Positions 1 to 64,000 of a DNA stretch of 64,000 bases are shown one piece after another. A model generated the notes under the pieces. It saw nothing but the letters and a program-made list of their open reading frames with translations, did no database searches and was not told the origin of the DNA. How positions within the stretch are numbered: the first letter of the stretch is position 1; every line of letters begins with the position of its first letter. The translations under genes and the position numbers were made by a program. Location: positions 5,568 through 69,567 of the forward strand of contig CAYHXX010000004.1 of the NCBI GenBank assembly GCA_964360785.1, written 5' to 3'. This stretch comes from an uncultured Gammaproteobacteria bacterium (lineage in GTDB: Bacteria > Patescibacteriota > Microgenomatia > Woykebacterales > RBG-16-39-9b).

Positions 1-3
1 CAC

Positions 4-468
4 GTGCTATTTGTCGCAATAATTGTGACAATTACCTTATTCTGCTTTTTCGCCTTTAGTTTCTGGGCGGTTTATATTTTTTCGAAGAGTACAAGTATAG
101 TTTTTTTAATTATCCCAATTATCCTTTTACTATTGTTCTTAGCTGCTTTACCGGAACTTTTCAAAAGTTTCGGCTCAGCTCCAGAAAATGCCGAGATCTA
201 TATCACTGACAAAGGAGTATATCGTCGGCGGTCTCAAAAAGAGGAATATCAGTTTATCTCTTGGGCTCAAATGAGTAGCTACGATATGTGCTATCTTGCC
301 TCGACTAGCCCGCTGGGAAAACTTTTTCCCCGATCAACGCAATTTATTCTCAAATCAAAATATGAAGAAGACAACTTTGTCGTTGATGCTTTTGGGGAAG
401 ATGTTGATATTCTCCGAACCCATCTCAAAGAAAACAACGTTCCGTTTGGGTTTATGAAAACCTCCTAA
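4..468 (+). CDS. hypothetical membrane protein, possibly 5' partial (frame open to window start)
   Basis: N-terminal hydrophobic segments; low-GC native composition; frame is open upstream to position 1. Confidence 0.35.
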   Translation: MLFVAIIVTITLFCFFAFSFWAVYIFSKSTSIVFLIIPIILLLLFLAALPELFKSFGSAPENAEIYITDKGVYRRRSQKEEYQFISWAQMSSYDMCYLASTSPLGKLFPRSTQFILKSKYEEDNFVVDAFGEDVDILRTHLKENNVPFGFMKTS

Positions 469-481
469 ACTATCCTATAGA

Positions 482-510
482 CTTGACAACTTAATTCTAA
501 CCTGTTAAAA
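482..510 (+). promoter_or_regulatory. sigma70-like promoter TTGACA-17-TAAAAT driving the GC-rich unit 525-1170
   Basis: ttgaca at 482-487, 17-nt spacer, taaaat. Confidence 0.45.
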
Positions 511-1138
511 TTCTGCCGCTTCACTCAACAAAGTGTAGCTAGGTGTTCCAAAATTCCTAAACCTACTGTCCCTCAGGTTGCGGATGATGGAGTGCTGAAA
601 CAGCTTTGGTGATTGGCCGTTTATTTGATTTGGCCAAAATGCCAGAAAAGGTCAGACCCCGCTCTCCAACGTGAGGAGAGGGTAGACCACAGGAGGGACA
701 TCATGGTTACGGTACTGCTGTACCTTGCCATTGTCACCGGAGACCTGGGTTACGTGGAGGATGCTGTGCGACACGCTGTGTCGTGCGACGCTTGCCTTCC
801 GGAGCTCATGGTTTTCATCTTCGGCTTCTAAAGCCGGAGTGTGACACCGAGCCGCGGTAAAACAAGTTCTTCCTGCAAAACTCGTCTTGACGAGTAGCTA
901 TAGGAAGTGTCTTGGATCGGCTTGGGAACAGAAGGTGTAGGAAGTCGAGTCCGAAAGGGCGCTAGGCTTCTCAAACCAATCACCCGGAGGAACGCCAACC
1001 TCCGAAATGTCCAGATGTCCGCAAGGCAACCTGGGCAAAAAACTAAACGTGCGGTTTGGGCTCTGCTTGACGATGCGTATGCAAAGTCAGCCCACCCAAC
1101 CAAAGAAGGCCAAATCAATTGGCCTGCTTTGGAGGAGT

Positions 1139-1170
1139 AACGACCTTGAAAGAGGTCGTTTTTCTTTTTC
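1139..1170 (+). terminator. intrinsic terminator (aacgacc-loop-ggtcg + T-run), member of a repeated terminator module
   Basis: gtaacgaccttgaaagaggtcgtttttctttttc; near-identical to 10761-10792 and 43605-43634. Confidence 0.6.
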
Positions 1171-1213
1171 TAACTCTTGACGGATATCTACGATTCCCTA
1201 TAATTTTTGAGAG

Positions 1214-2299
1214 ATGAATAAAGATCTGCCTTTTTACGTTGCTTTGTCACAGGCGCCTGGTATTGGTCAAAAACGATTTAAAGTTTTAACTGAAAATTTT
1301 AAGTCAGCTCGCGAAGTTTGGAATTCTCCTGACAAATTATTAAGACAAATTCTTGACCCAGCAGTTTTCGAGAAGTTCAGCAAATTTCGTCAAAGTGTTG
1401 ATCCGGAAAAACTTCTCTCCGAGATTTTAAAAAAAGATATTAAAATTGTTGCCTTTTTTGAAAAAGATTATCCGGAGAAATTAAAAGAGATTTTTGACCC
1501 ACCTCCTGTTCTTTATATTAAAGGTGAATTAAAACCAGAGGATAATCTGGCATTGGCGGTGGTTGGTACGCGAAGAATTACTAACTATGGTCGGGAAGTG
1601 ACAGAAAGTTTAGTTCGCCAGCTTGCTAGTTCTGGTTTGACAATTGTTTCTGGTTTGGCTCGCGGGGTTGATTCGCTGGCACATAAAACTGCCGTTGAGA
1701 ACAATTGTCGAACAATTGCAGTTTTAGGTTGTGGTGTTGACATTGTGTATCCAGCGCAGAATGTTCTGCTCGCAAAAGAAATTATTAAAAACGGTGCGCT
1801 GGTTAGCGAATATCCTCCGGGAACAGAGCCTATCCCAGGACATTTTCCCGCCCGCAATCGAATAATTTCTGGTTTGGCACTTGGAACTTTGGTTACTGAA
1901 GCTGATGAAAAATCCGGCTCTTTGATAACTGCTAGTTTGGCATTGGAGCAAAATCGTGAAGTTTTTGCTGTTCCCGGACCAATCTATTCACGACTCTCTA
2001 AAGGACCAGCGGGGTTAATTAAACAGGGCGCAAAGTTAGTCACTTCAGCTGAGGACATATTGGAGGAGCTGAATGTCAGTGATCAGAAAGCAGGTAGCAG
2101 AAAACAGGTAAAACCGACAGGGGAAAACAAAGACGAGAAGTTAATAATAAACCTCCTGGAAAATGAAAGTAAACATATCGACCAACTTTCGCGCGAAAGC
2201 AGTATTGCAACTGAAAAACTCAACGGCCTTTTGGTAACAATGGAACTTTCTGGAAAAGTAACAAACCTCGGCGGCGGCAATTATTCCCTTACTCATTAG
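1214..2299 (+). CDS. dprA: DNA processing protein DprA/Smf
   Basis: Rossmann-like Smf core: LAVVGTRRITNYG, GLARGVDSLAH, AVLGCGVDIVYP, FPARNRIISGLALG, EQNREVFAVPG. Confidence 0.9.
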   Translation: MNKDLPFYVALSQAPGIGQKRFKVLTENFKSAREVWNSPDKLLRQILDPAVFEKFSKFRQSVDPEKLLSEILKKDIKIVAFFEKDYPEKLKEIFDPPPVLYIKGELKPEDNLALAVVGTRRITNYGREVTESLVRQLASSGLTIVSGLARGVDSLAHKTAVENNCRTIAVLGCGVDIVYPAQNVLLAKEIIKNGALVSEYPPGTEPIPGHFPARNRIISGLALGTLVTEADEKSGSLITASLALEQNREVFAVPGPIYSRLSKGPAGLIKQGAKLVTSAEDILEELNVSDQKAGSRKQVKPTGENKDEKLIINLLENESKHIDQLSRESSIATEKLNGLLVTMELSGKVTNLGGGNYSLTH

Positions 2300-2338
2300 A
2301 AAAACCTCGATCTTTTTGGTATACTTCTGCACTGTTAA

Positions 2339-2680
2339 GTGAAGGAGGGAGCCATGTGTTACCAGATCCGTTACGGACAGAGATCCAGAGGTATCTTGAC
2401 GACGAGTGGTTTCGACATATACTCAGCCGACGGGTACCGTCTGTTTGAGATTTTCTGGACACGTCCGGACTTTTCCCGATATCTTGTTATTCGACTAGTG
2501 AGTAGATGGGCACGACAGCATCTGATGACACCCAGACCACTTGAGAGTGACAAAGGACTTTGCTTGGAGATGTACCCGGGCACTATTGATATTGATCAGG
2601 TGCTTAGGGACATAGCCAAACTACTCGATACGGTCTCGGAGCTCATGCGGGTTACCAAGGGAAGGATAGTGTTGTCGTGA
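2339..2680 (+). CDS. hypothetical protein, GC-rich cassette gene 1
   Basis: strong SD gaaggaggga before ATG; GC-rich; ATGA overlap with the next ORF. Confidence 0.35.
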   Translation: MKEGAMCYQIRYGQRSRGILTTSGFDIYSADGYRLFEIFWTRPDFSRYLVIRLVSRWARQHLMTPRPLESDKGLCLEMYPGTIDIDQVLRDIAKLLDTVSELMRVTKGRIVLS

Positions 2681-2898
2681 TCTCCGCAAGTGCCCGCGAG
2701 AGACTCAAGAAGGAAGTAGCAGATATACTCAGAAAGTATTCGCACGCAGACATCCATCTACTTATCGAGTCTGTAGATGAGGCGTTGGCAGAGGAGTGTG
2801 GTCCTAAGTTGGATCAGGAAATATTTGCAATACTGGAAGAGCTCGTACTTGAAGAGCGGATCGAGCTTGCCAAAAGTAAAATAATATGGAGAGAGTAG
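2677..2898 (+). CDS. hypothetical acidic helical protein, GC-rich cassette gene 2
   Basis: overlapping start/stop with the upstream ORF; followed by terminator hairpin at about 2903-2942. Confidence 0.35.
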   Translation: MISASARERLKKEVADILRKYSHADIHLLIESVDEALAEECGPKLDQEIFAILEELVLEERIELAKSKIIWRE

Positions 2899-2997
2899 CA
2901 GCGAAGCACCAATCGAGATTCGAAAGGTGCTTTCTCTTTTTTGGAGTAATCGCAACTTTTTACAAGCTCTAAAAAAGATATGGTATATTAAGAAAGT

Positions 2998-4971
2998 ATG
3001 TCGAAACCTTTAATCATTGTGGAATCACCCACCAAAGCACGCACCTTAGCGCGTTTTTTGGGGGATGGTTTTCATATCGAAGCTTCGATGGGACACGTCC
3101 GAGATCTCCCCAAAGCCAAGCTTGGTGTTGATGTGGACAAAGACTTTGAACCACAATATGTTATTCCCAAAGATAAGCGCAAGACAGTCGAAAAGCTCAA
3201 GGAAATTAGCAAGACTGCCAAGGAAGTGATTCTCGCCACCGACCCTGACCGTGAAGGTGAGGCGATTGCTTGGCATATTAGTTTTTTAACAACTTCGAAC
3301 AAGGCTGATGCCGCAAAGCTCAAAAGAATTGTCTTTCATGAAATTACCAAGGAGGCGATAGAGGAGGCACTGGAAAAGCCAAGAACGTTAGATATCCAGC
3401 TTGTCGATGCCCAACAAGCCCGAAGAATCTTGGATAGATTGGTTGGTTACAAACTTTCTCCGCTACTTTGGTTTAAGGTAAAAAAGGGTCTATCAGCTGG
3501 TCGGGTGCAGTCAATTGCCGTACGTTTGATTGTTGAGCGTGAACGTGAGATCGAAGCCTTCAACCCAGATGAATACTGGTCTATCGATACTCTTCTGTCC
3601 AAAGCAAAGGACAAATTCAGTGCTTCTTTAGTTGAAAAGGAAGATAAGAAGATCGATCTCAAGAATGAAAAGGATAGCAAACCAATAGTTACTGACTTGG
3701 AAAAAGCCAATTATTCAATCAAGAATGTTAACCAACGCGAGTCCAAGAAAAGTCCTTACCCACCATTTACAACTTCAACCTTGACTCAAGCAGCAGCCAA
3801 TCGGTTCGGTTACACAGCCAAAAAAACAATGAAATTGGCACAAGATTTGTATGAGGAGGGGTTTATTACTTATCATCGTACGGATTCGGTCAATCTTTCC
3901 CAGTCGATTTTAACTGCCGCCAAGAAGTATATTGAAACAAGTCTTGGCAAAGAATATTTACCACTTGGGGGATCGCGTGTTTACAAAACCAAATCCAAAG
4001 TTGCCCAAGAAGCTCACGAAGCGATCCGCCCAACAAAACTAGAAGTCGATAAAGACAAAGTAGACCAGAGTGCCGACCACAAAAAACTCTACAAACTCAT
4101 CTGGGATCGGTTTATTGCCTCGCAACTCTCTGATGCGATTTACGATCACGTAACTTTGGATATCTCTGCTGACAAATATATGTTGCGGGCAAGTGGCTCG
4201 ATCATCAAGTTTGCTGGTTGGCTCAAAGTTTATGGTCGTGAGGAAGGTGATCAGATCGAGGAAAAGAAAGTCCCGCTTTTGCAGGTTGGGGACGATCTGA
4301 AACTGGAGGAGCTCTTGCCGGAGCAGCATTTTACCCAACCACCACCGCGTTATACAGAAGCGTCGTTGGTCAAGGCAATGGAGGAAAAAGGAATTGGCCG
4401 CCCATCGACCTATGCGCCGATTATTTCAACCATTCTGGACCGCAACTATGTAGAGCGAGAAGAACGAAAGTTCAAACCAACACCACTGGGTGTGGCAACC
4501 AACGACTTTCTCGTTAAAGGTTTCCCAAAACTGATCGATGCCGCTTTTACTGCCAAGATGGAGGGCTCTCTCGATAGTATCGCCAACGGTGAGGTGAAGT
4601 GGGTGCCGGTTATAAGAGAGTTTTTTGTCCCATTCCAGAAAGATCTTGATGAAGCCTACAAAAATGATCGGGTAAAAGTCGAAGCCGAACTTACTGATGA
4701 GCTTTGCCCAGAAGGCCATCGGCTTGTGATTCGTTATGGTAAGTTTGGAAAGTTCCTTGCCTGTGAAAAATTCCCAGATCACAAATTTACCAAGAATTTT
4801 GAAGAAAAGGTCGAAGCAGTTTGCCCAGATAGCGGTGATCCCGTCGTCGTTCGCCGGACGAGAAAAGGAAGACCGTTTTTCGGATGTAGTGCTTATCCAA
4901 AATGTAAGTGGATGAGTTGGAAAAATCCCGCTCTTGAGAACCAACCCTCAGCCCCAATTGCCGAAGCCTAG
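2998..4971 (+). CDS. topA: DNA topoisomerase I
   Basis: TOPRIM N-terminus MSKPLIIVESPTKARTLARFLG, active-site region, C-terminal Zn-ribbon CPEGH...C. Confidence 0.95.
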   Translation: MSKPLIIVESPTKARTLARFLGDGFHIEASMGHVRDLPKAKLGVDVDKDFEPQYVIPKDKRKTVEKLKEISKTAKEVILATDPDREGEAIAWHISFLTTSNKADAAKLKRIVFHEITKEAIEEALEKPRTLDIQLVDAQQARRILDRLVGYKLSPLLWFKVKKGLSAGRVQSIAVRLIVEREREIEAFNPDEYWSIDTLLSKAKDKFSASLVEKEDKKIDLKNEKDSKPIVTDLEKANYSIKNVNQRESKKSPYPPFTTSTLTQAAANRFGYTAKKTMKLAQDLYEEGFITYHRTDSVNLSQSILTAAKKYIETSLGKEYLPLGGSRVYKTKSKVAQEAHEAIRPTKLEVDKDKVDQSADHKKLYKLIWDRFIASQLSDAIYDHVTLDISADKYMLRASGSIIKFAGWLKVYGREEGDQIEEKKVPLLQVGDDLKLEELLPEQHFTQPPPRYTEASLVKAMEEKGIGRPSTYAPIISTILDRNYVEREERKFKPTPLGVATNDFLVKGFPKLIDAAFTAKMEGSLDSIANGEVKWVPVIREFFVPFQKDLDEAYKNDRVKVEAELTDELCPEGHRLVIRYGKFGKFLACEKFPDHKFTKNFEEKVEAVCPDSGDPVVVRRTRKGRPFFGCSAYPKCKWMSWKNPALENQPSAPIAEA

Positions 4972-5092
4972 ATTCCTAGATAAGTAGTTAATTGTATTTG
5001 ACAATTGTCTGCAATTGCGAAATGCGTCCTTGTTTCCAAAATAAGTTTAAGAAGCGCAACAATTTTAAGAAGTATGAATAAGGTACTAGTGT

Positions 5093-5131
5093 CCCATAGC
5101 ATTTGACTTTTGAACCTAAATATGCTATTAT
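5093..5131 (+). promoter_or_regulatory. promoter module cccatag-N-TTGACT-17-TATTAT, near-identical copy at 43213-43251
   Basis: cccatagcatttgacttttgaacctaaatatgctattat matches cccatagtacttgacttttgaagctaaatatactataat at about 35/39. Confidence 0.55.
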
Positions 5132-5198
5132 ATACACATAAGCTAAAAACTTATCTCGGCAGAACAAGTGTTCTCTCGAGTAGCACACTGGAGGAGAA

Positions 5199-5501
5199 AT
5201 GTCGGGCACGATTTGGGGGCTCTACGGTCTCGGATTCTTCACCGGAATCTTCGTGGTGGTCTTCAACAAGGACCAGCACGGGTGGCTCTGGAAGTTCAGC
5301 TGCATCTTTCTGGTCGGGTGGATCCCAGAGCGGATCTACACCTGGGGGCGGGCATTGTTCGGGCGGAAGCATACCATGTCGATCATGGGCTTCCTAACCC
5401 TTACCTTCCTGCTCATCTTCTTCTTCCCGGTCAGCATCCTGGTCTACTGGATGGCTAACCGGGGGAGGAGAACGGCAACGACGGGACCAGGCACGCCGTA
5501 G
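5199..5501 (+). CDS. small membrane protein (about 3 TM), GC-rich island
   Basis: SD ggaggag 2 nt before ATG; hydrophobic segments; high GC3. Confidence 0.45.
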   Translation: MSGTIWGLYGLGFFTGIFVVVFNKDQHGWLWKFSCIFLVGWIPERIYTWGRALFGRKHTMSIMGFLTLTFLLIFFFPVSILVYWMANRGRRTATTGPGTP

Positions 5502-5698
5502 GCACAACTCCAGGTGCGGGGCGGTCGGAAGTAGTTTCATGCGCAAGCACGAAACCTACCCGACCACCCTAATCCTAACTTTTAGTTTGCGAATTAGTTT
5601 CAATCCGCCAGCCGGCGGAGAAGCTAGCTCGGAAGCTAAAACTTCTTTCCGATAGAACAAGTTCATCGGAATATCACGGGGGATAGAAAGGAAAGACA

Positions 5699-5881
5699 AT
5701 GAGGTATTTGTTTTGGGCCGTGGGTTACGGACTGATCATTGGGGTCGTAATGACCGTCATGTTCGTCCATGAGCACATGGGCTCTACTACCGAAGGTCTG
5801 GAATGGTTCGTCATGATGACAGTGAACGGATCGTTCTTCTTCGGCGTACCCTTTGCCCTGCTGACGGTTCGGGAGGGGTAG
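5699..5881 (+). CDS. small membrane protein (2 TM), GC-rich island
   Basis: SD aaggaaag before ATG; two hydrophobic helices. Confidence 0.35.
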   Translation: MRYLFWAVGYGLIIGVVMTVMFVHEHMGSTTEGLEWFVMMTVNGSFFFGVPFALLTVREG

Positions 5882-6070
5882 CTGAATCATAGTTTCGGGC
5901 ACAAGAGTCACCTCTGCAACGGAATAATTGGTGGGTGCCTATTCCAAAGCGAGTAATCGCTGAGGAAGAAAGCACCCGCCCAACAACCAACTCTTCGACA
6001 GATAGGCACAATGGTGCTATACTTTATGGCTATCTGCGGGGGAGTTGAATGGAGTCAAGGAGAGAATCGC

Positions 6071-6562
6071 ATGGATTGCACATTTACACGGGTCATGTTT
6101 GGTCTTCTCGTCGTCATTCTGGTCGGGAACGCGATCACCCTGAAGAACGTTAGCCGCTCGGTGGCGCCGCGCACAGACGAGGAGAAGCGGGAAGCTATCG
6201 AGAGGACCGTGAGTAACCCGGCCGTGAATGGTGTCTATGATCCTGACGTCGTCGTGTACGCCACGACGCAGCTTCAAGGGATCTACGGGGACATGGTCAA
6301 CTATCCGGATCGACCGGTTCCGGTCGATGAAGTTCTACTCTACCTGACCTACCTCGCTGAGGGGTCGATGAGTAGACCAGACGCAATCGACTTCTGTAGC
6401 CGTGTACGTCCGCTCTGGAGTGCGTCGCACAGAATTGGCGATTTGCTTTTTGGAAAAGAGGCAACTCAGAATCAGCAAGACCTGTTCAGTAGAATTGACA
6501 ACGCCGTCGGTCAGAAAGACAAAGATGGTGCTTGTCAGTCTACACAGGAGGTGAGCACGTGA
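6071..6562 (+). CDS. hypothetical TM-anchored protein, GC-rich island (ORF track 6011..6562; ATG at 6071 preferred)
   Basis: SD aaggagag 6 nt before atggattgc; N-terminal TM then soluble domain; terminator hairpin at 6593-6637. Confidence 0.4.
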   Translation: MDCTFTRVMFGLLVVILVGNAITLKNVSRSVAPRTDEEKREAIERTVSNPAVNGVYDPDVVVYATTQLQGIYGDMVNYPDRPVPVDEVLLYLTYLAEGSMSRPDAIDFCSRVRPLWSASHRIGDLLFGKEATQNQQDLFSRIDNAVGQKDKDGACQSTQEVST

Positions 6563-6660
6563 ACAACGTTCCCACCGCAACAGGCACTTCGTGGATGAAT
6601 CCCCCCGGATCCACGAAGTGCCGTAAGTTTTTTCCAAATATTGAAATTAAAATCGAATAG

Positions 6661-7095
6661 TTAGTTGGAAGTATTGACGTTGACGTCGATATCGTTCTTG
6701 ATTGAGGTTTTACTTGAGCTGTTTGTTGTGGTTGAGCTAGAAGAGTTGTCACATTCAACCTTCACATTTATGTCCCCGCTACTTTTTTCATTCACATTCA
6801 CTTGATCTGCTGGAACGATTGTAACCACACCGTTGCGAGTCACTTTACAAGTTCCACTTGTGCTTTGGTTGGTTTGTTCTGACTTTACTTGATTGTTTAC
6901 CTCAACGTTTGTGGAGTTGTTACCATTTTCAACATTGACGTTACCAGTAGAGCTGTCTTCAACTTTTGTTCTTTCGACTGCTGGTTTGGTCACGGAGTCA
7001 TTTTTTATAAGATAATTGGAAAACACTGCGGTGAAGAAAATAGCAAGCAAAAACACCATACTTAGCGAAAATTTATGAGTCTTGAGAGTTTGCAT
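6661..7095 (-). CDS. secreted/anchored low-complexity N/S/T/V-rich protein
   Basis: start MQTLKTHKF with signal-like h-region MVFLLAIFFTAVF; NVNV/NSS-rich body; upstream part of the 6661..7401 ORF lacks support. Confidence 0.4.
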   Translation of the reverse strand: MQTLKTHKFSLSMVFLLAIFFTAVFSNYLIKNDSVTKPAVERTKVEDSSTGNVNVENGNNSTNVEVNNQVKSEQTNQSTSGTCKVTRNGVVTIVPADQVNVNEKSSGDINVKVECDNSSSSTTTNSSSKTSIKNDIDVNVNTSN

Positions 7096-7224
7096 TTCAA
7101 GAGGATTATGCCACTCAATAATAATTAAGTAAACAAGTAAGCACTGCGTTGACTTTACTAAAGTTTGATTTGTCGCTATAATCTCGATCGGTGTACGGGA
7201 GGAGTAGACAAAGGAGGCCCCGCC

Positions 7225-7443
7225 ATGGTCAAAGCAAACCAAGAAAAAATCCGGAAGTTGCGGATTGCGGTCCGGTACTTGCTCGAAAAAGGACAAATTG
7301 ACCCGAATATCGGGGGTAGCAGAGGTGCTCAGGTAAAGTTGGCAGAGCACTTCAAGGTTAGCCGTCAGCGTGTGCATCAGATTGTTGTGGAGGAGAGACA
7401 AAAGAAAGCTACGACAAAATCTCCTATATCACAGGCTAGCTAA
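7225..7443 (+). CDS. small HTH DNA-binding protein
   Basis: SD aaaggagg 7 nt before ATG at 7225; helix-turn-helix LAEHFKVSRQRVHQIV. Confidence 0.4.
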   Translation: MVKANQEKIRKLRIAVRYLLEKGQIDPNIGGSRGAQVKLAEHFKVSRQRVHQIVVEERQKKATTKSPISQAS

Positions 7444-7564
7444 CCACTAGCCTTCTTCTTCTGACTACTTTTGACCCACTTTCAATTTTAAAATTCAGCT
7501 GCTATATTGTTAGGGCAAGGAGATCCCGTCCGCTGGTTGGCGGATCTAGGAGTCGTCCAAAGTT

Positions 7565-8197
7565 ATGATTCTTTCCGACCGTGACATCAAGAGAGCAATA
7601 AGCTCTGGCAAAATCTCTATAGATCCTAGCCCAAACTTTGAAAGCCAGCTTGGTAGCTGTTCAATTGATTTTCATCTTGGAAATACTTTCAAAATTTTCA
7701 ACCATTCCAAATACCCATACATCGATCCGCGCAGCCCTAATCTCACGAGTGAATTGATGAAGGATATTGTGGTTCCCGGAGATGAGCCGTTTATCATGCG
7801 GCCAGGAGAATTTTGTTTGGCGACAACAGTTGAGAACCTGAAACTCGCCGATGATCTTTTGGGAAGACTTGAGGGCCGCAGTTCTTTGGGAAGAATCGGA
7901 ATTATCGTCCACTCAACTGCTGCTCGTTTTGATCCAGGTTGGGATGGTACGCCAGTATTGGAGCTAGGAAATATTGGGGTTTTACCAGTAGCACTTTACC
8001 CAAAGATGAAGATTTGTAGTTTTACCTTCGAACAACTTTCAAGCCCATCAGAGAATCCTTATGCGAAACGAAAGAACGCAAAATATACAAACCAAAAGAG
8101 CCCAGTAGCTAGTCGGATCTCCGAAGAAATGAGTACAACTGAGGCTCGTTATGTGCGGCATGGAAAAAAGTCTGTGAGGGTCGATGGTCTTAAGTAA
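7565..8197 (+). CDS. dcd: dCTP deaminase (Dcd/dUTPase superfamily, long form)
   Basis: MILSDRDIKRAI...IDPSP, RSSLGRIGIIVHSTAARFDPGWDGTPVLELGNIG, ICSFTFEQLSSP. Confidence 0.85.
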   Translation: MILSDRDIKRAISSGKISIDPSPNFESQLGSCSIDFHLGNTFKIFNHSKYPYIDPRSPNLTSELMKDIVVPGDEPFIMRPGEFCLATTVENLKLADDLLGRLEGRSSLGRIGIIVHSTAARFDPGWDGTPVLELGNIGVLPVALYPKMKICSFTFEQLSSPSENPYAKRKNAKYTNQKSPVASRISEEMSTTEARYVRHGKKSVRVDGLK

Positions 8198-8678
8198 CAC
8201 AACAATCAAGAAATTAATTCAAGAAAAGAAGATCAAGATAAATCCGTTTTCCAATGAATCTGTGGGGGCTGTTTCCATTGATCTTCATCTCGATGAAACC
8301 GCGCTCAATCCAGATACTCGTGTGGAAACAGATCTGAAAGATTTTCATCTCACACCAGATGAGTTTTATCTTGCCGCAACAGCGGAGTTTGTCGAACTTC
8401 CGAGCAATATTGTGGCCCGTGTTGTTCCAAGATCTTCGCTTGCCCGACTTGGAGTTTTGGCGACTTTTGATGCTGATATCTTGCCGCCAAATTATGCTGG
8501 AAAACCATTGTTGACTCTAAAAAATCTCTCGCGCAAACCAGTATTACTTAAACCCGGACTTGCGGTCGCGCAGATTATGTTTGAACAAGTTGATCAAGAG
8601 GTTGAAGGGTACAAAAGCCGTTACAACCATAAAAAGATCGAGGAAAGTAAACTTTGTGAGGAAATAGATGGCAAATAG
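8184..8678 (+). CDS. second Dcd/dUTPase-superfamily protein, short form, possibly a dUTPase
   Basis: MVLSNTTIKKLI..INP, RSSLARLGVLATFDADILPPNYAGKPLLTLKN; 14-nt overlap with the upstream dcd. Confidence 0.65.
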   Translation: MVLSNTTIKKLIQEKKIKINPFSNESVGAVSIDLHLDETALNPDTRVETDLKDFHLTPDEFYLAATAEFVELPSNIVARVVPRSSLARLGVLATFDADILPPNYAGKPLLTLKNLSRKPVLLKPGLAVAQIMFEQVDQEVEGYKSRYNHKKIEESKLCEEIDGK

Positions 8679-10239
8679 AACAGAAAAGTGGCCGCTTTTA
8701 TACGAAAACATTTTACGGGTTGGTGATCCAGACCAGTCGGTTGGGGTAGTTACACTCTGGACTGAGCGGGATGTGATTAAAGATTCACTCGAAAAGAAAG
8801 ATTACGCTGCCATTGGCAATCTGTATTCGCCAGCTGGCATAAACCACATGATGCGCAATGTTCTGGCCAACCCCAGCATTCGCCATCTAATAGTGTGGGG
8901 AGCGGATATGTCTGGTTCTGGTTCTTCTTTGCGTAATTTCTTTGAAAAAGGAATCGATAACGATTACAAGATTATTGATGCACCTGGTCAGATTGAGACT
9001 GAGATTCCCAAAGAAGCAGTCGAATCCTTCCGAACAAATGTTGAACTGATTGATATGAGAGGAAAACCAAAAGAAGAAGTTGTGAAAGCTGTCAAAAGTT
9101 TTAAAAAAGAAAAACCATTCCGAAAAGAAGCAGCTCTTTTCCCAGCCGCAGAGAAAAAAGTTGTCAGCTGGCCATCAGAGCAGATTAGTTTCCGGATTGA
9201 ATCGCCAAAAGTTGCTAGTCTTTGGTTGAAAGTTCTCAACATGGTGACCAAATACGGTCGGGTCAAATCTACCCGCTATGCCACGACCAATGAACTTAAA
9301 GAATTGCTCAATCTCAACTCTGTTCTTACAGACGAGGATCCAGACAATGAATATTTCCCCGAATATCTTCCCTTTACTACAAACGAACTGAAAGCTTATT
9401 ACCCAGAGTGGCTGACTGCTCGTCGTATTCCCGGAATGGCTTACAATTATGGTGACCGGATGCGCAATCTGGATGGAATCAATCAAATTGAAGAGATCAA
9501 AAAACTCTTACAGACTCGTCCAGATAGTAAAAAAATGATTGCATCTTTATATAATGTAAAAGTTGACTGGGCAGCAGCTAATACGGGTGACACACCTTGC
9601 ATCACCCAAGTGATTTGTGGTGTGCAAGATAAGAAACTCTTTATGACAGTCCATGTCCGCTCCCAGGATATGTTCCATGGTTGGCCGAGAAATATGTTTG
9701 CTGCCCGCAAAATGCAAAAAGAAATCGCCGACTCGGGTGGATATCCAATGGGGAAACTCGCGATGATTACTCACAGTGCCCATATGTACGCCGATGATTG
9801 GGCGACTGCACAGGAGCTTCTCGACAAGTACTATATAAAAGAAACAGCGCAGTATAAACCCGGTTTTCATTTCCAAGAAGACCCGAGGGGCAACTGGTTG
9901 GTAGACATTGATTGGGAAAACAAACTTATATTGGCCAAGTTGATGAGCCCAGATATGAGTACAGAGTTGACTATGTTTCATGGAAAAACGGCTAAAGAAG
10001 TGATAAAACAAATCGGTGAGTGGGAAATCCTGACTTTACCTTCACATGCACTTGATTTTGGAGCCGAGCTACAAAAAGCGGAGATTGCACTAAACTATGA
10101 TCTGCATGATTGGAAACAAGATCGAGCTATCAATTTCGAAAGACAGAAGGTGGAAAGCCCTGTGGTTGAAAAGTCAGAGCGAGTACTGCCGCCAACCCGC
10201 TATATCAAACGCGGGAAGAAATCTATCCCAATAAAATAG
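8668..10239 (+). CDS. fusion protein: N-terminal MtrA-like domain + thymidylate synthase (ThyA)-fold domain
   Basis: N-terminus KWPLLYENILRVGDPDQSVGVVTL..NPSIRHLIVWG..EIPKEAVESFRTNVELIDM resembles tetrahydromethanopterin S-methyltransferase subunit A; C-terminal half has ThyA motifs incl. nucleophile DTPCITQVI, VRSQDMFHGWPRNMFAARKM, ITHSAHMY; 11-nt overlap with upstream gene. Confidence 0.55.
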   Translation: MANRTEKWPLLYENILRVGDPDQSVGVVTLWTERDVIKDSLEKKDYAAIGNLYSPAGINHMMRNVLANPSIRHLIVWGADMSGSGSSLRNFFEKGIDNDYKIIDAPGQIETEIPKEAVESFRTNVELIDMRGKPKEEVVKAVKSFKKEKPFRKEAALFPAAEKKVVSWPSEQISFRIESPKVASLWLKVLNMVTKYGRVKSTRYATTNELKELLNLNSVLTDEDPDNEYFPEYLPFTTNELKAYYPEWLTARRIPGMAYNYGDRMRNLDGINQIEEIKKLLQTRPDSKKMIASLYNVKVDWAAANTGDTPCITQVICGVQDKKLFMTVHVRSQDMFHGWPRNMFAARKMQKEIADSGGYPMGKLAMITHSAHMYADDWATAQELLDKYYIKETAQYKPGFHFQEDPRGNWLVDIDWENKLILAKLMSPDMSTELTMFHGKTAKEVIKQIGEWEILTLPSHALDFGAELQKAEIALNYDLHDWKQDRAINFERQKVESPVVEKSERVLPPTRYIKRGKKSIPIK

Positions 10240-10281
10240 TTATAGGGTTGACAAATCCTTTTTTTGTGTTAGAATCCAAGC

Positions 10282-10551
10282 GTGGACGCTTGGATGCGCA
10301 CTTGTGTGTCGGAGCGGCCTGTCTTCTCTGCTACCCTGGTAACGGATCAGGTGTTGGTGGACTTTTCCGAGGAGGAGACTCTGCAGCTTGCTGTAGAGTA
10401 TCTGAATTGGGGTGAGTTCACGATCCTGATTTCAGTATCAGTGGTAGGAGAAGGCGGGTTGGTTGAAGTACCAGAACCACTTAGGGAGGAGCTGACGGAT
10501 TACTTCCGGACGCACCACCTTCGTGGGGTTGGGACCAAGACCGCGCTCTAG
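10282..10551 (+). CDS. hypothetical ORF in a GC-rich unit (weak; no SD)
   Basis: only long ORF between promoter ttgaca-17-tagaat (10246-10275) and terminator 10761-10792; transcript begins with a hairpin ccaagcgtggacgcttgg. Confidence 0.2.
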   Translation: MDAWMRTCVSERPVFSATLVTDQVLVDFSEEETLQLAVEYLNWGEFTILISVSVVGEGGLVEVPEPLREELTDYFRTHHLRGVGTKTAL

Positions 10552-10760
10552 GCCACCGGGGGTTTGATGGAATCCTTGTCGACAAATCTATCAACGCAGC
10601 CAGCGTGAGATAGTATCCATCCGGTTCTACTCAACCGTTTGTGGTATGCAAAGACCACGGAGAATGAGGGGAGTGTAGGGAGCGAAAGGAGAGTGCTATG
10701 TATAAAGCATACACCTGTCCCTACCTTAAGATTTTCAAACTTTGGAAAGCTTAAGAAGAG

Positions 10761-10792
10761 GAACGACCTAGAAATGGGTCGTTTTTCTTTTT
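10761..10792 (+). terminator. intrinsic terminator, repeated module copy 2
   Basis: aacgacctagaaatgggtcgtttttctttt. Confidence 0.6.
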
Positions 10793-10819
10793 ATCAAACG
10801 TATAGTATATTAGTCACCT

Positions 10820-11482
10820 ATGCATGGAAAAATTATTGATTTTGAAGGAATAGACGGTACTGGAAAAAGTACTCAGGTCAAACTTCTAATAAACTATTTA
10901 AAGAAAAACAAAAAGAAGCATAGTTTCTACAAATTTCCACAGTATCAAGCTACTTTCCACGGTAAAACTATTACCAAGTTTCTCAGGGGAGAGTTTGGGA
11001 CGATTTCTGACGTCAGCCCGTATTTGATCTCCCTTGCCTACGCGATGGATCGGGTTTCAACCAAAGAAAAACTTTTTGATGATCTCAACGACGGTAAAAT
11101 AATTATCTGCGACCGTTACGCTCCAAGTAACAAAGCCCATCAAGCTGCCAAAATGATTGAGCCAAAAAGAGCGGATTTCCTGAATTGGTTAGACGAGCTT
11201 GATTACAAAGTTAACAAAATGCCGCGGGAAGATTGGGTAGTTCTGCTTGATATGACAGTAGAGTCAGCATTTAAACTTCTCGAAAAAATCCCACGCAAAA
11301 AAGACATCCACGAGACTGAAGCAGCATACATGGAGGAAGCTCGCAAAGTTTATCTCAAAATGGCCCAGGGTAACCATCACTGGCTCGTTATTAATTGTAT
11401 AGACGAAAAAGGTAAACTCAAAAGCAAAAACCAAATTCACAAAGAGATAGTTGAGATTTTATCCCAAAAGCATATAATCTAA
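10820..11482 (+). CDS. tmk: thymidylate kinase
   Basis: P-loop FEGIDGTGKST, DRY-type ICDRYAPSN, lid region. Confidence 0.85.
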   Translation: MHGKIIDFEGIDGTGKSTQVKLLINYLKKNKKKHSFYKFPQYQATFHGKTITKFLRGEFGTISDVSPYLISLAYAMDRVSTKEKLFDDLNDGKIIICDRYAPSNKAHQAAKMIEPKRADFLNWLDELDYKVNKMPREDWVVLLDMTVESAFKLLEKIPRKKDIHETEAAYMEEARKVYLKMAQGNHHWLVINCIDEKGKLKSKNQIHKEIVEILSQKHII

Positions 11483-11503
11483 TCGAATTTCGGGAGGTGA
11501 GAC

Positions 11504-12094
11504 GTGAAGGTCTATCTGTTCCTGTACCCGATCAAGGAGTACATCTACAGCCTGCTTCTGATGTGGCCAACTTTCAGTTTCAACGAACATCAAGCGAGTG
11601 AAATCAATCGGTTAATCAGGGCCAGATATCGCGAAAGAGGTTACCAGATCTGGTGGTTGCTATTTAGCGACCCTAATGACCTCGAAAAGCCAGATTTGAC
11701 TAGGATATTTGATGGAATGAATATCTTAGAGGGGGATACACTGATTCCTTGTGGGATTACCTTCCAAGACCACATCAGTAAGAAACTGTACGCGGACTCG
11801 GAGAGAGTTGTTGATCGATTACCTAAGGATATTGAAGAATTGGTACTAGGAGGTTTCCACCAGGGCGATTGTGTTGACAAGGTTGCCGCGTGTGCTTATT
11901 CACGGGGGACACCTACTTTTGTCGACGAAGATACGACAGAATACTTTTTCTCGCGAACAGGGTCTATGGGCGATATACCTACTCTTAGAGAAGAATTTAG
12001 GGTGAGTGAGTTAACTTCAGAGCGGGATAAAACTTGGATTAATTGGATTCTAGAGCGCAGAAGAAATAAACCATGGTTGACACAAAAACCATGA
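11504..12094 (+). CDS. hypothetical protein (GTG start)
   Basis: ORF after tmk; no recognised motif. Confidence 0.35.
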   Translation: MKVYLFLYPIKEYIYSLLLMWPTFSFNEHQASEINRLIRARYRERGYQIWWLLFSDPNDLEKPDLTRIFDGMNILEGDTLIPCGITFQDHISKKLYADSERVVDRLPKDIEELVLGGFHQGDCVDKVAACAYSRGTPTFVDEDTTEYFFSRTGSMGDIPTLREEFRVSELTSERDKTWINWILERRRNKPWLTQKP

Positions 12095-12257
12095 TAGGCC
12101 TCGACTGACAGACAGGTTGGGGCTTTTTTGTGGGGTTGCCAAACCTTTCCCAACCAGTTTATTCTTTAACTATGCAGATGTTTCTCGCCAACATCATGTT
12201 TTGCATCCATTAACCACGCAAGTTGCGTGGTTTTCCATTTCAAAGGGGAGGGTTGAT

Positions 12258-12467
12258 ATGGTAATGGCCGCCATCCACAAGGTTGAGTTGGAAAACATCA
12301 AGAGAGAGGGTCCAGGAGAGGTTATAGTCGTAGAGTCGAGCCGCGGAGTGTATTCTGGTTTTCCTTACACAGAAGTTAGGGTCAATTTCAGAGATCTCAA
12401 CCGAGTCGTTGAACTTCGTGTTTTCGAAATACCAGAAGGACAAGGTGTACAGCTTCCGCTCGTCTGA
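12258..12467 (+). CDS. small hypothetical protein (ATG at 12258 within ORF 12117..12467)
   Basis: SD aggggaggg before ATG; preceded by a perfect palindrome aaccacgc-N5-gcgtggtt. Confidence 0.3.
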   Translation: MVMAAIHKVELENIKREGPGEVIVVESSRGVYSGFPYTEVRVNFRDLNRVVELRVFEIPEGQGVQLPLV

Positions 12468-12641
12468 AGGGTTAGGACAAATTCCTTGCCCTTCTTTTCT
12501 TTGTTGACTTGGTTTGCTATAATCGAGCCCGCGAGATTATATATTAAATTACACACACCGAAGCGTTTAACCCTGCATTGCGATTGTTAAAGACAATTCG
12601 ATGTAATCTTTGGTGGAGGACAAAAAGGGAAAAACAAATTT

Positions 12642-13511
12642 ATGAGCCTACCAAGTTTAAAAGAACTGCTTGAAGCAGGTGTCCATTTTGGTCACGAGAC
12701 CAAGCGTTGGAATCCAAAGATGGCTTCTTATATTTTTACAGCCAAAGAGCGTATCCATATCATTGATCTGGAAAAAACTGATGCAGCATTGAAGAAAGCG
12801 ACTGATTTTGTACGTCAGATCGGCCAAAACAATGGTCAGATAGTTTTCCTAGCTACCAAGAGACAAGCCTCGGAAATCGTCAAAAACGAAGCTATTAGAG
12901 TCGGTGCGATGTATTTGACAACCCGTTGGGTTGGAGGTTTGTTTACCAATTTTGAAGCAGTTTCAAAAACCTTGACCAAACTCACAGAGCTTGAGGAAAA
13001 GTCCAAGGATGAACGTTATACCAAGCGCGAGCAGCTGCTGATGACCCGAGAAATCGACAAGATCATTCGCAGTCTTGGCGGCGTACGCCACATGCAAAAA
13101 CTTCCAGAAGCAATATTTATCGTTGATAGCCATAAGGAAGTGAATGCGATACTTGAGTCCCAGAAAACTGGAGTAAAAATTGTCGCAATCGTTGATACAA
13201 ATGGAGACCCAACAGTAGTTGATTACCCAATTCCTGGCAATGATGATGCGATACGAGCAATCTCAATCCTGGTCAAGACTATTGCCGACAGTTACCTTGA
13301 AGGTAAAGAAAAAGGTGAAAAGATCGAGAAGGTTATAGAAGAAGAAAAAACCGAGGGCGGTGTCGCCGCAGAACCTGTAAAAGAAAAGCCTAAGAAGGCT
13401 CCGGCAAAAAAGGCCACTGAGAAAGTAGTTGAGAAAAAGGAAGTAAAAAAGAAAGTTACAAAAGTAAGCAAGAGCTTCATTCTAACGAAAGTAAAAAAGG
13501 AGAAAGCCTAA
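12642..13511 (+). CDS. rpsB: 30S ribosomal protein S2 with K/E-rich C-terminal extension
   Basis: MSLPSLKELLEAGVHFGHETKRWNPKM... Confidence 0.95.
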   Translation: MSLPSLKELLEAGVHFGHETKRWNPKMASYIFTAKERIHIIDLEKTDAALKKATDFVRQIGQNNGQIVFLATKRQASEIVKNEAIRVGAMYLTTRWVGGLFTNFEAVSKTLTKLTELEEKSKDERYTKREQLLMTREIDKIIRSLGGVRHMQKLPEAIFIVDSHKEVNAILESQKTGVKIVAIVDTNGDPTVVDYPIPGNDDAIRAISILVKTIADSYLEGKEKGEKIEKVIEEEKTEGGVAAEPVKEKPKKAPAKKATEKVVEKKEVKKKVTKVSKSFILTKVKKEKA

Positions 13512-13512
13512 T

Positions 13513-13974
13513 ATGGGAGAAATAAGTGCAGAATTAGTTAAAAAGATTCGTGACGAAACCGGTGCAGGTGTGATGGATATCCGCCGTGCTCTGCTCGAGT
13601 CAAACGGTGATGAAAAAGCTGCAAAAGAGCTTCTGAAAGCCAAAGGTGATGCCGCTGTTGCCAAACGCTCTGAAAGGGAAACTGCCCAAGGTGTCATCGA
13701 AACCTATGTCCATTCGGGAGGCAAAGTTGGAGCGATGGTATTGCTCGCTTGTGAGACAGATTTTGTTGCCAAAACTGACGAGTTTAAAACCCTCGCTCGG
13801 GAACTTGCAATGCAAGTAGCAGCCATGAATCCTACGAACGTTGATGAACTTATAGACCAAGACTATATCCGAGATTCGGGTAAGAATGTGAAACAGCTGG
13901 TCAACGAAGTTATTGCCAAGACTGGTGAAAATATTCAAGTAAAAAGAATTGCGCGATTTTCCTTGGGGGATTAA
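13513..13974 (+). CDS. tsf: elongation factor Ts (short form)
   Basis: ISAELVKKIRDETGAGVMDIRRAL, ETDFVAKTDEF. Confidence 0.85.
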   Translation: MGEISAELVKKIRDETGAGVMDIRRALLESNGDEKAAKELLKAKGDAAVAKRSERETAQGVIETYVHSGGKVGAMVLLACETDFVAKTDEFKTLARELAMQVAAMNPTNVDELIDQDYIRDSGKNVKQLVNEVIAKTGENIQVKRIARFSLGD

Positions 13975-13983
13975 AATCTACCT

Positions 13984-14196
13984 ATGAAGCATGTACTCTT
14001 TGTACTTTGGTTTCCTTTAGCGATTACAATTTTCTTTTTCGTTAGTAATCTCCTTACAACAATTTATATTAGTTTTAATTTGGATTATGTTCCAGTGATT
14101 GGGAATTTTGGAAGAATTCTTATTTTTATCGTGAGCGCTGTACTTATTGGCGAACTAACACTTTTTCTTTACAAACGGCTCTATAAAGCAAGTTAA
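13984..14196 (+). CDS. small hypothetical membrane protein
   Basis: two hydrophobic segments between tsf and frr. Confidence 0.3.
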   Translation: MKHVLFVLWFPLAITIFFFVSNLLTTIYISFNLDYVPVIGNFGRILIFIVSAVLIGELTLFLYKRLYKAS

Positions 14197-14204
14197 ATAT
14201 AGTT

Positions 14205-14759
14205 ATGGATACTCAAATTTCAGACGCCAGACATCGGATGCAAAAAGCGATCGAGCACCTTCTTGAAGAGTTGCTTTCAATTCGTTCTGGAAGAGCAGCT
14301 CCAAGCTTGCTAGAAAGTGTCAAAGCCAATGCTTATGGGCAGACAATGAGTTTGAAAGAACTTGCGAGTATCACCGCCCCCGAGCCAAGAATGTTGATGG
14401 TTCAGCCGTGGGATGCTGGTAATATCGACAGCATTGCCAAAGCTATTCGTGACGCTGGGATGGGATTCAACCCCATTGTCGAGTCAAACATGATCCGAGT
14501 CGCAGTCCCAGCTCTGAATGAAGAAAGACGCAACGATTTGATCAAACTAGTTAATGAAAAAAGTGAAGCCGCCAGAATTGCAATTCGTTCAATCCGACGG
14601 GAAATAATTGAATCTATCGAAAAGGAAGAGAAAAATGGTAAGATCTCTAAAGACGATTCGCACAGGTTTCAAGAACAAGTTCAGAAAATAACTGACGAAA
14701 TGGTTGGTGAAATCGATAAAGTAGCCCGAGCAAAAGAAACAGAACTACGCGAGGTTTAG
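14205..14759 (+). CDS. frr: ribosome recycling factor
   Basis: LLSIRSGRAAPSLLESVKANAYGQTMSLKELA..VQPWD. Confidence 0.9.
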   Translation: MDTQISDARHRMQKAIEHLLEELLSIRSGRAAPSLLESVKANAYGQTMSLKELASITAPEPRMLMVQPWDAGNIDSIAKAIRDAGMGFNPIVESNMIRVAVPALNEERRNDLIKLVNEKSEAARIAIRSIRREIIESIEKEEKNGKISKDDSHRFQEQVQKITDEMVGEIDKVARAKETELREV

Positions 14760-14791
14760 ATTTAGAATTAGTTCCCTTTTTAACTAAATAA

Positions 14792-15937
14792 ATGGAATTT
14801 GTACTTTCCCTTTTGGTTGGTTTAGGTGTTTTAAGTTTTTTGGTCTTGATACATGAGGCAGGACACTTTGTTGTTGCTCGTGCTTTTGGGGTCAAAGTTG
14901 AAGAATTTGGAATTGGCTTTCCTTTTCTAGGACGAATCTTCAAATTTAAAAGAAATGGAGTAGTTTACTCGGTTAATTGGTTACTCTTTGGTGGTTTTGT
15001 CCAGCTTTATGGGGAAGAGGCCGGTAGTGCCAAGGGTCCGGAAAGTTTCTCCTCCAAAAATGTTTGGGTCAGATTTACGATTGCAATTGCTGGTATCTTG
15101 GTAAACATTGTCCTGGCGATAATTCTTTTCACAATCCTTCTGGCGAGTTCAAATTTCAAGGTCGATTTCCAATCTCCAATTGAGAACAAGTTTCCATTTG
15201 GAACTGAAACAAAATTTGTCATGGTCAGCGGTGTGAGTGAAAACTCGCCCGCAGAGAAAGCTGGAATGAAGTTTGGGGACAAGATTTTGAGTGTTGACGC
15301 AAATGAAATCGCAGGTGTCAAGCAAATCCAAGAGTATGTCAAAGACCACAGAGGTGAGCCAGTAACTTTCCAAATAGAAAATATTAATGAAAAATCTTCA
15401 AGAGAAGTTATCGCAATACCAAGAGTAGATCCGCCAGAAGGTCAAGGAGCTCTTGGAATTGGTTTAGACGAAGGACAGACACTTTCGTACAACAGCGTAC
15501 CCGAGAGGGTCTTTGTAGGGGTGTTGCATTCGATCAACATGATTGATTTCCAGATTGCTGGTTTGCAAAGCTTTCTTTCACAGTCGGTCAAAGAAAAATC
15601 AATTGAGCCGCTTGCTTCTCAAGCCTCGGGGCCAGTTCGAATTGTTGCCGTACTGGGAGTTTTGGTACGAGATAGTGGTTCGGAAGTAGTGAAAGTAGTG
15701 GTGACATTTACGGCACTAATTTCTTTGATGCTAGGAATCGGAAATCTTTTGCCGATACCAGCACTTGACGGAGGCAGGTTGTTCTTCTTTCTTATCGAGG
15801 GAATCACTGGGAAAAAGGTAAAACCGAAAATAGAAAATATGATTCATGGTGTTGGTTTCGCAGTTTTGTTACTTCTAATATTTGTCATCACTGCCAACGA
15901 CATCTTTCGCATCTTCACCGGCCAGCTTTTTGGTTAA
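14792..15937 (+). CDS. rseP: RIP zinc metalloprotease RseP (site-2 protease)
   Basis: HEAGHFVVA, PDZ domain, LLPIPALDGG. Confidence 0.85.
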   Translation: MEFVLSLLVGLGVLSFLVLIHEAGHFVVARAFGVKVEEFGIGFPFLGRIFKFKRNGVVYSVNWLLFGGFVQLYGEEAGSAKGPESFSSKNVWVRFTIAIAGILVNIVLAIILFTILLASSNFKVDFQSPIENKFPFGTETKFVMVSGVSENSPAEKAGMKFGDKILSVDANEIAGVKQIQEYVKDHRGEPVTFQIENINEKSSREVIAIPRVDPPEGQGALGIGLDEGQTLSYNSVPERVFVGVLHSINMIDFQIAGLQSFLSQSVKEKSIEPLASQASGPVRIVAVLGVLVRDSGSEVVKVVVTFTALISLMLGIGNLLPIPALDGGRLFFFLIEGITGKKVKPKIENMIHGVGFAVLLLLIFVITANDIFRIFTGQLFG

Positions 15938-16006
15938 TACTAGCTACAAAATACTTTTAGTCCACGAAGTGGCCGCAGCATGCGCTAGCGTGCTATAATT
16001 TTCCCA

Positions 16007-17221
16007 ATGCGGCAGTCTCAACTTTTTGGTAAAACTTCAAAGCAAGCTCCGACCGATGCAACGGCTATATCTCATCAATTCTTAGTTCGGGGTGGCTTCA
16101 TTGATCAGCTGATGAGTGGAGTTTATAGTTTTCTGCCGCTCGGTTTACGTGTCCACCAAAAAATAGAGAACATAATTCGGGAAGAGATGAACGCCGCCGG
16201 CGGCCAGGAAATTTTGTTGCCGGCACTTTCACCAAAAAGTCTTTGGGAAGAAACCGGGCGTTGGACAACCTACGATCCGCCACTTTTTAAACTCAAAGAC
16301 CGCCACGACAAAGAGCTTGCTCTTGGGCCAACTCACGAGGAAGTTATTACTGATTTGGTCCGCCGCCGCGTCCAAAGTTACAAAGACTTACCACTTGCGC
16401 TCTATCAAATTCAAGGAAAATTCCGCAATGAGCTTCGTTCTACTGGGGGTTTGCTGCGGGTGCGAGAGTTTGTCATGAAGGACCTCTACAGTTTTAACGA
16501 AAGCGAAGAGGATCTGGAAAAATATTTTGAAAAAATGATTGAGGTCTACGAAAAAGTCTTTAATCGCTGTGGCATCAAACCGATTATCACCAAAGCGTCA
16601 GGCGGAAGTATTGGTGGTAGCACGACTTACGAATTCCAAGCGCCGACAAAAGTTGGTGAAGATACCGTTTATTTAAACAAAGAAACAGGAAAAGCCTTCA
16701 ACAAAGAACTTCTTGACGAGATCCCTGAAAATGAACGTGATCAGTATGAACAAATCCCGGCGGTTGAAGCTGGACAAGTTTTTTCCTTGGGGACAAAATA
16801 TTCAGCGGTCATGGGGGCCAACTTTGTTGACCGTGACGGGAAGGAAAAACCAATTGTCATGGGTTGTTACGGAATTGGCCTGGGGCGTTTACTAGCGATA
16901 ATCGTTGAAGCTTTTCATGATGATCGCGGTATCATCTGGCCGGAAGAAGTCGCCCCGTTTGCAGTTCATCTAATTAGTCTTGGGAATACTGACGAAGTTA
17001 ATAAGGAGGCAGAAAAAATCTACGAAAAACTGCTCAAAGACAATATCGAAGTCTTGTTTGACGACCGGGAAGATTCCGCTGGTGTTAAGCTAGGGGACGC
17101 AGACCTAATAGGAATTCCACAGCGTTGGATAGTCTCGGAGAAGACTTTGAAAGAAGGATCAGTCGAAGTGAAAAAACGTTCAGAAGAGACTGCAAAACTA
17201 ATCAAAATTTCCTCAATCTAA
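16007..17221 (+). CDS. proS: prolyl-tRNA synthetase (compact form without editing domain)
   Basis: class II core FLVRGGFI, GPTHEEVITDL, FRNELRSTGGLLRVREFVMKDLYSF, anticodon-binding C-terminus. Confidence 0.85.
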   Translation: MRQSQLFGKTSKQAPTDATAISHQFLVRGGFIDQLMSGVYSFLPLGLRVHQKIENIIREEMNAAGGQEILLPALSPKSLWEETGRWTTYDPPLFKLKDRHDKELALGPTHEEVITDLVRRRVQSYKDLPLALYQIQGKFRNELRSTGGLLRVREFVMKDLYSFNESEEDLEKYFEKMIEVYEKVFNRCGIKPIITKASGGSIGGSTTYEFQAPTKVGEDTVYLNKETGKAFNKELLDEIPENERDQYEQIPAVEAGQVFSLGTKYSAVMGANFVDRDGKEKPIVMGCYGIGLGRLLAIIVEAFHDDRGIIWPEEVAPFAVHLISLGNTDEVNKEAEKIYEKLLKDNIEVLFDDREDSAGVKLGDADLIGIPQRWIVSEKTLKEGSVEVKKRSEETAKLIKISSI

Positions 17222-17350
17222 ACCAAGTTAGTTGAAAACCCATAGTTACTCTGGTAAAATGCCTCAATCGGAAGGAGACCGCACAGGTTTCGCTCATGAA
17301 CACCTGTAGAAAGTGCTGACGGATGAAAGCCCAAACGGAGGCAACCCGCT

Positions 17351-17614
17351 ATGCCTTTCGATTGGAAGCCGCCCAACGAAGCACCGGTTCCAGATAACGC
17401 AGACCTGATCGTAGAGTCGATTAACAGATTCTGGGAAGAAAATCACGAGGCAACTATCAAGGTCATGTATAGCTACAAGTTGGGTACGATGGCTTTCTCG
17501 TTGAATATCAAAGGTGGAGATTCGCTTTGTTATATGGGTATTATTGATACCGTCGAAGCGCGCAAGATAGTAGAGATTCTTGATGAAATACGTATGTACG
17601 CGCAAGCAATCTAA
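17351..17614 (+). CDS. hypothetical protein, GC-rich single-gene cassette
   Basis: promoter ttgaaa-17-taaaat at 17232-17260 (contains cccatagt), SD acggagg, terminator 17624-17657. Confidence 0.35.
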   Translation: MPFDWKPPNEAPVPDNADLIVESINRFWEENHEATIKVMYSYKLGTMAFSLNIKGGDSLCYMGIIDTVEARKIVEILDEIRMYAQAI

Positions 17615-17799
17615 TAATTGCAACAGACTCCTCACGCCCTGGGGAGTCTCTCTTTTTCAAAAAGAAAAGGCCCGACTTATTCAGAAGGACCTTCGTCATC
17701 TCTCTCAGATTTTGGTTTTTTGAGACAAGCTCGGATACCGGCGCTGCATAAAGAGAGGCCAATACCAATCAAGAGCAGTTTGATTAACATTTCAGTCTC

Positions 17800-18033
17800 C
17801 TAGTAGTCTGTTGGGTAGCCAGCGTAGGGATCTTCTCTTTTCACCGGATCGAAATAGAAGAGGAAGTAGACCAGAAGGGCTGCAACAATCCCAACTACTG
17901 TCAATCCCACAGCTATTGGTAAGGCTGCTATCCAGAAACTACCTGTCAGGTACCAGAGAATTGCTGTGACTATGGCGATGAATATCAGATCCACAGCACC
18001 GAATATGATCTCGAAAGCAAACCGTTTCAGCAT
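17800..18033 (-). CDS. small membrane protein (77 aa; start MLKRFAFE)
   Basis: SD aaggagg directly upstream on minus strand; two TM helices. Confidence 0.45.
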   Translation of the reverse strand: MLKRFAFEIIFGAVDLIFIAIVTAILWYLTGSFWIAALPIAVGLTVVGIVAALLVYFLFYFDPVKREDPYAGYPTDY

Positions 18034-18121
18034 GGCTCGCCTCCTTCCAAAAAGATTATACACCGATTCAGTTTGTTTTTTCCCTAAAAAAAGAGTAAAA
18101 TAGCTCGTTAGCTTAAAAAAG

Positions 18122-19042
18122 ATGAAAAATACCATTGACCTACATGCGCACACGATCTATTCAGATGGTGGTCTCACACCGATTGCTTTGGTGATGCGTG
18201 CCAAGGAGATCGGTCTCAAGAGCATAGCGGTCACTGATCATGACAATATCTCAGCAATTGAGGTGGCGACAATCAAAGGTGCGGAACTTGGTGTTGAGAT
18301 CATTCCGGGAATTGAGCTGACTGCCTATGTCGATGAGATGCTGGATTTGCACATCTTGGGGTATTTTATTGATAAAAAGAGCCGGCATCTAAACGAGAGG
18401 CTCGAATTTTACAAAAAGCAAAGAGAAGTAAAGAGCAAGAAGGTAGTCGAGAATCTAAAAGGGTTTGGATACAAGATAGATTTTAATGAGGTCAAGAAAC
18501 TAGCAAAAGGAACAATCGCTCAGCCTCATCTTGCCTACATTGTGATCAACAATTCTTCCAACACAGCCAAGTTGACCGAAGAGTTTGGAGAAATACCAAC
18601 AACCGGAGAATTTATCAAGGAGTACCTGGCAGTTGGCGGCAAGGCCTACGAACCACGGGAAGCGGCAACTCCAGAGGAAGCAATTGAGATCATTCACGAA
18701 GCTTCCGGTATCGCCGTCCTAGCCCATCCTTGTTGGAATCTAGCGGCCAAGGTTGGTTCGAAACTAATATTTGATGACCAGTGGGTGGAAAAACTAGTGA
18801 AAATGGGACTTGATGGCATCGAAGTTTATGCCCATCGTGATACCAAAGAAGATACCGAAAAAGCGGTTGAGCACTACGAGAAAGTTGCCGACAAGTACAA
18901 ACTTATCAAAACTGGTGGCAGTGATTTCCATGGGTTTGGTAGTGCGGGCAAAGATCTTGGGTTTAAAGATTTTTCTGTTAGTATTCCAGCCAAGGCTTTG
19001 AGTGATTTGAGGAAGTTAAAAGCAAGTCTTACTGTCAAATAA
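18122..19042 (+). CDS. PHP-domain phosphoesterase
   Basis: IDLHAHTIYSDG, VTDHDN, PHP metal-binding histidines. Confidence 0.8.
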   Translation: MKNTIDLHAHTIYSDGGLTPIALVMRAKEIGLKSIAVTDHDNISAIEVATIKGAELGVEIIPGIELTAYVDEMLDLHILGYFIDKKSRHLNERLEFYKKQREVKSKKVVENLKGFGYKIDFNEVKKLAKGTIAQPHLAYIVINNSSNTAKLTEEFGEIPTTGEFIKEYLAVGGKAYEPREAATPEEAIEIIHEASGIAVLAHPCWNLAAKVGSKLIFDDQWVEKLVKMGLDGIEVYAHRDTKEDTEKAVEHYEKVADKYKLIKTGGSDFHGFGSAGKDLGFKDFSVSIPAKALSDLRKLKASLTVK

Positions 19043-19353
19043 TGGAAGAGTGTTTGTTTTGCAACATCGTCAACAAAAAAATCCCTGCTTCCTTTGTTTA
19101 CCAGGATAGTGAGATAGTAGTTTTTCCGGATATAAATCCTAAAAGTCGAGTCCATTTGTTAGTTGTGCCGACCCTGCACATAAAGAGCTTTTTAGACATA
19201 GAGGACAAGCAGTTTGTGGTGTTGACAAAACTAGCAAAAGTGATACAAAGTTTAGTGAAGAGTAAAAAATTGGAAAATGGTTACCAATTACTTTTCAATG
19301 GTGGCCACTACCAGCACGTACCGCATTTGCATTGGCATTTGCTCGGTGATTAA
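19042..19353 (+). CDS. HIT-family hydrolase
   Basis: histidine triad HVPHLHWHLLG. Confidence 0.85.
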   Translation: MEECLFCNIVNKKIPASFVYQDSEIVVFPDINPKSRVHLLVVPTLHIKSFLDIEDKQFVVLTKLAKVIQSLVKSKKLENGYQLLFNGGHYQHVPHLHWHLLGD

Positions 19354-19375
19354 AACGTTTGGAGGTGTTTTTTAA

Positions 19376-19567
19376 TTGACTATTGTTAGAGCCCAAGAAG
19401 GTGAACCAGTCGAGGTTCTAATCAGAAAATTTAATAAGAAAGTTTTAGCAGACGGAGTTCTCAACGAGCTCAAAAAGCGAGAATTTTACGAGAAACCTTC
19501 CAGCATACGTAAACGTGAGAAAAAAGAACGAGCAAGACTGATTTATAAACGCAGTCGGGGAGATTAA
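19376..19567 (+). CDS. rpsU: 30S ribosomal protein S21 (TTG start)
   Basis: VRAQEGEPVEVLIRKFNKKV...KPSSIRKREKKERARL. Confidence 0.8.
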   Translation: MTIVRAQEGEPVEVLIRKFNKKVLADGVLNELKKREFYEKPSSIRKREKKERARLIYKRSRGD

Positions 19568-19573
19568 AGAATA

Positions 19574-20035
19574 ATGGCATTTTTCGTTAATGCCGTTGTT
19601 GAGCCGCATTACCCCCTGTCCCGGAAACTTCTCAAGGCAGCAGCCACAAAAACACTAGAACTGATGGACGTCAAAGGCAATGCGCGTGTCGATATTTCTG
19701 TTATTGGCGATCGCAAAATGCGAGCTCTCAACAAAGAGTTTCGCGGCAAGGATCATTCGACTGATGTTCTGTCGTTTTCATTTGAACTTTCAGACAAAAA
19801 AGCCGGAAAATTCGTCAATCCGCCTGGGACAGATTTCCTCAACCTCGGTGATGTGATTATATCCTACCCGCAACTAATGGAAAAAGCTGCCAAGCAAAAT
19901 ATGCTGGTGGATGACATGGCCAACCTCCTCGTCGTCCACGGAATCTTGCATTTGCTTGGTTACGACCACGAAGTTCCCGCCGAAGCCCACGTAATGGAAA
20001 AACTCGAAGACCAAATCCTCGAACAACTAAAATGA
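19574..20035 (+). CDS. ybeY: rRNA maturation endoribonuclease YbeY
   Basis: HGILHLLGYDH zinc-binding motif. Confidence 0.9.
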   Translation: MAFFVNAVVEPHYPLSRKLLKAAATKTLELMDVKGNARVDISVIGDRKMRALNKEFRGKDHSTDVLSFSFELSDKKAGKFVNPPGTDFLNLGDVIISYPQLMEKAAKQNMLVDDMANLLVVHGILHLLGYDHEVPAEAHVMEKLEDQILEQLK

Positions 20036-20115
20036 TTGACTAATCCCATTCAGTCGTAAAGTAGTTCCCAAATTTTTGTAAACAAGTATAATAACTGCGA
20101 AGAAGGAGGAGACTC

Positions 20116-20559
20116 ATGTGCTGCACAGACAGCTGGTTGTCCTGCACACGGTGTTTTGAGAAATATCCAGCGGAAGCTATCTACTGCATGCGCTGCGGCA
20201 AGAAAACAGGCAAGACTCAGCAAGATCGGATGTGGCCGGGTGAAATTTTAAGAATTGCTCATGATGCTGACATGACACTACTAGAGGAAGCCATACGGGC
20301 CGCGTTTGGCCAACTCCCAAACGGGCGGCAAAGTATCACCAACGATGAGATTCAGACTATACTTCCGAGATTGACAGAGAAGCAAGGGCAGGTATTGATC
20401 CGTGCCTTCAACCTGGACAAGAAAGGGGTGCGCCCTAGAAAAGAGATTTCTGCAGAGATGGGATCATCTGTAAGAGCTGTTATGGAGCGTGTTGACTGGG
20501 CATTAGCCTGTGTTAACGAGTCGCTGGAAATTGAATATTACCGAAGGATCCAGGCGTGA
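20116..20559 (+). CDS. Zn-ribbon + sigma-70 region-4-like HTH protein, GC-rich cassette
   Basis: CxxC..CxxC at the N-terminus; LTEKQGQVLIRAFNLD..RPRKEISAEMGSSVRAVMERVDWAL resembles sigma region 4; SD gaaggagga. Confidence 0.4.
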   Translation: MCCTDSWLSCTRCFEKYPAEAIYCMRCGKKTGKTQQDRMWPGEILRIAHDADMTLLEEAIRAAFGQLPNGRQSITNDEIQTILPRLTEKQGQVLIRAFNLDKKGVRPRKEISAEMGSSVRAVMERVDWALACVNESLEIEYYRRIQA

Positions 20560-20634
20560 ACCCACTCACGCCTTTTTATTTTTCCCAAAAACTTGCAGGA
20601 TTAGCTTATAATTTCAACAGGAAAGGAGATCTCA

Positions 20635-21003
20635 ATGACACTCAAGACTTATAGTCCCGGTGTTTGGGCTATGGCGTTTCATTACCCAGACTACTCTCAA
20701 GCCTTTGAGGTTTGGAGGCAGATCAATCGCTATCTACAAGAACCTGTATTTGACGGTGGTGTTGCAGCATACAGACTGCGAAAAGTGGAGGAAGATGGGG
20801 AAACAAAGGGGTACATATATATCGTCGCTGCAGGGCAAAGTTTATCACCAGAAATGCAGGCGAGGTTGGAAACGATATGTAAAGATGGCCTGTCCACAGA
20901 AGTCGAAGACAGTATTGTTCTGAAAGTAGCTGAAGATCACGAAGGACGTTATGTGCCTGGAGTGAAAACGCACTTCCACAACCGAGCCTTCCGACACATA
21001 TAG
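20635..21003 (+). CDS. hypothetical protein, second gene of the GC-rich cassette
   Basis: SD aaaggagatc before ATG; terminator 21004-21034. Confidence 0.35.
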   Translation: MTLKTYSPGVWAMAFHYPDYSQAFEVWRQINRYLQEPVFDGGVAAYRLRKVEEDGETKGYIYIVAAGQSLSPEMQARLETICKDGLSTEVEDSIVLKVAEDHEGRYVPGVKTHFHNRAFRHI

Positions 21004-21048
21004 CGTACCTTCTGGTGCGCTTTTTCTTTTTCCTGATATACTATTCCC

Positions 21049-21561
21049 ATGAAATTGATAGTTGGTTTGGGAAATCCGGGAGCAGAATATGCTGGTACGC
21101 GGCACAATCTTGGTTTTGAAGTGGTTGACGCTCTAGTTTTCGGGAAAAAAGCTTCGCCGGAAATTAGCAAGAAACTTCAAGCAATAATCTACAAATTGCC
21201 TGGTGTTATTCTGATCAAGCCGCAAACTTTTATGAATCTCTCTGGAGTTTCAGTTGTGGCAGCGGTGAATTTCTACAAAATCGATCTTAACGATTTGCTG
21301 GTGATCCATGACGATGTTGACTTTGAACTTGGGGAAGTAAAACATCAATTTGACCGAAGTTCTGCGGGGAATAAAGGGGTCGAGTCAATCATCAAAGCCC
21401 TCAATTCTCAAGCTTTCAATAGGTTGAGACTTGGTATTGGGCACTCGGATCTTGATACCTCGGACCACGTATTGCAGAAGTTTTCAGACGAGGAAAAACA
21501 AGTTGCCCAACGTATGGTCGAGCGAGCAGCTGAAGTTACCCAAAATTGGATTAACGCATAA
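21049..21561 (+). CDS. pth: peptidyl-tRNA hydrolase
   Basis: MKLIVGLGNPGAEYAGTRHNLGF. Confidence 0.9.
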   Translation: MKLIVGLGNPGAEYAGTRHNLGFEVVDALVFGKKASPEISKKLQAIIYKLPGVILIKPQTFMNLSGVSVVAAVNFYKIDLNDLLVIHDDVDFELGEVKHQFDRSSAGNKGVESIIKALNSQAFNRLRLGIGHSDLDTSDHVLQKFSDEEKQVAQRMVERAAEVTQNWINA

Positions 21562-21770
21562 GAATTGGAGGTACAGTTATAGATTCGCTTTGCTCTCTGT
21601 AACTTAAGAAAGTTATCGACATTAGTTTTGGTTCAAACCTAAAAGCCACTGACACCCCCACAAAGTCCCGTTGGGAGAGTTTCCGTATTACCATCAAACA
21701 AGAGATCGACTATCGCGAAATTTCCAATAGACTAATTGAATATCAATACCAAAACATTGGCCGTTCTCAA

Positions 21771-23558
21771 GTGGTCGAGGAAGGTCAATTTTCATTTCGA
21801 GGAGGGCTGCTCGATATTTGGCTGGAGCGTTACAAAATACCAGTTCGACTAGATCTGATTGGCAACCATCTTGAAGGAATTTACTTATTTAACCCGCTAA
21901 CCAACGAGAAAGTTCGGGAGTTGAAAGAGCTGGTTATCATTCCCTTTAAATCCCTTCCTGATCTGGATAAAGTGTGGAAAAAATCTCACGGTGGGGAAAG
22001 AGAGAAAATATTTCTTTCCGAGATCAAAGAGGGTGACTATGTTGTTCATATCGACAACGGGATTGGGAAATTCTTGGGTTTTGAACGCAAAAAAACTTCT
22101 GAAGGCGAGGTTGAAAGTTTGGTTGTCGAGTTTGCCAAAGGTGACAAACTTTTTGTTCCAGTTACCCAAATTGAGCGATTAACTAAGTATATTGGAGGGA
22201 CGGGAAGAAAACCAAATCTAAGTTCTTTGGGAACAGCAGGGTGGGAAAGAATCAAACAGCGAGTCAAAGATTCAGTCATCGCCGTGGCCAAGGACTTGCT
22301 TGAGGTCTACGCCAAAAGAGAATTGAGTACACGCAAACCGTATTCCGAGGATGACAGTTGGCAACGGCAATTGGAAAACAGTTTTGATTATAAAGAGACA
22401 GACGATCAGCTTGCTGCTGTTGCGGATATCAAAAACGATCTATACCGTCCGCGTCCGATGGATAGGTTGCTAGTTGGCGATGTTGGTTTTGGGAAAACTG
22501 AAGTTGCACTGCGAGCTGCTTTCAAAGTAGCGCATGATTCCCAGCAAGTGGCACTTCTTGTTCCGACGACGATTCTTGCCGAACAGCATTTCCATCTTTT
22601 CAAAAGCCGGTTGGAAGCCTTTCCTATAAGAGTAGAAATATTATCTCGAACAGTTGATAAAGACAGACAGAGAGATATTATTACTAATGTAGAAAATGGT
22701 CAAGTTGACATACTTATTGGGACCCACAGACTGCTATCTAAAGATGTCGTTTTCAAGAATTTGGGACTTTTAATTATCGATGAGGAGCATCGTTTTGGAG
22801 TCGAGCAAAAGGAAAAACTTAAAAAAGTTAGAGCCGAAGTTGACTGTTTGTCGCTTTCAGCAACACCCATTCCGCGAACATTGCATATGGCTCTGACCAA
22901 AATTCGGGATGTTTCTTTATTGACAAGAGCACCAGTCGGCCGGGAGCCAATTGCCACCAAAGTAGGCGAAACTGATTGGGACCAGGTTAAACTTGCGATT
23001 GACCAAGAACTGAACCGATCAGGTCAGACTTTTTTCTTGTCCAACCGAGTAGCCACGATTGCTGCTAAAGCCCAAAAAATCCGGGAGTTGGTTCCCTTCG
23101 CCCGTGTTGAATATGCACATGGGCAAATGAACGAGTTGCAACTCGAGAAAACCATGAATCTACTTTACGAAGGCAAGATCGATGTTTTGGTTTGTACCAC
23201 CATCATTGGTTCAGGGCTCGATGTTCCCAATGTGAATACGATCATAGTTGAAAACGCTCACAAATTTGGATTGGCTGATCTTTATCAACTCCGTGGCCGA
23301 GTTGGCCGTTCAGAACGAGAGGCACACGCTTATCTTTTTTATCCAAAAGGTTATCAACCTGAAGGTCCAGCAGCGCAGCGGTTACTCGCAATTTCTCAAG
23401 CGACAGAACTCGGGAGTGGTTTTAAAATAGCCAACCAAGATCTTGAAATTCGGGGAGCGGGCAATATGCTCGGTGCAGCCCAAAGCGGAAATATCTCTTT
23501 AGTAGGTTTCGAATTGTATGTTCAGTTACTCTCACAGGCTGTAGAAAATTTGAAATAA
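21771..23558 (+). CDS. mfd: transcription-repair coupling factor Mfd, minimal form (lacks N-terminal UvrB-homology D1 and C-terminal D7)
   Basis: begins at the GEF..RGGLLDIW motif; CarD/RNAP-interacting domain KEGDYVVHIDNGIGKFLGF; SF2 helicase motifs GDVGFGKTEVA, DEEHRFG, QLRGRVGRS. Confidence 0.8.
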   Translation: MVEEGQFSFRGGLLDIWLERYKIPVRLDLIGNHLEGIYLFNPLTNEKVRELKELVIIPFKSLPDLDKVWKKSHGGEREKIFLSEIKEGDYVVHIDNGIGKFLGFERKKTSEGEVESLVVEFAKGDKLFVPVTQIERLTKYIGGTGRKPNLSSLGTAGWERIKQRVKDSVIAVAKDLLEVYAKRELSTRKPYSEDDSWQRQLENSFDYKETDDQLAAVADIKNDLYRPRPMDRLLVGDVGFGKTEVALRAAFKVAHDSQQVALLVPTTILAEQHFHLFKSRLEAFPIRVEILSRTVDKDRQRDIITNVENGQVDILIGTHRLLSKDVVFKNLGLLIIDEEHRFGVEQKEKLKKVRAEVDCLSLSATPIPRTLHMALTKIRDVSLLTRAPVGREPIATKVGETDWDQVKLAIDQELNRSGQTFFLSNRVATIAAKAQKIRELVPFARVEYAHGQMNELQLEKTMNLLYEGKIDVLVCTTIIGSGLDVPNVNTIIVENAHKFGLADLYQLRGRVGRSEREAHAYLFYPKGYQPEGPAAQRLLAISQATELGSGFKIANQDLEIRGAGNMLGAAQSGNISLVGFELYVQLLSQAVENLK

Positions 23559-23819
23559 TAATAGGTTTGAACTTTTAGTCCGAAGGACGCAAAGCGCGTA
23601 GCGATTTATATCCAACTTCTCGCCCAAGCCATCGAACAACTCAAAAATTAAATCTAAGTGAGCAATTGCGGGGCTTTTTTATTGACAAGGCCGGGCCTTA
23701 GCCACACGGAGTTTTTTTCTTTCCAAAATTTGTAAGAATATGTTATACTATAGGGCAGAATACAGCCTGCGGAGAGTATCCGTGTAAGTGCTGATAAGTT
23801 CGAAACGGAGAGAGTTAAA

Positions 23820-24686
23820 ATGTCGATAGACGAAACGGTCGTAAGGCCGCAAGTTGCCCTTTTCATCGATCTGGAAAACATCCGCTACAGTTTCTTGAGC
23901 CAGTTCAAATATGAACCGGATTTCAAGTCACTTTTCGGTGTTGCCCGGGCGGAAGGTCCTGTCTCGGTCGCCTACGCCTACGCCGATTTTTCACGTCACC
24001 CTGAGGCGGTGCGTCGGCAACTGGAAGCGTTGGGGATCACCTGCCGTGACACCCCAGTGCGGGTTCAGCAATCCAACGGCGAGACTCGGGTCAAAAGTAC
24101 TGTAGACCCGCAAATGATGCTCGACATCTTAGAGACGGCGCTTGACCGGCCGCAGGTTAAGACCTTCATCGTTGGGACCGGGGACTCGGACTTTTTGCGC
24201 ATCGTGACGATGTTGCAAAACCGATTCGAGAAACGGGTCTTGGTAATCGGGGTGCCGGGAACCCTGAGCCAGGATCTTGCGGCAGCGGCTACAGACGTCA
24301 TAAACCTGGAGCCGGTTGTCATTACGGGTGACAACCCGATCGTCGGGGCGATCGTTCATCTAATGAGGACGAAAACACCGCCGGTGGGGTTCTGGACACT
24401 CCCGCAACTTGCCAAGTGGGCGAACCAGACCCATAATGGGGTTCCGGGAACGGATAGCGAAAGGTCGGCTGCTATCTCGTTCATGGTCCAGAACGGTTTA
24501 ATCAGGCAGGAGGTCCTGCCGGCCGAAGGCGAGCTAACCGAACGACGGGCCAGCAGTATTGATGAGGAGAACGAGCTGGTCAAAGAGATTCTCGCAGGCA
24601 GCACACCAAAACAGACACCCGGTCAAAGTCTTCTCGAGGCGTTCAGGGAGGCCGACTTGTCTGGAGAAAGTAACGCCAACAACTGA
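23820..24686 (+). CDS. NYN-domain (LabA-like) protein with C-terminal LOTUS/OST-HTH-like domain, GC-rich
   Basis: VALFIDLENI, TFIVGTGDSDFLRIV, RVLVIGV typical NYN core; C-terminal WTLPQLAKWAN..GLIRQE helix-rich domain. Confidence 0.55.
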   Translation: MSIDETVVRPQVALFIDLENIRYSFLSQFKYEPDFKSLFGVARAEGPVSVAYAYADFSRHPEAVRRQLEALGITCRDTPVRVQQSNGETRVKSTVDPQMMLDILETALDRPQVKTFIVGTGDSDFLRIVTMLQNRFEKRVLVIGVPGTLSQDLAAAATDVINLEPVVITGDNPIVGAIVHLMRTKTPPVGFWTLPQLAKWANQTHNGVPGTDSERSAAISFMVQNGLIRQEVLPAEGELTERRASSIDEENELVKEILAGSTPKQTPGQSLLEAFREADLSGESNANN

Positions 24687-24775
24687 ATAACAATAGAATA
24701 ATCACAACAAAGGGCTTTGCGGAAACGTAAAGCCCTCATCATTTTAAAAATTATTTGTTGCAAGGCCGGGCCTTG

Positions 24776-25162
24776 TCAGTCTATTTTTGGGATTCCGTAC
24801 TCAATGTGGGGATTTTTGTGGATGCCGACAAAGTTAATATAACCATCTTCGTGGTGCTCACAGTAGCTGCCGACACACTCTCTGTCGCTATAATGATGAG
24901 TATTGTGCACTAATCCGCCATAGCGATTCCAGACATAAGTACCGTGGACTTCGACGCGATCACCGATTTTTACTGGTACTCGATAGGCCCGTAAGAGACT
25001 GTTGGCAACCAAAACCGTATGGCCAGCGTGAAGTTCGAGCACAAATTTCTGGTGGGGAGTGGAGTCAGTATCATCGGGAAGTATTTTGATAACCTTTCCG
25101 ATAGCAGTCAGGGGGACATTGTGCATCTTACGGGCAAAGGCAGTTTCAGCAGTTATTTGCAT
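24776..25162 (-). CDS. hypothetical protein (possibly DUF3465-like)
   Basis: 128-aa ORF with moderate GC; a vague DUF3465 resemblance from memory is all I have. Confidence 0.35.
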   Translation of the reverse strand: MQITAETAFARKMHNVPLTAIGKVIKILPDDTDSTPHQKFVLELHAGHTVLVANSLLRAYRVPVKIGDRVEVHGTYVWNRYGGLVHNTHHYSDRECVGSYCEHHEDGYINFVGIHKNPHIEYGIPKID

Positions 25163-25403
25163 CTTTTCTTAGTATTAAGAAAAAAGGGGAAAGAATCAAG
25201 TTTTTTAATTTCTACCTTTGGTAGCAAAGGTAGAGCCAAACTACCGCCTGACTGCGCGTGCTACAAAAAATTAAGTCGCTCGAGCAAAATTGTTAAACTC
25301 TCCCGATCAGAATCGGGATCAAACAAACAATTTATGCTAGGTCGCTAGGTCGCTTGGTTAATTCTTTGTTTAACGCATGCTCGCAATGGCGGGAAAAAGG
25401 GAA

Positions 25404-25685
25404 CTAACCTTTCAACAAATCCTGCAAACCACCGAGGCCGCCCATCATACCTTGCATTTTCTTGGCAGCGACTTTTTGGGCCTCGTCGTTGGCTTTGTTA
25501 ATGGCATCTTTCAATTTATTTTTATCGACGTTGTCTTCGAAATCTAAGTTGAGTATCTTTTGCGCTCCGTTGATGCGAACTTTCACACCGCCGTGTTCCA
25601 CATCCAGAACCTCAGATTCCAATTCCTTCTTCATCTGATCAGCCTGCTTTTTGAGATCATAAAGCTGCTTCATTTTGTCAAACAT
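25404..25685 (-). CDS. ybaB: nucleoid-associated protein YbaB/EbfC
   Basis: MFDKMKQLYDLKKQADQMKKEL..GGVKVRINGAQKI..MQGMMGGLGGLQ. Confidence 0.85.
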   Translation of the reverse strand: MFDKMKQLYDLKKQADQMKKELESEVLDVEHGGVKVRINGAQKILNLDFEDNVDKNKLKDAINKANDEAQKVAAKKMQGMMGGLGGLQDLLKG

Positions 25686-25725
25686 AAATTGCCCTCCGGT
25701 TGAGTTTTGAGTTCGGAGTTAGGAA

Positions 25726-26091
25726 TTAGGAGTTAATTTTTAATTTCTTTGAAACACTTACTAAAATCTTGATTAACTCTTCACACTCCTGTCTCAAATT
25801 TATTAATTTATTCTCTGATAGTAATTCAGATTCAAGTATTAAATCAATCCAGTAACCTGTTTCTCTTGCTTCTTTGAGACTAATACTTATCTTGCTAGCA
25901 AAATCCTTTCGAGAGTAGGTAGATTGAGCTTCCTGTAAGTTTGCTCCAATAGAGGTTCCCGATCGTACAAGCTGATTTGCTAACGCATACCCAGCTGGAT
26001 TCTTTGGTAGAATGCTTGAAAGGTTCAGAATTCTTACTGAAAATTTGAATGCCTTTTCTAGTAATTCTTTCTTAAACTCATCATTCTGCAC
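25726..26091 (-). CDS. four-helix-bundle protein (23S rRNA intervening-sequence protein family)
   Basis: KAFKFSVRILNLS, RSGTSIGANLQEAQ, KEARETGYWIDLI. Confidence 0.7.
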   Translation of the reverse strand: MQNDEFKKELLEKAFKFSVRILNLSSILPKNPAGYALANQLVRSGTSIGANLQEAQSTYSRKDFASKISISLKEARETGYWIDLILESELLSENKLINLRQECEELIKILVSVSKKLKINS

Positions 26092-26105
26092 TCTTAACTC
26101 CTAAC

Positions 26106-27686
26106 TCAGTTAAGTTTTCCAAATAATTCTGAAGGATCAGCCTCTTCAACCTCCTCAACCTTTGCTTTTTCTGGTTTTTCCGGGCGGACTCCAACTTTTC
26201 CTACTATTCTAACAGGTTTGCCAAGTGTTTCTTCAATCATTGCTGCTATCAGTCTAGAGTTCTTTGGTTCTTCGACTAGATCTTTGTGAAATTGAAAATA
26301 AACTTCCAGACTCAGCAGCCCATCTTCAATTTCTGTTGGCTTGGCGTTGCGCAAGAAAACTCCCAAAGAGTTGTTTTGGGAGCGGACTTTTTGCAAAATA
26401 GCAGACCAGTTTTTTTGGAGCTCTTCTATTTTTACAGAGTTTTTTGAAGACGTTCTAACTGGTTTTTCTGCATTTTTCGGATTTTCTACAATAGTTTCTG
26501 CAGCTATCTCAACAAGTTCTGCGGCAACTTTTTGTTCTGTCTTGACCTTTGGTTCTTCCACAGGAGCACTTTCCTCGACTACCTTTTCTGTACCTTCTGG
26601 TTCTCCATCTCCAAACTCACAAGCCTCAATGACCGCGAGTTCCAAAGGCAACACTGGAATAGGTGAGTCTTTGATTGTGGCTGTCGCTTCGGAAAATAGT
26701 CCAATCCATTTTTGGAGTTCCCTTGTAGAGAGTTGTTCGCCAAAGTCAGACAGTTCCTTATATTGTTGGGGTGAATATTTTGCTGCATCCACTGTTAGCA
26801 CCCCAACTTTTATAAGCAGTAGATCGCGTAAAGTTTCAACCAAGCTCTCACCCAAAACTTTGTAATCACCAGAGAAGTTCTGAAGCCAGAGGACTGCTTC
26901 GCGGGTTCTTTTTCCAAAGATTAGGTCAAACGGTACGACGCCCTTCAAAAAAGTTCGGCCGAGTATTTCTTCGATTTCTTCTGGGCTAGCCTTTGGATTG
27001 GTAGTAACAACTTTTTCGAGCAGTACTTCACCATCGCGAAAACTTCCACCCGAGTGTCTGGCGATAAGCTCCAAGCTTTCTTTTGGGAGATCCTTGGCTT
27101 CGGCAATTTTCTTAAACTTCTCATGGGTTTTCTCCGAAAGGTGAAATTCATATTTCTGTACGCGAGAGGCGATTGTTGCGGGGATTTTGTGAGCCTCGGT
27201 TGTCGCTAGGATAAATATCGCGTGAGCTGGCGGCTCTTCAAGTGTTTTCAAAAGAGCGTTGAAAGCTTCATTGGTGAGTTGGTGGGCTTCATCAATGATA
27301 TAGACTTTGAAGCGGGAAGATCCCGGTGCAAGATTGATCCGTTCGCGCAGATCACGGATCTCGTCAATTCCGCGATTACTGGCGGCATCAAGTTCGAGTA
27401 CATCAAAGTTTCGCCCTTCGGTGGTCGAAGTACAGGAAGTGCATTTGTTGCAAGGTTCACCAAAACCGCCAGCTGGCGGATCGCCCTTGTATTTTTCACA
27501 GTTGACGGCTTTGGCAAAGATCCGGGCAGTTGAAGTTTTTCCTGTACCACGCGGCCCCGAGAAAAGATAAGCATGGGTGATCCTTCCACTTTCAAGCTGT
27601 GTTAGCAATGGTTTGACGATATGTTCTTGGTCGACAATTTCTGAAAAGTTTTGGGGTCGGTACTTGCGGTATAAACTCATAACCAA
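26106..27686 (-). CDS. dnaX: DNA polymerase III subunit gamma/tau
   Basis: YRPQNFSEIVDQEHI, GPRGTGKTSTARIFAKAVNC, Zn module CNKCTSC, DEAHQL. Confidence 0.9.
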   Translation of the reverse strand: MVMSLYRKYRPQNFSEIVDQEHIVKPLLTQLESGRITHAYLFSGPRGTGKTSTARIFAKAVNCEKYKGDPPAGGFGEPCNKCTSCTSTTEGRNFDVLELDAASNRGIDEIRDLRERINLAPGSSRFKVYIIDEAHQLTNEAFNALLKTLEEPPAHAIFILATTEAHKIPATIASRVQKYEFHLSEKTHEKFKKIAEAKDLPKESLELIARHSGGSFRDGEVLLEKVVTTNPKASPEEIEEILGRTFLKGVVPFDLIFGKRTREAVLWLQNFSGDYKVLGESLVETLRDLLLIKVGVLTVDAAKYSPQQYKELSDFGEQLSTRELQKWIGLFSEATATIKDSPIPVLPLELAVIEACEFGDGEPEGTEKVVEESAPVEEPKVKTEQKVAAELVEIAAETIVENPKNAEKPVRTSSKNSVKIEELQKNWSAILQKVRSQNNSLGVFLRNAKPTEIEDGLLSLEVYFQFHKDLVEEPKNSRLIAAMIEETLGKPVRIVGKVGVRPEKPEKAKVEEVEEADPSELFGKLN

Positions 27687-27799
27687 GATATTTTAAACCT
27701 CGGGATAGAGAGTGTCCAGCAGTGCCTTTTTCTTTTTCTCAAACTTTGACGCTTGTGTATAATCTGATTATCGCCACTGCGTTTTTCCAAGGAGGCTAT

Positions 27800-28198
27800 A
27801 TGGAGCCCCTTCCGGTAATTGACCTTATTAACGCTCAACTAACGAGAAGAGAGAAGGAATTTGGGATCAGAGACGACAGTCGGCTCAATAATGTTTGGCA
27901 TGAGGCTCTCAGCTATTGGCACTATATCTTTGAAGAGATCATGGAGTTAGCCGAAGCGGGTAAGCCCCTCTCACGAAAGGGGCTGTTGCAGGACATTGCC
28001 TGGGCAAAAGAAGAGTCCATGAAAGTGTTTGGTATCAACAGAAATTTCGAAGATCCGGAGAGTTTGTGGTTCTTTGCTGTCTGCAAAGATATCCTCGAGC
28101 CCTTGGCTTGGCGTCTTGCCCGAATGCGAAAGAGAGACAGGAAGGTGATAGATATAAGGAGGAGAACAGCCGAGATCATTCAAATGCCTGTTCGCTAA
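27800..28198 (+). CDS. hypothetical protein (ATG at 27800 within ORF 27722..28198)
   Basis: SD caaggagg before ATG; moderately GC-rich. Confidence 0.35.
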   Translation: MEPLPVIDLINAQLTRREKEFGIRDDSRLNNVWHEALSYWHYIFEEIMELAEAGKPLSRKGLLQDIAWAKEESMKVFGINRNFEDPESLWFFAVCKDILEPLAWRLARMRKRDRKVIDIRRRTAEIIQMPVR

Positions 28199-28275
28199 GA
28201 CGCCTTGTTCACGGTTAAACCGGAATCGGGCGTTTTCTTTTCTCATGATCTCGTATCTGCTAGAATGTTACTTCA

Positions 28276-28872
28276 ATGCAAATCCCCAAAAGTGTAGCGG
28301 CGGTTATCGCTGAATTTGAAAAACTTCCTGGTATTGGGCCAAAGAGTGCCCAGAGGCTGACCTATTATTTACTTCACGCGCCCAAAGAATATGCTCACGC
28401 CCTCTCTTCTGCAATTTCCGAGCTGCGGGACAAGACAGTGCTTTGTAGCACTTGTTACAACGTTGCCGAAGCAGATCCTTGTGAAGTTTGCGCAAGTACA
28501 TCCCGTGACCGCTCGGTGATCATGGTAGTTGAGGAACCCCTTGACGCTTTGGCGATGGAGCGTTCAGGTTCTTTCAAAGGCATGTATCACGTTCTTCACG
28601 GAGTGATCGCGCCACTTGATAATATTGGTCCAGATGAGCTCTACCTCAAACAGCTTTTGCCGAGATTGAAGTCAGGCGAGGTTAACGAAGTGATTTTGGC
28701 GACCAATCCAAATATCGAAGGCGAGGCCACCGCAATGTATATCCAAAAACTACTTTCACCACTTGGGCTTCACATTACCCGGATCGCACGTGGGCTGCCC
28801 ACAGGAGCCGATCTGGAATATGCTGATGAAACTACTCTTTCGCGGGCAGTCGAGGGAAGAGTGGACTTTTAG
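28276..28872 (+). CDS. recR: recombination protein RecR
   Basis: HhH LPGIGPKSAQRL, C4 zinc finger CSTCYNVAEADPCEVC, Toprim. Confidence 0.9.
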   Translation: MQIPKSVAAVIAEFEKLPGIGPKSAQRLTYYLLHAPKEYAHALSSAISELRDKTVLCSTCYNVAEADPCEVCASTSRDRSVIMVVEEPLDALAMERSGSFKGMYHVLHGVIAPLDNIGPDELYLKQLLPRLKSGEVNEVILATNPNIEGEATAMYIQKLLSPLGLHITRIARGLPTGADLEYADETTLSRAVEGRVDF

Positions 28873-28962
28873 ATTTGACTTTCAAGTCCGCGAGAATGCA
28901 AACCTTCTTAGATTTGACTTTCAAGTCCGCGAGAATGCAAACCTTCTTAGATTTGACAAGGT
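28870..28962. repeat. 39-bp direct tandem repeat, about 2.4 copies, beginning at the recR stop codon
   Basis: tagatttgactttcaagtccgcgagaatgcaaaccttct repeated perfectly at 28870-28908 and 28909-28947 plus a partial third copy. Confidence 0.85.
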
Positions 28963-28992
28963 TTGAGACTGAGTATTAGAGTTAACTTAACA

Positions 28993-29337
28993 ATGACCTC
29001 ACAACTGCTCGCTCTGCTCAATCCCTTCCTCACCGTCGGTATATCGACTTTTGTACTGTACTATTATTTCGTCAAACCCAAACACAAACTTCGTAAAGAA
29101 CAACTGCTGCTTTTTTGGTTTCTGGTGTCAGCGGTATTTTTCTTCATTCCGTATATTCCCAAAAATATAACAGTTCCCTTTGCCTATTTTCTAATCCAGT
29201 CAGCAGTAGCGTATCTACTGTTGCGGAACTACTGGAAAGTTACAGATAAGGAACCACTGAAACTTACCGCTATTTTTGTAGGGTGCAATGTCTTTACAAT
29301 TGTGATTTTTGGCTATCTTTTCAATGGTGTAGTTTAA
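28993..29337 (+). CDS. hypothetical membrane protein
   Basis: three to four hydrophobic segments; ATG at 28993 within ORF 28963..29337. Confidence 0.4.
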   Translation: MTSQLLALLNPFLTVGISTFVLYYYFVKPKHKLRKEQLLLFWFLVSAVFFFIPYIPKNITVPFAYFLIQSAVAYLLLRNYWKVTDKEPLKLTAIFVGCNVFTIVIFGYLFNGVV

Positions 29338-29371
29338 AATTCCTTTTCCAAAGTCTATACTAGCAACTGTC

Positions 29372-29866
29372 ATGTCTGAGCAGAAAATCCTAAATATTGT
29401 TTTGAGCCCAGTGGTTTACCGGGGCCAAATCTTACTTCTCAAAAGAGCCAAAGAACCTTTTAAAGATTTGTGGGGGATGCCAGGCGGTAAGGTCGAGTTT
29501 GGGGAAAATATTGATACAGCGATTGAAAGGGAGATCAGGGAAGAAACAGGATTGCCTGTAAAGTTTACTGCCGTGCGTGGCCTCGTTAACGAAACTTTCC
29601 ATGATAGCAAAACCGATAAAATAGAAGCCCAATCAATTATTTTCGTTTGTGAGGTGCATCCTGCGCACAATAAACACGTTGATTCGGTTGAGGGTAAATT
29701 GGCATGGTTCAAACTTAAAGATTGGCCAAAACTGAAAAAACAGATTATCCCTTCCGACTACCTGATGGTTGAGAGGTTTATCATCCGACAAAGACAGGCT
29801 ATTTCCGTTAATAAGGTGAAAATGTTGCAAGGAAGAGAATATAAAATCTCAAGGACAGATTTATAA
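29372..29866 (+). CDS. NUDIX hydrolase
   Basis: Nudix box GGKVEFGENIDTAIEREIREETGL. Confidence 0.8.
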   Translation: MSEQKILNIVLSPVVYRGQILLLKRAKEPFKDLWGMPGGKVEFGENIDTAIEREIREETGLPVKFTAVRGLVNETFHDSKTDKIEAQSIIFVCEVHPAHNKHVDSVEGKLAWFKLKDWPKLKKQIIPSDYLMVERFIIRQRQAISVNKVKMLQGREYKISRTDL

Positions 29867-30480
29867 TGACAACAATAGTAGTTGGTTTGGTAGGTCCAAT
29901 CGGTGTTGGTAAGACTACAATTGCAAATTATTTAGAAAGTACTGGTTTTCAAAAACTGAAATTTTCTGACCCCATCAAAGAAGAAACTGATCGTAGGAAA
30001 CTGACCAACACTAGAGAGGCCTATCAAGACATTGGGGACAGTTTGCGAGAAAAGTTTGGTAACGACTATATTTCCCGTTCGCTCCACGACAAAATCAAAG
30101 CAAAAGCCAATAAATCCTTTGTTGTCGAAGGGTTCCGCAATCCAGGAGAGATTTCCATTTTTCAAAAATTACCAAACTTTGTTCTGGTTGGTTTGAATGC
30201 TGATCCAAAAGTACGCTACGAAAGATTGAAAAATAGAGGCGAACCACACGATCCAAAAACTTGGGAAGCTTTTGAGAAACAAGAGGCTCGGGATCAGGGA
30301 ATTGGGCAGCCTGAGTATGGTCAGCAAGTGCTTGCGAGTTTGGAACTAGCTGATTTTGTTATTGACACAGATAAGGTACAATCAGAGGTAAATATAACGA
30401 TAGATAAAATATTAAAGGAGTTTCAGAATGACCCTAAAAGAACAATTTCAAGAAGATCTCAAGACTGCGCTTTTTGCTAG
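29866..30480 (+). CDS. P-loop nucleotide/nucleoside kinase-like protein (dephospho-CoA kinase or dNMP kinase-like)
   Basis: Walker A VGLVGPIGVGKTT; small size; family assignment uncertain. Confidence 0.45.
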   Translation: MTTIVVGLVGPIGVGKTTIANYLESTGFQKLKFSDPIKEETDRRKLTNTREAYQDIGDSLREKFGNDYISRSLHDKIKAKANKSFVVEGFRNPGEISIFQKLPNFVLVGLNADPKVRYERLKNRGEPHDPKTWEAFEKQEARDQGIGQPEYGQQVLASLELADFVIDTDKVQSEVNITIDKILKEFQNDPKRTISRRSQDCAFC

Positions 30481-30868
30481 AGAAGAACTCAGAGTTTCTA
30501 CAATCCGGATGCTGATTGCTGATATGAAAAATTATCAGATCGAGAAACAGCGGGAACTGGAAGATACTGATGTTGTCAGTTTGATCGAAAGACAGGTCAA
30601 GCGTCACCGCGAGAGTATCGAAGGTTTTGAAAAAGGAGCTCGTATCGAGATGGCGGAAAAAGAAAAAAAGGAACTCACAATCTTGCAAACTTACTTGCCT
30701 GAGCAAATTTCCGAAGAACAGATCGCCGCTGAAGTTGAAAAGGCAATTAACTCTACTACTGCCTCCACAATTGCCGACATGGGCAAAGTAATGGGAGCCT
30801 TGCAGACCCTCAAGGGTAAGGCTGATTTTTCAATAGTTTCAAAGTTGGTAAAAGAGAAATTATCTTAG
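30428..30868 (+). CDS. GatB/YqeY domain protein
   Basis: MTLKEQFQEDLKTALFAREELRVSTIRMLIADMKN..., YqeY-like helical domain. Confidence 0.8.
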   Translation: MTLKEQFQEDLKTALFAREELRVSTIRMLIADMKNYQIEKQRELEDTDVVSLIERQVKRHRESIEGFEKGARIEMAEKEKKELTILQTYLPEQISEEQIAAEVEKAINSTTASTIADMGKVMGALQTLKGKADFSIVSKLVKEKLS

Positions 30869-31011
30869 ACGACATTCTTGCCCGTTTGTTTCTTGAAATT
30901 CAACCTAAAAAAGAGTATATAGAAGTTAACACAATGCAACCGTCTGAAAGCCACCAGTGGTTGTGTTGACGTGCTGCCCGTTTTGTTAGTTGGATAAACC
31001 CGAAGCGTATT

Positions 31012-31620
31012 GGCGGGGGAACGCTATTGCAAGGGTGGTCTGGAAACCTGTGGCGGGGAGACACAGACCTTAAGGCTAACTAGGCACACGTCGGAACAGA
31101 AAGGGAAGGAGGTAGTGAGTAGAGACAATCGGAGTCTAATCACGAGGCAGGTGCAGATGGGTTTCACTTACCACATCGGCCTGCCTCACTTTTTTTGTTG
31201 TAACAGGCAATTTTCAAAAAAGTAATTATTGATTTTTTATTTTACTAGTACTATCGTTTATTTATCACATAGGGAAGGAGGTAGAGATATCGAGAGTTGG
31301 AAGTGGGGAGCGGCGTTTTGGCCAGGTGTCATAAGCCTGATCCGTCGAAAGAAGTGTACCTGGCCTCGGTTACCAGCAACCCCGCCGTTGGTTTTCCACT
31401 ATGCCGCTCCCTGCGTACCAGAAAGTTGAGAGTTCTCTGAGCAGACCGTTGAAAAGTCGAGAGTGCGAGGTCTCGGCTTTCCCTCAGCGTGTCAGCTCGG
31501 TGTTCTAGAAGACGGTCGCCCGAATGCACGTTCTACTTCCTCCTTTGAGAACGTATGCAGCGACCGTCTTCTCCTTCGGGCAGCCGGGATTCATGAAAAC
31601 CCACCCGCCACCAGGACATT
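31012..31620 (+). ncRNA. candidate structured ncRNA region (GC-rich, no convincing ORF); ends GGCGGGG...CCCGCCACCA
   Basis: 5' ggcggggg at 31012 complementary to cccgcc+acca at about 31605-31618; internal rho-independent terminator at about 31150-31200; very low protein-coding plausibility. Confidence 0.2.
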
Positions 31621-31785
31621 CCGTCCGGCTGCCCATCTTTTTTATATAAGCAGACTTGTATATTCAGAAATATATAGGAAGACCTGTATATTCAGAAATA
31701 TATCAAACTATTGCATTTTCTCCAAAAACAGGTATAATTTGATCTTAACGAGGCATCTTTTCATACCCCCTGAAGAGAACTATTT

Positions 31786-32211
31786 ATGTTAAGTATTTTT
31801 GGAAAAAAGTTTCATGAAAGTGAGACAAAATTGGCTGACCTGATAACCCGTTTTGCGGGGAGTATGACATTTGTCTACTTACACATTATCTGGTTTGCGC
31901 TTTGGATCCTTTTCGCCAAGCAAATTGGCGATACTTTTCCGTTCGGGCTTTTGACTATGGTTGTTTCCCTTGAAGCGATTTTTCTGGCTACCTTCATCAT
32001 GGTCAACCAAAACCGTCAGGCTGAGATTGCTGAACAACGGGAGATAGAAGATGAGCAGGAACAGGAAGAAATCGCTGAAGATATTGAGGACATTCAGCAA
32101 GAGTTTGACGAGATCCAAGATGATCTCTCAGAAGTCCGCCGTTTAATTGAAAAGATTGAAAAAAGAATTCCTAACCCAGCCGACCAGGCTAGCAAACTTC
32201 AAGAGAAATAA
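31786..32211 (+). CDS. DUF1003-family membrane protein with acidic coiled-coil tail
   Basis: FAGSMTFVYLHIIWFALWI.., two TM then E/D-rich tail. Confidence 0.55.
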   Translation: MLSIFGKKFHESETKLADLITRFAGSMTFVYLHIIWFALWILFAKQIGDTFPFGLLTMVVSLEAIFLATFIMVNQNRQAEIAEQREIEDEQEQEEIAEDIEDIQQEFDEIQDDLSEVRRLIEKIEKRIPNPADQASKLQEK

Positions 32212-32246
32212 TTGACTTTAACCTTTTCTAAAAATACAATAAAGAT

Positions 32247-32624
32247 ATGAAAGCAGTTGAGTTTAAAATAAAAACACAACCTTGGACTGGTTGGCAAAAA
32301 GAACAGGCTGAAGCAAAAGAGGAAAAGGCGACCGTCAAGATTGGTGATATGCTTTATTTACACTCTGACATGGCAAAAGCAGTTACTGAACCAGCAGTTG
32401 GACGGGCAGACTATAATTTTACAGTTTCAGTTCGGGACGACAGTGTTATTTTGGTACCTAGCTTACCAGTACCTGTAAATGACCAAGGAGGGATTGATCT
32501 TGGGGCTAATCGGGAAAATATAATTTCAATTGCAAAAGGTGAGTCAAAGCGGCTGGCGACACCAACAATGGATGGTGGAACGAAATGGGAAATTACAGTT
32601 GAAGACATAAAAGAAATCGATTAG
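32247..32624 (+). CDS. hypothetical protein
   Basis: low-GC ORF with terminator at 32650-32680. Confidence 0.4.
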   Translation: MKAVEFKIKTQPWTGWQKEQAEAKEEKATVKIGDMLYLHSDMAKAVTEPAVGRADYNFTVSVRDDSVILVPSLPVPVNDQGGIDLGANRENIISIAKGESKRLATPTMDGGTKWEITVEDIKEID

Positions 32625-32741
32625 AGGTTTGATAAGAATTATTTTAAAATCTAATTACTAGCCTCAAGGCTAGTTTTTTGTTGTATAAGCACGATAATTC
32701 CATCTCGCGCTTGTAACTCTGACGAGTTATAATCACAGCCA

Positions 32742-34130
32742 ATGGCTGATATTTTTCTAACAAATACGCTGTCGAGAAAGAAGGAAAAATTTGAACCGAT
32801 TAAACCAGGTTTTGTTGGGATCTATTCTTGTGGACCGACAGTTTATCGCAACGTTCATATTGGTAACCTGCGCACCTATATCGCTGCTGATTTATTAAAA
32901 AGAATGTTCCAGTACAATGGTTTTCACATAAACCATGTGAAAAATATCACTGACGTTGGCCATATGCGTACTACTGGTGCAGATGAAGCCTATGATCCGA
33001 TCATCAATGAAGCTATAAAAGAGGGAAAAACGCCACTAGAGATTTCCCAGCACTATACTGACCTTTATAACCAAGATGAGGCTAAACTCAATATTATTCC
33101 GGCCAATGAAAATCCCAAAGCGACCGACCATATAGAGGAGATGATCGAGATCATCAAAAAACTTCTGGAAAAAGGTTTTGCCTACGAAAGTACTGGAAAT
33201 GTGTACTTTGAAGTTAAGAAGTTTAAAGAATACGGCAAGCTCTCGGGAAATACCCTGGAAAAAATGGACCAACTGTTGGAGGCAGTTAGGGTCTCAGTCG
33301 AAACAGATAAAAACGAAACTGCAGATTTCGCTCTTTGGAAAAAAGCAGACGAGGGGCGGGCGATGGTCTGGGATAGCCCTTGGGGTAAGGGTTTTCCTGG
33401 TTGGCACATTGAGTGTTCAGCCATGTCGGTCAAATATTTGGGAGAGAACTTTGATATTCACACTGGTGCCGAGGATCTGATCTTTCCACATCACGAGGAC
33501 GAGATTGCCCAGTCAGAAGCCGCCTTTGGGAAAAAATTTGTTAACTTTTGGTCACACGCTGGTTACTTGCTTGTCGATGGGAAAAAAATGGCCCGTTCGG
33601 CCGGCAATTTTTACATTCTCGACGATATTATAAAAAAAGGTTTTAGCCCGTTGGCTTTTCGTTATCTGACACTGACGACTCACTATAAATCCAGACTCAA
33701 TTTTACCTGGGAGTCTTTGGAAGCTTCCCAAAATGCTTTGAACAATCTGTATAGGGAAATCTCAAGTTATAGCCAGCCTTCGAAAGAAACTCTGGGAAAT
33801 TTTGAAAAGAAATTTCTCGAGGCTATAAACGATGATCTCGACATGCCCAAAGCTTTAACAATTATCCAAGAGATACTTGATAGTAAAGAAGAGGATGGGA
33901 AAAAACTTGCTACGTTGATCAAATTTGATGAAGTGTTGGGTCTGAATCTTCGCGATAATGTTGGTGGTGAGATACCAACAGATGTTGAAGCTCTGGTAAG
34001 GGAAAGACATGCTGCACGAATTTCGAAAGATTGGGCCAAGTCTGATGAACTTCGTAAAAAGATTGCAGACCTGGGTTTTGAAGTTATCGATTCGGGGGAT
34101 AGCTCCAAATTGAAGAAGATTATCAAGTAA
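32742..34130 (+). CDS. cysS: cysteinyl-tRNA synthetase
   Basis: HIGN motif (VHIGNLRTY), KMSKS-like KMARSAGN, Zn-binding Cys. Confidence 0.9.
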   Translation: MADIFLTNTLSRKKEKFEPIKPGFVGIYSCGPTVYRNVHIGNLRTYIAADLLKRMFQYNGFHINHVKNITDVGHMRTTGADEAYDPIINEAIKEGKTPLEISQHYTDLYNQDEAKLNIIPANENPKATDHIEEMIEIIKKLLEKGFAYESTGNVYFEVKKFKEYGKLSGNTLEKMDQLLEAVRVSVETDKNETADFALWKKADEGRAMVWDSPWGKGFPGWHIECSAMSVKYLGENFDIHTGAEDLIFPHHEDEIAQSEAAFGKKFVNFWSHAGYLLVDGKKMARSAGNFYILDDIIKKGFSPLAFRYLTLTTHYKSRLNFTWESLEASQNALNNLYREISSYSQPSKETLGNFEKKFLEAINDDLDMPKALTIIQEILDSKEEDGKKLATLIKFDEVLGLNLRDNVGGEIPTDVEALVRERHAARISKDWAKSDELRKKIADLGFEVIDSGDSSKLKKIIK

Positions 34131-34189
34131 AATATGTTGCAATATGAGAGTAATTGACACCTAGCTGCTTGTTTGCTAGTATATTTTGC

Positions 34190-34264
34190 AATGGGTTCCA
34201 AGTTTAACATCGTTCTCGTTATTAGCCTCACCCTTATGGAGGGCGGCTCTGACGTTGACCGGTA
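34190..34264 (+). CDS. candidate 24-aa hydrophobic peptide MGSKFNIVLVISLTLMEGGSDVDR, near-leaderless
   Basis: promoter ttgaca(34153)-17/18-tagtat ends 8 nt before the ATG; terminator hairpin gacctcctaccacaggaggtttttt follows at 34294-34320. Confidence 0.2.
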
Positions 34265-34351
34265 AGTTACCTGGAACAACAACGAACGAGCTGACCTCCT
34301 ACCACAGGAGGTTTTTTCGTTTGTTGGAGCTCAAAGCCATCCGGAAGTGAG

Positions 34352-34855
34352 GTGGAAAGTTTCCACCGCCAGGCCAAGCAAGGAGGAATGGTAATGGCCG
34401 AAGGTAGTCTCAACGGGTTCAAGGGAGAGATCGTGCGGTTCCGGTTGCAAGATGTGCCAGAACCTGTGGTAGTCTGTTACGTCAAGAGGACTGGCCTTGC
34501 CGCGGTGTGGATCAAGGCGTTGGGACGTCACGACGCGGAGGTAGAGCTATCCGGCGCTGGCTTTACTGAGATCGAGGCCGCGACCAACGCTGTTCGGCAG
34601 CTGCTCGGTGAGGCTGACGGCAACCAGTTGAAAGTCTACCGAGCGGAGCCCAAGCGGGAGAAGCGCAGTGGCGTTAGCGTAGTTCAGTCGGCCATCTCCT
34701 ACGATGTCGGCGCCGAATACCGCGAGGAGTTCGGACAGGGGACTGGTGCCCACCGACTTGCCACCCAAGCTTATATCATGGCGCTCTTCACGGCGATCAA
34801 TAAGATCCACGTGAAGTTGGCGAACCGCGAGATGGTACCGGTAAGGACAGCATAG
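34352..34855 (+). CDS. hypothetical protein, GC-rich (likely start ATG 34394 after SD aaggagga)
   Basis: high GC3 ORF; no recognised motif. Confidence 0.4.
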   Translation: MESFHRQAKQGGMVMAEGSLNGFKGEIVRFRLQDVPEPVVVCYVKRTGLAAVWIKALGRHDAEVELSGAGFTEIEAATNAVRQLLGEADGNQLKVYRAEPKREKRSGVSVVQSAISYDVGAEYREEFGQGTGAHRLATQAYIMALFTAINKIHVKLANREMVPVRTA

Positions 34856-34916
34856 AAAGAAGAAAAAGAGATGGTCCTTCACGCCTCCGAACCGCATTGG
34901 ATCGGAGGCTTCTTTT

Positions 34917-36404
34917 TTGGTACAATTGAAGGTACTTAAAACAACCATGCCCAGGTACTCAAGCCTCAAGCCTAATTTTCAAAAAGGATTCACGTTTTTG
35001 CACAGCGAAAAGGCAGAACGAGTGCTAAAATTGTTTTTGCAAAAAGCAAAAACCAGCACTGGATTTACACTTTCGGAGGTTCTGATAGCTTCTGCGATTA
35101 TCGCGATTATCGGTGTGTCCATAATGAGCACCGTCGCCCTTTTTCTCAAGTTTTCGGCTGATGCACGCGGGCAAATCCAAGCCCAAAATCTCGCTCATCA
35201 GAAAATCGAATTTATCCGCAACATGCCTTATGACGACGTAGCCACAGTAGCAGGGGCGATCTACCCACCGGGAAACATTCCGGATAATGAAGACATCACG
35301 GTCGACAATCAAGTTTATAAAGTTCAGACACTGATAAACTACGTTGATGACCCCTTTGATGGGGATGTTGGGGGGACAATAGTTGGAAAACCAGTGGATA
35401 TTTATCCCTATGACTACAAAAAGATCAGTATAAAAATTCGGGATAAGAATAATTCCAAAATATTGGCTCAGACTACAACAACAATGTCGGCCAAGGCTGC
35501 TGAAACTGCAACCAATACGGGAATTTTATCCTTGCGAGTGCAGAATTCCCAGGGGAATCCTGTAGCAGGAGCAGTTGTTAATGTTACCAACCCGACTCCA
35601 GTTCCGCCGGTCAATATCAATACATTTACTGATGTTTCCGGACTAGTTTTGATACCGTCGCTTCCACCAAGTTCAAACAATGAGTATCATGTTACGGTGA
35701 GTTTAAGTGGTTACAACAGCGACTCTACCAACCCAGCTTTTGCTCCCAACAACCTTAGCCCAGTGAAGCCAGACTTCAATATTCTAGCGCAGCAAATAAC
35801 GCCACTAACGTTGGAAATAGATCTTGTGGGTAGCATGCAAATAACCGCAAGAGATACTGCTGGAGCAGTCATGACTGGTCTAAACCTGAGCGTGAAAGGG
35901 GATAAATTGACTTATGCTTCTCCAGATACATACAAGTTTAGTCAAACTGCCGCAACTGACGGCAGTGGTGTGGTAAATTTGAGCAATCTCGAGTGGGATA
36001 GCTATAGTATCGCTGTGCCCAGTGGTTACTACATTGTTTCAAGTTCGCCTTATCAGAAAGTTAGCGTCAGTGCGGGTCAGGGTATCAATGTAAGTTTAGT
36101 GGTTACAAACAATAGTAACTATCCGACTGTAGCCAGCACCATGCCAAGTGCGGGAGTGAATAACTCGACCTTAGATTTCAACATTACCGGTACAAATCTA
36201 GTTTCGGGAACAACCGTGCTCTTGCGTCTGGCTGGGCAGCCTGATATCAGTGCAACCGGAGTTATTAGTGCCAGTGGAGATACAGAATTAACGGGCACAT
36301 TTGATTTAACCGGAAAACAATCAGGGATTTGGGATTTGATAGTTACAGATCCGAGTAGCCGGGTTGTGACGCAAACTGGCGGTTTTAGCATCAGCGCACC
36401 CTAA
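34917..36404 (+). CDS. type IV pilin-like protein with long leader
   Basis: class III signal KTSTG|FTLSEVLIASAIIAIIG (E at +5) preceded by a leader containing QKGFTF decoy motif. Confidence 0.6.
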   Translation: MVQLKVLKTTMPRYSSLKPNFQKGFTFLHSEKAERVLKLFLQKAKTSTGFTLSEVLIASAIIAIIGVSIMSTVALFLKFSADARGQIQAQNLAHQKIEFIRNMPYDDVATVAGAIYPPGNIPDNEDITVDNQVYKVQTLINYVDDPFDGDVGGTIVGKPVDIYPYDYKKISIKIRDKNNSKILAQTTTTMSAKAAETATNTGILSLRVQNSQGNPVAGAVVNVTNPTPVPPVNINTFTDVSGLVLIPSLPPSSNNEYHVTVSLSGYNSDSTNPAFAPNNLSPVKPDFNILAQQITPLTLEIDLVGSMQITARDTAGAVMTGLNLSVKGDKLTYASPDTYKFSQTAATDGSGVVNLSNLEWDSYSIAVPSGYYIVSSSPYQKVSVSAGQGINVSLVVTNNSNYPTVASTMPSAGVNNSTLDFNITGTNLVSGTTVLLRLAGQPDISATGVISASGDTELTGTFDLTGKQSGIWDLIVTDPSSRVVTQTGGFSISAP

Positions 36405-36406
36405 AT

Positions 36407-37186
36407 ATGACAAGTGCTAAGGAATACATAAGAGAAAACAGTCCCGTACAAGAGCGAGGTTTTACGTTTTTACCTCGCAAAAAGGCAGAGCCTTTGTTAA
36501 AATCTTCAAACAAGGGATTTACGTTTTCACGAAGTGAAAAGGCAGAGCCTTTGTTAAAATCTTCAAACAAGGGATTTACGTTTTCACGAAGTGAAAAGGC
36601 AGAGCCTTTGTTAAAATCTTCAAACAAAGGCTTTACCTTGATTGAAATTTTGGTTGCAATGGCAGCCGGATCAATTATCTTAATCGTAGTTGCTCAGTTA
36701 TTTGTCAACGGTTTATTGTACAATCTAATCGGTTTTAATAGCTTTAACTCCCAGGCTGATGCGATTGCGGTACTCAATCGGGTTGCAAAAGAAATTCGTC
36801 AGGGTCCAGCTGTTGTAGTTGCTAATGATCAAAGTATAACGATACTCGAGTATCTAAATATCACTGATGACGCTCCCTACCAAGTCCGTTTCTATCTCAA
36901 TGGTGCCAATTTTATTCGCGGGCAGATTCCACCAACGGGTTCAGGTCCGAGCTACACCTACAACCCCGCTAGTGAAACTTTTAAGACGCTTGGTACAGCT
37001 ATACAAAATGGGGCAACCCCCATATTTACCTATTATGATCAGTATGGAAATCAATTGAGTAGTCCAATTATTACTGGAAACATTACTTTAGTTAAAGTGA
37101 CGTTAAATTTTGGGGAGACAAAACTGCGGACGGCTTTCACCGCCACGACTCAAGCACAACTGCGATTTAAAAAAACTAATTTATGA
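36407..37186 (+). CDS. type IV pilin/pseudopilin with about 70-aa repeat-containing leader
   Basis: NKG|FTLIEILVAMAAGSIILIV prepilin peptidase site; leader has 3 x KAEPLLKSSNKGFTFSRSE. Confidence 0.7.
   Translation: MTSAKEYIRENSPVQERGFTFLPRKKAEPLLKSSNKGFTFSRSEKAEPLLKSSNKGFTFSRSEKAEPLLKSSNKGFTLIEILVAMAAGSIILIVVAQLFVNGLLYNLIGFNSFNSQADAIAVLNRVAKEIRQGPAVVVANDQSITILEYLNITDDAPYQVRFYLNGANFIRGQIPPTGSGPSYTYNPASETFKTLGTAIQNGATPIFTYYDQYGNQLSSPIITGNITLVKVTLNFGETKLRTAFTATTQAQLRFKKTNL
36483..36640. repeat. 57-bp perfect tandem repeat (about 2.8 copies) inside the pilin leader coding region
   Basis: aggcagagcctttgttaaaatcttcaaacaagggatttacgttttcacgaagtgaaa x2 identical + partial; each unit holds hairpins aaaggc-agag-gccttt and ttttcac-gaa-gtgaaaa. 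Confidence 0.85.
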
Positions 37187-38838
37187 TACTGACTAGGTTG
37201 TTAAAAAATACAAAACAAAGAGGATTTACGGGTTCCCGCAGGATAAAGGCAAAACCGTTGTTTGAAAATTCTAACAAAGGTTTTATCTTACTTGGTGCGG
37301 TTCTAATCTTGGCTGTAGTCACTGTGATGATCGCGGTAATATTTTCCTTAGTACTACTTTCACTTACCAAATCAGATCGTAACAGCCGCCAGATATCAGT
37401 ATTAGATATTTCTGAAGCAGGTATTAATTACTATCTTTGGCATCTTTCGCACAACTCAACTGATTATTGTGATGATACTGCTTGTCCGCCTGGGATCGGG
37501 CCTTTCGGTCCCTATGAACACAGCTTCACCAATAGCAGCGGTGAGGTGATTGGTACTTACACCCTTTGGATTGCACCGCCTGGTATAGCTGAAGGTGGAA
37601 AAGTCACTCTTTGTCATACGCCGCCTGATCCTGACCAAACTATTACAGTTGCCATTTCGGCTGTTCAAGCTCATCTTGATCATGGTGACACAATTGGAGA
37701 ATGTGGAGGTGGGGTTACTCCTGGAAGCAATGTGGTTACAGTTGAGTCTCGAGGCGATATAACCGGCGGCAATGAAAACCGTACCATAGTGGCAGAGCTT
37801 GGTATTCCGTCCTTTGCCAATTACTCAATTGTTGCTGATGATACAGTCAACCATTTGCGAATTGGGGCAGGCACAGAAACTTTTGGTCCAATCCACAACA
37901 ACGGCGGAGTACGGTTTGATGGGATAGCGCATGCAATTGTGACTAGTTCAATGGCTAGCTATGATGATCCGGATCACGATGATGTTGACTCACCGGAACA
38001 TGCCTGGCACTCAGATATTATTCAGGAAAGTGGCGTCCATACTCATCAAGCCGATCCAAATAGTGTTTTTCTCGCTGGGCGGCAATTTCCTGTCCCGCCA
38101 GTCAGTTTTTCAGCGATATCAACTGACCTACAGAACCTAAGGACCCTGGGACAAGTTGCTGGACAGGGTGTTTATTACGGCAGTTCGGGAAGTCTCGGCT
38201 ACCATATCGTACTTAAAACCAACGATACGTTTGCCATTTATCGTGTGACGGGAGTGGGCAACAACTGTAGTGGTGTACCAAGAGAAAACATTACCAACGA
38301 GGTGCTCATTACCAATAGGAATTTTCCTAGTAACGGTGTTATTTTTATCGAGGACAAACTTTGGCTTGATGGGAAAATAAATAGTGCTCAGCTTACCATT
38401 GCTGCGGCGAGGATCGGAGCTACGCCCGCCCAGGAAAAATCGGTGATTATCAACAATGATCTGGAGTATACGAATTACGATGGTTCCGACAAACTTGGTG
38501 TGGTAGCGCAGAAAAATGTAACAGTTGGTTATAATAGCGAGGGGGATTTTAGTGGTAGCTCTGATAACCAAGAGCTAAGGATTGATGCAGCCATGATTGC
38601 GCAGAATGGTCGAATTGGTCGAAATTACTATGGAGCTGGTTGTGGTGGAAACTACGTTCGCAACAACATAACAGTTTATGGCTCTCTTGCTACCCATTTT
38701 CGCTACGGTTTTGCGTATACAGATGGTACAGGCTATCAAAACCGAAATTTACTGTACGACCCTTATCTGACATTGGTACCACCGCCATTTTTTCCGACAA
38801 CTGGAAGTTATTCAATCCTTTCCTGGAAAGAGAAGTAG
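37183..38838 (+). CDS. large pilin-like/minor pilin or tip-associated protein (551 aa)
   Basis: leader KAKPLFENSNKG|FILLGAVLILAVV homologous to the neighbouring pilin leaders (no E+5); ATGA overlap with upstream pilin. Confidence 0.45.
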   Translation: MILTRLLKNTKQRGFTGSRRIKAKPLFENSNKGFILLGAVLILAVVTVMIAVIFSLVLLSLTKSDRNSRQISVLDISEAGINYYLWHLSHNSTDYCDDTACPPGIGPFGPYEHSFTNSSGEVIGTYTLWIAPPGIAEGGKVTLCHTPPDPDQTITVAISAVQAHLDHGDTIGECGGGVTPGSNVVTVESRGDITGGNENRTIVAELGIPSFANYSIVADDTVNHLRIGAGTETFGPIHNNGGVRFDGIAHAIVTSSMASYDDPDHDDVDSPEHAWHSDIIQESGVHTHQADPNSVFLAGRQFPVPPVSFSAISTDLQNLRTLGQVAGQGVYYGSSGSLGYHIVLKTNDTFAIYRVTGVGNNCSGVPRENITNEVLITNRNFPSNGVIFIEDKLWLDGKINSAQLTIAAARIGATPAQEKSVIINNDLEYTNYDGSDKLGVVAQKNVTVGYNSEGDFSGSSDNQELRIDAAMIAQNGRIGRNYYGAGCGGNYVRNNITVYGSLATHFRYGFAYTDGTGYQNRNLLYDPYLTLVPPPFFPTTGSYSILSWKEK

Positions 38839-38898
38839 GGAATTTACTTCTGCAAATTCTGTAGAATGATGATAAGATAAATAAAGTAAAAACTGCCT

Positions 38899-39444
38899 AT
38901 GCTAGTCTTGAAAAAAGCTAAAGATATAAACTTATTGCCCGAATCCGAAGCAGCCCAAGGTGTTACAAAAGCAGCACCGATATTACTCTTGTTTTTAGTG
39001 GTTCTTGTAGGTGTCGTTGTTGTATCACTGATAGTTACTTTTTTGAAATTTTCCACAGCAAGCGAAGGGCGGTCCTTGCAAGAAGACCTTGCAGTCAAGA
39101 ACCAAGAGTGGCAAAAAGTCGCTTCGAGTGCGGCGGGTTTGAGTCAAATTAAGAATAAGCTGACGTCCTACCAAAGTTTTAAGACCCAATACCCTTCGCT
39201 CAATCCATATATCGAGAAACTAAAAAGCCAGTTACCAAGTTCGGCCAGTCTCATGAGTCTGAGTATTGATAACAAAGGTAAAGCCAACTTTCAAGTAGAG
39301 ATGTCCAAGCCAGAGGACGGCTATCAACTAGTGGAAATTCTCAACAAAAACACAAATTTCTCTGGTGTGAGACTTGTGACTCTCAGTAAAAGCGGGCAGG
39401 ATGGGAAATATCTTATTAATATCGATCTGACAATCAGCAAATGA
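38899..39444 (+). CDS. pilN: PilN-like pilus assembly protein
   Basis: N-terminal INLLP motif, single TM, periplasmic domain. Confidence 0.55.
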   Translation: MLVLKKAKDINLLPESEAAQGVTKAAPILLLFLVVLVGVVVVSLIVTFLKFSTASEGRSLQEDLAVKNQEWQKVASSAAGLSQIKNKLTSYQSFKTQYPSLNPYIEKLKSQLPSSASLMSLSIDNKGKANFQVEMSKPEDGYQLVEILNKNTNFSGVRLVTLSKSGQDGKYLINIDLTISK

Positions 39445-40211
39445 AAGAACTGCTTTCTTTAATAAAAAAACCAATTTTCGCTATACTTTTTGGATTTTTA
39501 TTTACGGCCCTGCTTTGTAGCCTTATGGTTTTTGGGCTTATTATGCCTGGTTTTAGTAGCTGGCAAGAAGGAACAAAAGCAAATAAAGATTTAGAAACAA
39601 AGGTGAGTAAGGTTTCACAGAACATAACCTTGGCAAAAGGGGTCAATGATTCTGAAAGAAAAAGCTACACTGAAGTTATGGATATTTTCTATCCTGTTGC
39701 AGCTGATTATTTACATTTTGCCACCTTGAACGAAAACTTAGCTGCGCAGATGGGTGTTAGTGTGACAAGTTTCACAAATGCCCAAACAAGTTCGAGTGCG
39801 GCCGCGGCCAAGGCGCCTTCAATCGGTCCGGCTGCTGGGAGTAGTTCTTCTTCAAGTTCGTCTGCAGCTAGTGTTGCGCCAGCAGCTACGCTGAGTTCAA
39901 TCTACGTGTCGGTTGCGTATAAAGGACAATTTGAATCCGTTGAGAGTTTTATTAGAAATTTAACAAAGCTAGATCGTTTGATTGGCCTCAGTACAATGGT
40001 GTTTACCAAAGTGGAAAATACAAATGAAATCACCGCCAATGCAACCTTCACACTTCCGCTTTCAGCAAAAAGTACCGCCGCAAGTACTAGTGAAGACATC
40101 CAGTTACTCTCCTTGGAGGACAAAAAGATACTAGAGGAAATCAAGTCGAAGATAGAGTTCTTTGCAAACCCGGCAGACACTCCAATCGGAAAAACCGATC
40201 CGTTCAACTAA
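39441..40211 (+). CDS. PilO-like pilus assembly protein with S/A low-complexity linker
   Basis: N-terminal TM, coiled-coil, position after pilN with ATGA overlap. Confidence 0.4.
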   Translation: MKELLSLIKKPIFAILFGFLFTALLCSLMVFGLIMPGFSSWQEGTKANKDLETKVSKVSQNITLAKGVNDSERKSYTEVMDIFYPVAADYLHFATLNENLAAQMGVSVTSFTNAQTSSSAAAAKAPSIGPAAGSSSSSSSSAASVAPAATLSSIYVSVAYKGQFESVESFIRNLTKLDRLIGLSTMVFTKVENTNEITANATFTLPLSAKSTAASTSEDIQLLSLEDKKILEEIKSKIEFFANPADTPIGKTDPFN

Positions 40212-40328
40212 ACTTCTCTCCTACGAAATTGAAATTCTAGTGCCTCCTTGATTAGGTGAGTAAAGTGGGTTGCTTGTTTAGTTACAAAAATACGAGTTGC
40301 TGTATTATAAAAACCGGAGATAGCTAAT

Positions 40329-40991
40329 ATGGCAACAACAGACAAACAAAAACTATTTGTTGAAGAGCTAATTAAACCGGTTGGAATAACCGATAACCGA
40401 GTTTTAAAAGCATTTGCAAAAGTTCCCCGTGAGGAATTTGTTCCCGCGAAGTACCGCAGCCAAGCTTATCAGGATGGGCCTTTGCCAATTGGTGAGGGAC
40501 AGACCATCAGCCAGCCTTCACTCGTTGCATTGATGACACAGCTGTTGAATTTAAAAGGGGATGAGAAGGTGTTGGAAATTGGTACTGGTAGTGGCTATCA
40601 AGCCGCGATCCTTTCACAGCTGTCCAAAGAAGTTCACACTATCGAAAGGCTTTCAGAACTCTCCCAAACTGCACAAACTGTTTGCCAAAACTTGGGTTAC
40701 AAAAATATTCATTTCCACGTTGGTGATGGTTCGTTGGGGCTGACCAAAGAACAGCCTTTTGATGCGATTATTGTCACAGCCGGGGCTAAGGAAATCCCAC
40801 AACCATTGGTCGATCAATTAAAAATTGGTGGTCGGTTGGTGATACCTTCTGGTGAAACTTTAGTGAGTCAAAGCTTGAAAGTGGTTACCAGAACTAAAAA
40901 AGGAATAGAAATAAAAGAAATCGAACCGGTAGCGTTCGTGCCTTTGATCGGGAAACATGGTTGGAAAGACAACCTAAATAGTTTCATTTAG
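40329..40991 (+). CDS. pcm: protein-L-isoaspartate O-methyltransferase
   Basis: SAM motif VLEIGTGSGYQAAIL; PCMT core GQTISQPSLVA. Confidence 0.85.
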   Translation: MATTDKQKLFVEELIKPVGITDNRVLKAFAKVPREEFVPAKYRSQAYQDGPLPIGEGQTISQPSLVALMTQLLNLKGDEKVLEIGTGSGYQAAILSQLSKEVHTIERLSELSQTAQTVCQNLGYKNIHFHVGDGSLGLTKEQPFDAIIVTAGAKEIPQPLVDQLKIGGRLVIPSGETLVSQSLKVVTRTKKGIEIKEIEPVAFVPLIGKHGWKDNLNSFI

Positions 40992-41054
40992 ATTTGATTT
41001 CAAATGCAGAAAAATATCTTGCATAACCCAAAATAGAAGGATTATAATCGGGTT

Positions 41055-41408
41055 ATGAAGCTAGCGGATTGGAAAAAACTTCTTATTCCACCAGTCGCGA
41101 TTTACGCTGTTATCTTCCTTTTTATTTCCGCCCTTATTGGCGCCAAAATCGACGCACATGGTCTCTGGGTTTGGATCGTCACCCTTGGAATTTCAATTGT
41201 TGGGCTATACATAGCTACCAATTACGTCAAGCCAAAATTTTGGCAGGACGGGCTAAGATACGGTTTTGTTTGGTTGGTAATCCTTGTTTTTCTTGATTTG
41301 ATTTTGACCGTTCCGTTCACAGGTATGGGATATTTCTCCGATTGGAGATCTTTTGTGCCTTACGTTCTCACCCTTGCTTTTCCCACAATTTTAGCTAAGA
41401 AGACTTAA
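41055..41408 (+). CDS. hypothetical membrane protein
   Basis: four hydrophobic segments. Confidence 0.4.
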   Translation: MKLADWKKLLIPPVAIYAVIFLFISALIGAKIDAHGLWVWIVTLGISIVGLYIATNYVKPKFWQDGLRYGFVWLVILVFLDLILTVPFTGMGYFSDWRSFVPYVLTLAFPTILAKKT

Positions 41409-41493
41409 ATATCCCAACAATTTGAAGACCTAGAGTATAATGGCTGCAATAGCAGGAAGAATTCATCTGCTGAAAAGTTAGTGGGAGGGTGCG

Positions 41494-41736
41494 ATGCGAG
41501 TGGTTACCGCCGACTCTCTGAACACCCTTCGGGTTGGGCAGAGAGCCAGATACACTGGGATGGTGAGGCGAAGAGAGCTTACGGCGCTCGTTCGTGTCAA
41601 CGGGGTCTACAGCCGTCACGCGGGTTTGCGCATCGAAGTGATCAAGAAGCAGAAGCCGGCGCGCAGCTTCAAGATTGGAGATACCTTCACCATCGCTTTC
41701 GGCAAGCACGAGACGCTAGCGGTGGAGGACGACTAA
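41494..41736 (+). CDS. small hypothetical protein 1 of GC-rich four-ORF operon
   Basis: SD gggaggg 4 nt before ATG; GC3-rich. Confidence 0.35.
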   Translation: MRVVTADSLNTLRVGQRARYTGMVRRRELTALVRVNGVYSRHAGLRIEVIKKQKPARSFKIGDTFTIAFGKHETLAVEDD

Positions 41737-41774
41737 TCGGCAAGGAAGTAGCTGGCGAAAAGCCAGGAGGTGTT

Positions 41775-41963
41775 ATGCCCAGAATGATCATTGAAATCGA
41801 GTCGGAAGACGGGATCGCGATCGACGAGTTGGTTGCGGCGGCTGCCCTTTCTAAGTTGATCCTGGGTCTTGTTGATCCCGGGTCAATCCCCGCCGAACCC
41901 AAGCGTATTCCTGTTCCGTTTGGTCGGGGCCAGCTCTTTCTGAGCTGGACCTTCGAGGCTTAA
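41775..41963 (+). CDS. small hypothetical protein 2 (62 aa)
   Basis: preceded by hairpin-SD module tagctggcgaaaagccaggagg. Confidence 0.35.
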   Translation: MPRMIIEIESEDGIAIDELVAAAALSKLILGLVDPGSIPAEPKRIPVPFGRGQLFLSWTFEA

Positions 41964-42004
41964 CCACCAATACGCAGTTGGCGAAAAGCCAGGAGGAGAG
42001 AGTC

Positions 42005-42304
42005 GTGTACGTTAAAGTTGTCAAAGTCCCAGCGGGGGAGGCGCCTTTGCATGTTCGGCAAGCTTGGGTGGGGACTGTTTTCCAAGCTGTAGGACCCAGG
42101 GAGTATTGGGAAGAGGGGATTGTCACCGGAAAAGACAATCCTGCTCGCCTTGGCTACGCCGTACCTCAAGAGCTTGCGGTGGAAGCACTCGAGCGAAGGA
42201 ACCCAGCAGCGGCAGACTGGTTCCGAGAACATTTACGCTACCATTCCAACAACCTAATCTTCGGAGCGGACGAGGTCGTGGAAATCCACAACGAAGGAAT
42301 GTAG
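42005..42304 (+). CDS. small hypothetical protein 3 (GTG start)
   Basis: preceded by agttggcgaaaagccaggagg, 9 nt to GTG. Confidence 0.3.
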   Translation: MYVKVVKVPAGEAPLHVRQAWVGTVFQAVGPREYWEEGIVTGKDNPARLGYAVPQELAVEALERRNPAAADWFREHLRYHSNNLIFGADEVVEIHNEGM

Positions 42305-42327
42305 CTGGCGAAGGCCAAGGAGGAGAC

Positions 42328-42684
42328 ATGCACAGTTACGGTATCGATCACGGTCCGGATGAGGTTGCCCAGCCGCAACCCATGTCGAACGGCTTCTACG
42401 TTGAGGTGTACAAGCTCAATGCTGTTCGTTTCAGCATAGCTCATCCCGCTCTCAACAATCGCCAAGCTCGGGTCGGTATCTTCGTAGTGATCGACGAAGT
42501 CACCCAGAGCTGGGGTGAAGACGGAAGAGGAGATCGAGGAATCGCCTTTACTGGCTACCTCAAGCCGGAAAAGGGTGATCAGTCTCTGCACTGGGTGAGG
42601 GGCGTTTACAGCTTCAGCCGTCACGGTGGTAGTATCGAGACGGAATCTGAGATCGAGCTCAGGATCGCTCCGGTCGCCGCCTGA
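42328..42684 (+). CDS. small hypothetical protein 4 (118 aa)
   Basis: preceded by tagctggcgaaggccaaggagg; terminator 42737-42777 follows. Confidence 0.35.
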   Translation: MHSYGIDHGPDEVAQPQPMSNGFYVEVYKLNAVRFSIAHPALNNRQARVGIFVVIDEVTQSWGEDGRGDRGIAFTGYLKPEKGDQSLHWVRGVYSFSRHGGSIETESEIELRIAPVAA

Positions 42685-42849
42685 TCAAGAACATACCTAA
42701 CGCGAGAGTGGAGAGAAGATCAATTCCTGTCCACAAGGGTCGTCGCATCATGCACGACCCTTTCGCGTTTTAATTTTCAAAAAACTTGTCCCGATTGAAT
42801 CGGGATTTGCTTATCTTAGGTCCTGAAATTAAAATAAAAGAAAAAGCTC

Positions 42850-43197
42850 ATGACAGACATCATTGCGAAAAATCTTGAAACCTCTGAAAATTCACGAACC
42901 TTTCTGGATGGCAGTAAACGTACAGTTGTTATTTTAGAATCCGTTGCTATTGGTCGGGGAGAATATCTGCCGGGCTGGCAATGGTCGAAGCACGCTGGTG
43001 CGCAGACTGGAAAAGCTTCAGAATCTCACATTGGTTACATCATTTCCGGGAGTATGGTATCCAAAGGTTCTGATGGAGCAGAAGTTACCGTCGGACCAGG
43101 AGATGCTTTTGAAGTCCAACCTGGACATGATGCTTGGGTACTCGGAAATGAACCTTGCATCGCACTCGATTTTGAGCATTTAGGTAAGGAAAAGTAA
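42850..43197 (+). CDS. cupin-domain protein
   Basis: two-motif cupin pattern (G..H..GYIISG / GPGDAFEVQPGHDAW). Confidence 0.55.
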   Translation: MTDIIAKNLETSENSRTFLDGSKRTVVILESVAIGRGEYLPGWQWSKHAGAQTGKASESHIGYIISGSMVSKGSDGAEVTVGPGDAFEVQPGHDAWVLGNEPCIALDFEHLGKEK

Positions 43198-43212
43198 TTC
43201 CCCAACAAAAAA

Positions 43213-43251
43213 CCCATAGTACTTGACTTTTGAAGCTAAATATACTATAAT
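43213..43251 (+). promoter_or_regulatory. promoter module, second copy of the 5093-5131 element (TTGACT-17-TATAAT)
   Basis: cccatagtacttgacttttgaagctaaatatactataat. Confidence 0.55.
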
Positions 43252-43286
43252 AATATCAATCAGGTGTAGCGTGAAAGGATAGCACC

Positions 43287-43487
43287 ATGATTGCGTTGTT
43301 CGTCATAATGGCGATTCCGTTCTGGTTTCTGGTGGTGATCCGAGTAGTTCTACTTACGATCCTCGCCATCTTCCTCATCGCCATCTTCATTACATTGTCC
43401 CAAATCGGGAGAAGTGGTGAGAATGGGATTACCGCAATGCAGAAGAGACTGAAGCGGGAGGCGAAAGAGAAGGAGGCGAAGAAGTAG
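43287..43487 (+). CDS. small membrane protein with K/E-rich tail, GC-rich cassette
   Basis: SD aaagga before ATG; two hydrophobic helices; terminator module 43605-43634. Confidence 0.4.
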   Translation: MIALFVIMAIPFWFLVVIRVVLLTILAIFLIAIFITLSQIGRSGENGITAMQKRLKREAKEKEAKK

Positions 43488-43604
43488 GAGAATAGGTTAC
43501 ACGGATGGGAGCGGTCGGCGAAAGCCAGACTGAACCGTAGCGAACCACAAGTTTGCTCTCTTCCCGGCCCTTAAGAAAATCAGATTGGTTTGTTTAAGAA
43601 GAGA

Positions 43605-43634
43605 AACGACTCAGCAATGGGTCGTTTTTCTTTG
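43605..43634 (+). terminator. intrinsic terminator, repeated module copy 3
   Basis: aacgactcagcaatgggtcgtttttctttg. Confidence 0.6.
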
Positions 43635-43677
43635 GGAAAATTTGCTTATCTACGGAGGGAAAAGTTAAAATCAAAAT

Positions 43678-44058
43678 ATGAAAACAAAAATAGAAACTTC
43701 TGAAGCGCCGGGTGCACCGGGACTTTTGTCACAGGCAGTTGTAAGTGGCGATACTATTTATGTAGCCGGTCAAATACACAACACTGCTGATGGCAAAATG
43801 GTTGAAGGTTCAACTGAAGAAAAAGTTCACCAGATAATGAAAAATTTCGCTGCAATTCTGAAAGCTGCCAATTCGGACTTTGCACACGTAGTCAAAGTCA
43901 ATATTTATGTTACTGATATGGCAGAACTTCCAAAACTCAACGAAGTCTACAAAACCTATTTCACCACTGAACCCTTGCCAGTGCGAGAAGCAGTCTGCGT
44001 GAAAGCCTTACCTCTCGGCGCGAATATTGAAATGAGCTGCATCGCCTCCAAAAGCTAA
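43678..44058 (+). CDS. ridA: RidA/YjgF-family enamine/imine deaminase
   Basis: APGAPGLLSQAVVSGDTIYVAGQI...NIYVTDM...R.AV.V..LP. Confidence 0.85.
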   Translation: MKTKIETSEAPGAPGLLSQAVVSGDTIYVAGQIHNTADGKMVEGSTEEKVHQIMKNFAAILKAANSDFAHVVKVNIYVTDMAELPKLNEVYKTYFTTEPLPVREAVCVKALPLGANIEMSCIASKS

Positions 44059-44123
44059 TTTTGCTTATTCAACTTCTTCTCACCAAAATGCTAGAATGAG
44101 AGCTAAAGTCTGGTTAATATACT

Positions 44124-44771
44124 TTGGCAATGACTACAACAGAAGTTAACAATTTTTGCATAGAGAAAATTCTTCAACAAAAAGAGAGCCCACTTTTTAT
44201 TGCGATTACCGGCGACTCAGGAAGTGGGAAAAGTTATTTTTCATCTTTAATTAAAAATGAGTTTAAAAAAAGAAATTTGGCCTACACATATATCGATTTT
44301 GATGACTTTCTGATACCCCGCAAAGATCGCGAACCAATGAAAAATATGTACTATAAAGAGGGCGAATTTAAAGGAAAATCCTACTGGGAAATTTTGGAAA
44401 ATATGTTTTACTTAGACAAAATGAAAAAAGTTATTAGTGATCTTAGAGAAGGTAAGCCTTCTACTTACGTACCTTATTCTCGAGAAACCGGTGATATATC
44501 ACTAAAAGAAAAAACTGTAAATCCAGCAGATTACATAATTTTTGATACGTCAATGCTACTTAACCTAATGGACTTTGTAATTCTAGTTGACGTTACCAGG
44601 GAAAATATCATCAAGAGGAAATTAAAGAGAGATAGTGATGTTAGGACTCCTCATGAAATTATCGATATGCATAATAAAGTGCAAGGTTTTTATTGGGATA
44701 GAGCCAAACCAAGTAATCCCGATGTTACAATAGACAATAATGACGTTAATAATCCGAAAATTATTTCTTAA
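44124..44771 (+). CDS. uridine kinase/phosphoribulokinase-family P-loop kinase
   Basis: IAITGDSGSGKSYFS Walker A typical of the udk/PRK family. Confidence 0.5.
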   Translation: MAMTTTEVNNFCIEKILQQKESPLFIAITGDSGSGKSYFSSLIKNEFKKRNLAYTYIDFDDFLIPRKDREPMKNMYYKEGEFKGKSYWEILENMFYLDKMKKVISDLREGKPSTYVPYSRETGDISLKEKTVNPADYIIFDTSMLLNLMDFVILVDVTRENIIKRKLKRDSDVRTPHEIIDMHNKVQGFYWDRAKPSNPDVTIDNNDVNNPKIIS

Positions 44772-44782
44772 AAACAAGCGAA

Positions 44783-45718
44783 ATGAAAACTAAATCTGGA
44801 AAAAATATTTCTAAAATTGGAATTGGTAGTTACGGAATTGGCGGTCGGGGTCATAGGGATATGAAAATTACTGAAAAGGATGAAGATGAAATATATATTG
44901 AGGCTCTTGTTCACACATTAAAAAAAGGGATTAATTTCACTGAAATTTCCCTTGGTTATGGTCAAGGGCAGGCACTTACTTTGTTCAAAAAAGCTTTTGA
45001 TAAAAGCGAGATTGCTCGAGAAGATCTGTTTATAACTAACTCTCTTTACCCTAGGGATTTGCCCTCAATCGATGTTATCAAAGAAGATATAGATAACTTT
45101 TATAAAATAATGGATACAGCTTATGCTGATTCCACACTTGTCGATCAGTCTTTGCTTACACTTTATGGAGAAGAGGAGATTTACAAAATTTTACAAAACC
45201 TCCTAACGACAGGTAAAACTAAATATGTCAGTATGTCAAACTCGAATTCTGAAGGCATACGAAGATACAAAAAGGAATTTGGCGACAAGTTTGTTGCTCA
45301 CGAGGGCCACCTGAGTTTTGAAATACGAGAAGTGCAAGATGCTGGCATTTTCGAGTTGTGCAAAGAGCTAGGAATAGAGAACATTATCTGGAGACCTTTG
45401 CGGCGAGGCTTAACTTTCCAACACAGTTGGCCCTTACTTGTTGAACTTTCCAAAAAATATCAAAAAACCCAAGATCAGATAATTCTAAATTGGATTTGTA
45501 ACCTAGGTTACCACCCTATGGTTATGTCTAAAAATAAAGGCCATATCGATGAAAATTTCTCCTCAACCGATTTTGAAATGTCAAAGAATGATTATAAGCG
45601 GATGACTGACTGGCGGCCGCAAAACTATCATCCACCGAAAATTGATTGGGAAAAAGATGGGCAAGGAGCAGTAATTGTTGATTTGGCGAAGGATTTTGAA
45701 AAACATTCAAGAAGCTAA
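44783..45718 (+). CDS. aldo/keto reductase
   Basis: ISKIGIGSYGIGG start, AKR (alpha/beta)8 pattern. Confidence 0.7.
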   Translation: MKTKSGKNISKIGIGSYGIGGRGHRDMKITEKDEDEIYIEALVHTLKKGINFTEISLGYGQGQALTLFKKAFDKSEIAREDLFITNSLYPRDLPSIDVIKEDIDNFYKIMDTAYADSTLVDQSLLTLYGEEEIYKILQNLLTTGKTKYVSMSNSNSEGIRRYKKEFGDKFVAHEGHLSFEIREVQDAGIFELCKELGIENIIWRPLRRGLTFQHSWPLLVELSKKYQKTQDQIILNWICNLGYHPMVMSKNKGHIDENFSSTDFEMSKNDYKRMTDWRPQNYHPPKIDWEKDGQGAVIVDLAKDFEKHSRS

Positions 45719-45761
45719 ATTTTAGGGAAGGAAAAAGCTACAATCTTTCAAATTAAGAGAT

Positions 45762-46613
45762 TTACCCAGGAATTGGATCGGTGGTTATACAGCCGGGGGT
45801 AGCAAGAGTCTCATCGTACAAACTAGCATCACCCACATAAGTTTCCCAATTTTTCATCAGATCTTGAAGTTTTGTAGTTATCTGCTGTTTGACTGAAGGG
45901 TCGAGATAGAGAAACGGGCAGACGTGCTCTGGTTGACTGCCGCCGCCATTGAGAATCCCAATTTTGACTGTTCCGTATCCAGCTGGAACACTCTTGTCGA
46001 AATCACTCACCTCCGCCACCACTTGTCCAGCTTTGACCTTGTCACCAACTTTGACAACCGGGTTGAGGACATGCTCGGTTTCGAACATCCATTTCTGCAT
46101 CTGGCCATCACTACTGACCATAACCGAGTAATCTCCACTCCAAACTTTTTCGATTCTGGCGACGACCCCGTCCACCAGGGCGAGCACTTTGGTTCCACTC
46201 GGAACCACGAAAGTTGGCTGCGGGTTGGCTTTATCCTTTCCACTAGTAGTACTATTTCCCGGAATGACGAATCCATAGGGCATAAAGACTCGGTTGAACT
46301 GCAGCTTTTTCTTGGTGAAAAGAAAATCTCCGGCTTTGTTGGTAGCAGCGTCGTAGTAGTCGAGGTTGACGCCGATGGATTTGAGTTTCAAGTTTGGCGC
46401 GTTCGTGTCGACTGGTTCTTGCTGAGTATTTTCAGTAGTTACTGAAGAAGACGCGGAGTTTTTTGAATCTTGGGAAGCAGTTTGGGTTTTTGGTTTTGTG
46501 GCGAACAAAAAGGCAACTATCAGACCAAGGAAAATTATTAATAAAATTAAAATCACCCACCAGTATTTTTTTAGGTTAGCAAATTTGTTCGCAGTTGTCT
46601 CAAGTGAGGGCAT
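45762..46613 (-). CDS. membrane-anchored LytM/M23-like (possibly degenerate) domain protein
   Basis: N-terminal TM; C-terminal VLALVDGVVARIE..GDYSVMVS..HV..VVKVGDKVKAGQVVAEV resembles M23 barrel without clear HxxxD/HxH. Confidence 0.4.
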   Translation of the reverse strand: MPSLETTANKFANLKKYWWVILILLIIFLGLIVAFLFATKPKTQTASQDSKNSASSSVTTENTQQEPVDTNAPNLKLKSIGVNLDYYDAATNKAGDFLFTKKKLQFNRVFMPYGFVIPGNSTTSGKDKANPQPTFVVPSGTKVLALVDGVVARIEKVWSGDYSVMVSSDGQMQKWMFETEHVLNPVVKVGDKVKAGQVVAEVSDFDKSVPAGYGTVKIGILNGGGSQPEHVCPFLYLDPSVKQQITTKLQDLMKNWETYVGDASLYDETLATPGCITTDPIPG

Positions 46614-46828
46614 TAACTCAATTATAGCAGAAATTCTTTAGCCCAAGTTTCCGCTAGTTCGATTTCACTTTTTCCCAACAAAAAACCCCGATTTAGTCGG
46701 GGTTACTTGTCCTAAGAAAACCTCCGCTAGATCAGCGGATTGGAGATTTGCTTGGGGATCGAGGCGTAACTGGCGGTTACGTCTCGGTGGATCTCTCATA
46801 ACTTTTTCCTTTCCTGGTTGCGGACTGG

Positions 46829-47149
46829 TTACTGCTGATTCACTAAGGTGCGCAGCTTGTCAGCGTACAGGAAGCTGTAGATCCCCACCATCGCTGTTGC
46901 GATGAGTGGCGGACAGAACAATTCGAAGTACACGTTCTTATCCCCGAGGACCAAGGGCCAAGGGGCGGCTAACATTGACCCAGCCAGGATGAGTAACCAG
47001 ACCAGTGGATGGAGCTTTGCTGCCCACTCTCTGGCCGGTGAGAACTTGAAGTCCTTGTCGAGAAAGGCGATGCACATGTAGATCACGAAAAACACCGAGA
47101 TCTCGAAACCCAAAAGGGCCAGCACCGTGTTGTGTACCAAATCCTCCAT
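46829..47149 (-). CDS. hypothetical membrane protein
   Basis: three hydrophobic segments; terminator hairpin ccccgatttagtcgggg downstream on the minus strand. Confidence 0.4.
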   Translation of the reverse strand: MEDLVHNTVLALLGFEISVFFVIYMCIAFLDKDFKFSPAREWAAKLHPLVWLLILAGSMLAAPWPLVLGDKNVYFELFCPPLIATAMVGIYSFLYADKLRTLVNQQ

Positions 47150-47172
47150 AATTCCTCCTCGGCTTTCGCCGT

Positions 47173-47448
47173 TTAGAGCCCTTCCATTCGATATTGCGGG
47201 CTCGGTCCCAATTCCTTCTTTTCTACAGCGTCAGGCGGTGGATCCACCAACTTCCAGCGTGTATCACCGCCAGCGTAATCGCTGTCCTGGTCAACGTAAC
47301 CTCGTGGGTCAAGTGCATTGTTCAGCGATTGGACCACACCGTTCACACTGAGGCATGTTCGGGTTGCAATCTCTCGCGCAGTGCCCGCTCCTCCCAGCTC
47401 ATGCAGAGCTTGGAGTATGGTCCTTTGGATGGGCTTTAGGCTTGGCAT
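47173..47448 (-). CDS. winged-helix DNA-binding protein, GC-rich
   Basis: RTILQALHELGGAGTAREIATRTCLSVNGVVQSLNNAL HTH. Confidence 0.45.
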   Translation of the reverse strand: MPSLKPIQRTILQALHELGGAGTAREIATRTCLSVNGVVQSLNNALDPRGYVDQDSDYAGGDTRWKLVDPPPDAVEKKELGPSPQYRMEGL

Positions 47449-47598
47449 GGCCGCTCCTTACCGAATGCCTGGTTTAGCTTATCAACATTATACTTCGGTT
47501 ATACAAATTTTGAGAAATAAGTCGGGGAAAAAGAGAAGAGCCCCCGCCGTAATGAGGGAGGGGCTCTTGGTTGTGCCGTCACGTCGAGGAGCATTGGG

Positions 47599-48108
47599 TT
47601 AGCTTGCGGCCGCGTCGTTGCTCGTGGCGTCCGCCTGTTCCTCGCTGATCGGCAGGATGTCAGGCGAGTTCTTGTCCTCCTGAATCTCCTTCATCCTGTC
47701 CTTGCAGATTCCTGCCACCGCGCTCCAGATCCACCTGGAGATCACCTCGTCGAGGTGCGATAAGAGGCCGGAAACCGCGGCAGCGAGCTCATCCTGCACG
47801 AAGCCGCCGGCGAAGCGGGCGTCTCCGCCTTCGAGGATCCACGGCGCCTCATTGACGATATAGCTGGACGATTGGCCCGTGCGATGACATAGTTCGGCCT
47901 TCGCGCGGGCGATCTCGTCGTACTTGTGCGCCCAGCTCTCCTTGGGGTCCACGGCGATAGTGGTCTCGTAGAGATGAAACGACGGTTCGATCACCACGAT
48001 GTGGAGGTTCCTCCTGCCGCCGCCGAGCTCCGCGAGGAGCGCGTCGATCGAAGGGCGAACCAAGGCGACGGCCTGGTCGAAGACTTCCTGGGTAACCAGA
48101 AACGACAT
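47599..48108 (-). CDS. hypothetical protein, GC-rich (possibly GlcG/DUF336-like)
   Basis: high GC3; terminator hairpin gagcccctccctcattacggcgggggctc on minus at about 47527-47570. Confidence 0.35.
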   Translation of the reverse strand: MSFLVTQEVFDQAVALVRPSIDALLAELGGGRRNLHIVVIEPSFHLYETTIAVDPKESWAHKYDEIARAKAELCHRTGQSSSYIVNEAPWILEGGDARFAGGFVQDELAAAVSGLLSHLDEVISRWIWSAVAGICKDRMKEIQEDKNSPDILPISEEQADATSNDAAAS

Positions 48109-48306
48109 GGGTTTACTCTCCCTTTTCTAACTCAACCTGTCCAAACTTATGGACAAGGATTTACGAGTAAAATCATGCTTGATTATAGCAGAAAAAGAGA
48201 AGTATGTAAATACTATAAGATAGTTACCGGCCTCATTACTCTTTCTTCCTATTTTTATCAGATGATAGGAGAACTATTGGTTCCGCACTAAGAAGTGTTA
48301 ATTGAA

Positions 48307-48927
48307 CTATTTCTTTGCAGTTCTAAGTCGCCAGATCAAAGCAATGATCGGAAGTGTAAAAAACATCAGCACTTGAACATAGGTTTCCGGTGGACGGGGA
48401 AGATATTCTCCAATGGTTGGTAATTTACTCAAGTCAAATATTTGCGTCGGTGGGGCTTGTACCAAATGCATTGAGTATTCTTGCAATAACTTAGGTAGGA
48501 GTATTGCTGCTATCACAACTGCAGCCACCTTTTTATTAATAAATAAATCCTCTTTTCTAAACTTTTTGTATATTAAGTAAAATATAAAGAAATTCTCAAA
48601 GAAATTTGGGAAAAAGAACAATAAACCTCGAAAGTTTAAAATAATTGCGAGAAAAACTCCGATAAACCGATAGTAAAAAGAGAATAGTGCCACTTTCTTG
48701 GCGAGAACATCTTTCCAAGAAAGACAAGTGTAGGCAGCGATGGCTAGATAAAAAGTATCTAGGATCTTATCCCAAGTCTGATAATGACTCATATAAACCC
48801 CTGTTTGGCTGAGGTAGAAATAATCGCTGAGATCCAAATAAGATGAAAGTAATACACCAAAAAGCGGCCAGCGGAGGATTGAAAGAGGAACTGTCAGTCG
48901 TAAAATCGTCCAAATAATCCAAATCAT
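48307..48927 (-). CDS. polytopic membrane protein
   Basis: at least six hydrophobic segments; low GC. Confidence 0.45.
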   Translation of the reverse strand: MIWIIWTILRLTVPLSILRWPLFGVLLSSYLDLSDYFYLSQTGVYMSHYQTWDKILDTFYLAIAAYTCLSWKDVLAKKVALFSFYYRFIGVFLAIILNFRGLLFFFPNFFENFFIFYLIYKKFRKEDLFINKKVAAVVIAAILLPKLLQEYSMHLVQAPPTQIFDLSKLPTIGEYLPRPPETYVQVLMFFTLPIIALIWRLRTAKK

Positions 48928-49011
48928 GATTACCTTCCTTTGCCAATATAAATTAGAAAGGGCCTTAGAACAATAAGGAGTTTGCTTGACTTAGTTTTAG
49001 GAAACAATGTA

Positions 49012-49036
49012 ATATATCCCTATAAGGGGGATATAA
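49012..49036. promoter_or_regulatory. CsoR-type operator-like inverted repeat ATATCCC-tataa-GGGGATAT overlapping the -10 region of the copper operon promoter
   Basis: palindrome immediately after promoter ttgact-18-taatat; resembles GC-tract pseudo-palindromes bound by CsoR. Confidence 0.45.
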
Positions 49037-49039
49037 TTT

Positions 49040-49312
49040 ATGGCATACCGACCAAGGAACACACAAGAAAGAATTCTTCACCGGCTAAAAATAGTCCAAG
49101 GACATCTCAAAAAAGTTATAAATATGGTTGAAGAAGACGATTATTGTATTGATATTCTCCACCAAACCCAAGCAATCGAAAAGGCTTTAAAAGAAGCCGA
49201 CAACTTAATGCTTGAGAACCATCTGCAATCCTGTGTTTCTGATGCGATCAAAGGAGGTCGGAAGAGCGAAGCAATTGCGGAGGTCATTGAAGTATTTCGT
49301 AAAGCGCAATAA
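49040..49312 (+). CDS. csoR: CsoR/RcnR-family metal-sensing repressor
   Basis: RLKIVQGHLKKVINMVEEDDYCIDILHQTQAIEKAL...HLQSCV. Confidence 0.75.
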   Translation: MAYRPRNTQERILHRLKIVQGHLKKVINMVEEDDYCIDILHQTQAIEKALKEADNLMLENHLQSCVSDAIKGGRKSEAIAEVIEVFRKAQ

Positions 49313-49315
49313 TTT

Positions 49316-49679
49316 TATGACAATAGATAAAATTTTAGTCATCTTTTTTAGTATCGCAGGAATCGGTTTCACCTATTGGTTTTTTCTGAGGAAGGGTGAG
49401 AAAGAAGTCGTCGTAGCCTTGAATTCAATTGATATTTATGTCGATGGTGGTTATCAACCGGAAGTTATTTCGATAGCAAAGGGTAAAACAACCAAAATTA
49501 ATTTTCTACGAAAAGATTCGTCAGCTTGTTTGGAAGAAGTCGTCCTATCAGATTTCAAAATCCGCAAATATTTGCCTTTAAACCAAAAAGTAACTGTTGA
49601 AGTTACTCCGCCAAAACAAGGAATGTTTGATATTTCCTGCGGGATGAACATGTTTCACGGAAAGATCAAGGTAAACTAA
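49316..49679 (+). CDS. cupredoxin-like domain protein (N-terminal TM anchor)
   Basis: ATG at 49316; FDISCGMNMFHGKIKVN resembles the C-terminal domain at 52700-52960. Confidence 0.5.
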
Positions 49680-51920
49680 ATGGCAGAAACTAAACAAACT
49701 TATGCAATCAAAGGTATGCACTGTGCCTCCTGTGTCGGAGTGCTAGAAAAATCGCTTAAGAGAACTTCTGGAATTAAAGAAGCCGTAGTAAATCTAGCTA
49801 CCGAAAAGGCAACTGTCACTTTTGATCCAGATATTTGTAGTGAAGACCAAATAGCTTCCGCAGTCGCGAATGTCGGCTACAAAGTGGTTACAGGTAAGGA
49901 AGCTACTTCTGTTGATCAGGAAAAAGCGGAAAAAGCCAAAGAGTTAAAGGATTTACGCAATAAAGTTGTGGTTAGTCTATTCTTAGGAGCGTTAATTTTG
50001 TGGGGGAGTTTCCCTGGATTAATCAATACTGCTCCGGAATTTTTAAAAAACTTTTGGGTTCAACTAATACTCGCTACTCCGGTACAGTTTTGGGCAGCTC
50101 TTGGTTTTTACAAGGCAACTATTCCCGCCCTGAAACACCGAACTGCCAATATGGATACTTTGGTTGCACTCGGTACAACGGTCGCTTACGGGTATTCCGC
50201 TTTTGTGACAATCTTTCCTAGTGTAATTATGAATTTAGAAATTGAGGCCATGCCGTACTTTGATGTAGCGACTCTTGTTATTGGTTTGATCCTACTTGGT
50301 CGTTATTTCGAGGCCAAAGCCAAAGCCGGAACCAGCGAAGCAATCAAAAAATTAATCGGCATGCAGGCCAAGACAGCTCGAGTTTTACGTGATGGCAAAG
50401 AAATCGATATTCCGATTGAAAAGGTTGTCATCGGGGATGCGATTAGAGTTCGACCAGGTGAGAAGATTCCGGTTGATGGGCAAATTTTGGAAGGAGAATC
50501 TAGTGTTGACGAGTCCATGTTAACCGGTGAGAGCATTCCGGTGGATAAATCCAAAGGCGACAGCGTTGTCGGAGCGACCCTGAATAAAACCGGGACCTTC
50601 ACTTACCGAGCCACCAAAATCGGTCAGGATACAATGCTTGCCCAAATTATAAAACTTGTCTCTGAAGCTCAAGGGTCTAAGGCCCCGATTCAACGAGTTG
50701 CCGATCTGATCTCTTCGTACTTCGTCCCAATTGTTATCATGCTGGCATTTGCTACTTTTGGAGTCTGGTACGTTTTTGGTTCTTCGCCAGCTGGCGAACC
50801 AAGTTTAGTTTTTGCTTTGCTCAATACTGTTGCGGTTCTCATCATTGCTTGTCCTTGTGCCATGGGTTTGGCGACGCCAACTGCGATCATGGTGGGAACT
50901 GGCATTGGTGCTGAGCACGGAATTTTGATAAAAGACGCCGAAAGTTTGGAGATTGCCCACAAAGTTAAGACCATTATTTTTGACAAAACCGGGACTTTGA
51001 CCAAAGGTAGCCCTGAAGTTACAGACATTATTCCAGCGGGCAAATTATCAGAGGATGAAGTTTTAAAAATTGCGGCTTCGATCGAGAAAGGTTCGGAACA
51101 CTCATTAGCGGAAGCAATTGTTAAACATGCGGAGACGAAAAAAATTGATCTGGAAAAAGTTAGCGCCTTTAAAGCAATCGCTGGTCACGGAGTTGAAGGA
51201 AAGGTTGAAGAAAAGCAAGTTTATCTTGGTAATAGAAAGTTAATGGATCGAGAAAAGATTAATTATCGAACTTACTTAACTCAAATTGAAAAGTTAGAGA
51301 CCGAAGGCAAAACAGTTATGTTACTTGCAGTTGACCGAAATCTAGTTGGGTTAGTTGCGGTTGCCGATACGGTTAAGGAGAGTGCAAAAGCAGGAGTAGA
51401 ACCTTTGCAGAAAAAGGGAATCGAGGTGGTCATGATCAGTGGTGATAATCAAAGAACAGCAAATGCAATAGCTGAAAAATTAGGAATTAAAAGGGTTTTG
51501 GCTGAAGTATTGCCAGACCAGAAAGAAGCGGAAGTGAGAAAAATCCAAGCCGAGGGAAAAATAGTTGCCATGGTCGGTGATGGTATCAATGACGCCCCCG
51601 CCCTTGCTGCCGCCGATGTTGGCATCGCGATGGGTTCAGGAACTGATGTGGCGATTGAAGCAGCTGACATTACTTTGATTAACAAAGATTTAAAATCAGT
51701 GGCTAGTGCAATTGAGCTTTCCCGCAAAACCATGCGGACAATCAAAATGAATCTCTTTTGGGCATTTGGTTATAATGTTGTTTTGATACCGGTCGCTATG
51801 GGAGCGCTTTACCCATTTTGGGGTTTACTGCTCAACCCAATTTTTGCCTCAATGGCAATGGCGTTGAGTTCAATTTCAGTGGTTAGCAACTCTTTATTGC
51901 TGAGAAAGGCTAAGATATGA
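49680..51920 (+). CDS. copA: copper-translocating P1B-type ATPase
   Basis: [31 protein letters not shown]. Confidence 0.95.
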
Positions 51921-52960
51921 ATCTTTGGGTAATATTTCTAACTGGGTTGACGGTCGGAGGTTTGACTTGTTTAGCAGTTCAGGGCGGACTTTTGGCCTCG
52001 GTTATTGCTGCCAGAGAAGAAGAGGTTGGTAGCAATATCAAGAAACACGCTCTTTACGCGACAGGAGTTTTTCTAGTTTTTAAGCTTTTTTCATACACTG
52101 TTTTAGGATTTATTCTCGGTGCCTTTGGCGGCGCGCTGAATATTAGTAGTAGTGTGCAGACATTCATGCAACTTTTGGCTGGGATTTATATGATTCTTGT
52201 GGCAATGAATTTGCTCAATATTCACCCGATTTTTCGCTACGCTATTATTCAACCGCCACGGTTTTTAACACGATTGGTAAAAAACCAGTCAAAATCCAAA
52301 GACATCTTTGCGCCGGCCTTTTTGGGTGCAATGACAATTTTTATTCCTTGTGGGACAACTTTGGCAATGGAGGCCCTGGCGATTAGTAGTGCTAATGCTT
52401 TTGTTGGCGCTGGAGTGATGGCAGCGTTTATTTTGGGAACAATGCCTTTGTTTTTTGGAGTTGGAGCGGTTACTTCTTTTATGGGAGAAGCCTTTAAAAC
52501 AAAATTCTTTAAACTAGCCGCGGTAGCAGTGATTTACCTTGGTGTGACCTCTATTAACGGAGCTTTGGTTTCAATGGATTCTCCGTTCACATTTCAAAAA
52601 TTAGCGGAGAAATTCCCGGTTTCGCTCAGTATCGGGGGAGCAGTTTCGGAAAATGAACAGCAACCCGAAGCGACTCAAAGTAGTGAAATTGTTACTAGCC
52701 AGGATGTGCAGATCAACATAACTTTCCAAGGTTATAGCCCAAACTATTTTCGGGTAAAAAAGGGTGAACCGGTAAAGCTGACTTTAAAAAGTGATGGCGC
52801 CTTTAGTTGTGCCTCGGCCTTCCGTATCCCGTCCCTCGGGATAAGCAAGAACCTGACGCCAAATGATACAGAGGTGATTACCTTTACGCCTGACAAAGCT
52901 GGTAAGATCCAATTCAACTGCTCAATGGGAATGTATCGCGGAATCATTGAGGTAATATGA
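51917..52960 (+). CDS. polytopic membrane protein (TauE/CcdA-like) fused to C-terminal cupredoxin-like domain
   Basis: ATGA overlap with copA; C-terminal domain [21 protein letters not shown] paralogous to 49316..49679. Confidence 0.5.
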
Positions 52961-53184
52961 GTACTTTTGTCAAAGAAAAACTAAAAATTTCTGGTATGCA
53001 CTGTACTTCTTGTGCAATGAATATTGATTTTGATTTGGAAGATCTTGATGGGGTAAGTTCAGCAAAAACAAACTATGCAAGAGAGGAAACCGAGGTTGAG
53101 TTTGATCCCGAAAAACTACAGCTAGAAGAGATTTTAAAACAAATCCAGAAAACCGGTTATAAAGCCACTGCGATTACACAATAA
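52957..53184 (+). CDS. copZ: copper chaperone CopZ (HMA domain)
   Basis: GMHCTSCAMNI. Confidence 0.8.
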   Translation: MSTFVKEKLKISGMHCTSCAMNIDFDLEDLDGVSSAKTNYAREETEVEFDPEKLQLEEILKQIQKTGYKATAITQ

Positions 53185-53224
53185 ATCTGTTCGAACTTTA
53201 AAAGCCCTTTTGGAATTTAAGCCT

Positions 53225-54496
53225 TTACTCAACGAACGTCAGCGCGATTCCTTTTTTGTCAGCACGGCCGGTTCTACCGATTCGGTGAATGTAGTCCTCG
53301 TAAGTTCCAGGTAGGTCGTAGTTGATAACGTGAGATACATTATCTATATCTAGTCCGCGACTAGCTACATCCGTAGCCAGAAGAATCTGGATATTGTTTT
53401 GTTTGAAACTCTGCAAGATTCTTTGGCGCTGACCTTGGGTTCTATTTCCATGAATTGCCCCGACATTAAAGCCGCGTTCGGTTAGTTGTTTATTTAGTTT
53501 TTCAATCCCGTGTTTGGTACGGCCGAAAATCATGACTTTATTAAATTCGTCCTGGTTTAGCAGATCATGAAGTTGGTCGACCTTTTTAGTTCTATCGACG
53601 ACTCGGACAATATCTTGATCTACATTTTCTGATGTGGGTTGCTGTTGCACCGAGACAGTTACCGGATCTTTGACGAAATCTCGCAGTATTTCCTGAACTT
53701 TAGAAGGAACAGTGGCTGAGAAGAAAAGAGACTGTCTTGGGGTAGGAAGTAGGGAGACAAAGAACTTGATATCGTTGATAAAACCAATGTCGACCATCAG
53801 GTCAACCTCATCGAGAACAATGTTTCGAAAATCAGTCAGGCGCAGTTGTTTCTGCTCGATCAAATCTTTAAGACGTCCGGGTGTTCCAATGACTACATTT
53901 GGATTTCGGCGCAGATCAAAAACCTGTTTTCTGGAACTTGCTCCACCAATAATCAGTGCAGAAAATATTCTCATGCCAAAGGCGAACTCTCTAAACTCAT
54001 CGTTGATTTGGCCGGCTAGTTCGCGAGTAGGGGTTACGATCAGAACTTTTTCGTTGCGGTTCCTGTAAATTTTCTCTAGTAGTGGAATCAAGAAAGCAGC
54101 AGTTTTTCCAGTACCAGTGTTGGCAATTCCGATCAAGTCTCTACCATCGAGAATCGGCTGAATTGCTTTGTCCTGAATTGGAGTTGGGTGAGTATAGCCC
54201 TTTTTTGAAATGTTTTGATGCAAAGGCTGTACCAGATTGAAATCATTAAATGAGTTATGCGGTGTGTAGCTTTCTGATGGGGAGGTCTCAGAGGCTTTCT
54301 TAATAAAAAGGTTTACATCACGGTTGCCAAGTTTTCCTTTAATGTTGGCTGGCCCGCTTTGAGGACGGTTGCCGAATCTGTTCTGATTGCTATTTTGAGA
54401 ATGATTAAAACCACCACCATTGGTGGGACGTCCGAAGCGGTTACGGTTGCCACGAAAACCACTATTTTTAAAGCCCGACTTGTTGGGTTGAAACAT
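53225..54496 (-). CDS. DEAD-box ATP-dependent RNA helicase with RG-rich N-terminus
   Basis: Q motif, ANTGTGKTAAF, DEVD (LDEVDLM), SAT, HRIGRTGR. Confidence 0.9.
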   Translation of the reverse strand: MFQPNKSGFKNSGFRGNRNRFGRPTNGGGFNHSQNSNQNRFGNRPQSGPANIKGKLGNRDVNLFIKKASETSPSESYTPHNSFNDFNLVQPLHQNISKKGYTHPTPIQDKAIQPILDGRDLIGIANTGTGKTAAFLIPLLEKIYRNRNEKVLIVTPTRELAGQINDEFREFAFGMRIFSALIIGGASSRKQVFDLRRNPNVVIGTPGRLKDLIEQKQLRLTDFRNIVLDEVDLMVDIGFINDIKFFVSLLPTPRQSLFFSATVPSKVQEILRDFVKDPVTVSVQQQPTSENVDQDIVRVVDRTKKVDQLHDLLNQDEFNKVMIFGRTKHGIEKLNKQLTERGFNVGAIHGNRTQGQRQRILQSFKQNNIQILLATDVASRGLDIDNVSHVINYDLPGTYEDYIHRIGRTGRADKKGIALTFVE

Positions 54497-54690
54497 AATT
54501 TTTTTGAAAGAGAAGCTAAGAAAAAAATTAAAGGTTAATCTTAGGAGCTAGTATCAAAGATAACCCTTAACCGCATAAATTGCAGTAGTGAAAGGAAAGA
54601 ATCGTTGTTCAGCTCGAATTCTAATTCAAAGGGAGTATAACACAGTTTTGGAAAAAAAGCAAAATACTATAAGTTGTAGAGTAGTTATTT

Positions 54691-55677
54691 CTACTTAAGA
54701 ATTAGATCCAGAGCTTGTTTGGCATTAGTCGGTGTTGTCATAAAGGAGCCGTGCAGTCCCTTTGGATCTTTGATGAAGAGTACAACGCTAGCACCATATT
54801 TCTCGATTGTTGTTTTTGTAGACTCCATCGCTTGGCAACCATTGATATCTGGTTCAGGGTCTTTTTCACCACAATACAAAATCCATTTATAATTCGCAAA
54901 AGGAGTGGTGCCAAACGTACCGTTCAAAATATCCTTATTTGGGGAGTAGTCATTGGCAAAGCGACCGGCATTTGAAATGACATAATCAAAATATTTGCTG
55001 CTAGAATTGAGTGCCGCAATAGAATAGCTATTGGCTGATCCACGACTATATCCTTCAAACACGATCAAATCCGTTTGGGTAAAACCTTGAGAGGCTAGGA
55101 AACTGTTAATTACTTTGTTCATTTCGGCCGGTGTGTAGTAGTCGCTAGAAGTTTCGCCTTGTCCGAACCACCACTGTAGGGAAGTTAGCGCAAAATCGTA
55201 TTTTTCGGAAAGAATTGGATACCATGCTGCGAAATCTTGCGAAGCATAACCGTCGTGACCGCCGAGGGAAATAATAAGTTTTTTGGGGGAGCTGTTAGAC
55301 CAGTTTTGCGGTTTCCAATAAAGCCAGAAACTCTTGTTGTCAGAGGTCACAGAAAAACTAGCTCCTGCGGCAGAGGCATTTTGGTAATTCTGGCTGTCGG
55401 AACTTAGCATTCGCTGGTAAATTCCCAAAGAGGAAATATCTACGGTAGTTGTAGTTGCCTGCTTGCTAGTCTGAACCGCTGATTTGGTTGCGGTTGCAGT
55501 TTGAGAAGTGTTATTTGTTTGAACCGTGTTTCTGTTGGTTTTGTGACTTAAGATGTAAACCCCAGCGGCAACAATGGCGATAAGAAGCACTCCAACAGCT
55601 GCTAATACAGTTGGTTTTTTAAATATTGAAATCAGATCTTTTGGACTTTGGGAAAGTGGGGCAGGTTGCTCAGGCAT
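54691..55677 (-). CDS. secreted alpha/beta-hydrolase (esterase-like)
   Basis: N-terminal TM/signal; nucleophile elbow GYSRGS. Confidence 0.5.
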   Translation of the reverse strand: MPEQPAPLSQSPKDLISIFKKPTVLAAVGVLLIAIVAAGVYILSHKTNRNTVQTNNTSQTATATKSAVQTSKQATTTTVDISSLGIYQRMLSSDSQNYQNASAAGASFSVTSDNKSFWLYWKPQNWSNSSPKKLIISLGGHDGYASQDFAAWYPILSEKYDFALTSLQWWFGQGETSSDYYTPAEMNKVINSFLASQGFTQTDLIVFEGYSRGSANSYSIAALNSSSKYFDYVISNAGRFANDYSPNKDILNGTFGTTPFANYKWILYCGEKDPEPDINGCQAMESTKTTIEKYGASVVLFIKDPKGLHGSFMTTPTNAKQALDLILK

Positions 55678-55732
55678 TAAGAAAATTATTGCAAATTACC
55701 TTTTATAAAGCAAACCTGCTAAAATCCTTAAC

Positions 55733-56788
55733 ATGTTGAAAGTCGGAATTGTCGGGCTCCCAAACGTGGGTAAGTCTACCTTATTTAATGCTTTACTCAA
55801 AAAACAAGTCGCGCAAGCAGCAAACTATCCATTTACTACAATCGATCCAAATATTGGCGTAGTCGAAGTTCCCGACGAGCGTCTGCAAAAGTTGGCCGAG
55901 GTGGTCAAAACTGAAAAAATTATTCCGGCAGCTGTCGAGTTTGTCGATATTGCTGGTTTGGTTAAGGGTGCAGCTGCTGGTGAAGGTCTTGGAAACAAAT
56001 TCCTTTCCCATATTCGTGAAGTCGATGCTATTGCCCATGTGGTTAGAGAATTCGAGGATTCTGATGTACTGCGAAGTGATAGCTCGACTGATGCAAAGAG
56101 TGATGTTGAAACGATTAACACGGAGCTGATATTGGCTGATCTGGAAACGATCGAGAAGTTAGTTTTTGGTGCTAAGAAGGATGTCAAAGCCAAGGAAAAA
56201 AGTGCTGAGAAAAAATTGGAAGCCTACCTTAAACTTAAAGGAGGGTTGGAAAAGGGAACATTGGCCAAAGATATTGAGATTGATCCCGAACTAGCGGTTG
56301 GTTTACCGCTGATAACTATCAAGCCCACGATTTACGTTATTAACGTTGCTGAGTCCGAGTTGAAACAGGCAATCAATTTGGAATTAGAACCAAAGGTTGT
56401 TATTTGTGCCAAAGTCGAAGCTGAGCTAGTTGAATTAAATCCTGATGAGCAAAAAGATTACTTGAAAGAGTTAGGATTACATGAATCAGGATTGGAAAGG
56501 TTGATTAGCGAAAGTTACAAGCTACTCGGCTTGGTCACTTACTTCACTGCCGGTGAGAAGGAAGTTCGTGCCTGGACTATACATATTGATACAAAAGCAC
56601 CTCAAGCAGCGGGTGTAATCCACACAGATTTTGAAAAAGGCTTTATTAAAGCGGAGGTGATTAACTGGGAAAAGCTTGTTACTGTTGGTGGTTGGAATCA
56701 AGCAAGGGAAAAAGGTTTAGTTCGCCTTGAAGGTAAAGACTACCTCTTCCAAGACGGGGACACGACCATTTTCAAATTCAACGTTTAA
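55733..56788 (+). CDS. ychF: ribosome-binding ATPase YchF
   Basis: GIVGLPNVGKSTLFNAL, TGS domain C-terminus. Confidence 0.9.
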   Translation: MLKVGIVGLPNVGKSTLFNALLKKQVAQAANYPFTTIDPNIGVVEVPDERLQKLAEVVKTEKIIPAAVEFVDIAGLVKGAAAGEGLGNKFLSHIREVDAIAHVVREFEDSDVLRSDSSTDAKSDVETINTELILADLETIEKLVFGAKKDVKAKEKSAEKKLEAYLKLKGGLEKGTLAKDIEIDPELAVGLPLITIKPTIYVINVAESELKQAINLELEPKVVICAKVEAELVELNPDEQKDYLKELGLHESGLERLISESYKLLGLVTYFTAGEKEVRAWTIHIDTKAPQAAGVIHTDFEKGFIKAEVINWEKLVTVGGWNQAREKGLVRLEGKDYLFQDGDTTIFKFNV

Positions 56789-56875
56789 AAAAAGAGCCGA
56801 CTGCTTCGAATGTGGAAGCAGCCGGTTTTGCGTTGGCATCGTGCGAACTCGTGTCAGCAGCCGTGACGTAGGGTA

Positions 56876-57280
56876 TTACGAGTGGATGGGACGCATTTGC
56901 CGATGGTAAGCCAGACGTCGTTTCACTTCATTAAGTTTCTCTTCCTCCCGTTGACGGCGTTTCGCATCACGCACGAGGCGCGCGATTCGAGAGCGCAGGA
57001 CTGATGGACGCTTCTTCGCTGGCGTTCCCCGCATCTTCAAGCGCAGCCGGCGCAGTTGGTTGACGTCGATGCCACCGTTGCTCGTGATGCAGAGGTTAAC
57101 TTGCCGTCGGGTGTTGCGGTGGCTCTTGTGTGAACCGTCCGACGGTTGGAGGATTCGGTGCAGGTACCCTGTCACCGTTTCACGTCCTTCCTCGAGAAGC
57201 AGGTGACCCGCTCTTTCGAGAGCGATGGCTCGGGGAACACAATTTCCCGCATCCTCCCACGCAGGGATATTTAGTTCCAT
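56876..57280 (-). CDS. hypothetical basic protein, GC-rich
   Basis: R/K-rich C-terminus; high GC3. Confidence 0.3.
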   Translation of the reverse strand: MELNIPAWEDAGNCVPRAIALERAGHLLLEEGRETVTGYLHRILQPSDGSHKSHRNTRRQVNLCITSNGGIDVNQLRRLRLKMRGTPAKKRPSVLRSRIARLVRDAKRRQREEEKLNEVKRRLAYHRQMRPIHS

Positions 57281-57445
57281 GGTGGACTCTCCCTTCGGTA
57301 ATGACCTGATTGCTCGCTTACTTCTGGCCTATAATATAAAACTAATTGAGCTAAATTGCAAATCCAGTTTGTAGGTGGAGAAAAATTGGGCCGAGTGCAG
57401 GGTGTGCAATCGGCCCGTGACGGACTATTCGGTTGGTTTGGCGTA

Positions 57446-57769
57446 TCAGGCTGCGGTGTTTCGCCTCTGGCGTTCGGAGCGTTCTGAGTTGTCGATCATT
57501 GCCCAGAGACCGTTGCTGAAAGCGTCGGCTTGTTCGCTCCTTGGTGCCTTGGCGACCTTCGCCAGAAACTTGCGCAAGTTGTGTGGTCTGATGCAGAGCC
57601 CTTCGGCGGTGCCGTCGAAAAGTTGCTTGTAGGTCAGCCCAAGCACCGGCCGTCGCCGAGGGTTGGCGTAATCGTACAGGTGTCGAAGCATGTGATGCTT
57701 GACACGAGTGTCGAGCTGCGCTGGCGCTTTGGACGCTGCGGCCGCAATCTTACTCCGATCTATCTTCAT
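57446..57769 (-). CDS. hypothetical protein, GC-rich
   Basis: SD aaggag before ATG on minus strand. Confidence 0.35.
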   Translation of the reverse strand: MKIDRSKIAAAASKAPAQLDTRVKHHMLRHLYDYANPRRRPVLGLTYKQLFDGTAEGLCIRPHNLRKFLAKVAKAPRSEQADAFSNGLWAMIDNSERSERQRRNTAA

Positions 57770-57926
57770 CTACGACTCCTTCGTAAATAGCCTGCCTTAT
57801 CCGATAGGCGAGATATTATTACTTATCAAGCAAAAATGCAAATCCTTTTGATTTTTCTAGGTTCTTGCCTGTAAGTTAGGACCTATGATATACTCCGAGC
57901 GAAATATTCTTAGGGAAGAAGAAATA

Positions 57927-58283
57927 ATGGAAAAATACGAACTTTTAGTTTTGTTTGCGGAAGATACGACAGAACCTGACCAAAAGAAGCATGTCGACGC
58001 AATCAAAGATATAATCGAAAAAAACAAGGGCAACCTTACAGAAACTGAAAGTTGGGGCAAGAAAGCCTTAGCTTTCCAAATTGGCCAGAGTAAATCTGGT
58101 TTTTATTGGTTGTTAAAACTTGAAGGGCCAGCGGTGTTGCCAAAGAAACTCAATGATAGCCTGCGAATAGAGGATAACGTCTTGCGTTTTATTATCACAA
58201 AAATTGTAATTGTGAAAAAGATTGCCAAGAAAACCAAAAAGGTTGAACCAAAGAAAAAACTAGCAGAAACATTTATTAGGTAA
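57927..58283 (+). CDS. rpsF: 30S ribosomal protein S6
   Basis: start MEKYELLVLFAED typical S6 N-terminus (ATG 57927 preferred over 57885). Confidence 0.85.
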   Translation: MEKYELLVLFAEDTTEPDQKKHVDAIKDIIEKNKGNLTETESWGKKALAFQIGQSKSGFYWLLKLEGPAVLPKKLNDSLRIEDNVLRFIITKIVIVKKIAKKTKKVEPKKKLAETFIR

Positions 58284-58293
58284 AGGAGGAACT

Positions 58294-58830
58294 ATGTCGT
58301 CTCGTTCACTTAACAAGGTAATGTTGATCGGAAATCTTACTCGTGACCCGGAACTTCGTTACACACCCAATGGGGCTGCAGTTTGTTCGTTTGGGCTTGC
58401 CACTAACCGTAGTTGGGCTAGTGGAGACGAGGGCGAACGAAAAGAAGAAACTGAATTTCACCGAATTGTTGCTTGGAATAAGCTTGCCGAGCTCTGCTCA
58501 CAACTTTTAACTAAGGGGCGCAAGGTTTATGTCGAAGGTCGTTTGCAAACCAGATCTTGGGAAGGCCCCGAAGGTGAGAAACGTCAGGCAACCGAAATTG
58601 TGGCTGAAGATATGGTGCTTCTAGACTCTCGTCGAGATGGTGGTCCTGAGATAGCACATAAAGACGAGGCTGTAGAGACTTCTAAAGTTGAAGAAGAGAA
58701 TCACGACGAAACAAAGAACGAAGAAGACAAGAAAGACAAGAAAAAAGACAAAGGTAAGAAAGAGGATGAGCCCGAAGAGAAACCAGACAAAAAATCAGAT
58801 GAAATAGATATTGATGATATACCGTTTTAG
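58294..58830 (+). CDS. ssb: single-stranded DNA-binding protein
   Basis: OB fold LNKVMLIGNLTRDPELRYTPNGAAV; acidic tail ending DDIPF. Confidence 0.9.
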   Translation: MSSRSLNKVMLIGNLTRDPELRYTPNGAAVCSFGLATNRSWASGDEGERKEETEFHRIVAWNKLAELCSQLLTKGRKVYVEGRLQTRSWEGPEGEKRQATEIVAEDMVLLDSRRDGGPEIAHKDEAVETSKVEEENHDETKNEEDKKDKKKDKGKKEDEPEEKPDKKSDEIDIDDIPF

Positions 58831-58841
58831 GAATTTAAAAA

Positions 58842-59075
58842 ATGATTGAAAGAAATACAAGAGTTCGAACAAAAAAAGTTTGTAGTTTCTGCAAAGAGGA
58901 AACAATTCCTGATTACAAGGATGTAGTTTCAATGCGCAGGTTTATCTCCGATAGAGGCAAGATAGTCAATCGTGTCCGCAGCGGCGTTTGCTACAAACAC
59001 CAAAGAATTTTGAGCAACGCGATCAAGAGGAGTAGGTATATGGCTCTAATGCCATTTAGTGTTTCTGTGCGATAA
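58842..59075 (+). CDS. rpsR: 30S ribosomal protein S18
   Basis: CSFCKEE..IDYKDV..LRRFIS.RGKI..R..TG.C.KHQR. Confidence 0.9.
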
Positions 59076-59106
59076 ATTAAAATATATTGTTGTCTAAGAA
59101 GCCAAA

Positions 59107-60153
59107 ATGCCCCAAGCCTTCCCAAAAACCATAATAATTGATGTCGGAAAATCCTGGACAAAGGCTTTCAGAGTTTCCAACGATAAAAACAAGTTGGTTA
59201 TTGAAAAGAAAGTCAGTCTTCCGACTACGGTTGGTGATATTTCTTTTTCCGCAGACTTGCTTTTGAAAGACCTTAAAGCGACTAAACAAATACCAATTGT
59301 TGTCACCGGGTCTTTGCCAGAAGCAGAAAATCTGGCAAAAGACCTTGATGGTCTCTATGTTGATGCTTACAATGCAGAAGATTCATTTTCAAAATGGCTT
59401 TCGAAGAATGATTTCAAATCTCCAGTTTTCCTGAGTACTGGTGAGTATTCGTACGCAGCTAATTTGAAGATAAATCAAATTGGAGCTTTCATAACAGCTG
59501 AGGTAAATGAGACCGATATTGAAAACTATTTTGGAAATAAATCTCTCAAACCGCAGGCAATTCCAACTACTCCGGTAGATCTCGAGATAGAGGAGGCGTT
59601 TTATCGAGTTGCTTTTGCACACAATAAGAACTTTCAAAACGCTAAGAATGTAATAAATATTGTAGTTACTGGTGCTTTTTTCTCACTTGATCCACAGAAA
59701 TCCAAACTAGCACTAATAATTCTCGATATCCTTTCAAAAGGCAGAGTAGCTCAGGTCAAGCTTGACCGCTATCAGTTTTTTCATGGTTTTGGGGCTCTCC
59801 TCAAAAAACATCCAGAGATAGCCGATTGGGAAACAAATTTCATGCAAGATCTCGGAGCCTTCATATCTTTTGGTGGAAGGGGTCGAGTGATGCTCGACTA
59901 TGGATTTACCGAAAATCAGGAGTTGGAAATTACTGAAGATGAAATTGCCTTGGTTCCAGCACCAAGCAAGCAAAAGATTGAAATAACTTTTATGGAAAAG
60001 GAAAAAAAGAGAGTAACCCTGCACGGGGGCTCTTTTGGGGTGCTGCTTGATGGCCGCACCAAACCTCTCAAGATAGCTTTTGGCCGGGCAGACAGTCGTG
60101 CTGCAATGAAGCGCTGGCAGGCAGCAATTGAAAAAGTGGAGATGATAGAATGA
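59107..60153 (+). CDS. hypothetical protein, possible actin-like (ASKHA) fold
   Basis: N-terminal TIIIDVGKSWTKAF beta-hairpin resembles the ASKHA phosphate-1 region; no other motif recognised. Confidence 0.35.
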   Translation: MPQAFPKTIIIDVGKSWTKAFRVSNDKNKLVIEKKVSLPTTVGDISFSADLLLKDLKATKQIPIVVTGSLPEAENLAKDLDGLYVDAYNAEDSFSKWLSKNDFKSPVFLSTGEYSYAANLKINQIGAFITAEVNETDIENYFGNKSLKPQAIPTTPVDLEIEEAFYRVAFAHNKNFQNAKNVINIVVTGAFFSLDPQKSKLALIILDILSKGRVAQVKLDRYQFFHGFGALLKKHPEIADWETNFMQDLGAFISFGGRGRVMLDYGFTENQELEITEDEIALVPAPSKQKIEITFMEKEKKRVTLHGGSFGVLLDGRTKPLKIAFGRADSRAAMKRWQAAIEKVEMIE

Positions 60154-61208
60154 TTTGCCCTCTTTGGCACAGAGTAAACATCAATAACCAATTTGACCTC
60201 GTACGGCCGTTTGTGGGTACTTGTAAACCTTCGGTAAAAGTTAATGATAAGGTCGAGGCAGAGAGTGTGATTGCACATTGTGAAGTTTCAGCTGGTCAGA
60301 GACTAGTGAAGGTAGCAAATGTTTTGGGGGTAAGTCGCCATACAGTTAAAAAGTATTTGCTACGTAATGTTGGTGATCGTATATACCAGGGTGAAATAAT
60401 TGCTCGCAAAAAGGGTGTTTTGGGAGTGGGAAAAAATGAGCTGAAGAGTCCGGTCGATGGTGTCATCACTGATGTCGATAAAAATGGTGATTTACTCGTA
60501 AAGTTTTTGCCTATGCCTGTGAGATTGGTAGCTGGTGCTTCGGGGTTAATTAGTAGTATTAGGGAGGATTCGATAACAGTACGTACTTTTGGTACAGAAA
60601 TAACAGGTGCAGTTGGTTTGGGAAAAAGCCGGGAAGGAATAATAAAAGTCATTGGCAAACCGACAGAATTTATTTTACCACAAAAAATAGACGCAACCTG
60701 CCAGGGAAGAGTGTTGGTGGGAGGAGCACATATTGATCGGGCAGCGATCGAGAAAGCTCTGACTATCGGGGTTAAGGGTGTAGTTGTCGGAGGTATTGAT
60801 TATCGGGATTTTATTAGTCTTGGTGTCACAAGTGATGTTGGTATTACGATTATTGTTACCGAAGGTTTTGGTACAGTGAGTATGGGCAATGATATTTACG
60901 AAGCTTTTAACAAACTGAATGACAAGTTTGCCTTTGTTAATGGGTCTGAGAGAACGATACTCGTACCAGAGGATAGAAAAGTGGTTGACAACAAACCAAT
61001 CGTCCAGGAAACCTGGCGAGAGTTAAAGGCGGGAGATTTAGTTCGATATTTCCGACCAGATTCTTCGGAACTTGTTGGGGTAGTTGAAGATATTAGTGAA
61101 GATGACGTAGAATTAAGCTCTGGACTTTCGACCAGAATTGCCCAAATCAAATTTATTTCCGGCAATAAAATTAATGCAGCAGCAGCGAATCTCGAGATAA
61201 TTTCATAA
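60150..61208 (+). CDS. hypothetical protein with barrel-like segment (SPVDGVITDVDKNGDLLV)
   Basis: ATGA overlap with the upstream unknown gene. Confidence 0.35.
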   Translation: MICPLWHRVNINNQFDLVRPFVGTCKPSVKVNDKVEAESVIAHCEVSAGQRLVKVANVLGVSRHTVKKYLLRNVGDRIYQGEIIARKKGVLGVGKNELKSPVDGVITDVDKNGDLLVKFLPMPVRLVAGASGLISSIREDSITVRTFGTEITGAVGLGKSREGIIKVIGKPTEFILPQKIDATCQGRVLVGGAHIDRAAIEKALTIGVKGVVVGGIDYRDFISLGVTSDVGITIIVTEGFGTVSMGNDIYEAFNKLNDKFAFVNGSERTILVPEDRKVVDNKPIVQETWRELKAGDLVRYFRPDSSELVGVVEDISEDDVELSSGLSTRIAQIKFISGNKINAAAANLEIIS

Positions 61209-61235
61209 GTGTAATCAAATATACGTCTTTGTATA

Positions 61236-62450
61236 ATGGAACAAGAAAAAAGTCAAAACCCACAAATCTTCCCGAAGTTTATCATTGCAGTTTTTCTGTT
61301 TGTACTTGGTATTTGGATTGGACGCAATGTTGCTATTCCTTTTTTTCCGGAAGCCGACCAGCCAAAGTACCAAGTTCTCAATAGACTCAATTCCAAAGAC
61401 GATGTAGATTTTTCTACTTTCTGGGAAACTTGGGACAAACTTAATACAACTTTTCTCAACAAGAAAGATCTTGCTGGTGAGAAGTTGGTTCAGGGCGCAA
61501 TCGAGGGTTTGGTGAATGCTGCCGGGGATCCTTACACTTCCTATTTCAATCCTGATGATAATACCTCTTTTAACAACGAGCTCTCAGGTACTTTTGAAGG
61601 AGTTGGTATGGAGCTTGGTGTAAAAGAGAGCAAGTTGGTAGTTATTGCCCCACTAGATGACTCCCCAGCAAGCAAAGCGGGGATTTTGGCAGGAGATCGA
61701 ATTGTGGAGATCGAAGGCAAGGATGCCACAAAGTACTCAATCGCTGATGCTGTTTCAATGATTCGTGGCAAGGCGGGAACAAAGATAAAAATTACCTTGA
61801 CGAGGGAAGGTAGGGTAGACCCGCTAAAACTAGAACTAACCAGGGCGACTATCAGCGTCAAGTCAATAAAATCACGTTACGAAGGAGATGTAGCAATCAT
61901 CAATATCACTCGTTTTGGTGATACTACAAAAGAAGAATGGGACAAAGTGGTTAGTGAGTACATAACCAAAGGTACCAAAAAGATTATCATTGATCTTCGC
62001 AATGATCCGGGCGGTAGACTCGATGTTGCGATAGCAATTGCAGGAGAATTTGTAACCAAAAAGGACAGTGTTGTCCAACAAGAAGACTCCGATGGCAAAA
62101 GACAACAGTTTTACTCTCAGATAGACGGAAGACTGCAAAATGTTGAAGCCGTCATACTCATAAACAAAGGTAGTGCCTCTGCTTCGGAAATTGTTGCTGG
62201 AGCGCTGCAAGATTACAAGAAAGCTACAGTTGTTGGGGAGACAAGTTTTGGTAAAGGTACCGTCCAAGCGGTTACGGATCTCAAAGATGGTTCGGGTTTA
62301 CATATTACTATAGCCAAATGGCTCACCCCAAAAGGTAATTGGATCCATGGAAAAGGGATCAAACCTGACGTGGAAGTGGGTCTAACCGAAGCTGACGCTC
62401 TTGCTGGAAAAGACCCCCAGTTGCAAAAAGCTTTGAGTTTATTAAAATAA
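61236..62450 (+). CDS. ctpA: carboxyl-terminal processing protease (S41)
   Basis: PDZ GDRIVEIEGKD; S41 core IDLRNDPGG, catalytic Ser/Lys region. Confidence 0.85.
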   Translation: MEQEKSQNPQIFPKFIIAVFLFVLGIWIGRNVAIPFFPEADQPKYQVLNRLNSKDDVDFSTFWETWDKLNTTFLNKKDLAGEKLVQGAIEGLVNAAGDPYTSYFNPDDNTSFNNELSGTFEGVGMELGVKESKLVVIAPLDDSPASKAGILAGDRIVEIEGKDATKYSIADAVSMIRGKAGTKIKITLTREGRVDPLKLELTRATISVKSIKSRYEGDVAIINITRFGDTTKEEWDKVVSEYITKGTKKIIIDLRNDPGGRLDVAIAIAGEFVTKKDSVVQQEDSDGKRQQFYSQIDGRLQNVEAVILINKGSASASEIVAGALQDYKKATVVGETSFGKGTVQAVTDLKDGSGLHITIAKWLTPKGNWIHGKGIKPDVEVGLTEADALAGKDPQLQKALSLLK

Positions 62451-62457
62451 ATTTGGC

Positions 62458-63645
62458 ATGCAAATACAAGAAATAAACAATTTTCTACAAAAATACAAAC
62501 AGCAGCTCTTGATTGCAGCCGCGGTTGTAGCCGGATTAATATTATTTCTTGTACTTTCATTTGTTATTGTTGTTAGCTACCCAACTTGGTACCAAAAACT
62601 TTCTTTCAAAGATTCTATTCCTGAATTTTTGCGTCCCCAAACAGAGTTCGCTAGAACTGGTGCTGGCACTGCTATTCGTACTGTGGAAGAGTCGGCGATT
62701 ATCGATGTGGTTGATAAGACTTCTGTGGCAGTGGTGTCGATAGTTGCCAAGACAGTAAGTTTTGATCCAGATCGAGGAGCCGTGACTGACCAGCAGGGTA
62801 TTGGAACTGGTTTTCTCATTGAAGCGGATGGTTTGATTATTACCAATAACCATGTGGTTTGTTCGGAAGGCGTTGACTATGCAGTTGTGACGAAGGACAA
62901 AAAAACCTACGACGTCAAAAAGATTGATCTTGATCCGTCAAATGACATTGCAATTCTGCGAATTGAGGCCAAGAACCTGCCGTTTCTAGAACTGGGAAAT
63001 TCCGATCCAGAAGTACTTAAAGCCGGTCAAAAAGTCATTGCTATCGGTAATGCCTTGGGGCAGTTTCAAAACAGTGTCACCGTCGGTGTAGTTTCTGGTT
63101 TAGGTCGAGGAATTACAGCCGGCAATACTGGCTGTGCGAACCAACAGGGCCGTGAAACTTTGCAGAATGTGATCCAAACTGATGCAGCACTAAATCCTGG
63201 AAATTCCGGTGGGCCTCTGCTGGATCTGTCTGGGAGGGTGATTGGTGTTAATTTTGCTATTTCAGGAAGCGGTGAAAATCTTGGTTTTGTTATCCCCATA
63301 AACCGTGTTAAAGATATCATTGATCAATACAAAAAAGACGGTAAGATTGTCAAACCCTATCTTGGAGTTGTTTACCAAACCATTGATAGTGATATCGCTA
63401 GTGTTCAGAAGGTCCCACAAGGAGCTTTTGTTCGTCGGGTAGTTAGCGGTTCTCCAGCCGACAAAGCCGGAGTAGAGGCAGGGGATATAATCACGGAGAT
63501 AAATGGTCAGAAACTAGGAGAAGATGCTGATCTGGTATCGGTTTTAAATACATTAAAGGTAGGTCAAAAAATTGAGATCAAGGTTTACCGAGATGGAAAG
63601 ACAAAATCACTTTCTGCAACTCTTGGAGAAGCTCCAACTAGTTAA
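62458..63645 (+). CDS. htrA: HtrA/DegP-family serine protease
   Basis: GTGFLI..GLIITNNHVV, D..AILRI, GNSGGPLLD, C-terminal PDZ. Confidence 0.9.
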   Translation: MQIQEINNFLQKYKQQLLIAAAVVAGLILFLVLSFVIVVSYPTWYQKLSFKDSIPEFLRPQTEFARTGAGTAIRTVEESAIIDVVDKTSVAVVSIVAKTVSFDPDRGAVTDQQGIGTGFLIEADGLIITNNHVVCSEGVDYAVVTKDKKTYDVKKIDLDPSNDIAILRIEAKNLPFLELGNSDPEVLKAGQKVIAIGNALGQFQNSVTVGVVSGLGRGITAGNTGCANQQGRETLQNVIQTDAALNPGNSGGPLLDLSGRVIGVNFAISGSGENLGFVIPINRVKDIIDQYKKDGKIVKPYLGVVYQTIDSDIASVQKVPQGAFVRRVVSGSPADKAGVEAGDIITEINGQKLGEDADLVSVLNTLKVGQKIEIKVYRDGKTKSLSATLGEAPTS

Positions 63646-63692
63646 ATTTCTTTGACAACAAATTCCAAATTGAGATAGCATATAAATATAAA

Positions 63693-64000
63693 TGGCCACT
63701 GACCCAAAGACTTCAAAATTTACACCAAGAACTTGGTTTTCCCTTTTGCTAGTTGGTTTGTTACTTATTTCTATTGCACTGACGCAGATTGCCACCCGTA
63801 TCACACGTGACAACCGTTCCCAAGCAGCTAGCCCTTCATTGACGTTTTCCTACTCCCGACCGAACTCTTACTGGACAATGAGATCTACAACTTGTAGCAA
63901 TAATGGAAACATTAGCGGAACTACGTCAGGTCTTTCAGCAGTTAGTGGAACTTATGAATTTAGCCCTTACTGCTATGTTAGTTGGACTGTGCGTCCTGTA
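63693..64000 (+). CDS. hypothetical secreted protein, 3' partial
   Basis: signal-like N-terminus WFSLLLVGLLLISIAL; runs off window end. Confidence 0.3.

Follow-up and report, generated by a model that had tools for sequence, protein, structure and literature searches.

Prepilin leaders are treated as short, featureless tags. Those of described type IV pilins span 6–26 aa (PMC4471445). In Geobacter sulfurreducens, a single PilA gene gives rise to precursors with 10- and 29-aa leaders, both of which are cut by PilD (PMC6201914). Short hairpin-forming DNA inside reading frames has been described as the Rickettsia palindromic elements (RPEs), which lie in frame in protein-coding genes and are translated as a tolerated extra peptide (PMC10969869).

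The stretch of DNA analysed here (64 kb; hereafter, the window) holds three adjoining pilin-like genes (g1–g3). The host is an uncultivated groundwater bacterium, and loci of its relatives are referred to by L numbers. [quoted passage not shown] Here, structured nucleic-acid modules, the number of which varies between close strains, appear to have found a safe landing site in the leader. As with RPEs and in-frame MITEs, these modules (cassettes) are hairpin-forming, in frame, and stop-free, and their flanking direct repeats resemble target-site duplications. RPEs, however, are ~100–150 bp long and form families of dozens of copies in unrelated genes and also in intergenic regions, whereas the present cassettes span 36–78 nt and were found solely at G-F-T codons in pilin leaders, with no other copy in 64 kb. 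In likeness to G. sulfurreducens PilA, a short isoform could be made alongside the long one, from the in-frame AAGG-N8-TTG starts of the 57-nt units, but no repeats or conserved hairpins are described for that gene, and dual initiation is, for the present locus, only a possibility.

Gene organization and leaders

The three genes, like all features located below, lie on the plus strand. The first gene, g1 (34947–36404), encodes a pilin-like protein with CarboxypepD_reg/Ig-like domains and has its cleavage site, G|FTLSE, at residues 39/40. The g2 gene (36407–37186), also pilin-like, begins with an ATG 2 nt past the g1 stop and has G|FTLIE at residues 75/76, and g3 (37183–38838), the ATG of which overlaps the g2 stop (ATGA), encodes a PilX-like large subunit with the site G|FILLG; its homologues carry the JGI name “Tfp pilus assembly protein PilX.” All three have the class III core of Gly at −1, Phe or Met at +1, and ~20 hydrophobic residues (G39|FTLSEVLIASAIIAIIG in g1, G75|FTLIEILVAMAAGSIILIVV in g2, and G33|FILLGAVLILAVVTVMIAVI in g3). 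The g1 product passed TIGR02532 (17.7 bits against a cut-off of 16.3, residues 39–57), and the g2 product passed both TIGR02532 (25.8 bits, residues 74–95) and PF07963 (29.9 bits against a cut-off of 21.2); g3, with Gly in place of Glu at +5, gave no match to pilin N-terminal models. Downstream in the same operon are a PilN-like gene (38899–39444) and a PilO-like gene (39441–40211), each with a weak match to the corresponding Pfam model, and this gene order also occurs in L003, L015, and L017. No PilD was present among the window ORFs scanned.

The ORFs and motifs of the original prediction were found where it had placed them, and its long leaders built from a shared unit were upheld, with the lengths (about 38, 72, and 33 aa) corrected to those given above. 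The leaders of cassette-less orthologues are 11–24 aa long. The position of the ATG beside the upstream stop is conserved with or without a cassette. The ATG of g1 is kept in orthologues, and in L001, the closest orthologue (87% identical), the g2 ATG and first 18 codons are preserved; there, the ATG abuts the g1 stop and was chosen by the gene caller. L001 has one in-frame GTG further upstream of this ATG, within g1.

Cassette anatomy and distribution

Every leader holds a shared in-frame cassette of 57 or 75 nt, present once in g1, three times in g2 (as assembled), and once in g3. All cassettes are flanked by direct repeats of the G-F-T codons (GGNTTTAC, 8–11 nt), and the G-F-T motifs initially taken for decoys are these bounding repeats. 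The conserved anatomy consists of a 7-bp hairpin (HP1) and then a 12-bp helix (P2), in which cassette bases pair with the N-K-G-F codons of the true cleavage site. An invariant, unpaired AAGGCA lies between HP1 and P2, and cassettes of the 75-nt form have a further, inner hairpin (HP2). The 75-nt-type cassette of g1 (34986–35063) begins at GGA (34986), the Gly codon of the pseudo-site, and extends to that of the true site (35061–35063), with HP1 at 34995–35001 and 35005–35011, P2 at 35015–35026 and 35055–35066, and HP2 at 35033–35040 and 35046–35053; the MFE structure reproduced all three. In g2, the 57-nt cassettes a (36458–36514; diverged HP1 at 36467–36483, P2 at 36487–36498 and 36509–36520; 79.7 bits) and b (36515–36571; HP1 at 36524–36540, P2 at 36544–36555 and 36566–36577) are followed by cassette c (36572–36634), which ends at the true site. 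In cassette c (z = −5.1), HP1 (36581–36587 and 36591–36597) and P2 (36601–36612 with the N-K-G-F codons at 36623–36634, of which 36629–36631 encode Gly) are joined by the conserved unpaired AAGGCA-type linker (~36595–36601). The 57-nt cassette of g3 (37222–37284; 74.1 bits) has a degenerate HP1 (37231–37247) and a P2 formed by 37251–37262 and 37273–37284, with the Gly codon at 37279–37281.

On the g2 leader, TRF reported a period of 57 with 2.8 copies, 98% matches, and a score of 300 (36480–36636). The tandem repeat predicted as perfect over 36483–36640 is real, but its strictly perfect periodicity extends only over 36480–36627 (148 nt); the last copy is 2 bases off, and the first differs in the hairpin. 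Within the 64 kb, the motif occurs nowhere except in these three leaders and is not a chance feature, and the covariance model R1 matched only pilin-leader copies in the window and 27 related loci.

The predicted variation in unit number was borne out when leaders were compared across relatives: the orthologous gene carries 0, 1, or 3 cassettes. L001 has none, L002 has one in g2 and one in g3, L015 has none in g2 and a 75-nt cassette in g3, and L003 and L004 have shortened variants. Most close relatives lack the cassette, which elsewhere occurs in other genes of the operon, and this patchy distribution is as compatible with a dispensable or selfish element as with a tuning device. A homologue that is only 30% identical (L028) carries two cassettes of different sequence and the same anatomy, bounded by GGRTTTAC, with long hairpins that have the Gly codon at their end (z = −5.7). 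Clear inverted termini (~20 nt, between GTTTAC repeats) were seen only in cassette 2 of L028; the fold of the 57- and 75-nt cassettes comprises two or three helices instead of one terminal inverted repeat.

Conservation of pairing and peptide

An RNA-level structure in the 5′ coding region, one of the options originally raised, was supported by the pairing and covariation analysis and by RNAalifold. Compensatory changes, with both sides changed, were found in 11 of 27 pairs, versus 1–5 in slid controls, and none of 500 shuffles reached this value; the covariation rests on ~6 independent sequences, from which the structure was also derived. Paired cells made up 85%, versus 42–58% with the partners slid. 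RNAalifold independently recovered HP1 and P2, with compensation in 7 of 19 pairs, and single-sequence MFEs yielded the same helices (z down to −5.1 and −5.6). The pairing probability of the cleavage-site codons was 0.70–0.98 in cassette-bearing genes, compared with 0.35–0.68 (z near 0) in 17 cassette-less pilin genes. With regard to strand, there were 10 G-U cells versus 4 A-C cells, and the energies were similar on both strands. Within-genome gene conversion is evident in L002, where g2 and g3 have an identical HP1 stem; template-switch mutation in quasi-palindromes can mimic compensatory change.

Of the two hairpins originally described in each unit, TTTTCAC-GAA-GTGAAAA is correct and corresponds to HP1, which is conserved with covariation; the other, given as aaaggc-agag-gccttt, actually reads AAAGGC-AGA-GCCTTT with a 3-nt loop and is not the conserved pairing, its place being taken by the longer helix P2. 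The hairpins lie ~50 nt or more downstream of the ATG and thus cannot occlude it. A search of the window against Rfam 15 gave no match at the gathering threshold, and permissive settings gave only chance-level miRNA matches over the repeat (E = 1.8). Structure-gated translational coupling and SD-masking hairpins are known from fourU-type thermometers and phage MS2 coupling. In likeness to these, a U-rich arm of HP1 pairs with the A-run beside the SD-like AAGG, and the second helix buries the in-frame TTG and the next codons, so that ribosomes from an upstream start would open both; the candidate element differs in lying 50–220 nt inside an ORF rather than in a 5′ UTR and in matching no Rfam family.

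The cassettes, at 57, 75, 48, 36, 69, and 78 nt, all have lengths that are multiples of 3 and are stop-free. Their divergence at codon positions 1, 2, and 3 is 0.24, 0.31, and 0.46, and the excess at position 3 is 1.7-fold, versus 5-fold in the mature domain. The unit peptide is 47% identical between the g2 genes of the window and L002 (9 of 19 residues), whereas the whole g2 proteins of these orthologues are 76% identical. The cassette peptide is weakly constrained and evolves almost freely. Nucleic-acid pairing rather than peptide is conserved, and the cassette thus looks like a regulatory or selfish nucleic-acid module and not like a set of decoy protease sites.

Alternative explanations and candidate mechanism

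A function at the peptide level, with the repeated KGFTF acting as decoy or regulatory prepilin peptidase sites or as part of a propeptide with its own role, had been put forward originally, and we now consider it very improbable. Although G-F-T is retained in 7 of 9 pseudo-sites, K-A-(E/K)-P-L-L is fairly conserved, and upstream “GFT” motifs recur in the long leaders of distant homologues (P0059, P0080, and P0166), the peptidase requires Gly at −1, and this residue is replaced by V in L002 g3 and missing in L003 g2; L002 g2 has G-L-R-F as its motif, and V, C, or G-L-R occurs among the relatives. No hydrophobic helix follows the pseudo-sites, so that they would be placed away from the membrane face. 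Where the peptide is conserved, its codons are those of the likewise conserved RNA linker and P2 arm; L001 lacks the peptide, and a protein search with only the leader gave no match. It is also improbable that the sole true starts lie inside or after the cassettes, downstream of the repeats, which would leave a normal 8- to 14-aa leader (MLKSSNKG|FTLIE) and make the upstream part an intercistronic region or 5′ UTR open by chance; the original prediction had regarded such starts as fatal to itself. They are conceivable as second starts. In favour of starts at these places, an SD-like AAGG (part of AAAGG in the 57-nt units), 8 nt, and then an in-frame TTG or GTG occur in all five 57-nt units and in g1 of the window (GTG in g1), AAGGCA is invariant, the gene caller picked such a TTG in L003 g2 (P0004), and the two prepilin isoforms of Geobacter PilA provide a precedent (PMC6201914). 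Against this, few genes of this genome use an SD, and the candidate internal sites are absent from L015 g3 (CTG at the TTG position), from L004 g1 (no alternative in-frame start), and from L028, the cassettes of which have an in-frame TTG or GTG only 3–4 codons before the Gly and no AAGG upstream. The first base of the candidate codon covaries with its P2 partner (T-A, G-C, C-G) and is therefore explained by pairing, frame and openness are preserved through every cassette variant, codon-position periodicity is present, and all orthologues retain the ATG next to the upstream stop.

The main rival is a purely selfish or neutral in-frame palindromic cassette without host benefit, a hairpin-forming insertion or duplication at quasi-palindromic G-F-T codons, which we judge somewhat unlikely. 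The G-F-T codons would be duplicated in the manner of a target-site duplication, and the cassette would spread among pilin genes by gene conversion, survive only because the leader is cut off, and keep its hairpin because this drives its own copying or slippage. The patchy occurrence among close relatives and in differing operon genes, the perfect, recent tandem copies, the flanking repeats, the inverted termini in L028, the near-neutral evolution of the peptide, and the precedent of in-frame RPEs (PMC10969869) all agree with this. However, no copy was found beyond pilin leaders in the 64 kb or the 27 related loci, unlike MITEs or RPEs, and the neighbourhood has no transposase; a selfish origin also sits poorly with the invariant unpaired AAGGCA block, the constant inclusion of the true cleavage-site codons in P2, and the compensatory changes between orthologous copies. 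That the assembler made the tandem array or its copy number is hardly credible, even though the contig coverage is only ~5.8×, the perfect 148-nt periodic stretch approximates the read length, and at this site an independent Logan assembly is broken within the repeat core. Because units a, b, and c differ at defined positions, no fewer than two unit types, as well as the a-b and c-true-site junctions, must be real sequence; g1, g3, and independent assemblies of other samples (L002, L015/L016, and L021) also have single cassettes.

With a confidence slightly short of even, and on the strength of sequence comparison, we tentatively read the cassette as a translated passenger in a cleaved-off leader, selected at the level of the RNA or DNA hairpin and probably modulating expression of its cistron in a copy-number-dependent manner. 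Translation would start at the conserved SD-less ATG abutting the preceding gene (in g1, at an ATG after a −10-like box), and ribosomes would read through the cassettes, the extra peptide being a passenger that is discarded when prepilin peptidase presumably cuts at the only G|F with a following hydrophobic helix. Codons −3 to +1 at the true cleavage site are predicted to be paired with the cassette through P2; the mRNA structure would thus lock the start of the mature coding sequence until opened by ribosomes from the upstream start, and this opening may set the output of that minor-pilin cistron. This could work by slowing or gating translation, by gating an internal AAGG-N8-TTG start that yields a normal 8-aa leader, or by protection from decay, with copy number possibly serving as the tuning knob. 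Cassettes would be gained, lost, copied among the pilin genes of the operon, and expanded in tandem via recombination or slippage at the flanking GGNTTTAC repeats, which would account for the 0/1/3 copy pattern. More speculatively, and rather doubtfully, they may represent an undescribed class of in-frame palindromic cassettes homing to G-F-T codons of CPR prepilin genes, with the pseudo-cleavage motifs as flanking duplications and the cassettes as copy-number-variable mRNA hairpin “rheostats” or structure-gated internal starts that set minor-pilin stoichiometry. If the hairpins control expression, they would be a new candidate cis-regulatory RNA motif within a coding region and a new, simple means of tuning minor-subunit dosage in streamlined episymbiotic bacteria, which rely on type IV pili. 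Should the cassettes instead be selfish, they would join the Rickettsia elements as a rare example in bacteria of palindromic DNA colonizing reading frames, and their site preference would be self-explanatory. In practice, the starts of these genes are miscalled by gene callers, and the array causes breaks in assemblies.

Upstream of g1, a terminator-like hairpin (CCTCCGA...TCGGAGG plus a T-run) is followed by a −10-like TACAAT (34921–34926), the two together spanning 34884–34926. The TTG at 34917, originally taken as the g1 start, lies in this T-run; the ATG at 34947 is the most likely start, and the resulting MP... N-terminus is conserved in relatives. The block TTTTTTGGTACA(A/C)TT is kept upstream of g1 in L003, L018, and L025, and the −10-like box may serve as a promoter. 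A TATAAT-like box is found 5–10 nt ahead of the ATG in many genes of the window.

Organization and distribution of the pilin leader cassettes

The window was identical in sequence to a 79.7-kb Hainich groundwater metagenome contig (ERZ1292618, well H52, 0.1-µm fraction, approximately 5.8× coverage), and the relatives of its genes belonged to Candidatus Woykebacteria and allied Microgenomates of the CPR. Three pilin-like ORFs on the forward strand, g1 (34947–36404), g2 (36407–37186), and g3 (37183–38838), follow cysS and precede PilN- and PilO-like genes, an order also seen in related contigs. g1 and g2 passed the curated prepilin N-terminal model TIGR02532 (residues 39–57 and 74–95), and g3 is PilX-like, with a G|FILLG site lacking Glu5; comparison with solved structures matched nothing informative for g2 or g3. 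Described type IV prepilin leaders are 6–26 aa long (PMC4471445), whereas those of the three window genes extend to 39, 75, and 33 aa. The original prediction of a repeat and long leaders was thus borne out by TRF, motif searches, and a covariance model, with small corrections: the leaders had been given as 38, 72, and 33 aa, and the g1 start is now placed at the ATG at 34947. The 57-bp tandem repeat in g2, predicted to be perfect, was recovered by TRF with a period of 57 nt and 2.8 copies (36480–36636), within which the strictly perfect periodic run spans 36480–36627.

The repeated module, or cassette, extends from one pseudo-site (an upstream G-F-T motif), GGNTTTAC(G), to the next GGNTTTAC, so that direct repeats of the G-F-T codons mark both of its ends. 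In the window, g1 carries one 75-nt cassette, g2 three 57-nt cassettes (units a, b, and c), and g3 one 57-nt cassette; DNA motif searches and R1, the covariance model of the cassette, found the unit nowhere else in the 64 kb. Its copy number varies among relatives, as had been predicted: g2 has three copies in the window, one in L002 (76% identical), and none in L001 (87%; contig without g1 and g3). L002, whose contig lacks g1 and ends inside g3, also has one cassette in g3, and the first stem of the cassette, HP1, is identical in its two genes, which indicates copying between genes of one operon. L015/L016 (82%; contig without g1) has none in g2 and one 75-nt cassette in g3, resembling that of window g1. 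L003 (80%) has none in g1 or g3 and a 36-nt derivative in g2, which is explained by deletion between two TTTTTGC repeats, and L004 (65%) has a 48-nt variant in g1 and none in g2 or g3. The cassette was absent from L005–L007, L010, L017, and the later-added relatives L025–L027; a short upstream KGFNL motif in L018 g1, 10 codons before the true cleavage site, was left out of the count.

In the window (36375–36404) and at the g1 3′ ends of L003, L006, L007, and L016, g1 terminates in ...GGF(S/T)(I/V)xxP*, and these codons hold the same 8-mer (GGNTTTAC/G) as the g2 prepilin site 50–100 nt further downstream. This 8-mer is a third direct repeat, which could promote slippage or recombination at the g1–g2 junction.

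Base pairing and the leader peptide

When the units were aligned, three helices were apparent: HP1, P2, and HP2. HP1 immediately follows the pseudo-site and has a 7-bp stem closing a 3-nt loop; its stem differs among units with compensation (TTTTCAC/GTGAAAA, TTTTTCC/GGAAAAA, TTTTTGC/GCGAAAA, and TTTCCGC/GCGGGAA), the first of these being a hairpin stem recognized in the original prediction. In P2 (12 bp), AGAGCCTTTGTT pairs with AACAAAGGCTTT, which encodes N-K-G-F at the next or true site; the compensated pairs of this helix include G-C/A-U/C-G, U-A/A-U/G-C, U-A/G-C/C-G, and U-A/C-G. HP2 (8 bp) lies inside P2 in the 75-nt form only, with three compensated pairs between window g1 and L015 g3. 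The other predicted hairpin, AAAGGC...GCCTTT, is present only in g2-type units, with the loop AGA; it is not kept in g1, g3, or L015 and competes with P2, and it was rejected as a conserved pairing. A further, outer helix joining the pseudo-site to the T-L codons that follow the true site was found in window g2c and L002 g2, but inspection by eye showed that it is not kept in g1, g3, or L015. Scans for promoters or terminators inside the cassettes remained at chance level, a TAAAAT box was not conserved, and the region matched no Rfam family at the gathering or a permissive level.

Paired cells amounted to 85%, compared with 42–58% with slid partners, and 11 pairs were changed on both sides, compared with 1–5 in the slid controls; the observed values were reached by 0 of 500 shuffles, statistics that derive from few independent sequences, the same ones from which the structure was drawn. 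RNAalifold, which was not given the proposed structure, recovered HP1 and P2 with 7 of 19 pairs compensated, and single-sequence folds contained the same helices (z = −5.1 for g2c, −4.5 for L015 g3, and −5.6 for the whole g2 leader). Compensatory changes can be mimicked by gene conversion and by quasi-palindrome template switching. The pairing probability of the cleavage-site codons was 0.70–0.98 with a cassette, compared with 0.35–0.68 (z of about 0) in 17 cassette-less pilin genes. The best-conserved block of the unit was the unpaired AAGGCA between the helices (invariant in 8/8 sequences). Neither the strand comparison of pairing (10 G-U cells vs 4 A-C cells) nor that of folding energies settled the strand.

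The peptide encoded by the cassette was less well conserved. Change at third codon positions was in 1.7-fold excess in the unit, as against 5-fold in the mature domain encoded by these genes, and only 9 of 19 residues were common to the window g2 and L002 g2 units, whose whole proteins are 76% identical. The conserved peptide stretch, K-A-E-P-L-L, coincides with the conserved linker and P2 arm. Judged from these sequences, the cassette peptide is weakly constrained, and base pairing is the conserved feature. The cassette, bounded by GGNTTTAC repeats, varies in number and host gene, and its pairing is maintained while its peptide drifts.

A similar anatomy was found in P0059, a g2 homologue encoded by L028 that is only 30% identical, with a 70-aa leader beginning MRSAKSY (MTSAKEY in the window). 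Within this leader lie two in-frame cassettes, one of 69 nt and one of 78 nt, flanked by GGATTTACCCC/GGGTTTACCCC and GGGGTTTAC/GGGGTTTAC. Each folds into a long hairpin with the next Gly codon at the end of its 3′ arm (one cassette has arms of 14 nt, the other of 12 + 9 nt; fold z = −5.7). The stem sequences bear no relation to those of the window cassettes, and neither cassette is detected by R1. Therefore, G-F-T direct repeats enclosing an in-frame hairpin up to the true Gly codon recur, which could mean either that the arrangement has been retained over the long term while its sequence turned over, or that a mutational or insertional process acts repeatedly at this quasi-palindromic site. 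A profile search also found upstream GFT motifs in the long leaders of the distant homologues P0059, P0080, and P0166, and the unit region was missing from almost all of 701 homologues; because the unit profile grew to span the whole of protein P0002, this is in effect a g2-family search. The 77-aa leader alone had zero matches among 5.8 billion proteins, even at E ≤ 10, and 61 viral-contig 16-mer matches were attributed to chance, since the covariance model recovered the full motif in none of them.

Translation starts and competing explanations

In cassette-less orthologues, the pilin ATG has no Shine-Dalgarno (SD) sequence and adjoins or overlaps the previous stop, giving leaders of 11–24 aa, and the orthologous ATGs are kept in the window (TAAatATG in g2 and ATGA in g3). 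In L001, the ATG adjoining the g1 stop is the gene-caller start, a single in-frame GTG is located upstream of it within g1, and the first 18 codons are homologous to those of window g2. Because the cassette variants (57, 75, 48, 36, 69, and 78 nt) are all in-frame multiples of three and stop-free, and because unit-to-unit divergence is highest at codon position 3 (0.24, 0.31, and 0.46 for positions 1, 2, and 3), we conclude on sequence grounds that translation runs through the cassettes within the leader. The 57-nt units and window g1 contain AAGG, an 8-nt spacer, and TTG/GTG, which may serve as an additional, internal start and would yield an 8- to 14-aa leader. Such a start cannot be a general feature, because the equivalent codon is CTG in L015 g3, L004 g1 offers no in-frame start, the cassettes of L028 lack an SD-plus-start (an in-frame TTG/GTG occurs only 3–4 codons before Gly, with no upstream AAGG), and the first base of the candidate start codon covaries with its pairing partner. 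A TATAAT-like box lies 5–10 nt before the ATG in many or most window genes, usually without an SD sequence, and a clear AAGGAG-type SD was present at approximately 10 of 45 starts; these features suggest that leaderless or very-short-leader mRNAs may be widespread.

The mechanism that we tentatively favor, as the likeliest of those considered, is that the cassette peptide is a passenger removed together with the leader, and that the selected property is a hairpin set that keeps the beginning of the mature pilin coding sequence locked. At the mRNA level, how much of the cistron is made would then be governed by the arrival of ribosomes from the upstream start and by cassette number, so that the cassettes would act as a brake or gate of variable copy number, which might also expose the internal AAGG-TTG site. 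The main rival, a real if lesser possibility, is that the palindromic cassette is selfish or neutral and is tolerated because the leader is discarded anyway: this accounts for the patchy distribution equally well, but the linker is invariant and no copies occur elsewhere in the 64-kb window. The closest behavioral analogues of the cassettes are the in-frame Rickettsia palindromic elements, which share the hairpin and in-frame insertion but not the size, copy number, or site restriction (PMC10969869); Geobacter PilA, with its long and short prepilin isoforms, is a further analogue (PMC6201914). The known distribution of the cassettes is narrow, and their hosts are uncultivated.

The other explanations are less probable. 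Exclusive initiation at a downstream start, for which the AAGG-TTG/GTG sites would be candidates, is unlikely given the kept frame and the conserved ATGs. The predicted role of the pseudo-sites as decoy or regulatory prepilin-peptidase sites, or of the leader as a propeptide, is more doubtful still. Gly at the site is the residue needed by prepilin peptidase; L002 g3 has Val in its place, L003 g2 no longer has it, the L002 g2 motif is G-L-R-F, and pseudo-sites are not followed by a hydrophobic helix, so that with the drifting peptide the decoy reading fails. An assembly artefact is the least probable: the g2 copy number of three is provisional, coming from one low-coverage assembly (approximately 5.8×), and an independent assembly breaks within the repeat core, but units a, b, and c are distinguishable, and therefore an array with at least two unit types is real.

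Neighboring elements and other observations

A conserved non-coding element lies just 3′ of cysS (34154–34370), with a strong promoter-like site (TTGACA-17-TAGTAT with TG) followed by approximately 130 nt that end in a terminator-like hairpin (34293–34313) with a T-run; a GGTGGAAAGTTTCCACC hairpin comes next. The element shares 77% identity with L003:3457–3700, with long invariant runs and a terminator stem that is shortened but still paired; it has no matching Rfam family and is a candidate small RNA or leader element. Within a GC-rich island (34200–34880), a 167-aa ORF (34352–34855; up to 63% GC against a genome mean of approximately 44%) without a Pfam or NCBIfam match sits between conserved flanks, and in L003 the syntenic position is occupied by another GC-rich ORF that is unrelated to it; the position looks like a variable cassette site adjoining the pilin operon. 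Other short GC-rich islands (57–63% GC) occur at 47500–48100, 56800–57600, 23900–24300, 5200, 6100, and 41800. The ORFs 47599–48108(−), which has no Pfam match, and 56876–57280(−) show no detectable similarity to the 34352 ORF.

In L019 (395–430), P0034, a distant g3 homologue with a long leader, has approximately four tandem copies of the 7-nt repeat ACTTCAG just before its G|Y site, and is thus a further pilin leader with repeats, though of a different kind. L004 (DATBWR010000013.1) belongs to a MAG named “Candidatus Nanoarchaeia archaeon,” yet bears a bacterial pilin operon with g2 65% identical to window g2, and its sequence is also present on a 166-kb JGI contig (L009); the MAG is probably that of a CPR bacterium to which the archaeal label was wrongly assigned. 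Finally, a 523-aa ORF at 8668–10239 of the window joins MtrA-like, thymidylate-synthase-like, and PterinBD-DUF4346 domains in an unusual fusion.

Follow-up and report, generated by a model that had tools for sequence, protein, structure and literature searches.

A hairpin–Shine-Dalgarno module recurs before small orphan genes in a GC-rich chromosomal array and may mark the joints of gene shuffling

How bacteria of the CPR, whose genomes are tiny and streamlined, come by new genes and try them out is poorly understood. The question arises at a locus in a groundwater ultra-small bacterium, probably on a CPR/Patescibacteria chromosome, where small genes of unusual base composition are separated by copies of one short element. 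What does this element do, and how did the genes come to stand side by side? We analysed a 64-kb stretch of DNA (the window), for which the ORF listing gives four plus-strand ORFs of 80, 62, 99 and 118 aa (G1–G4) in one operon-like array flanked by housekeeping genes (Table 1). The ORF calls and the GC profile bear out the initial annotation, which had described a GC-rich operon of four ORFs (80, 62, about 99 and 118 aa) whose third gene starts with GTG. GC content is 0.55-0.575 over 41500-42700 and about 0.40-0.42 in the flanks, so that an island of ~56% GC stands 14-16 points above its surroundings in a genome of roughly 42%. GC3 is 0.55-0.74 in the array genes (0.74 in G1) and 0.29-0.43 in neighbouring host genes. 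Since GC (0.56 versus 0.40 in the flanks) and GC3 (0.55-0.74) set it apart, the array is apparently foreign in character and was probably acquired horizontally. An assembly artefact is rejected, as this array and its flanks recur in six independent assemblies. No tRNA genes were found in the window.

Table 1. Features of the array and of a second island (positions in the window), and gene orders in the window and related loci (L, leader; m, module; T, terminator)
Feature	Position	Strand	Description
Putative cassette promoter motif (type-1)	41420-41441	+	ATTTG-N9-AGTATAAT; -10 box TATAAT 41436-41441
G1 leader	41442-41493	+	Degenerate module copy GGAAGAATTCAT CTGCT GAAAA GTTAG TGGGAGG
G1	41494-41736	+	80 aa, ATG start, orphan protein
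Junction 1	41737-41774	+	Leader remnant 41737-41751; hairpin CTGGC/GCCAG 41752-41766, loop GAAAA; SD GGAGG 41766-41770; spacer to ATG
Module copy 1	41749-41770	+	tagCTGGCgaaaaGCCAGgagg
G2	41775-41963	+	62 aa, ATG start, orphan protein
Junction 2	41964-42004	+	G2 3' UTR; hairpin TTGGC/GCCAG 41978-41992; SD GGAGG 41992-41996; spacer GAGAGTC
Module copy 2	41976-41996	+	agTTGGCgaaaaGCCAGgagg
G3	42005-42304	+	99 aa, GTG start; large uncharacterised family
Junction 3	42302-42327	+	G3 stop TAG; hairpin (C)TGGC/GCCA(A) 42305-42318, loop GAAG; SD AAGGAGG 42317-42323; spacer
Module copy 3	42302-42323	+	tagCTGGCgaagGCCAAggagg; 4-bp stem
G4	42328-42684	+	118 aa, ATG start, orphan protein
3' module	42698-42773	+	Box ACGCGAGAGTGGAGAGAAGATCAATTCCTGT (42700-42730); terminator hairpin GGGTCGTCG...CGACCC (42737-42760); then CTTTCGCGTTTT
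Look-alike junction	47147-47186	-	TAA ACGGC GAAA GCCGA GGAGG aatt ATG; between 91-aa HTH-like gene and 106-aa membrane gene
Gene order, window			L-G1-m-G2-m-G3-m-G4-T
Gene order, L180			L-G2-m-Z
Gene orders, L010			Y-m-pentapeptide-repeat gene; L-G3-m-Z
Gene orders, L008			L-G3-m-G3'-m-X-T; L-M-m-N-T
Gene order, L007			L-G4

G2, G3 and G4 are each preceded by a stop codon, a hairpin of 4-5 bp with an A-rich loop and then GGAGG. The general plan of this module, which spans ~25-40 nt, comprises an upstream purine box (GGAAGGAA) that is itself similar to a Shine-Dalgarno (SD) sequence, tnnAG or a stop codon, a 4-5 bp hairpin CUGGC-GAAA(A)-GCCAG, GGAGG and a gene-specific spacer. GGA-rich boxes flanking the module are conserved in the leader and module alignments, and the hairpin of junction 2 has a U-G pair at the base of its stem. 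Repeat finding places all three copies in one family (D1), and a 20-mer with up to three mismatches allowed has two occurrences in the window where 100 shuffles predict 0.00, which confirms the repeated hairpin and SD reported before genes 2-4. The third copy ends at 42323, one base short of the 42324 given earlier, and a degenerate fourth copy ahead of G1 (41456-41493) had gone unlisted.

A covariance model of the module gave 15 matches (E <= 0.012), 7 of which were not training sequences, in the window and in four unrelated metagenomic loci (L007, L008, L010 and L180). All of them precede a gene, and, across the window and these loci, no fewer than ten different genes have the module in front of them. 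Junction 2 and the G1 leader copy, both training sequences, scored 45.6 and 40 bits, respectively, and junction 3, from outside the training set, scored 22.3 bits (E = 1e-4); the model found no further matches in the 64-kb window, that is, no copies outside arrays. The initial annotation had named two outcomes that would count against its reading, a module that is not conserved in homologous operons, and ORFs that fail coding-potential tests in a region that instead matches a known ncRNA. The 15 matches establish the conservation, and Rfam 15 returned nothing at gathering score in the whole window and nothing at E <= 1 in 41350-42900; a known Rfam 15 family is rejected, no curated covariance model having matched. 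An exact-pattern scan of the metagenome collection gave 47 chance-like singletons, most of them in unrelated, high-GC or coding contexts (two, L135 and L149, were read and judged unrelated), and a degenerate pattern gave at least 120 single-match stretches in IMG/VR, where the pattern is too loose and the matches are taken as chance. The loci that carry the module, only six or seven, are a small sample.

The ends of the array are also shared with other loci. The ATTTG-N9-AGTATAAT motif upstream of G1, which we infer to work as a promoter, occurs twice in the window (41420-41441, and 47487-47508 on the minus strand) against 0.00 expected, and L007 and L008 also have it ahead of GC-rich cassettes, the latter at two sites. 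In the predicted fold of the G1 leader the SD is partly paired (z = -0.47). The 3' module has a predicted folding energy of -34 kcal/mol (z = -5.9), with an outer stem around two hairpins, and its box recurs with 30/31 identity behind an unrelated gene in L008 (2010-2040). Together with the CTTTCGCGTTTT that comes after it, the hairpin at 42737-42760 fits an intrinsic terminator with an interrupted U-tract, and it is because of this interruption that a simple consensus terminator scan missed it. L008 has four copies of this terminator and L183 has one, with compensatory changes in 5/11 predicted pairs, in agreement with the terminator originally placed at the array end.

What the array encodes is recognised by curated libraries in no case: G1–G4 had no match in Pfam, PHROGs, PADLOC or NCBIfam. 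To this extent the initial description of all four proteins as unrecognisable stands; G3, however, falls in an uncharacterised family of 797 clusters (profile search, E <= 1e-3). This family of ~100-aa proteins, for which Pfam has no model, shares the pattern V-K-[VI]-P-x-G-E-A-P ... R-x-x-W-V-G ... A-A-x-W ... F-G-x-D-E, and G3 of the window is a member, since it has every invariant and nearly invariant column of a 71-sequence alignment. Structure prediction and remote homology, suggested at the outset, gave for G3 a confident AlphaFold model (pLDDT 94.2 with the 71-sequence alignment as input) and no significant structural match in PDB or BFVD. Species-representative genomes hold only two distant relatives, in Wildermuthbacteria and Staskawiczbacteria, both monocistronic and without the module; L187, another distant relative, also lacks it. 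Closer homologues (65-68% identity) lie in L008 and L010. The G2 homologue P0009 (90% amino-acid identity) is the first array gene in L180, and the sole relative of G4, P0002 (86% identity), is in L007 the first gene after promoter motif and leader. G1 has no relative but itself among 5.8 billion proteins; its weak similarity to G4 (pairwise E = 0.04) suggests that the two may be distant paralogues. Coding potential is supported: because dN/dS is 0.30 for G2, 0.18-0.22 for G3 (dS >= 1) and 0.37 for G4, substitution patterns mark these three as real genes under purifying selection. Of the remaining cassette genes, the pentapeptide-repeat gene of L010 was the only one with a Pfam match. A phage origin was rejected, as G3 had no relatives in IMG/VR, tblastn of G3 and G4 against GenBank phages gave nothing, PHROGs did not match, and in IMG/VR the leader 18-mer had one chance match and the terminator 19-mer none.

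The gene orders of the related loci form a mosaic (Table 1). Window positions 41730-42007 align to L180 189-466 with 89% identity; beyond, the genes differ (G3 versus Z), and Z of L180 aligns to Z of L010 at 78%. Homology between loci begins or ends at the hairpin or adjoining it. The spacers between SD and start codon travel with the downstream gene, GAGTCGTG with G3, TGTTATG with G2 and GGAGATC(C)GTG with Z; indeed, relatives of the junction 2 spacer GAGAGTC also precede G3 in L010 and L008 (consensus GAGTCGTG). Two scars were found. In L010 the module of the pentapeptide gene follows an out-of-frame remnant of the G3 C terminus (FGADEVEEIHNERM-stop), and in the window the 41737-41751 segment separating G1 from module 1 represents a remnant of the leader found ahead of G2 in L180. 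Between G3 of the window and that of L010 or L008, dS is at least 1.0 and pS 0.56-0.64, and the G3 modules are still ~88% identical. The fraction of synonymous codons kept is 0.64-0.73 at the ends of G3 versus 0.46-0.49 in the middle.

These observations bear on one alternative, that the module has no special function and descends from the 5' UTR of an ancestral gene through copying by tandem duplication, the hairpin being incidental and the arrays differing by loss only. L008 does contain tandem paralogues (G3 and G3') with a module before each, the possible paralogy of G1 and G4 (E = 0.04) fits as well, and so would a hairpin that shows no covariation and decays in distant relatives. We nonetheless hold this account to be improbable. 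Most genes that the module precedes are mutually unrelated (G2, G3, G4, Z, X, the pentapeptide gene and membrane proteins), and the module is ~88% identical despite saturated synonymous sites. Moreover, the leader remnant and the G3-tail remnant point to the joining of once-separate units, G2 in L180 and G4 in L007 are each the promoter-proximal first gene, and the arrays of L183 and L008 lie at other chromosomal sites. Part of the mosaic could still have arisen with no cassette gained, if a longer ancestral array underwent differential deletion.

Breakpoints at the hairpin or adjoining it would also be produced by site-specific recombination, in which a dedicated recombinase reads the short inverted repeat and excises or inserts cassettes in the manner of integrons or shufflons. 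A cassette would consist of the module plus one ORF, and there is a single promoter per array, as in integrons; a rve-family transposase gene lies directly upstream of the array in L181. Nevertheless, the genes called within +/-10 kb of the window array and those of L008, L010 and L183 include no integrase or recombinase domain, the arms are only 5 bp long, and attC-like R/L boxes are lacking. The module also sits 5' of the ORF and includes the SD, and the degenerate copies and scars resemble products of homologous or illegitimate recombination. Site-specific recombination is hence very improbable in our assessment.

We turn to the hairpin itself. Among the 15 copies no stem pair has changed on both sides, 90.5% of cells are paired and 11-14 copies keep the identical pair at each stem position; the covariation score is 0.097 versus 0.122 in shuffles. 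Because compensatory stem changes are absent and covariation does not exceed the shuffled controls, selection on the RNA structure of the module is unproven. The diverged relatives L181 and L183 keep the SD and have lost the hairpin. The only double change seen, from U-A to C-G, is that of the look-alike junction in a second GC-rich island at 47 kb, which carries the minus-strand copy of the promoter motif; homology of this junction to the module is marginal (covariance-model E = 2.9). Disruption of the 5' arm in silico gave a mean SD accessibility of ~0.46 for randomised arms against ~0.53 for the native sequence, with large scatter in both directions, and a hairpin that insulates the SD was rejected on the inconsistency of these shifts.

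The initial annotation had proposed that the hairpins work as RNase processing sites or translational couplers, and neither the stem comparison nor the diverged relatives nor the in silico disruption lends support to these roles. A fuller version of the first would have the hairpin act in RNA processing and stability. The mRNA would be cut just upstream of each hairpin, which together with an SD-bound ribosome would shield the new 5' end from 5'-to-3' decay, yielding separately stable cistrons. Every intergenic copy places the hairpin 0-2 nt past the stop codon and immediately 5' of a strong SD, nearly all copies have the hairpin as their predicted minimum-free-energy structure, with the SD unpaired, and the upstream purine box is SD-like. 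Bacillus provides precedents for such 5' stabilisers (STAB-SD, ermC and hbs), and two papers describe protection by SD or ribosome against RNase J1 (PMC5737220, PMC3997798). We consider this role unlikely, given stems of 4-5 bp that are weak (about -6 to -9 kcal/mol), no covariation, loss of the hairpin in L181 and L183, and leader hairpins that lie ~25 nt from the predicted 5' end, that is, not at the terminus unless the transcript is processed. As an accessory to translation initiation, the modelled hairpin may still add 5'-end protection or ribosome positioning.

A stem kept as sequence rather than structure, with the same pair in 11-14 of 15 copies and no double change, is the pattern expected of base-specific recognition. 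The module might thus be a site for a trans-acting regulator that co-regulates all cistrons of all arrays, be it a protein that binds the RNA to repress or activate translation or one that binds DNA at the palindrome CTGGC-N4-5-GCCAG. The conserved GGA-rich boxes on its flanks are in keeping with this, and a promoter and 3' module common to the arrays suggest a joint regulatory regime. CsrA-type sites usually present GGA in a hairpin loop, whereas the GGA motifs here lie outside it. The only HTH-like protein nearby, the 91-aa product in the second island, is a weak match (Pfam E = 0.05). Recent common descent or gene conversion would explain the sequence conservation equally well, and a regulator site is in our view rather unlikely.

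We favour, with a probability of about 0.55, a mosaic array, acquired horizontally and composed of small orphan-gene cassettes, in which the module serves both as a portable translation-initiation region and as a recombination joint. Each cassette would start with the hairpin-SD module, which would mark the joints of gene shuffling. At the level of RNA, the module would provide a strong SD for every cistron in an SD-poor host: an SD-like motif is absent in 43/73 long host ORFs (about 59%), and many show TATAAT at a distance of 7-10 nt upstream of the ATG and look leaderless. At the level of DNA, 25-40 nt of repeated near-identity would be the place where cassettes join, are deleted or are swapped. 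Homologous recombination appears the most likely route of cassette exchange, and the same process would keep the module homogeneous while flanking synonymous sites saturate. The shared promoter motif, the leader and the structured 3' UTR with its terminator module would complete the cassette kit.

Read in this manner, the locus offers a concrete architecture for gene acquisition, in which foreign GC-rich orphan genes are packaged with a standard ribosome-binding module that doubles as a joint. If general, the arrangement would show that modular shuffling through mobile regulatory cassettes is not confined to T4-type phages or to promoters and terminators, but also takes place on bacterial chromosomes and with translation-initiation motifs. 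Lineage-specific accessory genes in metagenomes could then also be traced by the sequence of the module. The G3 family is flagged in its own right as large and uncharacterised, with 797 clusters and a confident model that matches nothing in PDB or BFVD.

Several known intergenic elements are rejected as identities of the module on their defining features. The junction hairpins are not attenuators or intrinsic terminators, as they have no U-tract. RNase III sites of the T7 intercistronic type require about two helical turns, roughly 20 bp of double-stranded RNA, and the stems here are of 4-6 bp only. REP/BIME, ERIC and Correia-type repeats are likewise short palindromes between operon genes; they differ in their longer stems, in tens to hundreds of copies per genome, in a position that is usually 3' of genes and in having no fused SD, and by the covariance model the module has no copies outside arrays in 64 kb. 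REP identity is accordingly rejected. The 5' stabilisers and insulators of ribosome-binding sites (STAB-SD of cryIIIA, the ermC and hbs leaders, synthetic 5' hairpins) have a hairpin and/or an SD-like purine tract immediately 5' of the ribosome-binding site, as does the module. They are, however, single leader elements at the mRNA 5' end, whereas the module is repeated before every cistron and is common to unrelated genes in different genomes. The array has a likeness to phage morons, which are autonomous promoter-gene-terminator units with deviant GC: it is self-contained, brings along a promoter motif and a terminator, and exceeds its surroundings in GC by 14-16 points. Unlike morons, the array is multi-gene, has a repeated internal junction and stands among chromosomal housekeeping genes.

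Integrons and CALINs come closer in organization: one upstream promoter, promoterless single-ORF cassettes with hairpin-forming repeats between them, and a cassette content that varies between relatives and consists mostly of orphan genes. Their attC sites are imperfect palindromes of 57-141 nt with R''/L''/L'/R' boxes, placed 3' of the ORF, on which the IntI recombinase acts. The module, in contrast, is a 5-bp stem with a 4-5 nt loop, 5' of the ORF together with an SD, and has no RYYYAAC...GTTRRRY core sites. There is no IntI-type recombinase within +/-10 kb or in L008, L010 and L183, only the rve transposase in L181. Integron or CALIN identity is rejected with both attC and integrase features missing.

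The nearest likeness is to the promoter-early stem-loop (PeSL) cassettes of T4-type phages, as presented by Arbiol et al. 2010 (PMC2839356) and Comeau et al. 2014 (PMC4122927). These papers describe short conserved stem-loop motifs that flank small ORFan genes in variable regions, and recombination between copies that accounts for indels and replacements among relatives, both of which have their counterpart here. In the same accounts a PeSL combines a strong sigma-70-like early promoter with a terminating stem-loop, so that each gene is its own transcription unit. The module junctions, by contrast, have no -35/-10 match, and their hairpins are followed by GGAGG rather than a U-run; promoter and terminator occur once each, at the array ends, and the junctions lie inside a polycistronic array. 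The setting also differs, being a bacterial chromosome, probably CPR, with housekeeping flanks and not a T4-type phage. By this analogy the module resembles PeSL cassettes, and we would not class it as a member of that family. A bolder proposal, speculative and itself rather improbable, is that the locus belongs to an undescribed cassette platform of CPR/Patescibacteria with standard parts (the ATTTG-N9-AGTATAAT promoter, leader, hairpin-SD junction and 3' module) and active exchange of orphan genes, possibly via excised intermediates or a recombinase that acts on the hairpin. Such a platform would be the functional counterpart, at the level of translation initiation, of integrons or PeSL mini-circles.

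The four consecutive GC-rich small ORFs proposed in the initial annotation (G1 to G4; Table), including the GTG start of G3, were confirmed by reading the sequence and by ORF listing. They occupy a sharply bounded GC island, with a GC content of 0.55-0.575 inside and ~0.40-0.42 in the flanks (whole window, ~0.42-0.45). The GC3 of array genes, 0.55-0.74 compared with 0.29-0.43 in adjacent host genes, is consistent with a foreign origin. Six independent assemblies of Hainich groundwater samples (0.1-µm filters) agree on the array and its flanks, which rules out an assembly artefact. Codon-level comparison gave dN/dS values of 0.30 for G2, 0.22 and 0.18 for G3 (dS of at least 1) and 0.37 for G4. 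These ratios indicate purifying selection on all three, which are therefore real protein-coding genes; the coding potential that the initial annotation had left in question thus stands for G2, G3 and G4, while G1 is still an ORF with a good Shine–Dalgarno sequence (SD) and coding-like GC3. A known non-coding RNA had been the other possibility, and the array region has no match to any Rfam family. At least six further GC-rich islands (0.50-0.62 over a background of ~0.42) lie in the window. Small orphan genes on the minus strand, equipped with promoters, SDs and terminators of their own, occupy both islands that were read (46800-48100 and 56800-57800).

Table. Features of the array, the second cassette unit and related loci (window coordinates unless a locus is named)
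Feature	Coordinates	Strand	Details
G1	41494-41736	+	80 aa, ATG start (ORF listing)
G2	41775-41963	+	62 aa, ATG start (ORF listing)
G3	42005-42304	+	99 aa, GTG start (ORF listing)
G4	42328-42684	+	118 aa, ATG start (ORF listing)
Module copy before G2	41749-41770	+	tagCTGGCgaaaaGCCAGgagg
Module copy before G3	41976-41996	+	agTTGGCgaaaaGCCAGgagg
Module copy before G4	42302-42323	+	tagCTGGCgaagGCCAAggagg; 4-bp stem
Terminator hairpin	42737-42760	+	then CTTTCGCGTTTT
Second cassette unit	46829-47510	-	promoter motif, 91-aa gene, junction, 106-aa gene
91-aa gene	47448-47173	-	weakly HTH-like
106-aa gene	47149-46829	-	membrane protein
Further GC-rich islands	600-1200, 5100-6600, 24000-24600, 34200-34800, 46800-48100, 56700-57900
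TATAAT-like boxes (examples)	1214, 2998, 10820, 16007, 32742, 45762(-), 54691(-), 55733
3' module copies	L008 2004-2096, 3030-3104, 6921-7006, 9056-9134; L183 4636-4702		follow unrelated genes
L008, array 1			leader-G3-module-G3'-module-X(81 aa)-terminator; 938-kb MAG contig; G3', tandem paralogue of G3
L008, array 2			leader-M-module-N-terminator; directly upstream of ridA gene
L010			Y(173 aa)-module-pentapeptide-repeat protein; also leader-G3-module-Z(141 aa)
L180			promoter-leader-G2-module-Z
L007			promoter-leader-G4

None of the four proteins had been recognizable from the sequence, and G1-G4 proved to have no match in Pfam, PHROGs, PADLOC or NCBIfam. Their relatives, in loci on other contigs, are very few: one each for G2 (90% identity, L180) and G4 (86%, L007), two for G3 (65-68%, L008 and L010) and none for G1 in the protein search. 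G1 and G4 have a short motif in common (…V.GVYS(FS)RH.G…; BLASTP E = 0.04), which is also a 19-nt DNA repeat (41607-41625 and 42612-42630); the two may be distant paralogues. G3 belongs to a large, uncharacterized family of ~100-aa proteins, for which a full HMMER scan returned 797 clusters (E ≤ 1e-3); some members are fused to other domains (160-320 aa). The family has no Pfam entry, and 1 of 71 members gave a weak HU_inhibitor match. The AlphaFold model of G3, from a 71-sequence alignment, is confident (pLDDT 94.2, pTM 0.85) and predicts a small β-sheet core with a helical hairpin; Foldseek searches of PDB and BFVD gave no significant hit, only weak PsaE-like or SH3-like ones at best.

G2, G3 and G4 are each preceded by a module consisting of a hairpin and a GGAGG SD. 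All three copies reported initially are present, the third being one base shorter than described. The module 20-mer, with up to three mismatches allowed, occurs twice compared with 0.00 expected from shuffles, and a repeat search places all three copies in one family (D1). The repeat is real and non-random, and the structural description of the operon in the initial annotation was right. In RNA folding, the minimum-free-energy structure of almost all copies is the small hairpin, with the SD left unpaired. Across 15 confident copies, standard pairs fill 90.5% of stem cells, no stem pair shows a change in both partners, and the paired fraction and covariation score are both no higher than in shuffled controls. 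The helix is conserved as sequence, and the comparison gave no evidence of selection for pairing. Replacement of the 5' arm in silico raised the unpaired probability of the SD in some cases and lowered it in others, so an 'insulator' effect is not supported. The junction hairpin has no U-tract, so it is no terminator, and it is far too short for an RNase III site. Of the functions that might attach to such a hairpin, a processing and 5'-stabilizer element is an unlikely candidate, and a binding site for a sequence-specific regulator, which might be expected to conserve sequence, is somewhat more doubtful.

The same stop/hairpin/SD element precedes unrelated genes in the homologous loci that were read (L007, L008, L010 and L180; Table), so the lack of conservation that would have counted against the module was not found. 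A covariance model built from eight copies detected 15 with E ≤ 0.012 across the window and these four loci, 7 of them outside the training set. The remainder of the 64-kb window gave no hits, which makes the module specific to these arrays and no general feature of host genes. The more distant G3 loci L181 and L183 keep the SD with a degenerate or absent hairpin, and still more distant G3 relatives (L131, L132, L187) lie in ordinary contexts without the module; distant relatives occur in Candidatus Wildermuthbacteria and Candidatus Staskawiczbacteria. Taken with the 0.1-µm filter origin of the groundwater sample and the 938-kb length of the related L008 contig, this placement suggests that the host is probably a member of the CPR/Patescibacteria. 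The partner genes include a pentapeptide-repeat protein in L010 (Pfam E = 8e-33), and several others, judged from sequence, encode small membrane proteins. The L008 ridA gene has a window homologue at 43678-44058. At L008 8476-9057, gene prediction and ORF listing give one 193-aa ORF straight across the module copy at 8685-8715, with the usual TAG out of frame, which points to a fused gene or else to two cassettes (each a module plus one ORF) merged by a frameshift or by a sequencing error.

Homology between arrays breaks at the module. Window positions 41730-42007 align locally with L180 189-466 at 89% identity, a stretch comprising the last G1 codons, a remnant of the L180 leader (the 5' stretch before the first gene), module 1, G2, its 3' UTR and module 2. 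Past this stretch the genes differ, G3 in the window and Z in L180, the latter being 78% identical to Z of L010 by local alignment. G4 of the window and of L007 are 87% identical, and their alignment begins inside the module. Each downstream gene carries along its own SD-to-start spacer: GAGTCGTG accompanies G3 in the window, L010 and L008, and TGTTATG accompanies G2 in both the window and L180. This places the exchange points within the hairpin or just 5' of it, and these alignments show the module as the conserved 5' boundary of the cassettes. Two remnants are recombination scars that mark where separate units were joined: an out-of-frame G3-type C terminus (L010 1262-1312; …FGADEVEEIHNERM, then stop) lying after the stop of the 173-aa gene Y and ahead of the pentapeptide-repeat gene's module, and a leader remnant tcggcaaggaagtag (cf. 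cgcggaaggaattcag in L180) between G1 and module 1 of the window. An incidental, inherited UTR in arrays differing by loss only would be another account of these junctions, and an improbable one. Synonymous sites between G3 and its homologues are saturated (pS 0.56-0.64), and despite this the modules before them are still ~88% identical; identical synonymous codons are more frequent at the ends of G3 (0.64-0.73) than in the middle (0.46-0.49), on small numbers. This pattern fits either selection on the module or homogenization by recombination tracts spanning the junctions.

The outer elements of the arrays are standardized as well. The window contains exactly two copies of the promoter motif ATTTG-N9-AGTATAAT (0.00 expected), one upstream of G1 and one at 47508-47487 (minus strand, ATTTGTATAACCGAAGTATAAT) upstream of the two-gene unit in the second GC-rich island. 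Outside the window, the motif precedes GC-rich cassettes in L007 and at two L008 sites. One leader (…GGAAGGAATTCAG plus hairpin and SD) is common to L010, L180 and L008, and a related one to the window, L007 and L181. The junction of the second unit, taaACGGCgaaaGCCGAggaggaattATG, has the hairpin-plus-SD design and is a look-alike copy of the module. This copy, upstream of the 106-aa gene (taaACGGCgaaaGCCGAggagg), differs in the stem by a U-A to C-G double change, but its homology to the module is marginal (covariance-model E = 2.9). The array ends in a terminator, as initially annotated, which a consensus scan had missed because its U-tract is interrupted. The 3' end (42698-42773) is predicted to fold at -34 kcal/mol (z = -5.9), with an outer stem (ACGCGAG/CUUUCGCGU) enclosing two hairpins. 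A 31-nt box of this 3' module is identical at 30 of 31 positions to L008 2010-2040, downstream of an unrelated gene, and further copies of the terminator hairpin occur in L008 (four) and L183 (one), with compensatory changes in 5 of 11 predicted pairs; the 3' module has no Rfam match. All arrays with adequate flanking sequence stand 3-16 GC points above their flanks. With promoter, leader, junction and 3' module in common, the arrays are thus built from a standard kit around variable orphan genes. They form a small family, of few loci, of mosaic orphan-gene arrays whose junction, promoter and 3' modules are standardized. The intergenic stretch that follows the window array, 42770-42850 (TTTCAAAAAACTTGTCCCGA…GATTTGCTTATCT), resembles L007 565-660, upstream of the G4 homologue, and includes a sigma-70-like TTGCTT-17-TAAAAT for a cupin gene; motifs of the AAGGAAAAAGT type are found again close to promoters in L008, L010 and L183.

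Host translation signals offer a possible rationale for the fused SD. No SD-like motif was found within 20 nt upstream of 43 of the 73 long ORFs of the window, and in many ORFs the start codon lies only 7-10 nt past a TATAAT-like box, suggesting widespread leaderless mRNAs. The cassette genes differ from these ORFs in carrying complete GGAGG sites and a leader of ~50 nt. A need for a portable strong SD in such a host is therefore plausible, and it could be what expression of the internal cistrons of foreign arrays requires. We infer, with a probability of roughly 0.55, that the module is jointly a portable translation-initiation region and a recombination substrate that keeps its copies alike. 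Its 25-40 nt of near-identity would serve as the substrate, homologous recombination being the simplest route, and such recombination would join, delete and swap cassettes and homogenize module copies. A site for a dedicated recombinase, the least probable of the candidates, would also place exchange at the module. The only recombinase seen adjoining any array is an rve-family (IS-type) transposase gene in L181 (203-1219), immediately upstream of a degenerate leader and G3-like array. In L008, array A is bracketed by paralogous coiled-coil genes (5629-5859 and 7040-7270, both minus strand) with near-identical 5' regions (…FMDEKDLQAI…); it therefore lies between direct repeats of at least 100 nt, which suggests a duplication or an insertion into a duplicated gene.

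Among known systems, integron attC arrays have a similar layout but differ in repeat structure, repeat position and integrase, and REP-type repeats, attenuators and RNase III sites each have defining features that the module lacks. Our literature search found no description of such modules in CPR genomes, which is weak negative evidence. The closest analogue is the promoter-early stem-loop (PeSL) of T4-type phages. According to PMC2839356 and PMC4122927, PeSLs are small conserved promoter and stem-loop cassettes that flank ORFan genes and drive modular shuffling by recombining with one another. At the evolutionary level the window locus behaves in a similar way. It is nevertheless not a PeSL system on three counts: its junctions have neither promoter nor terminator, the element joins directly onto an SD within a polycistron, and the surroundings are those of a bacterial chromosome and show no phage signal. 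Should the pattern prove general, the arrays would extend a known principle, modular shuffling through conserved regulatory cassettes.
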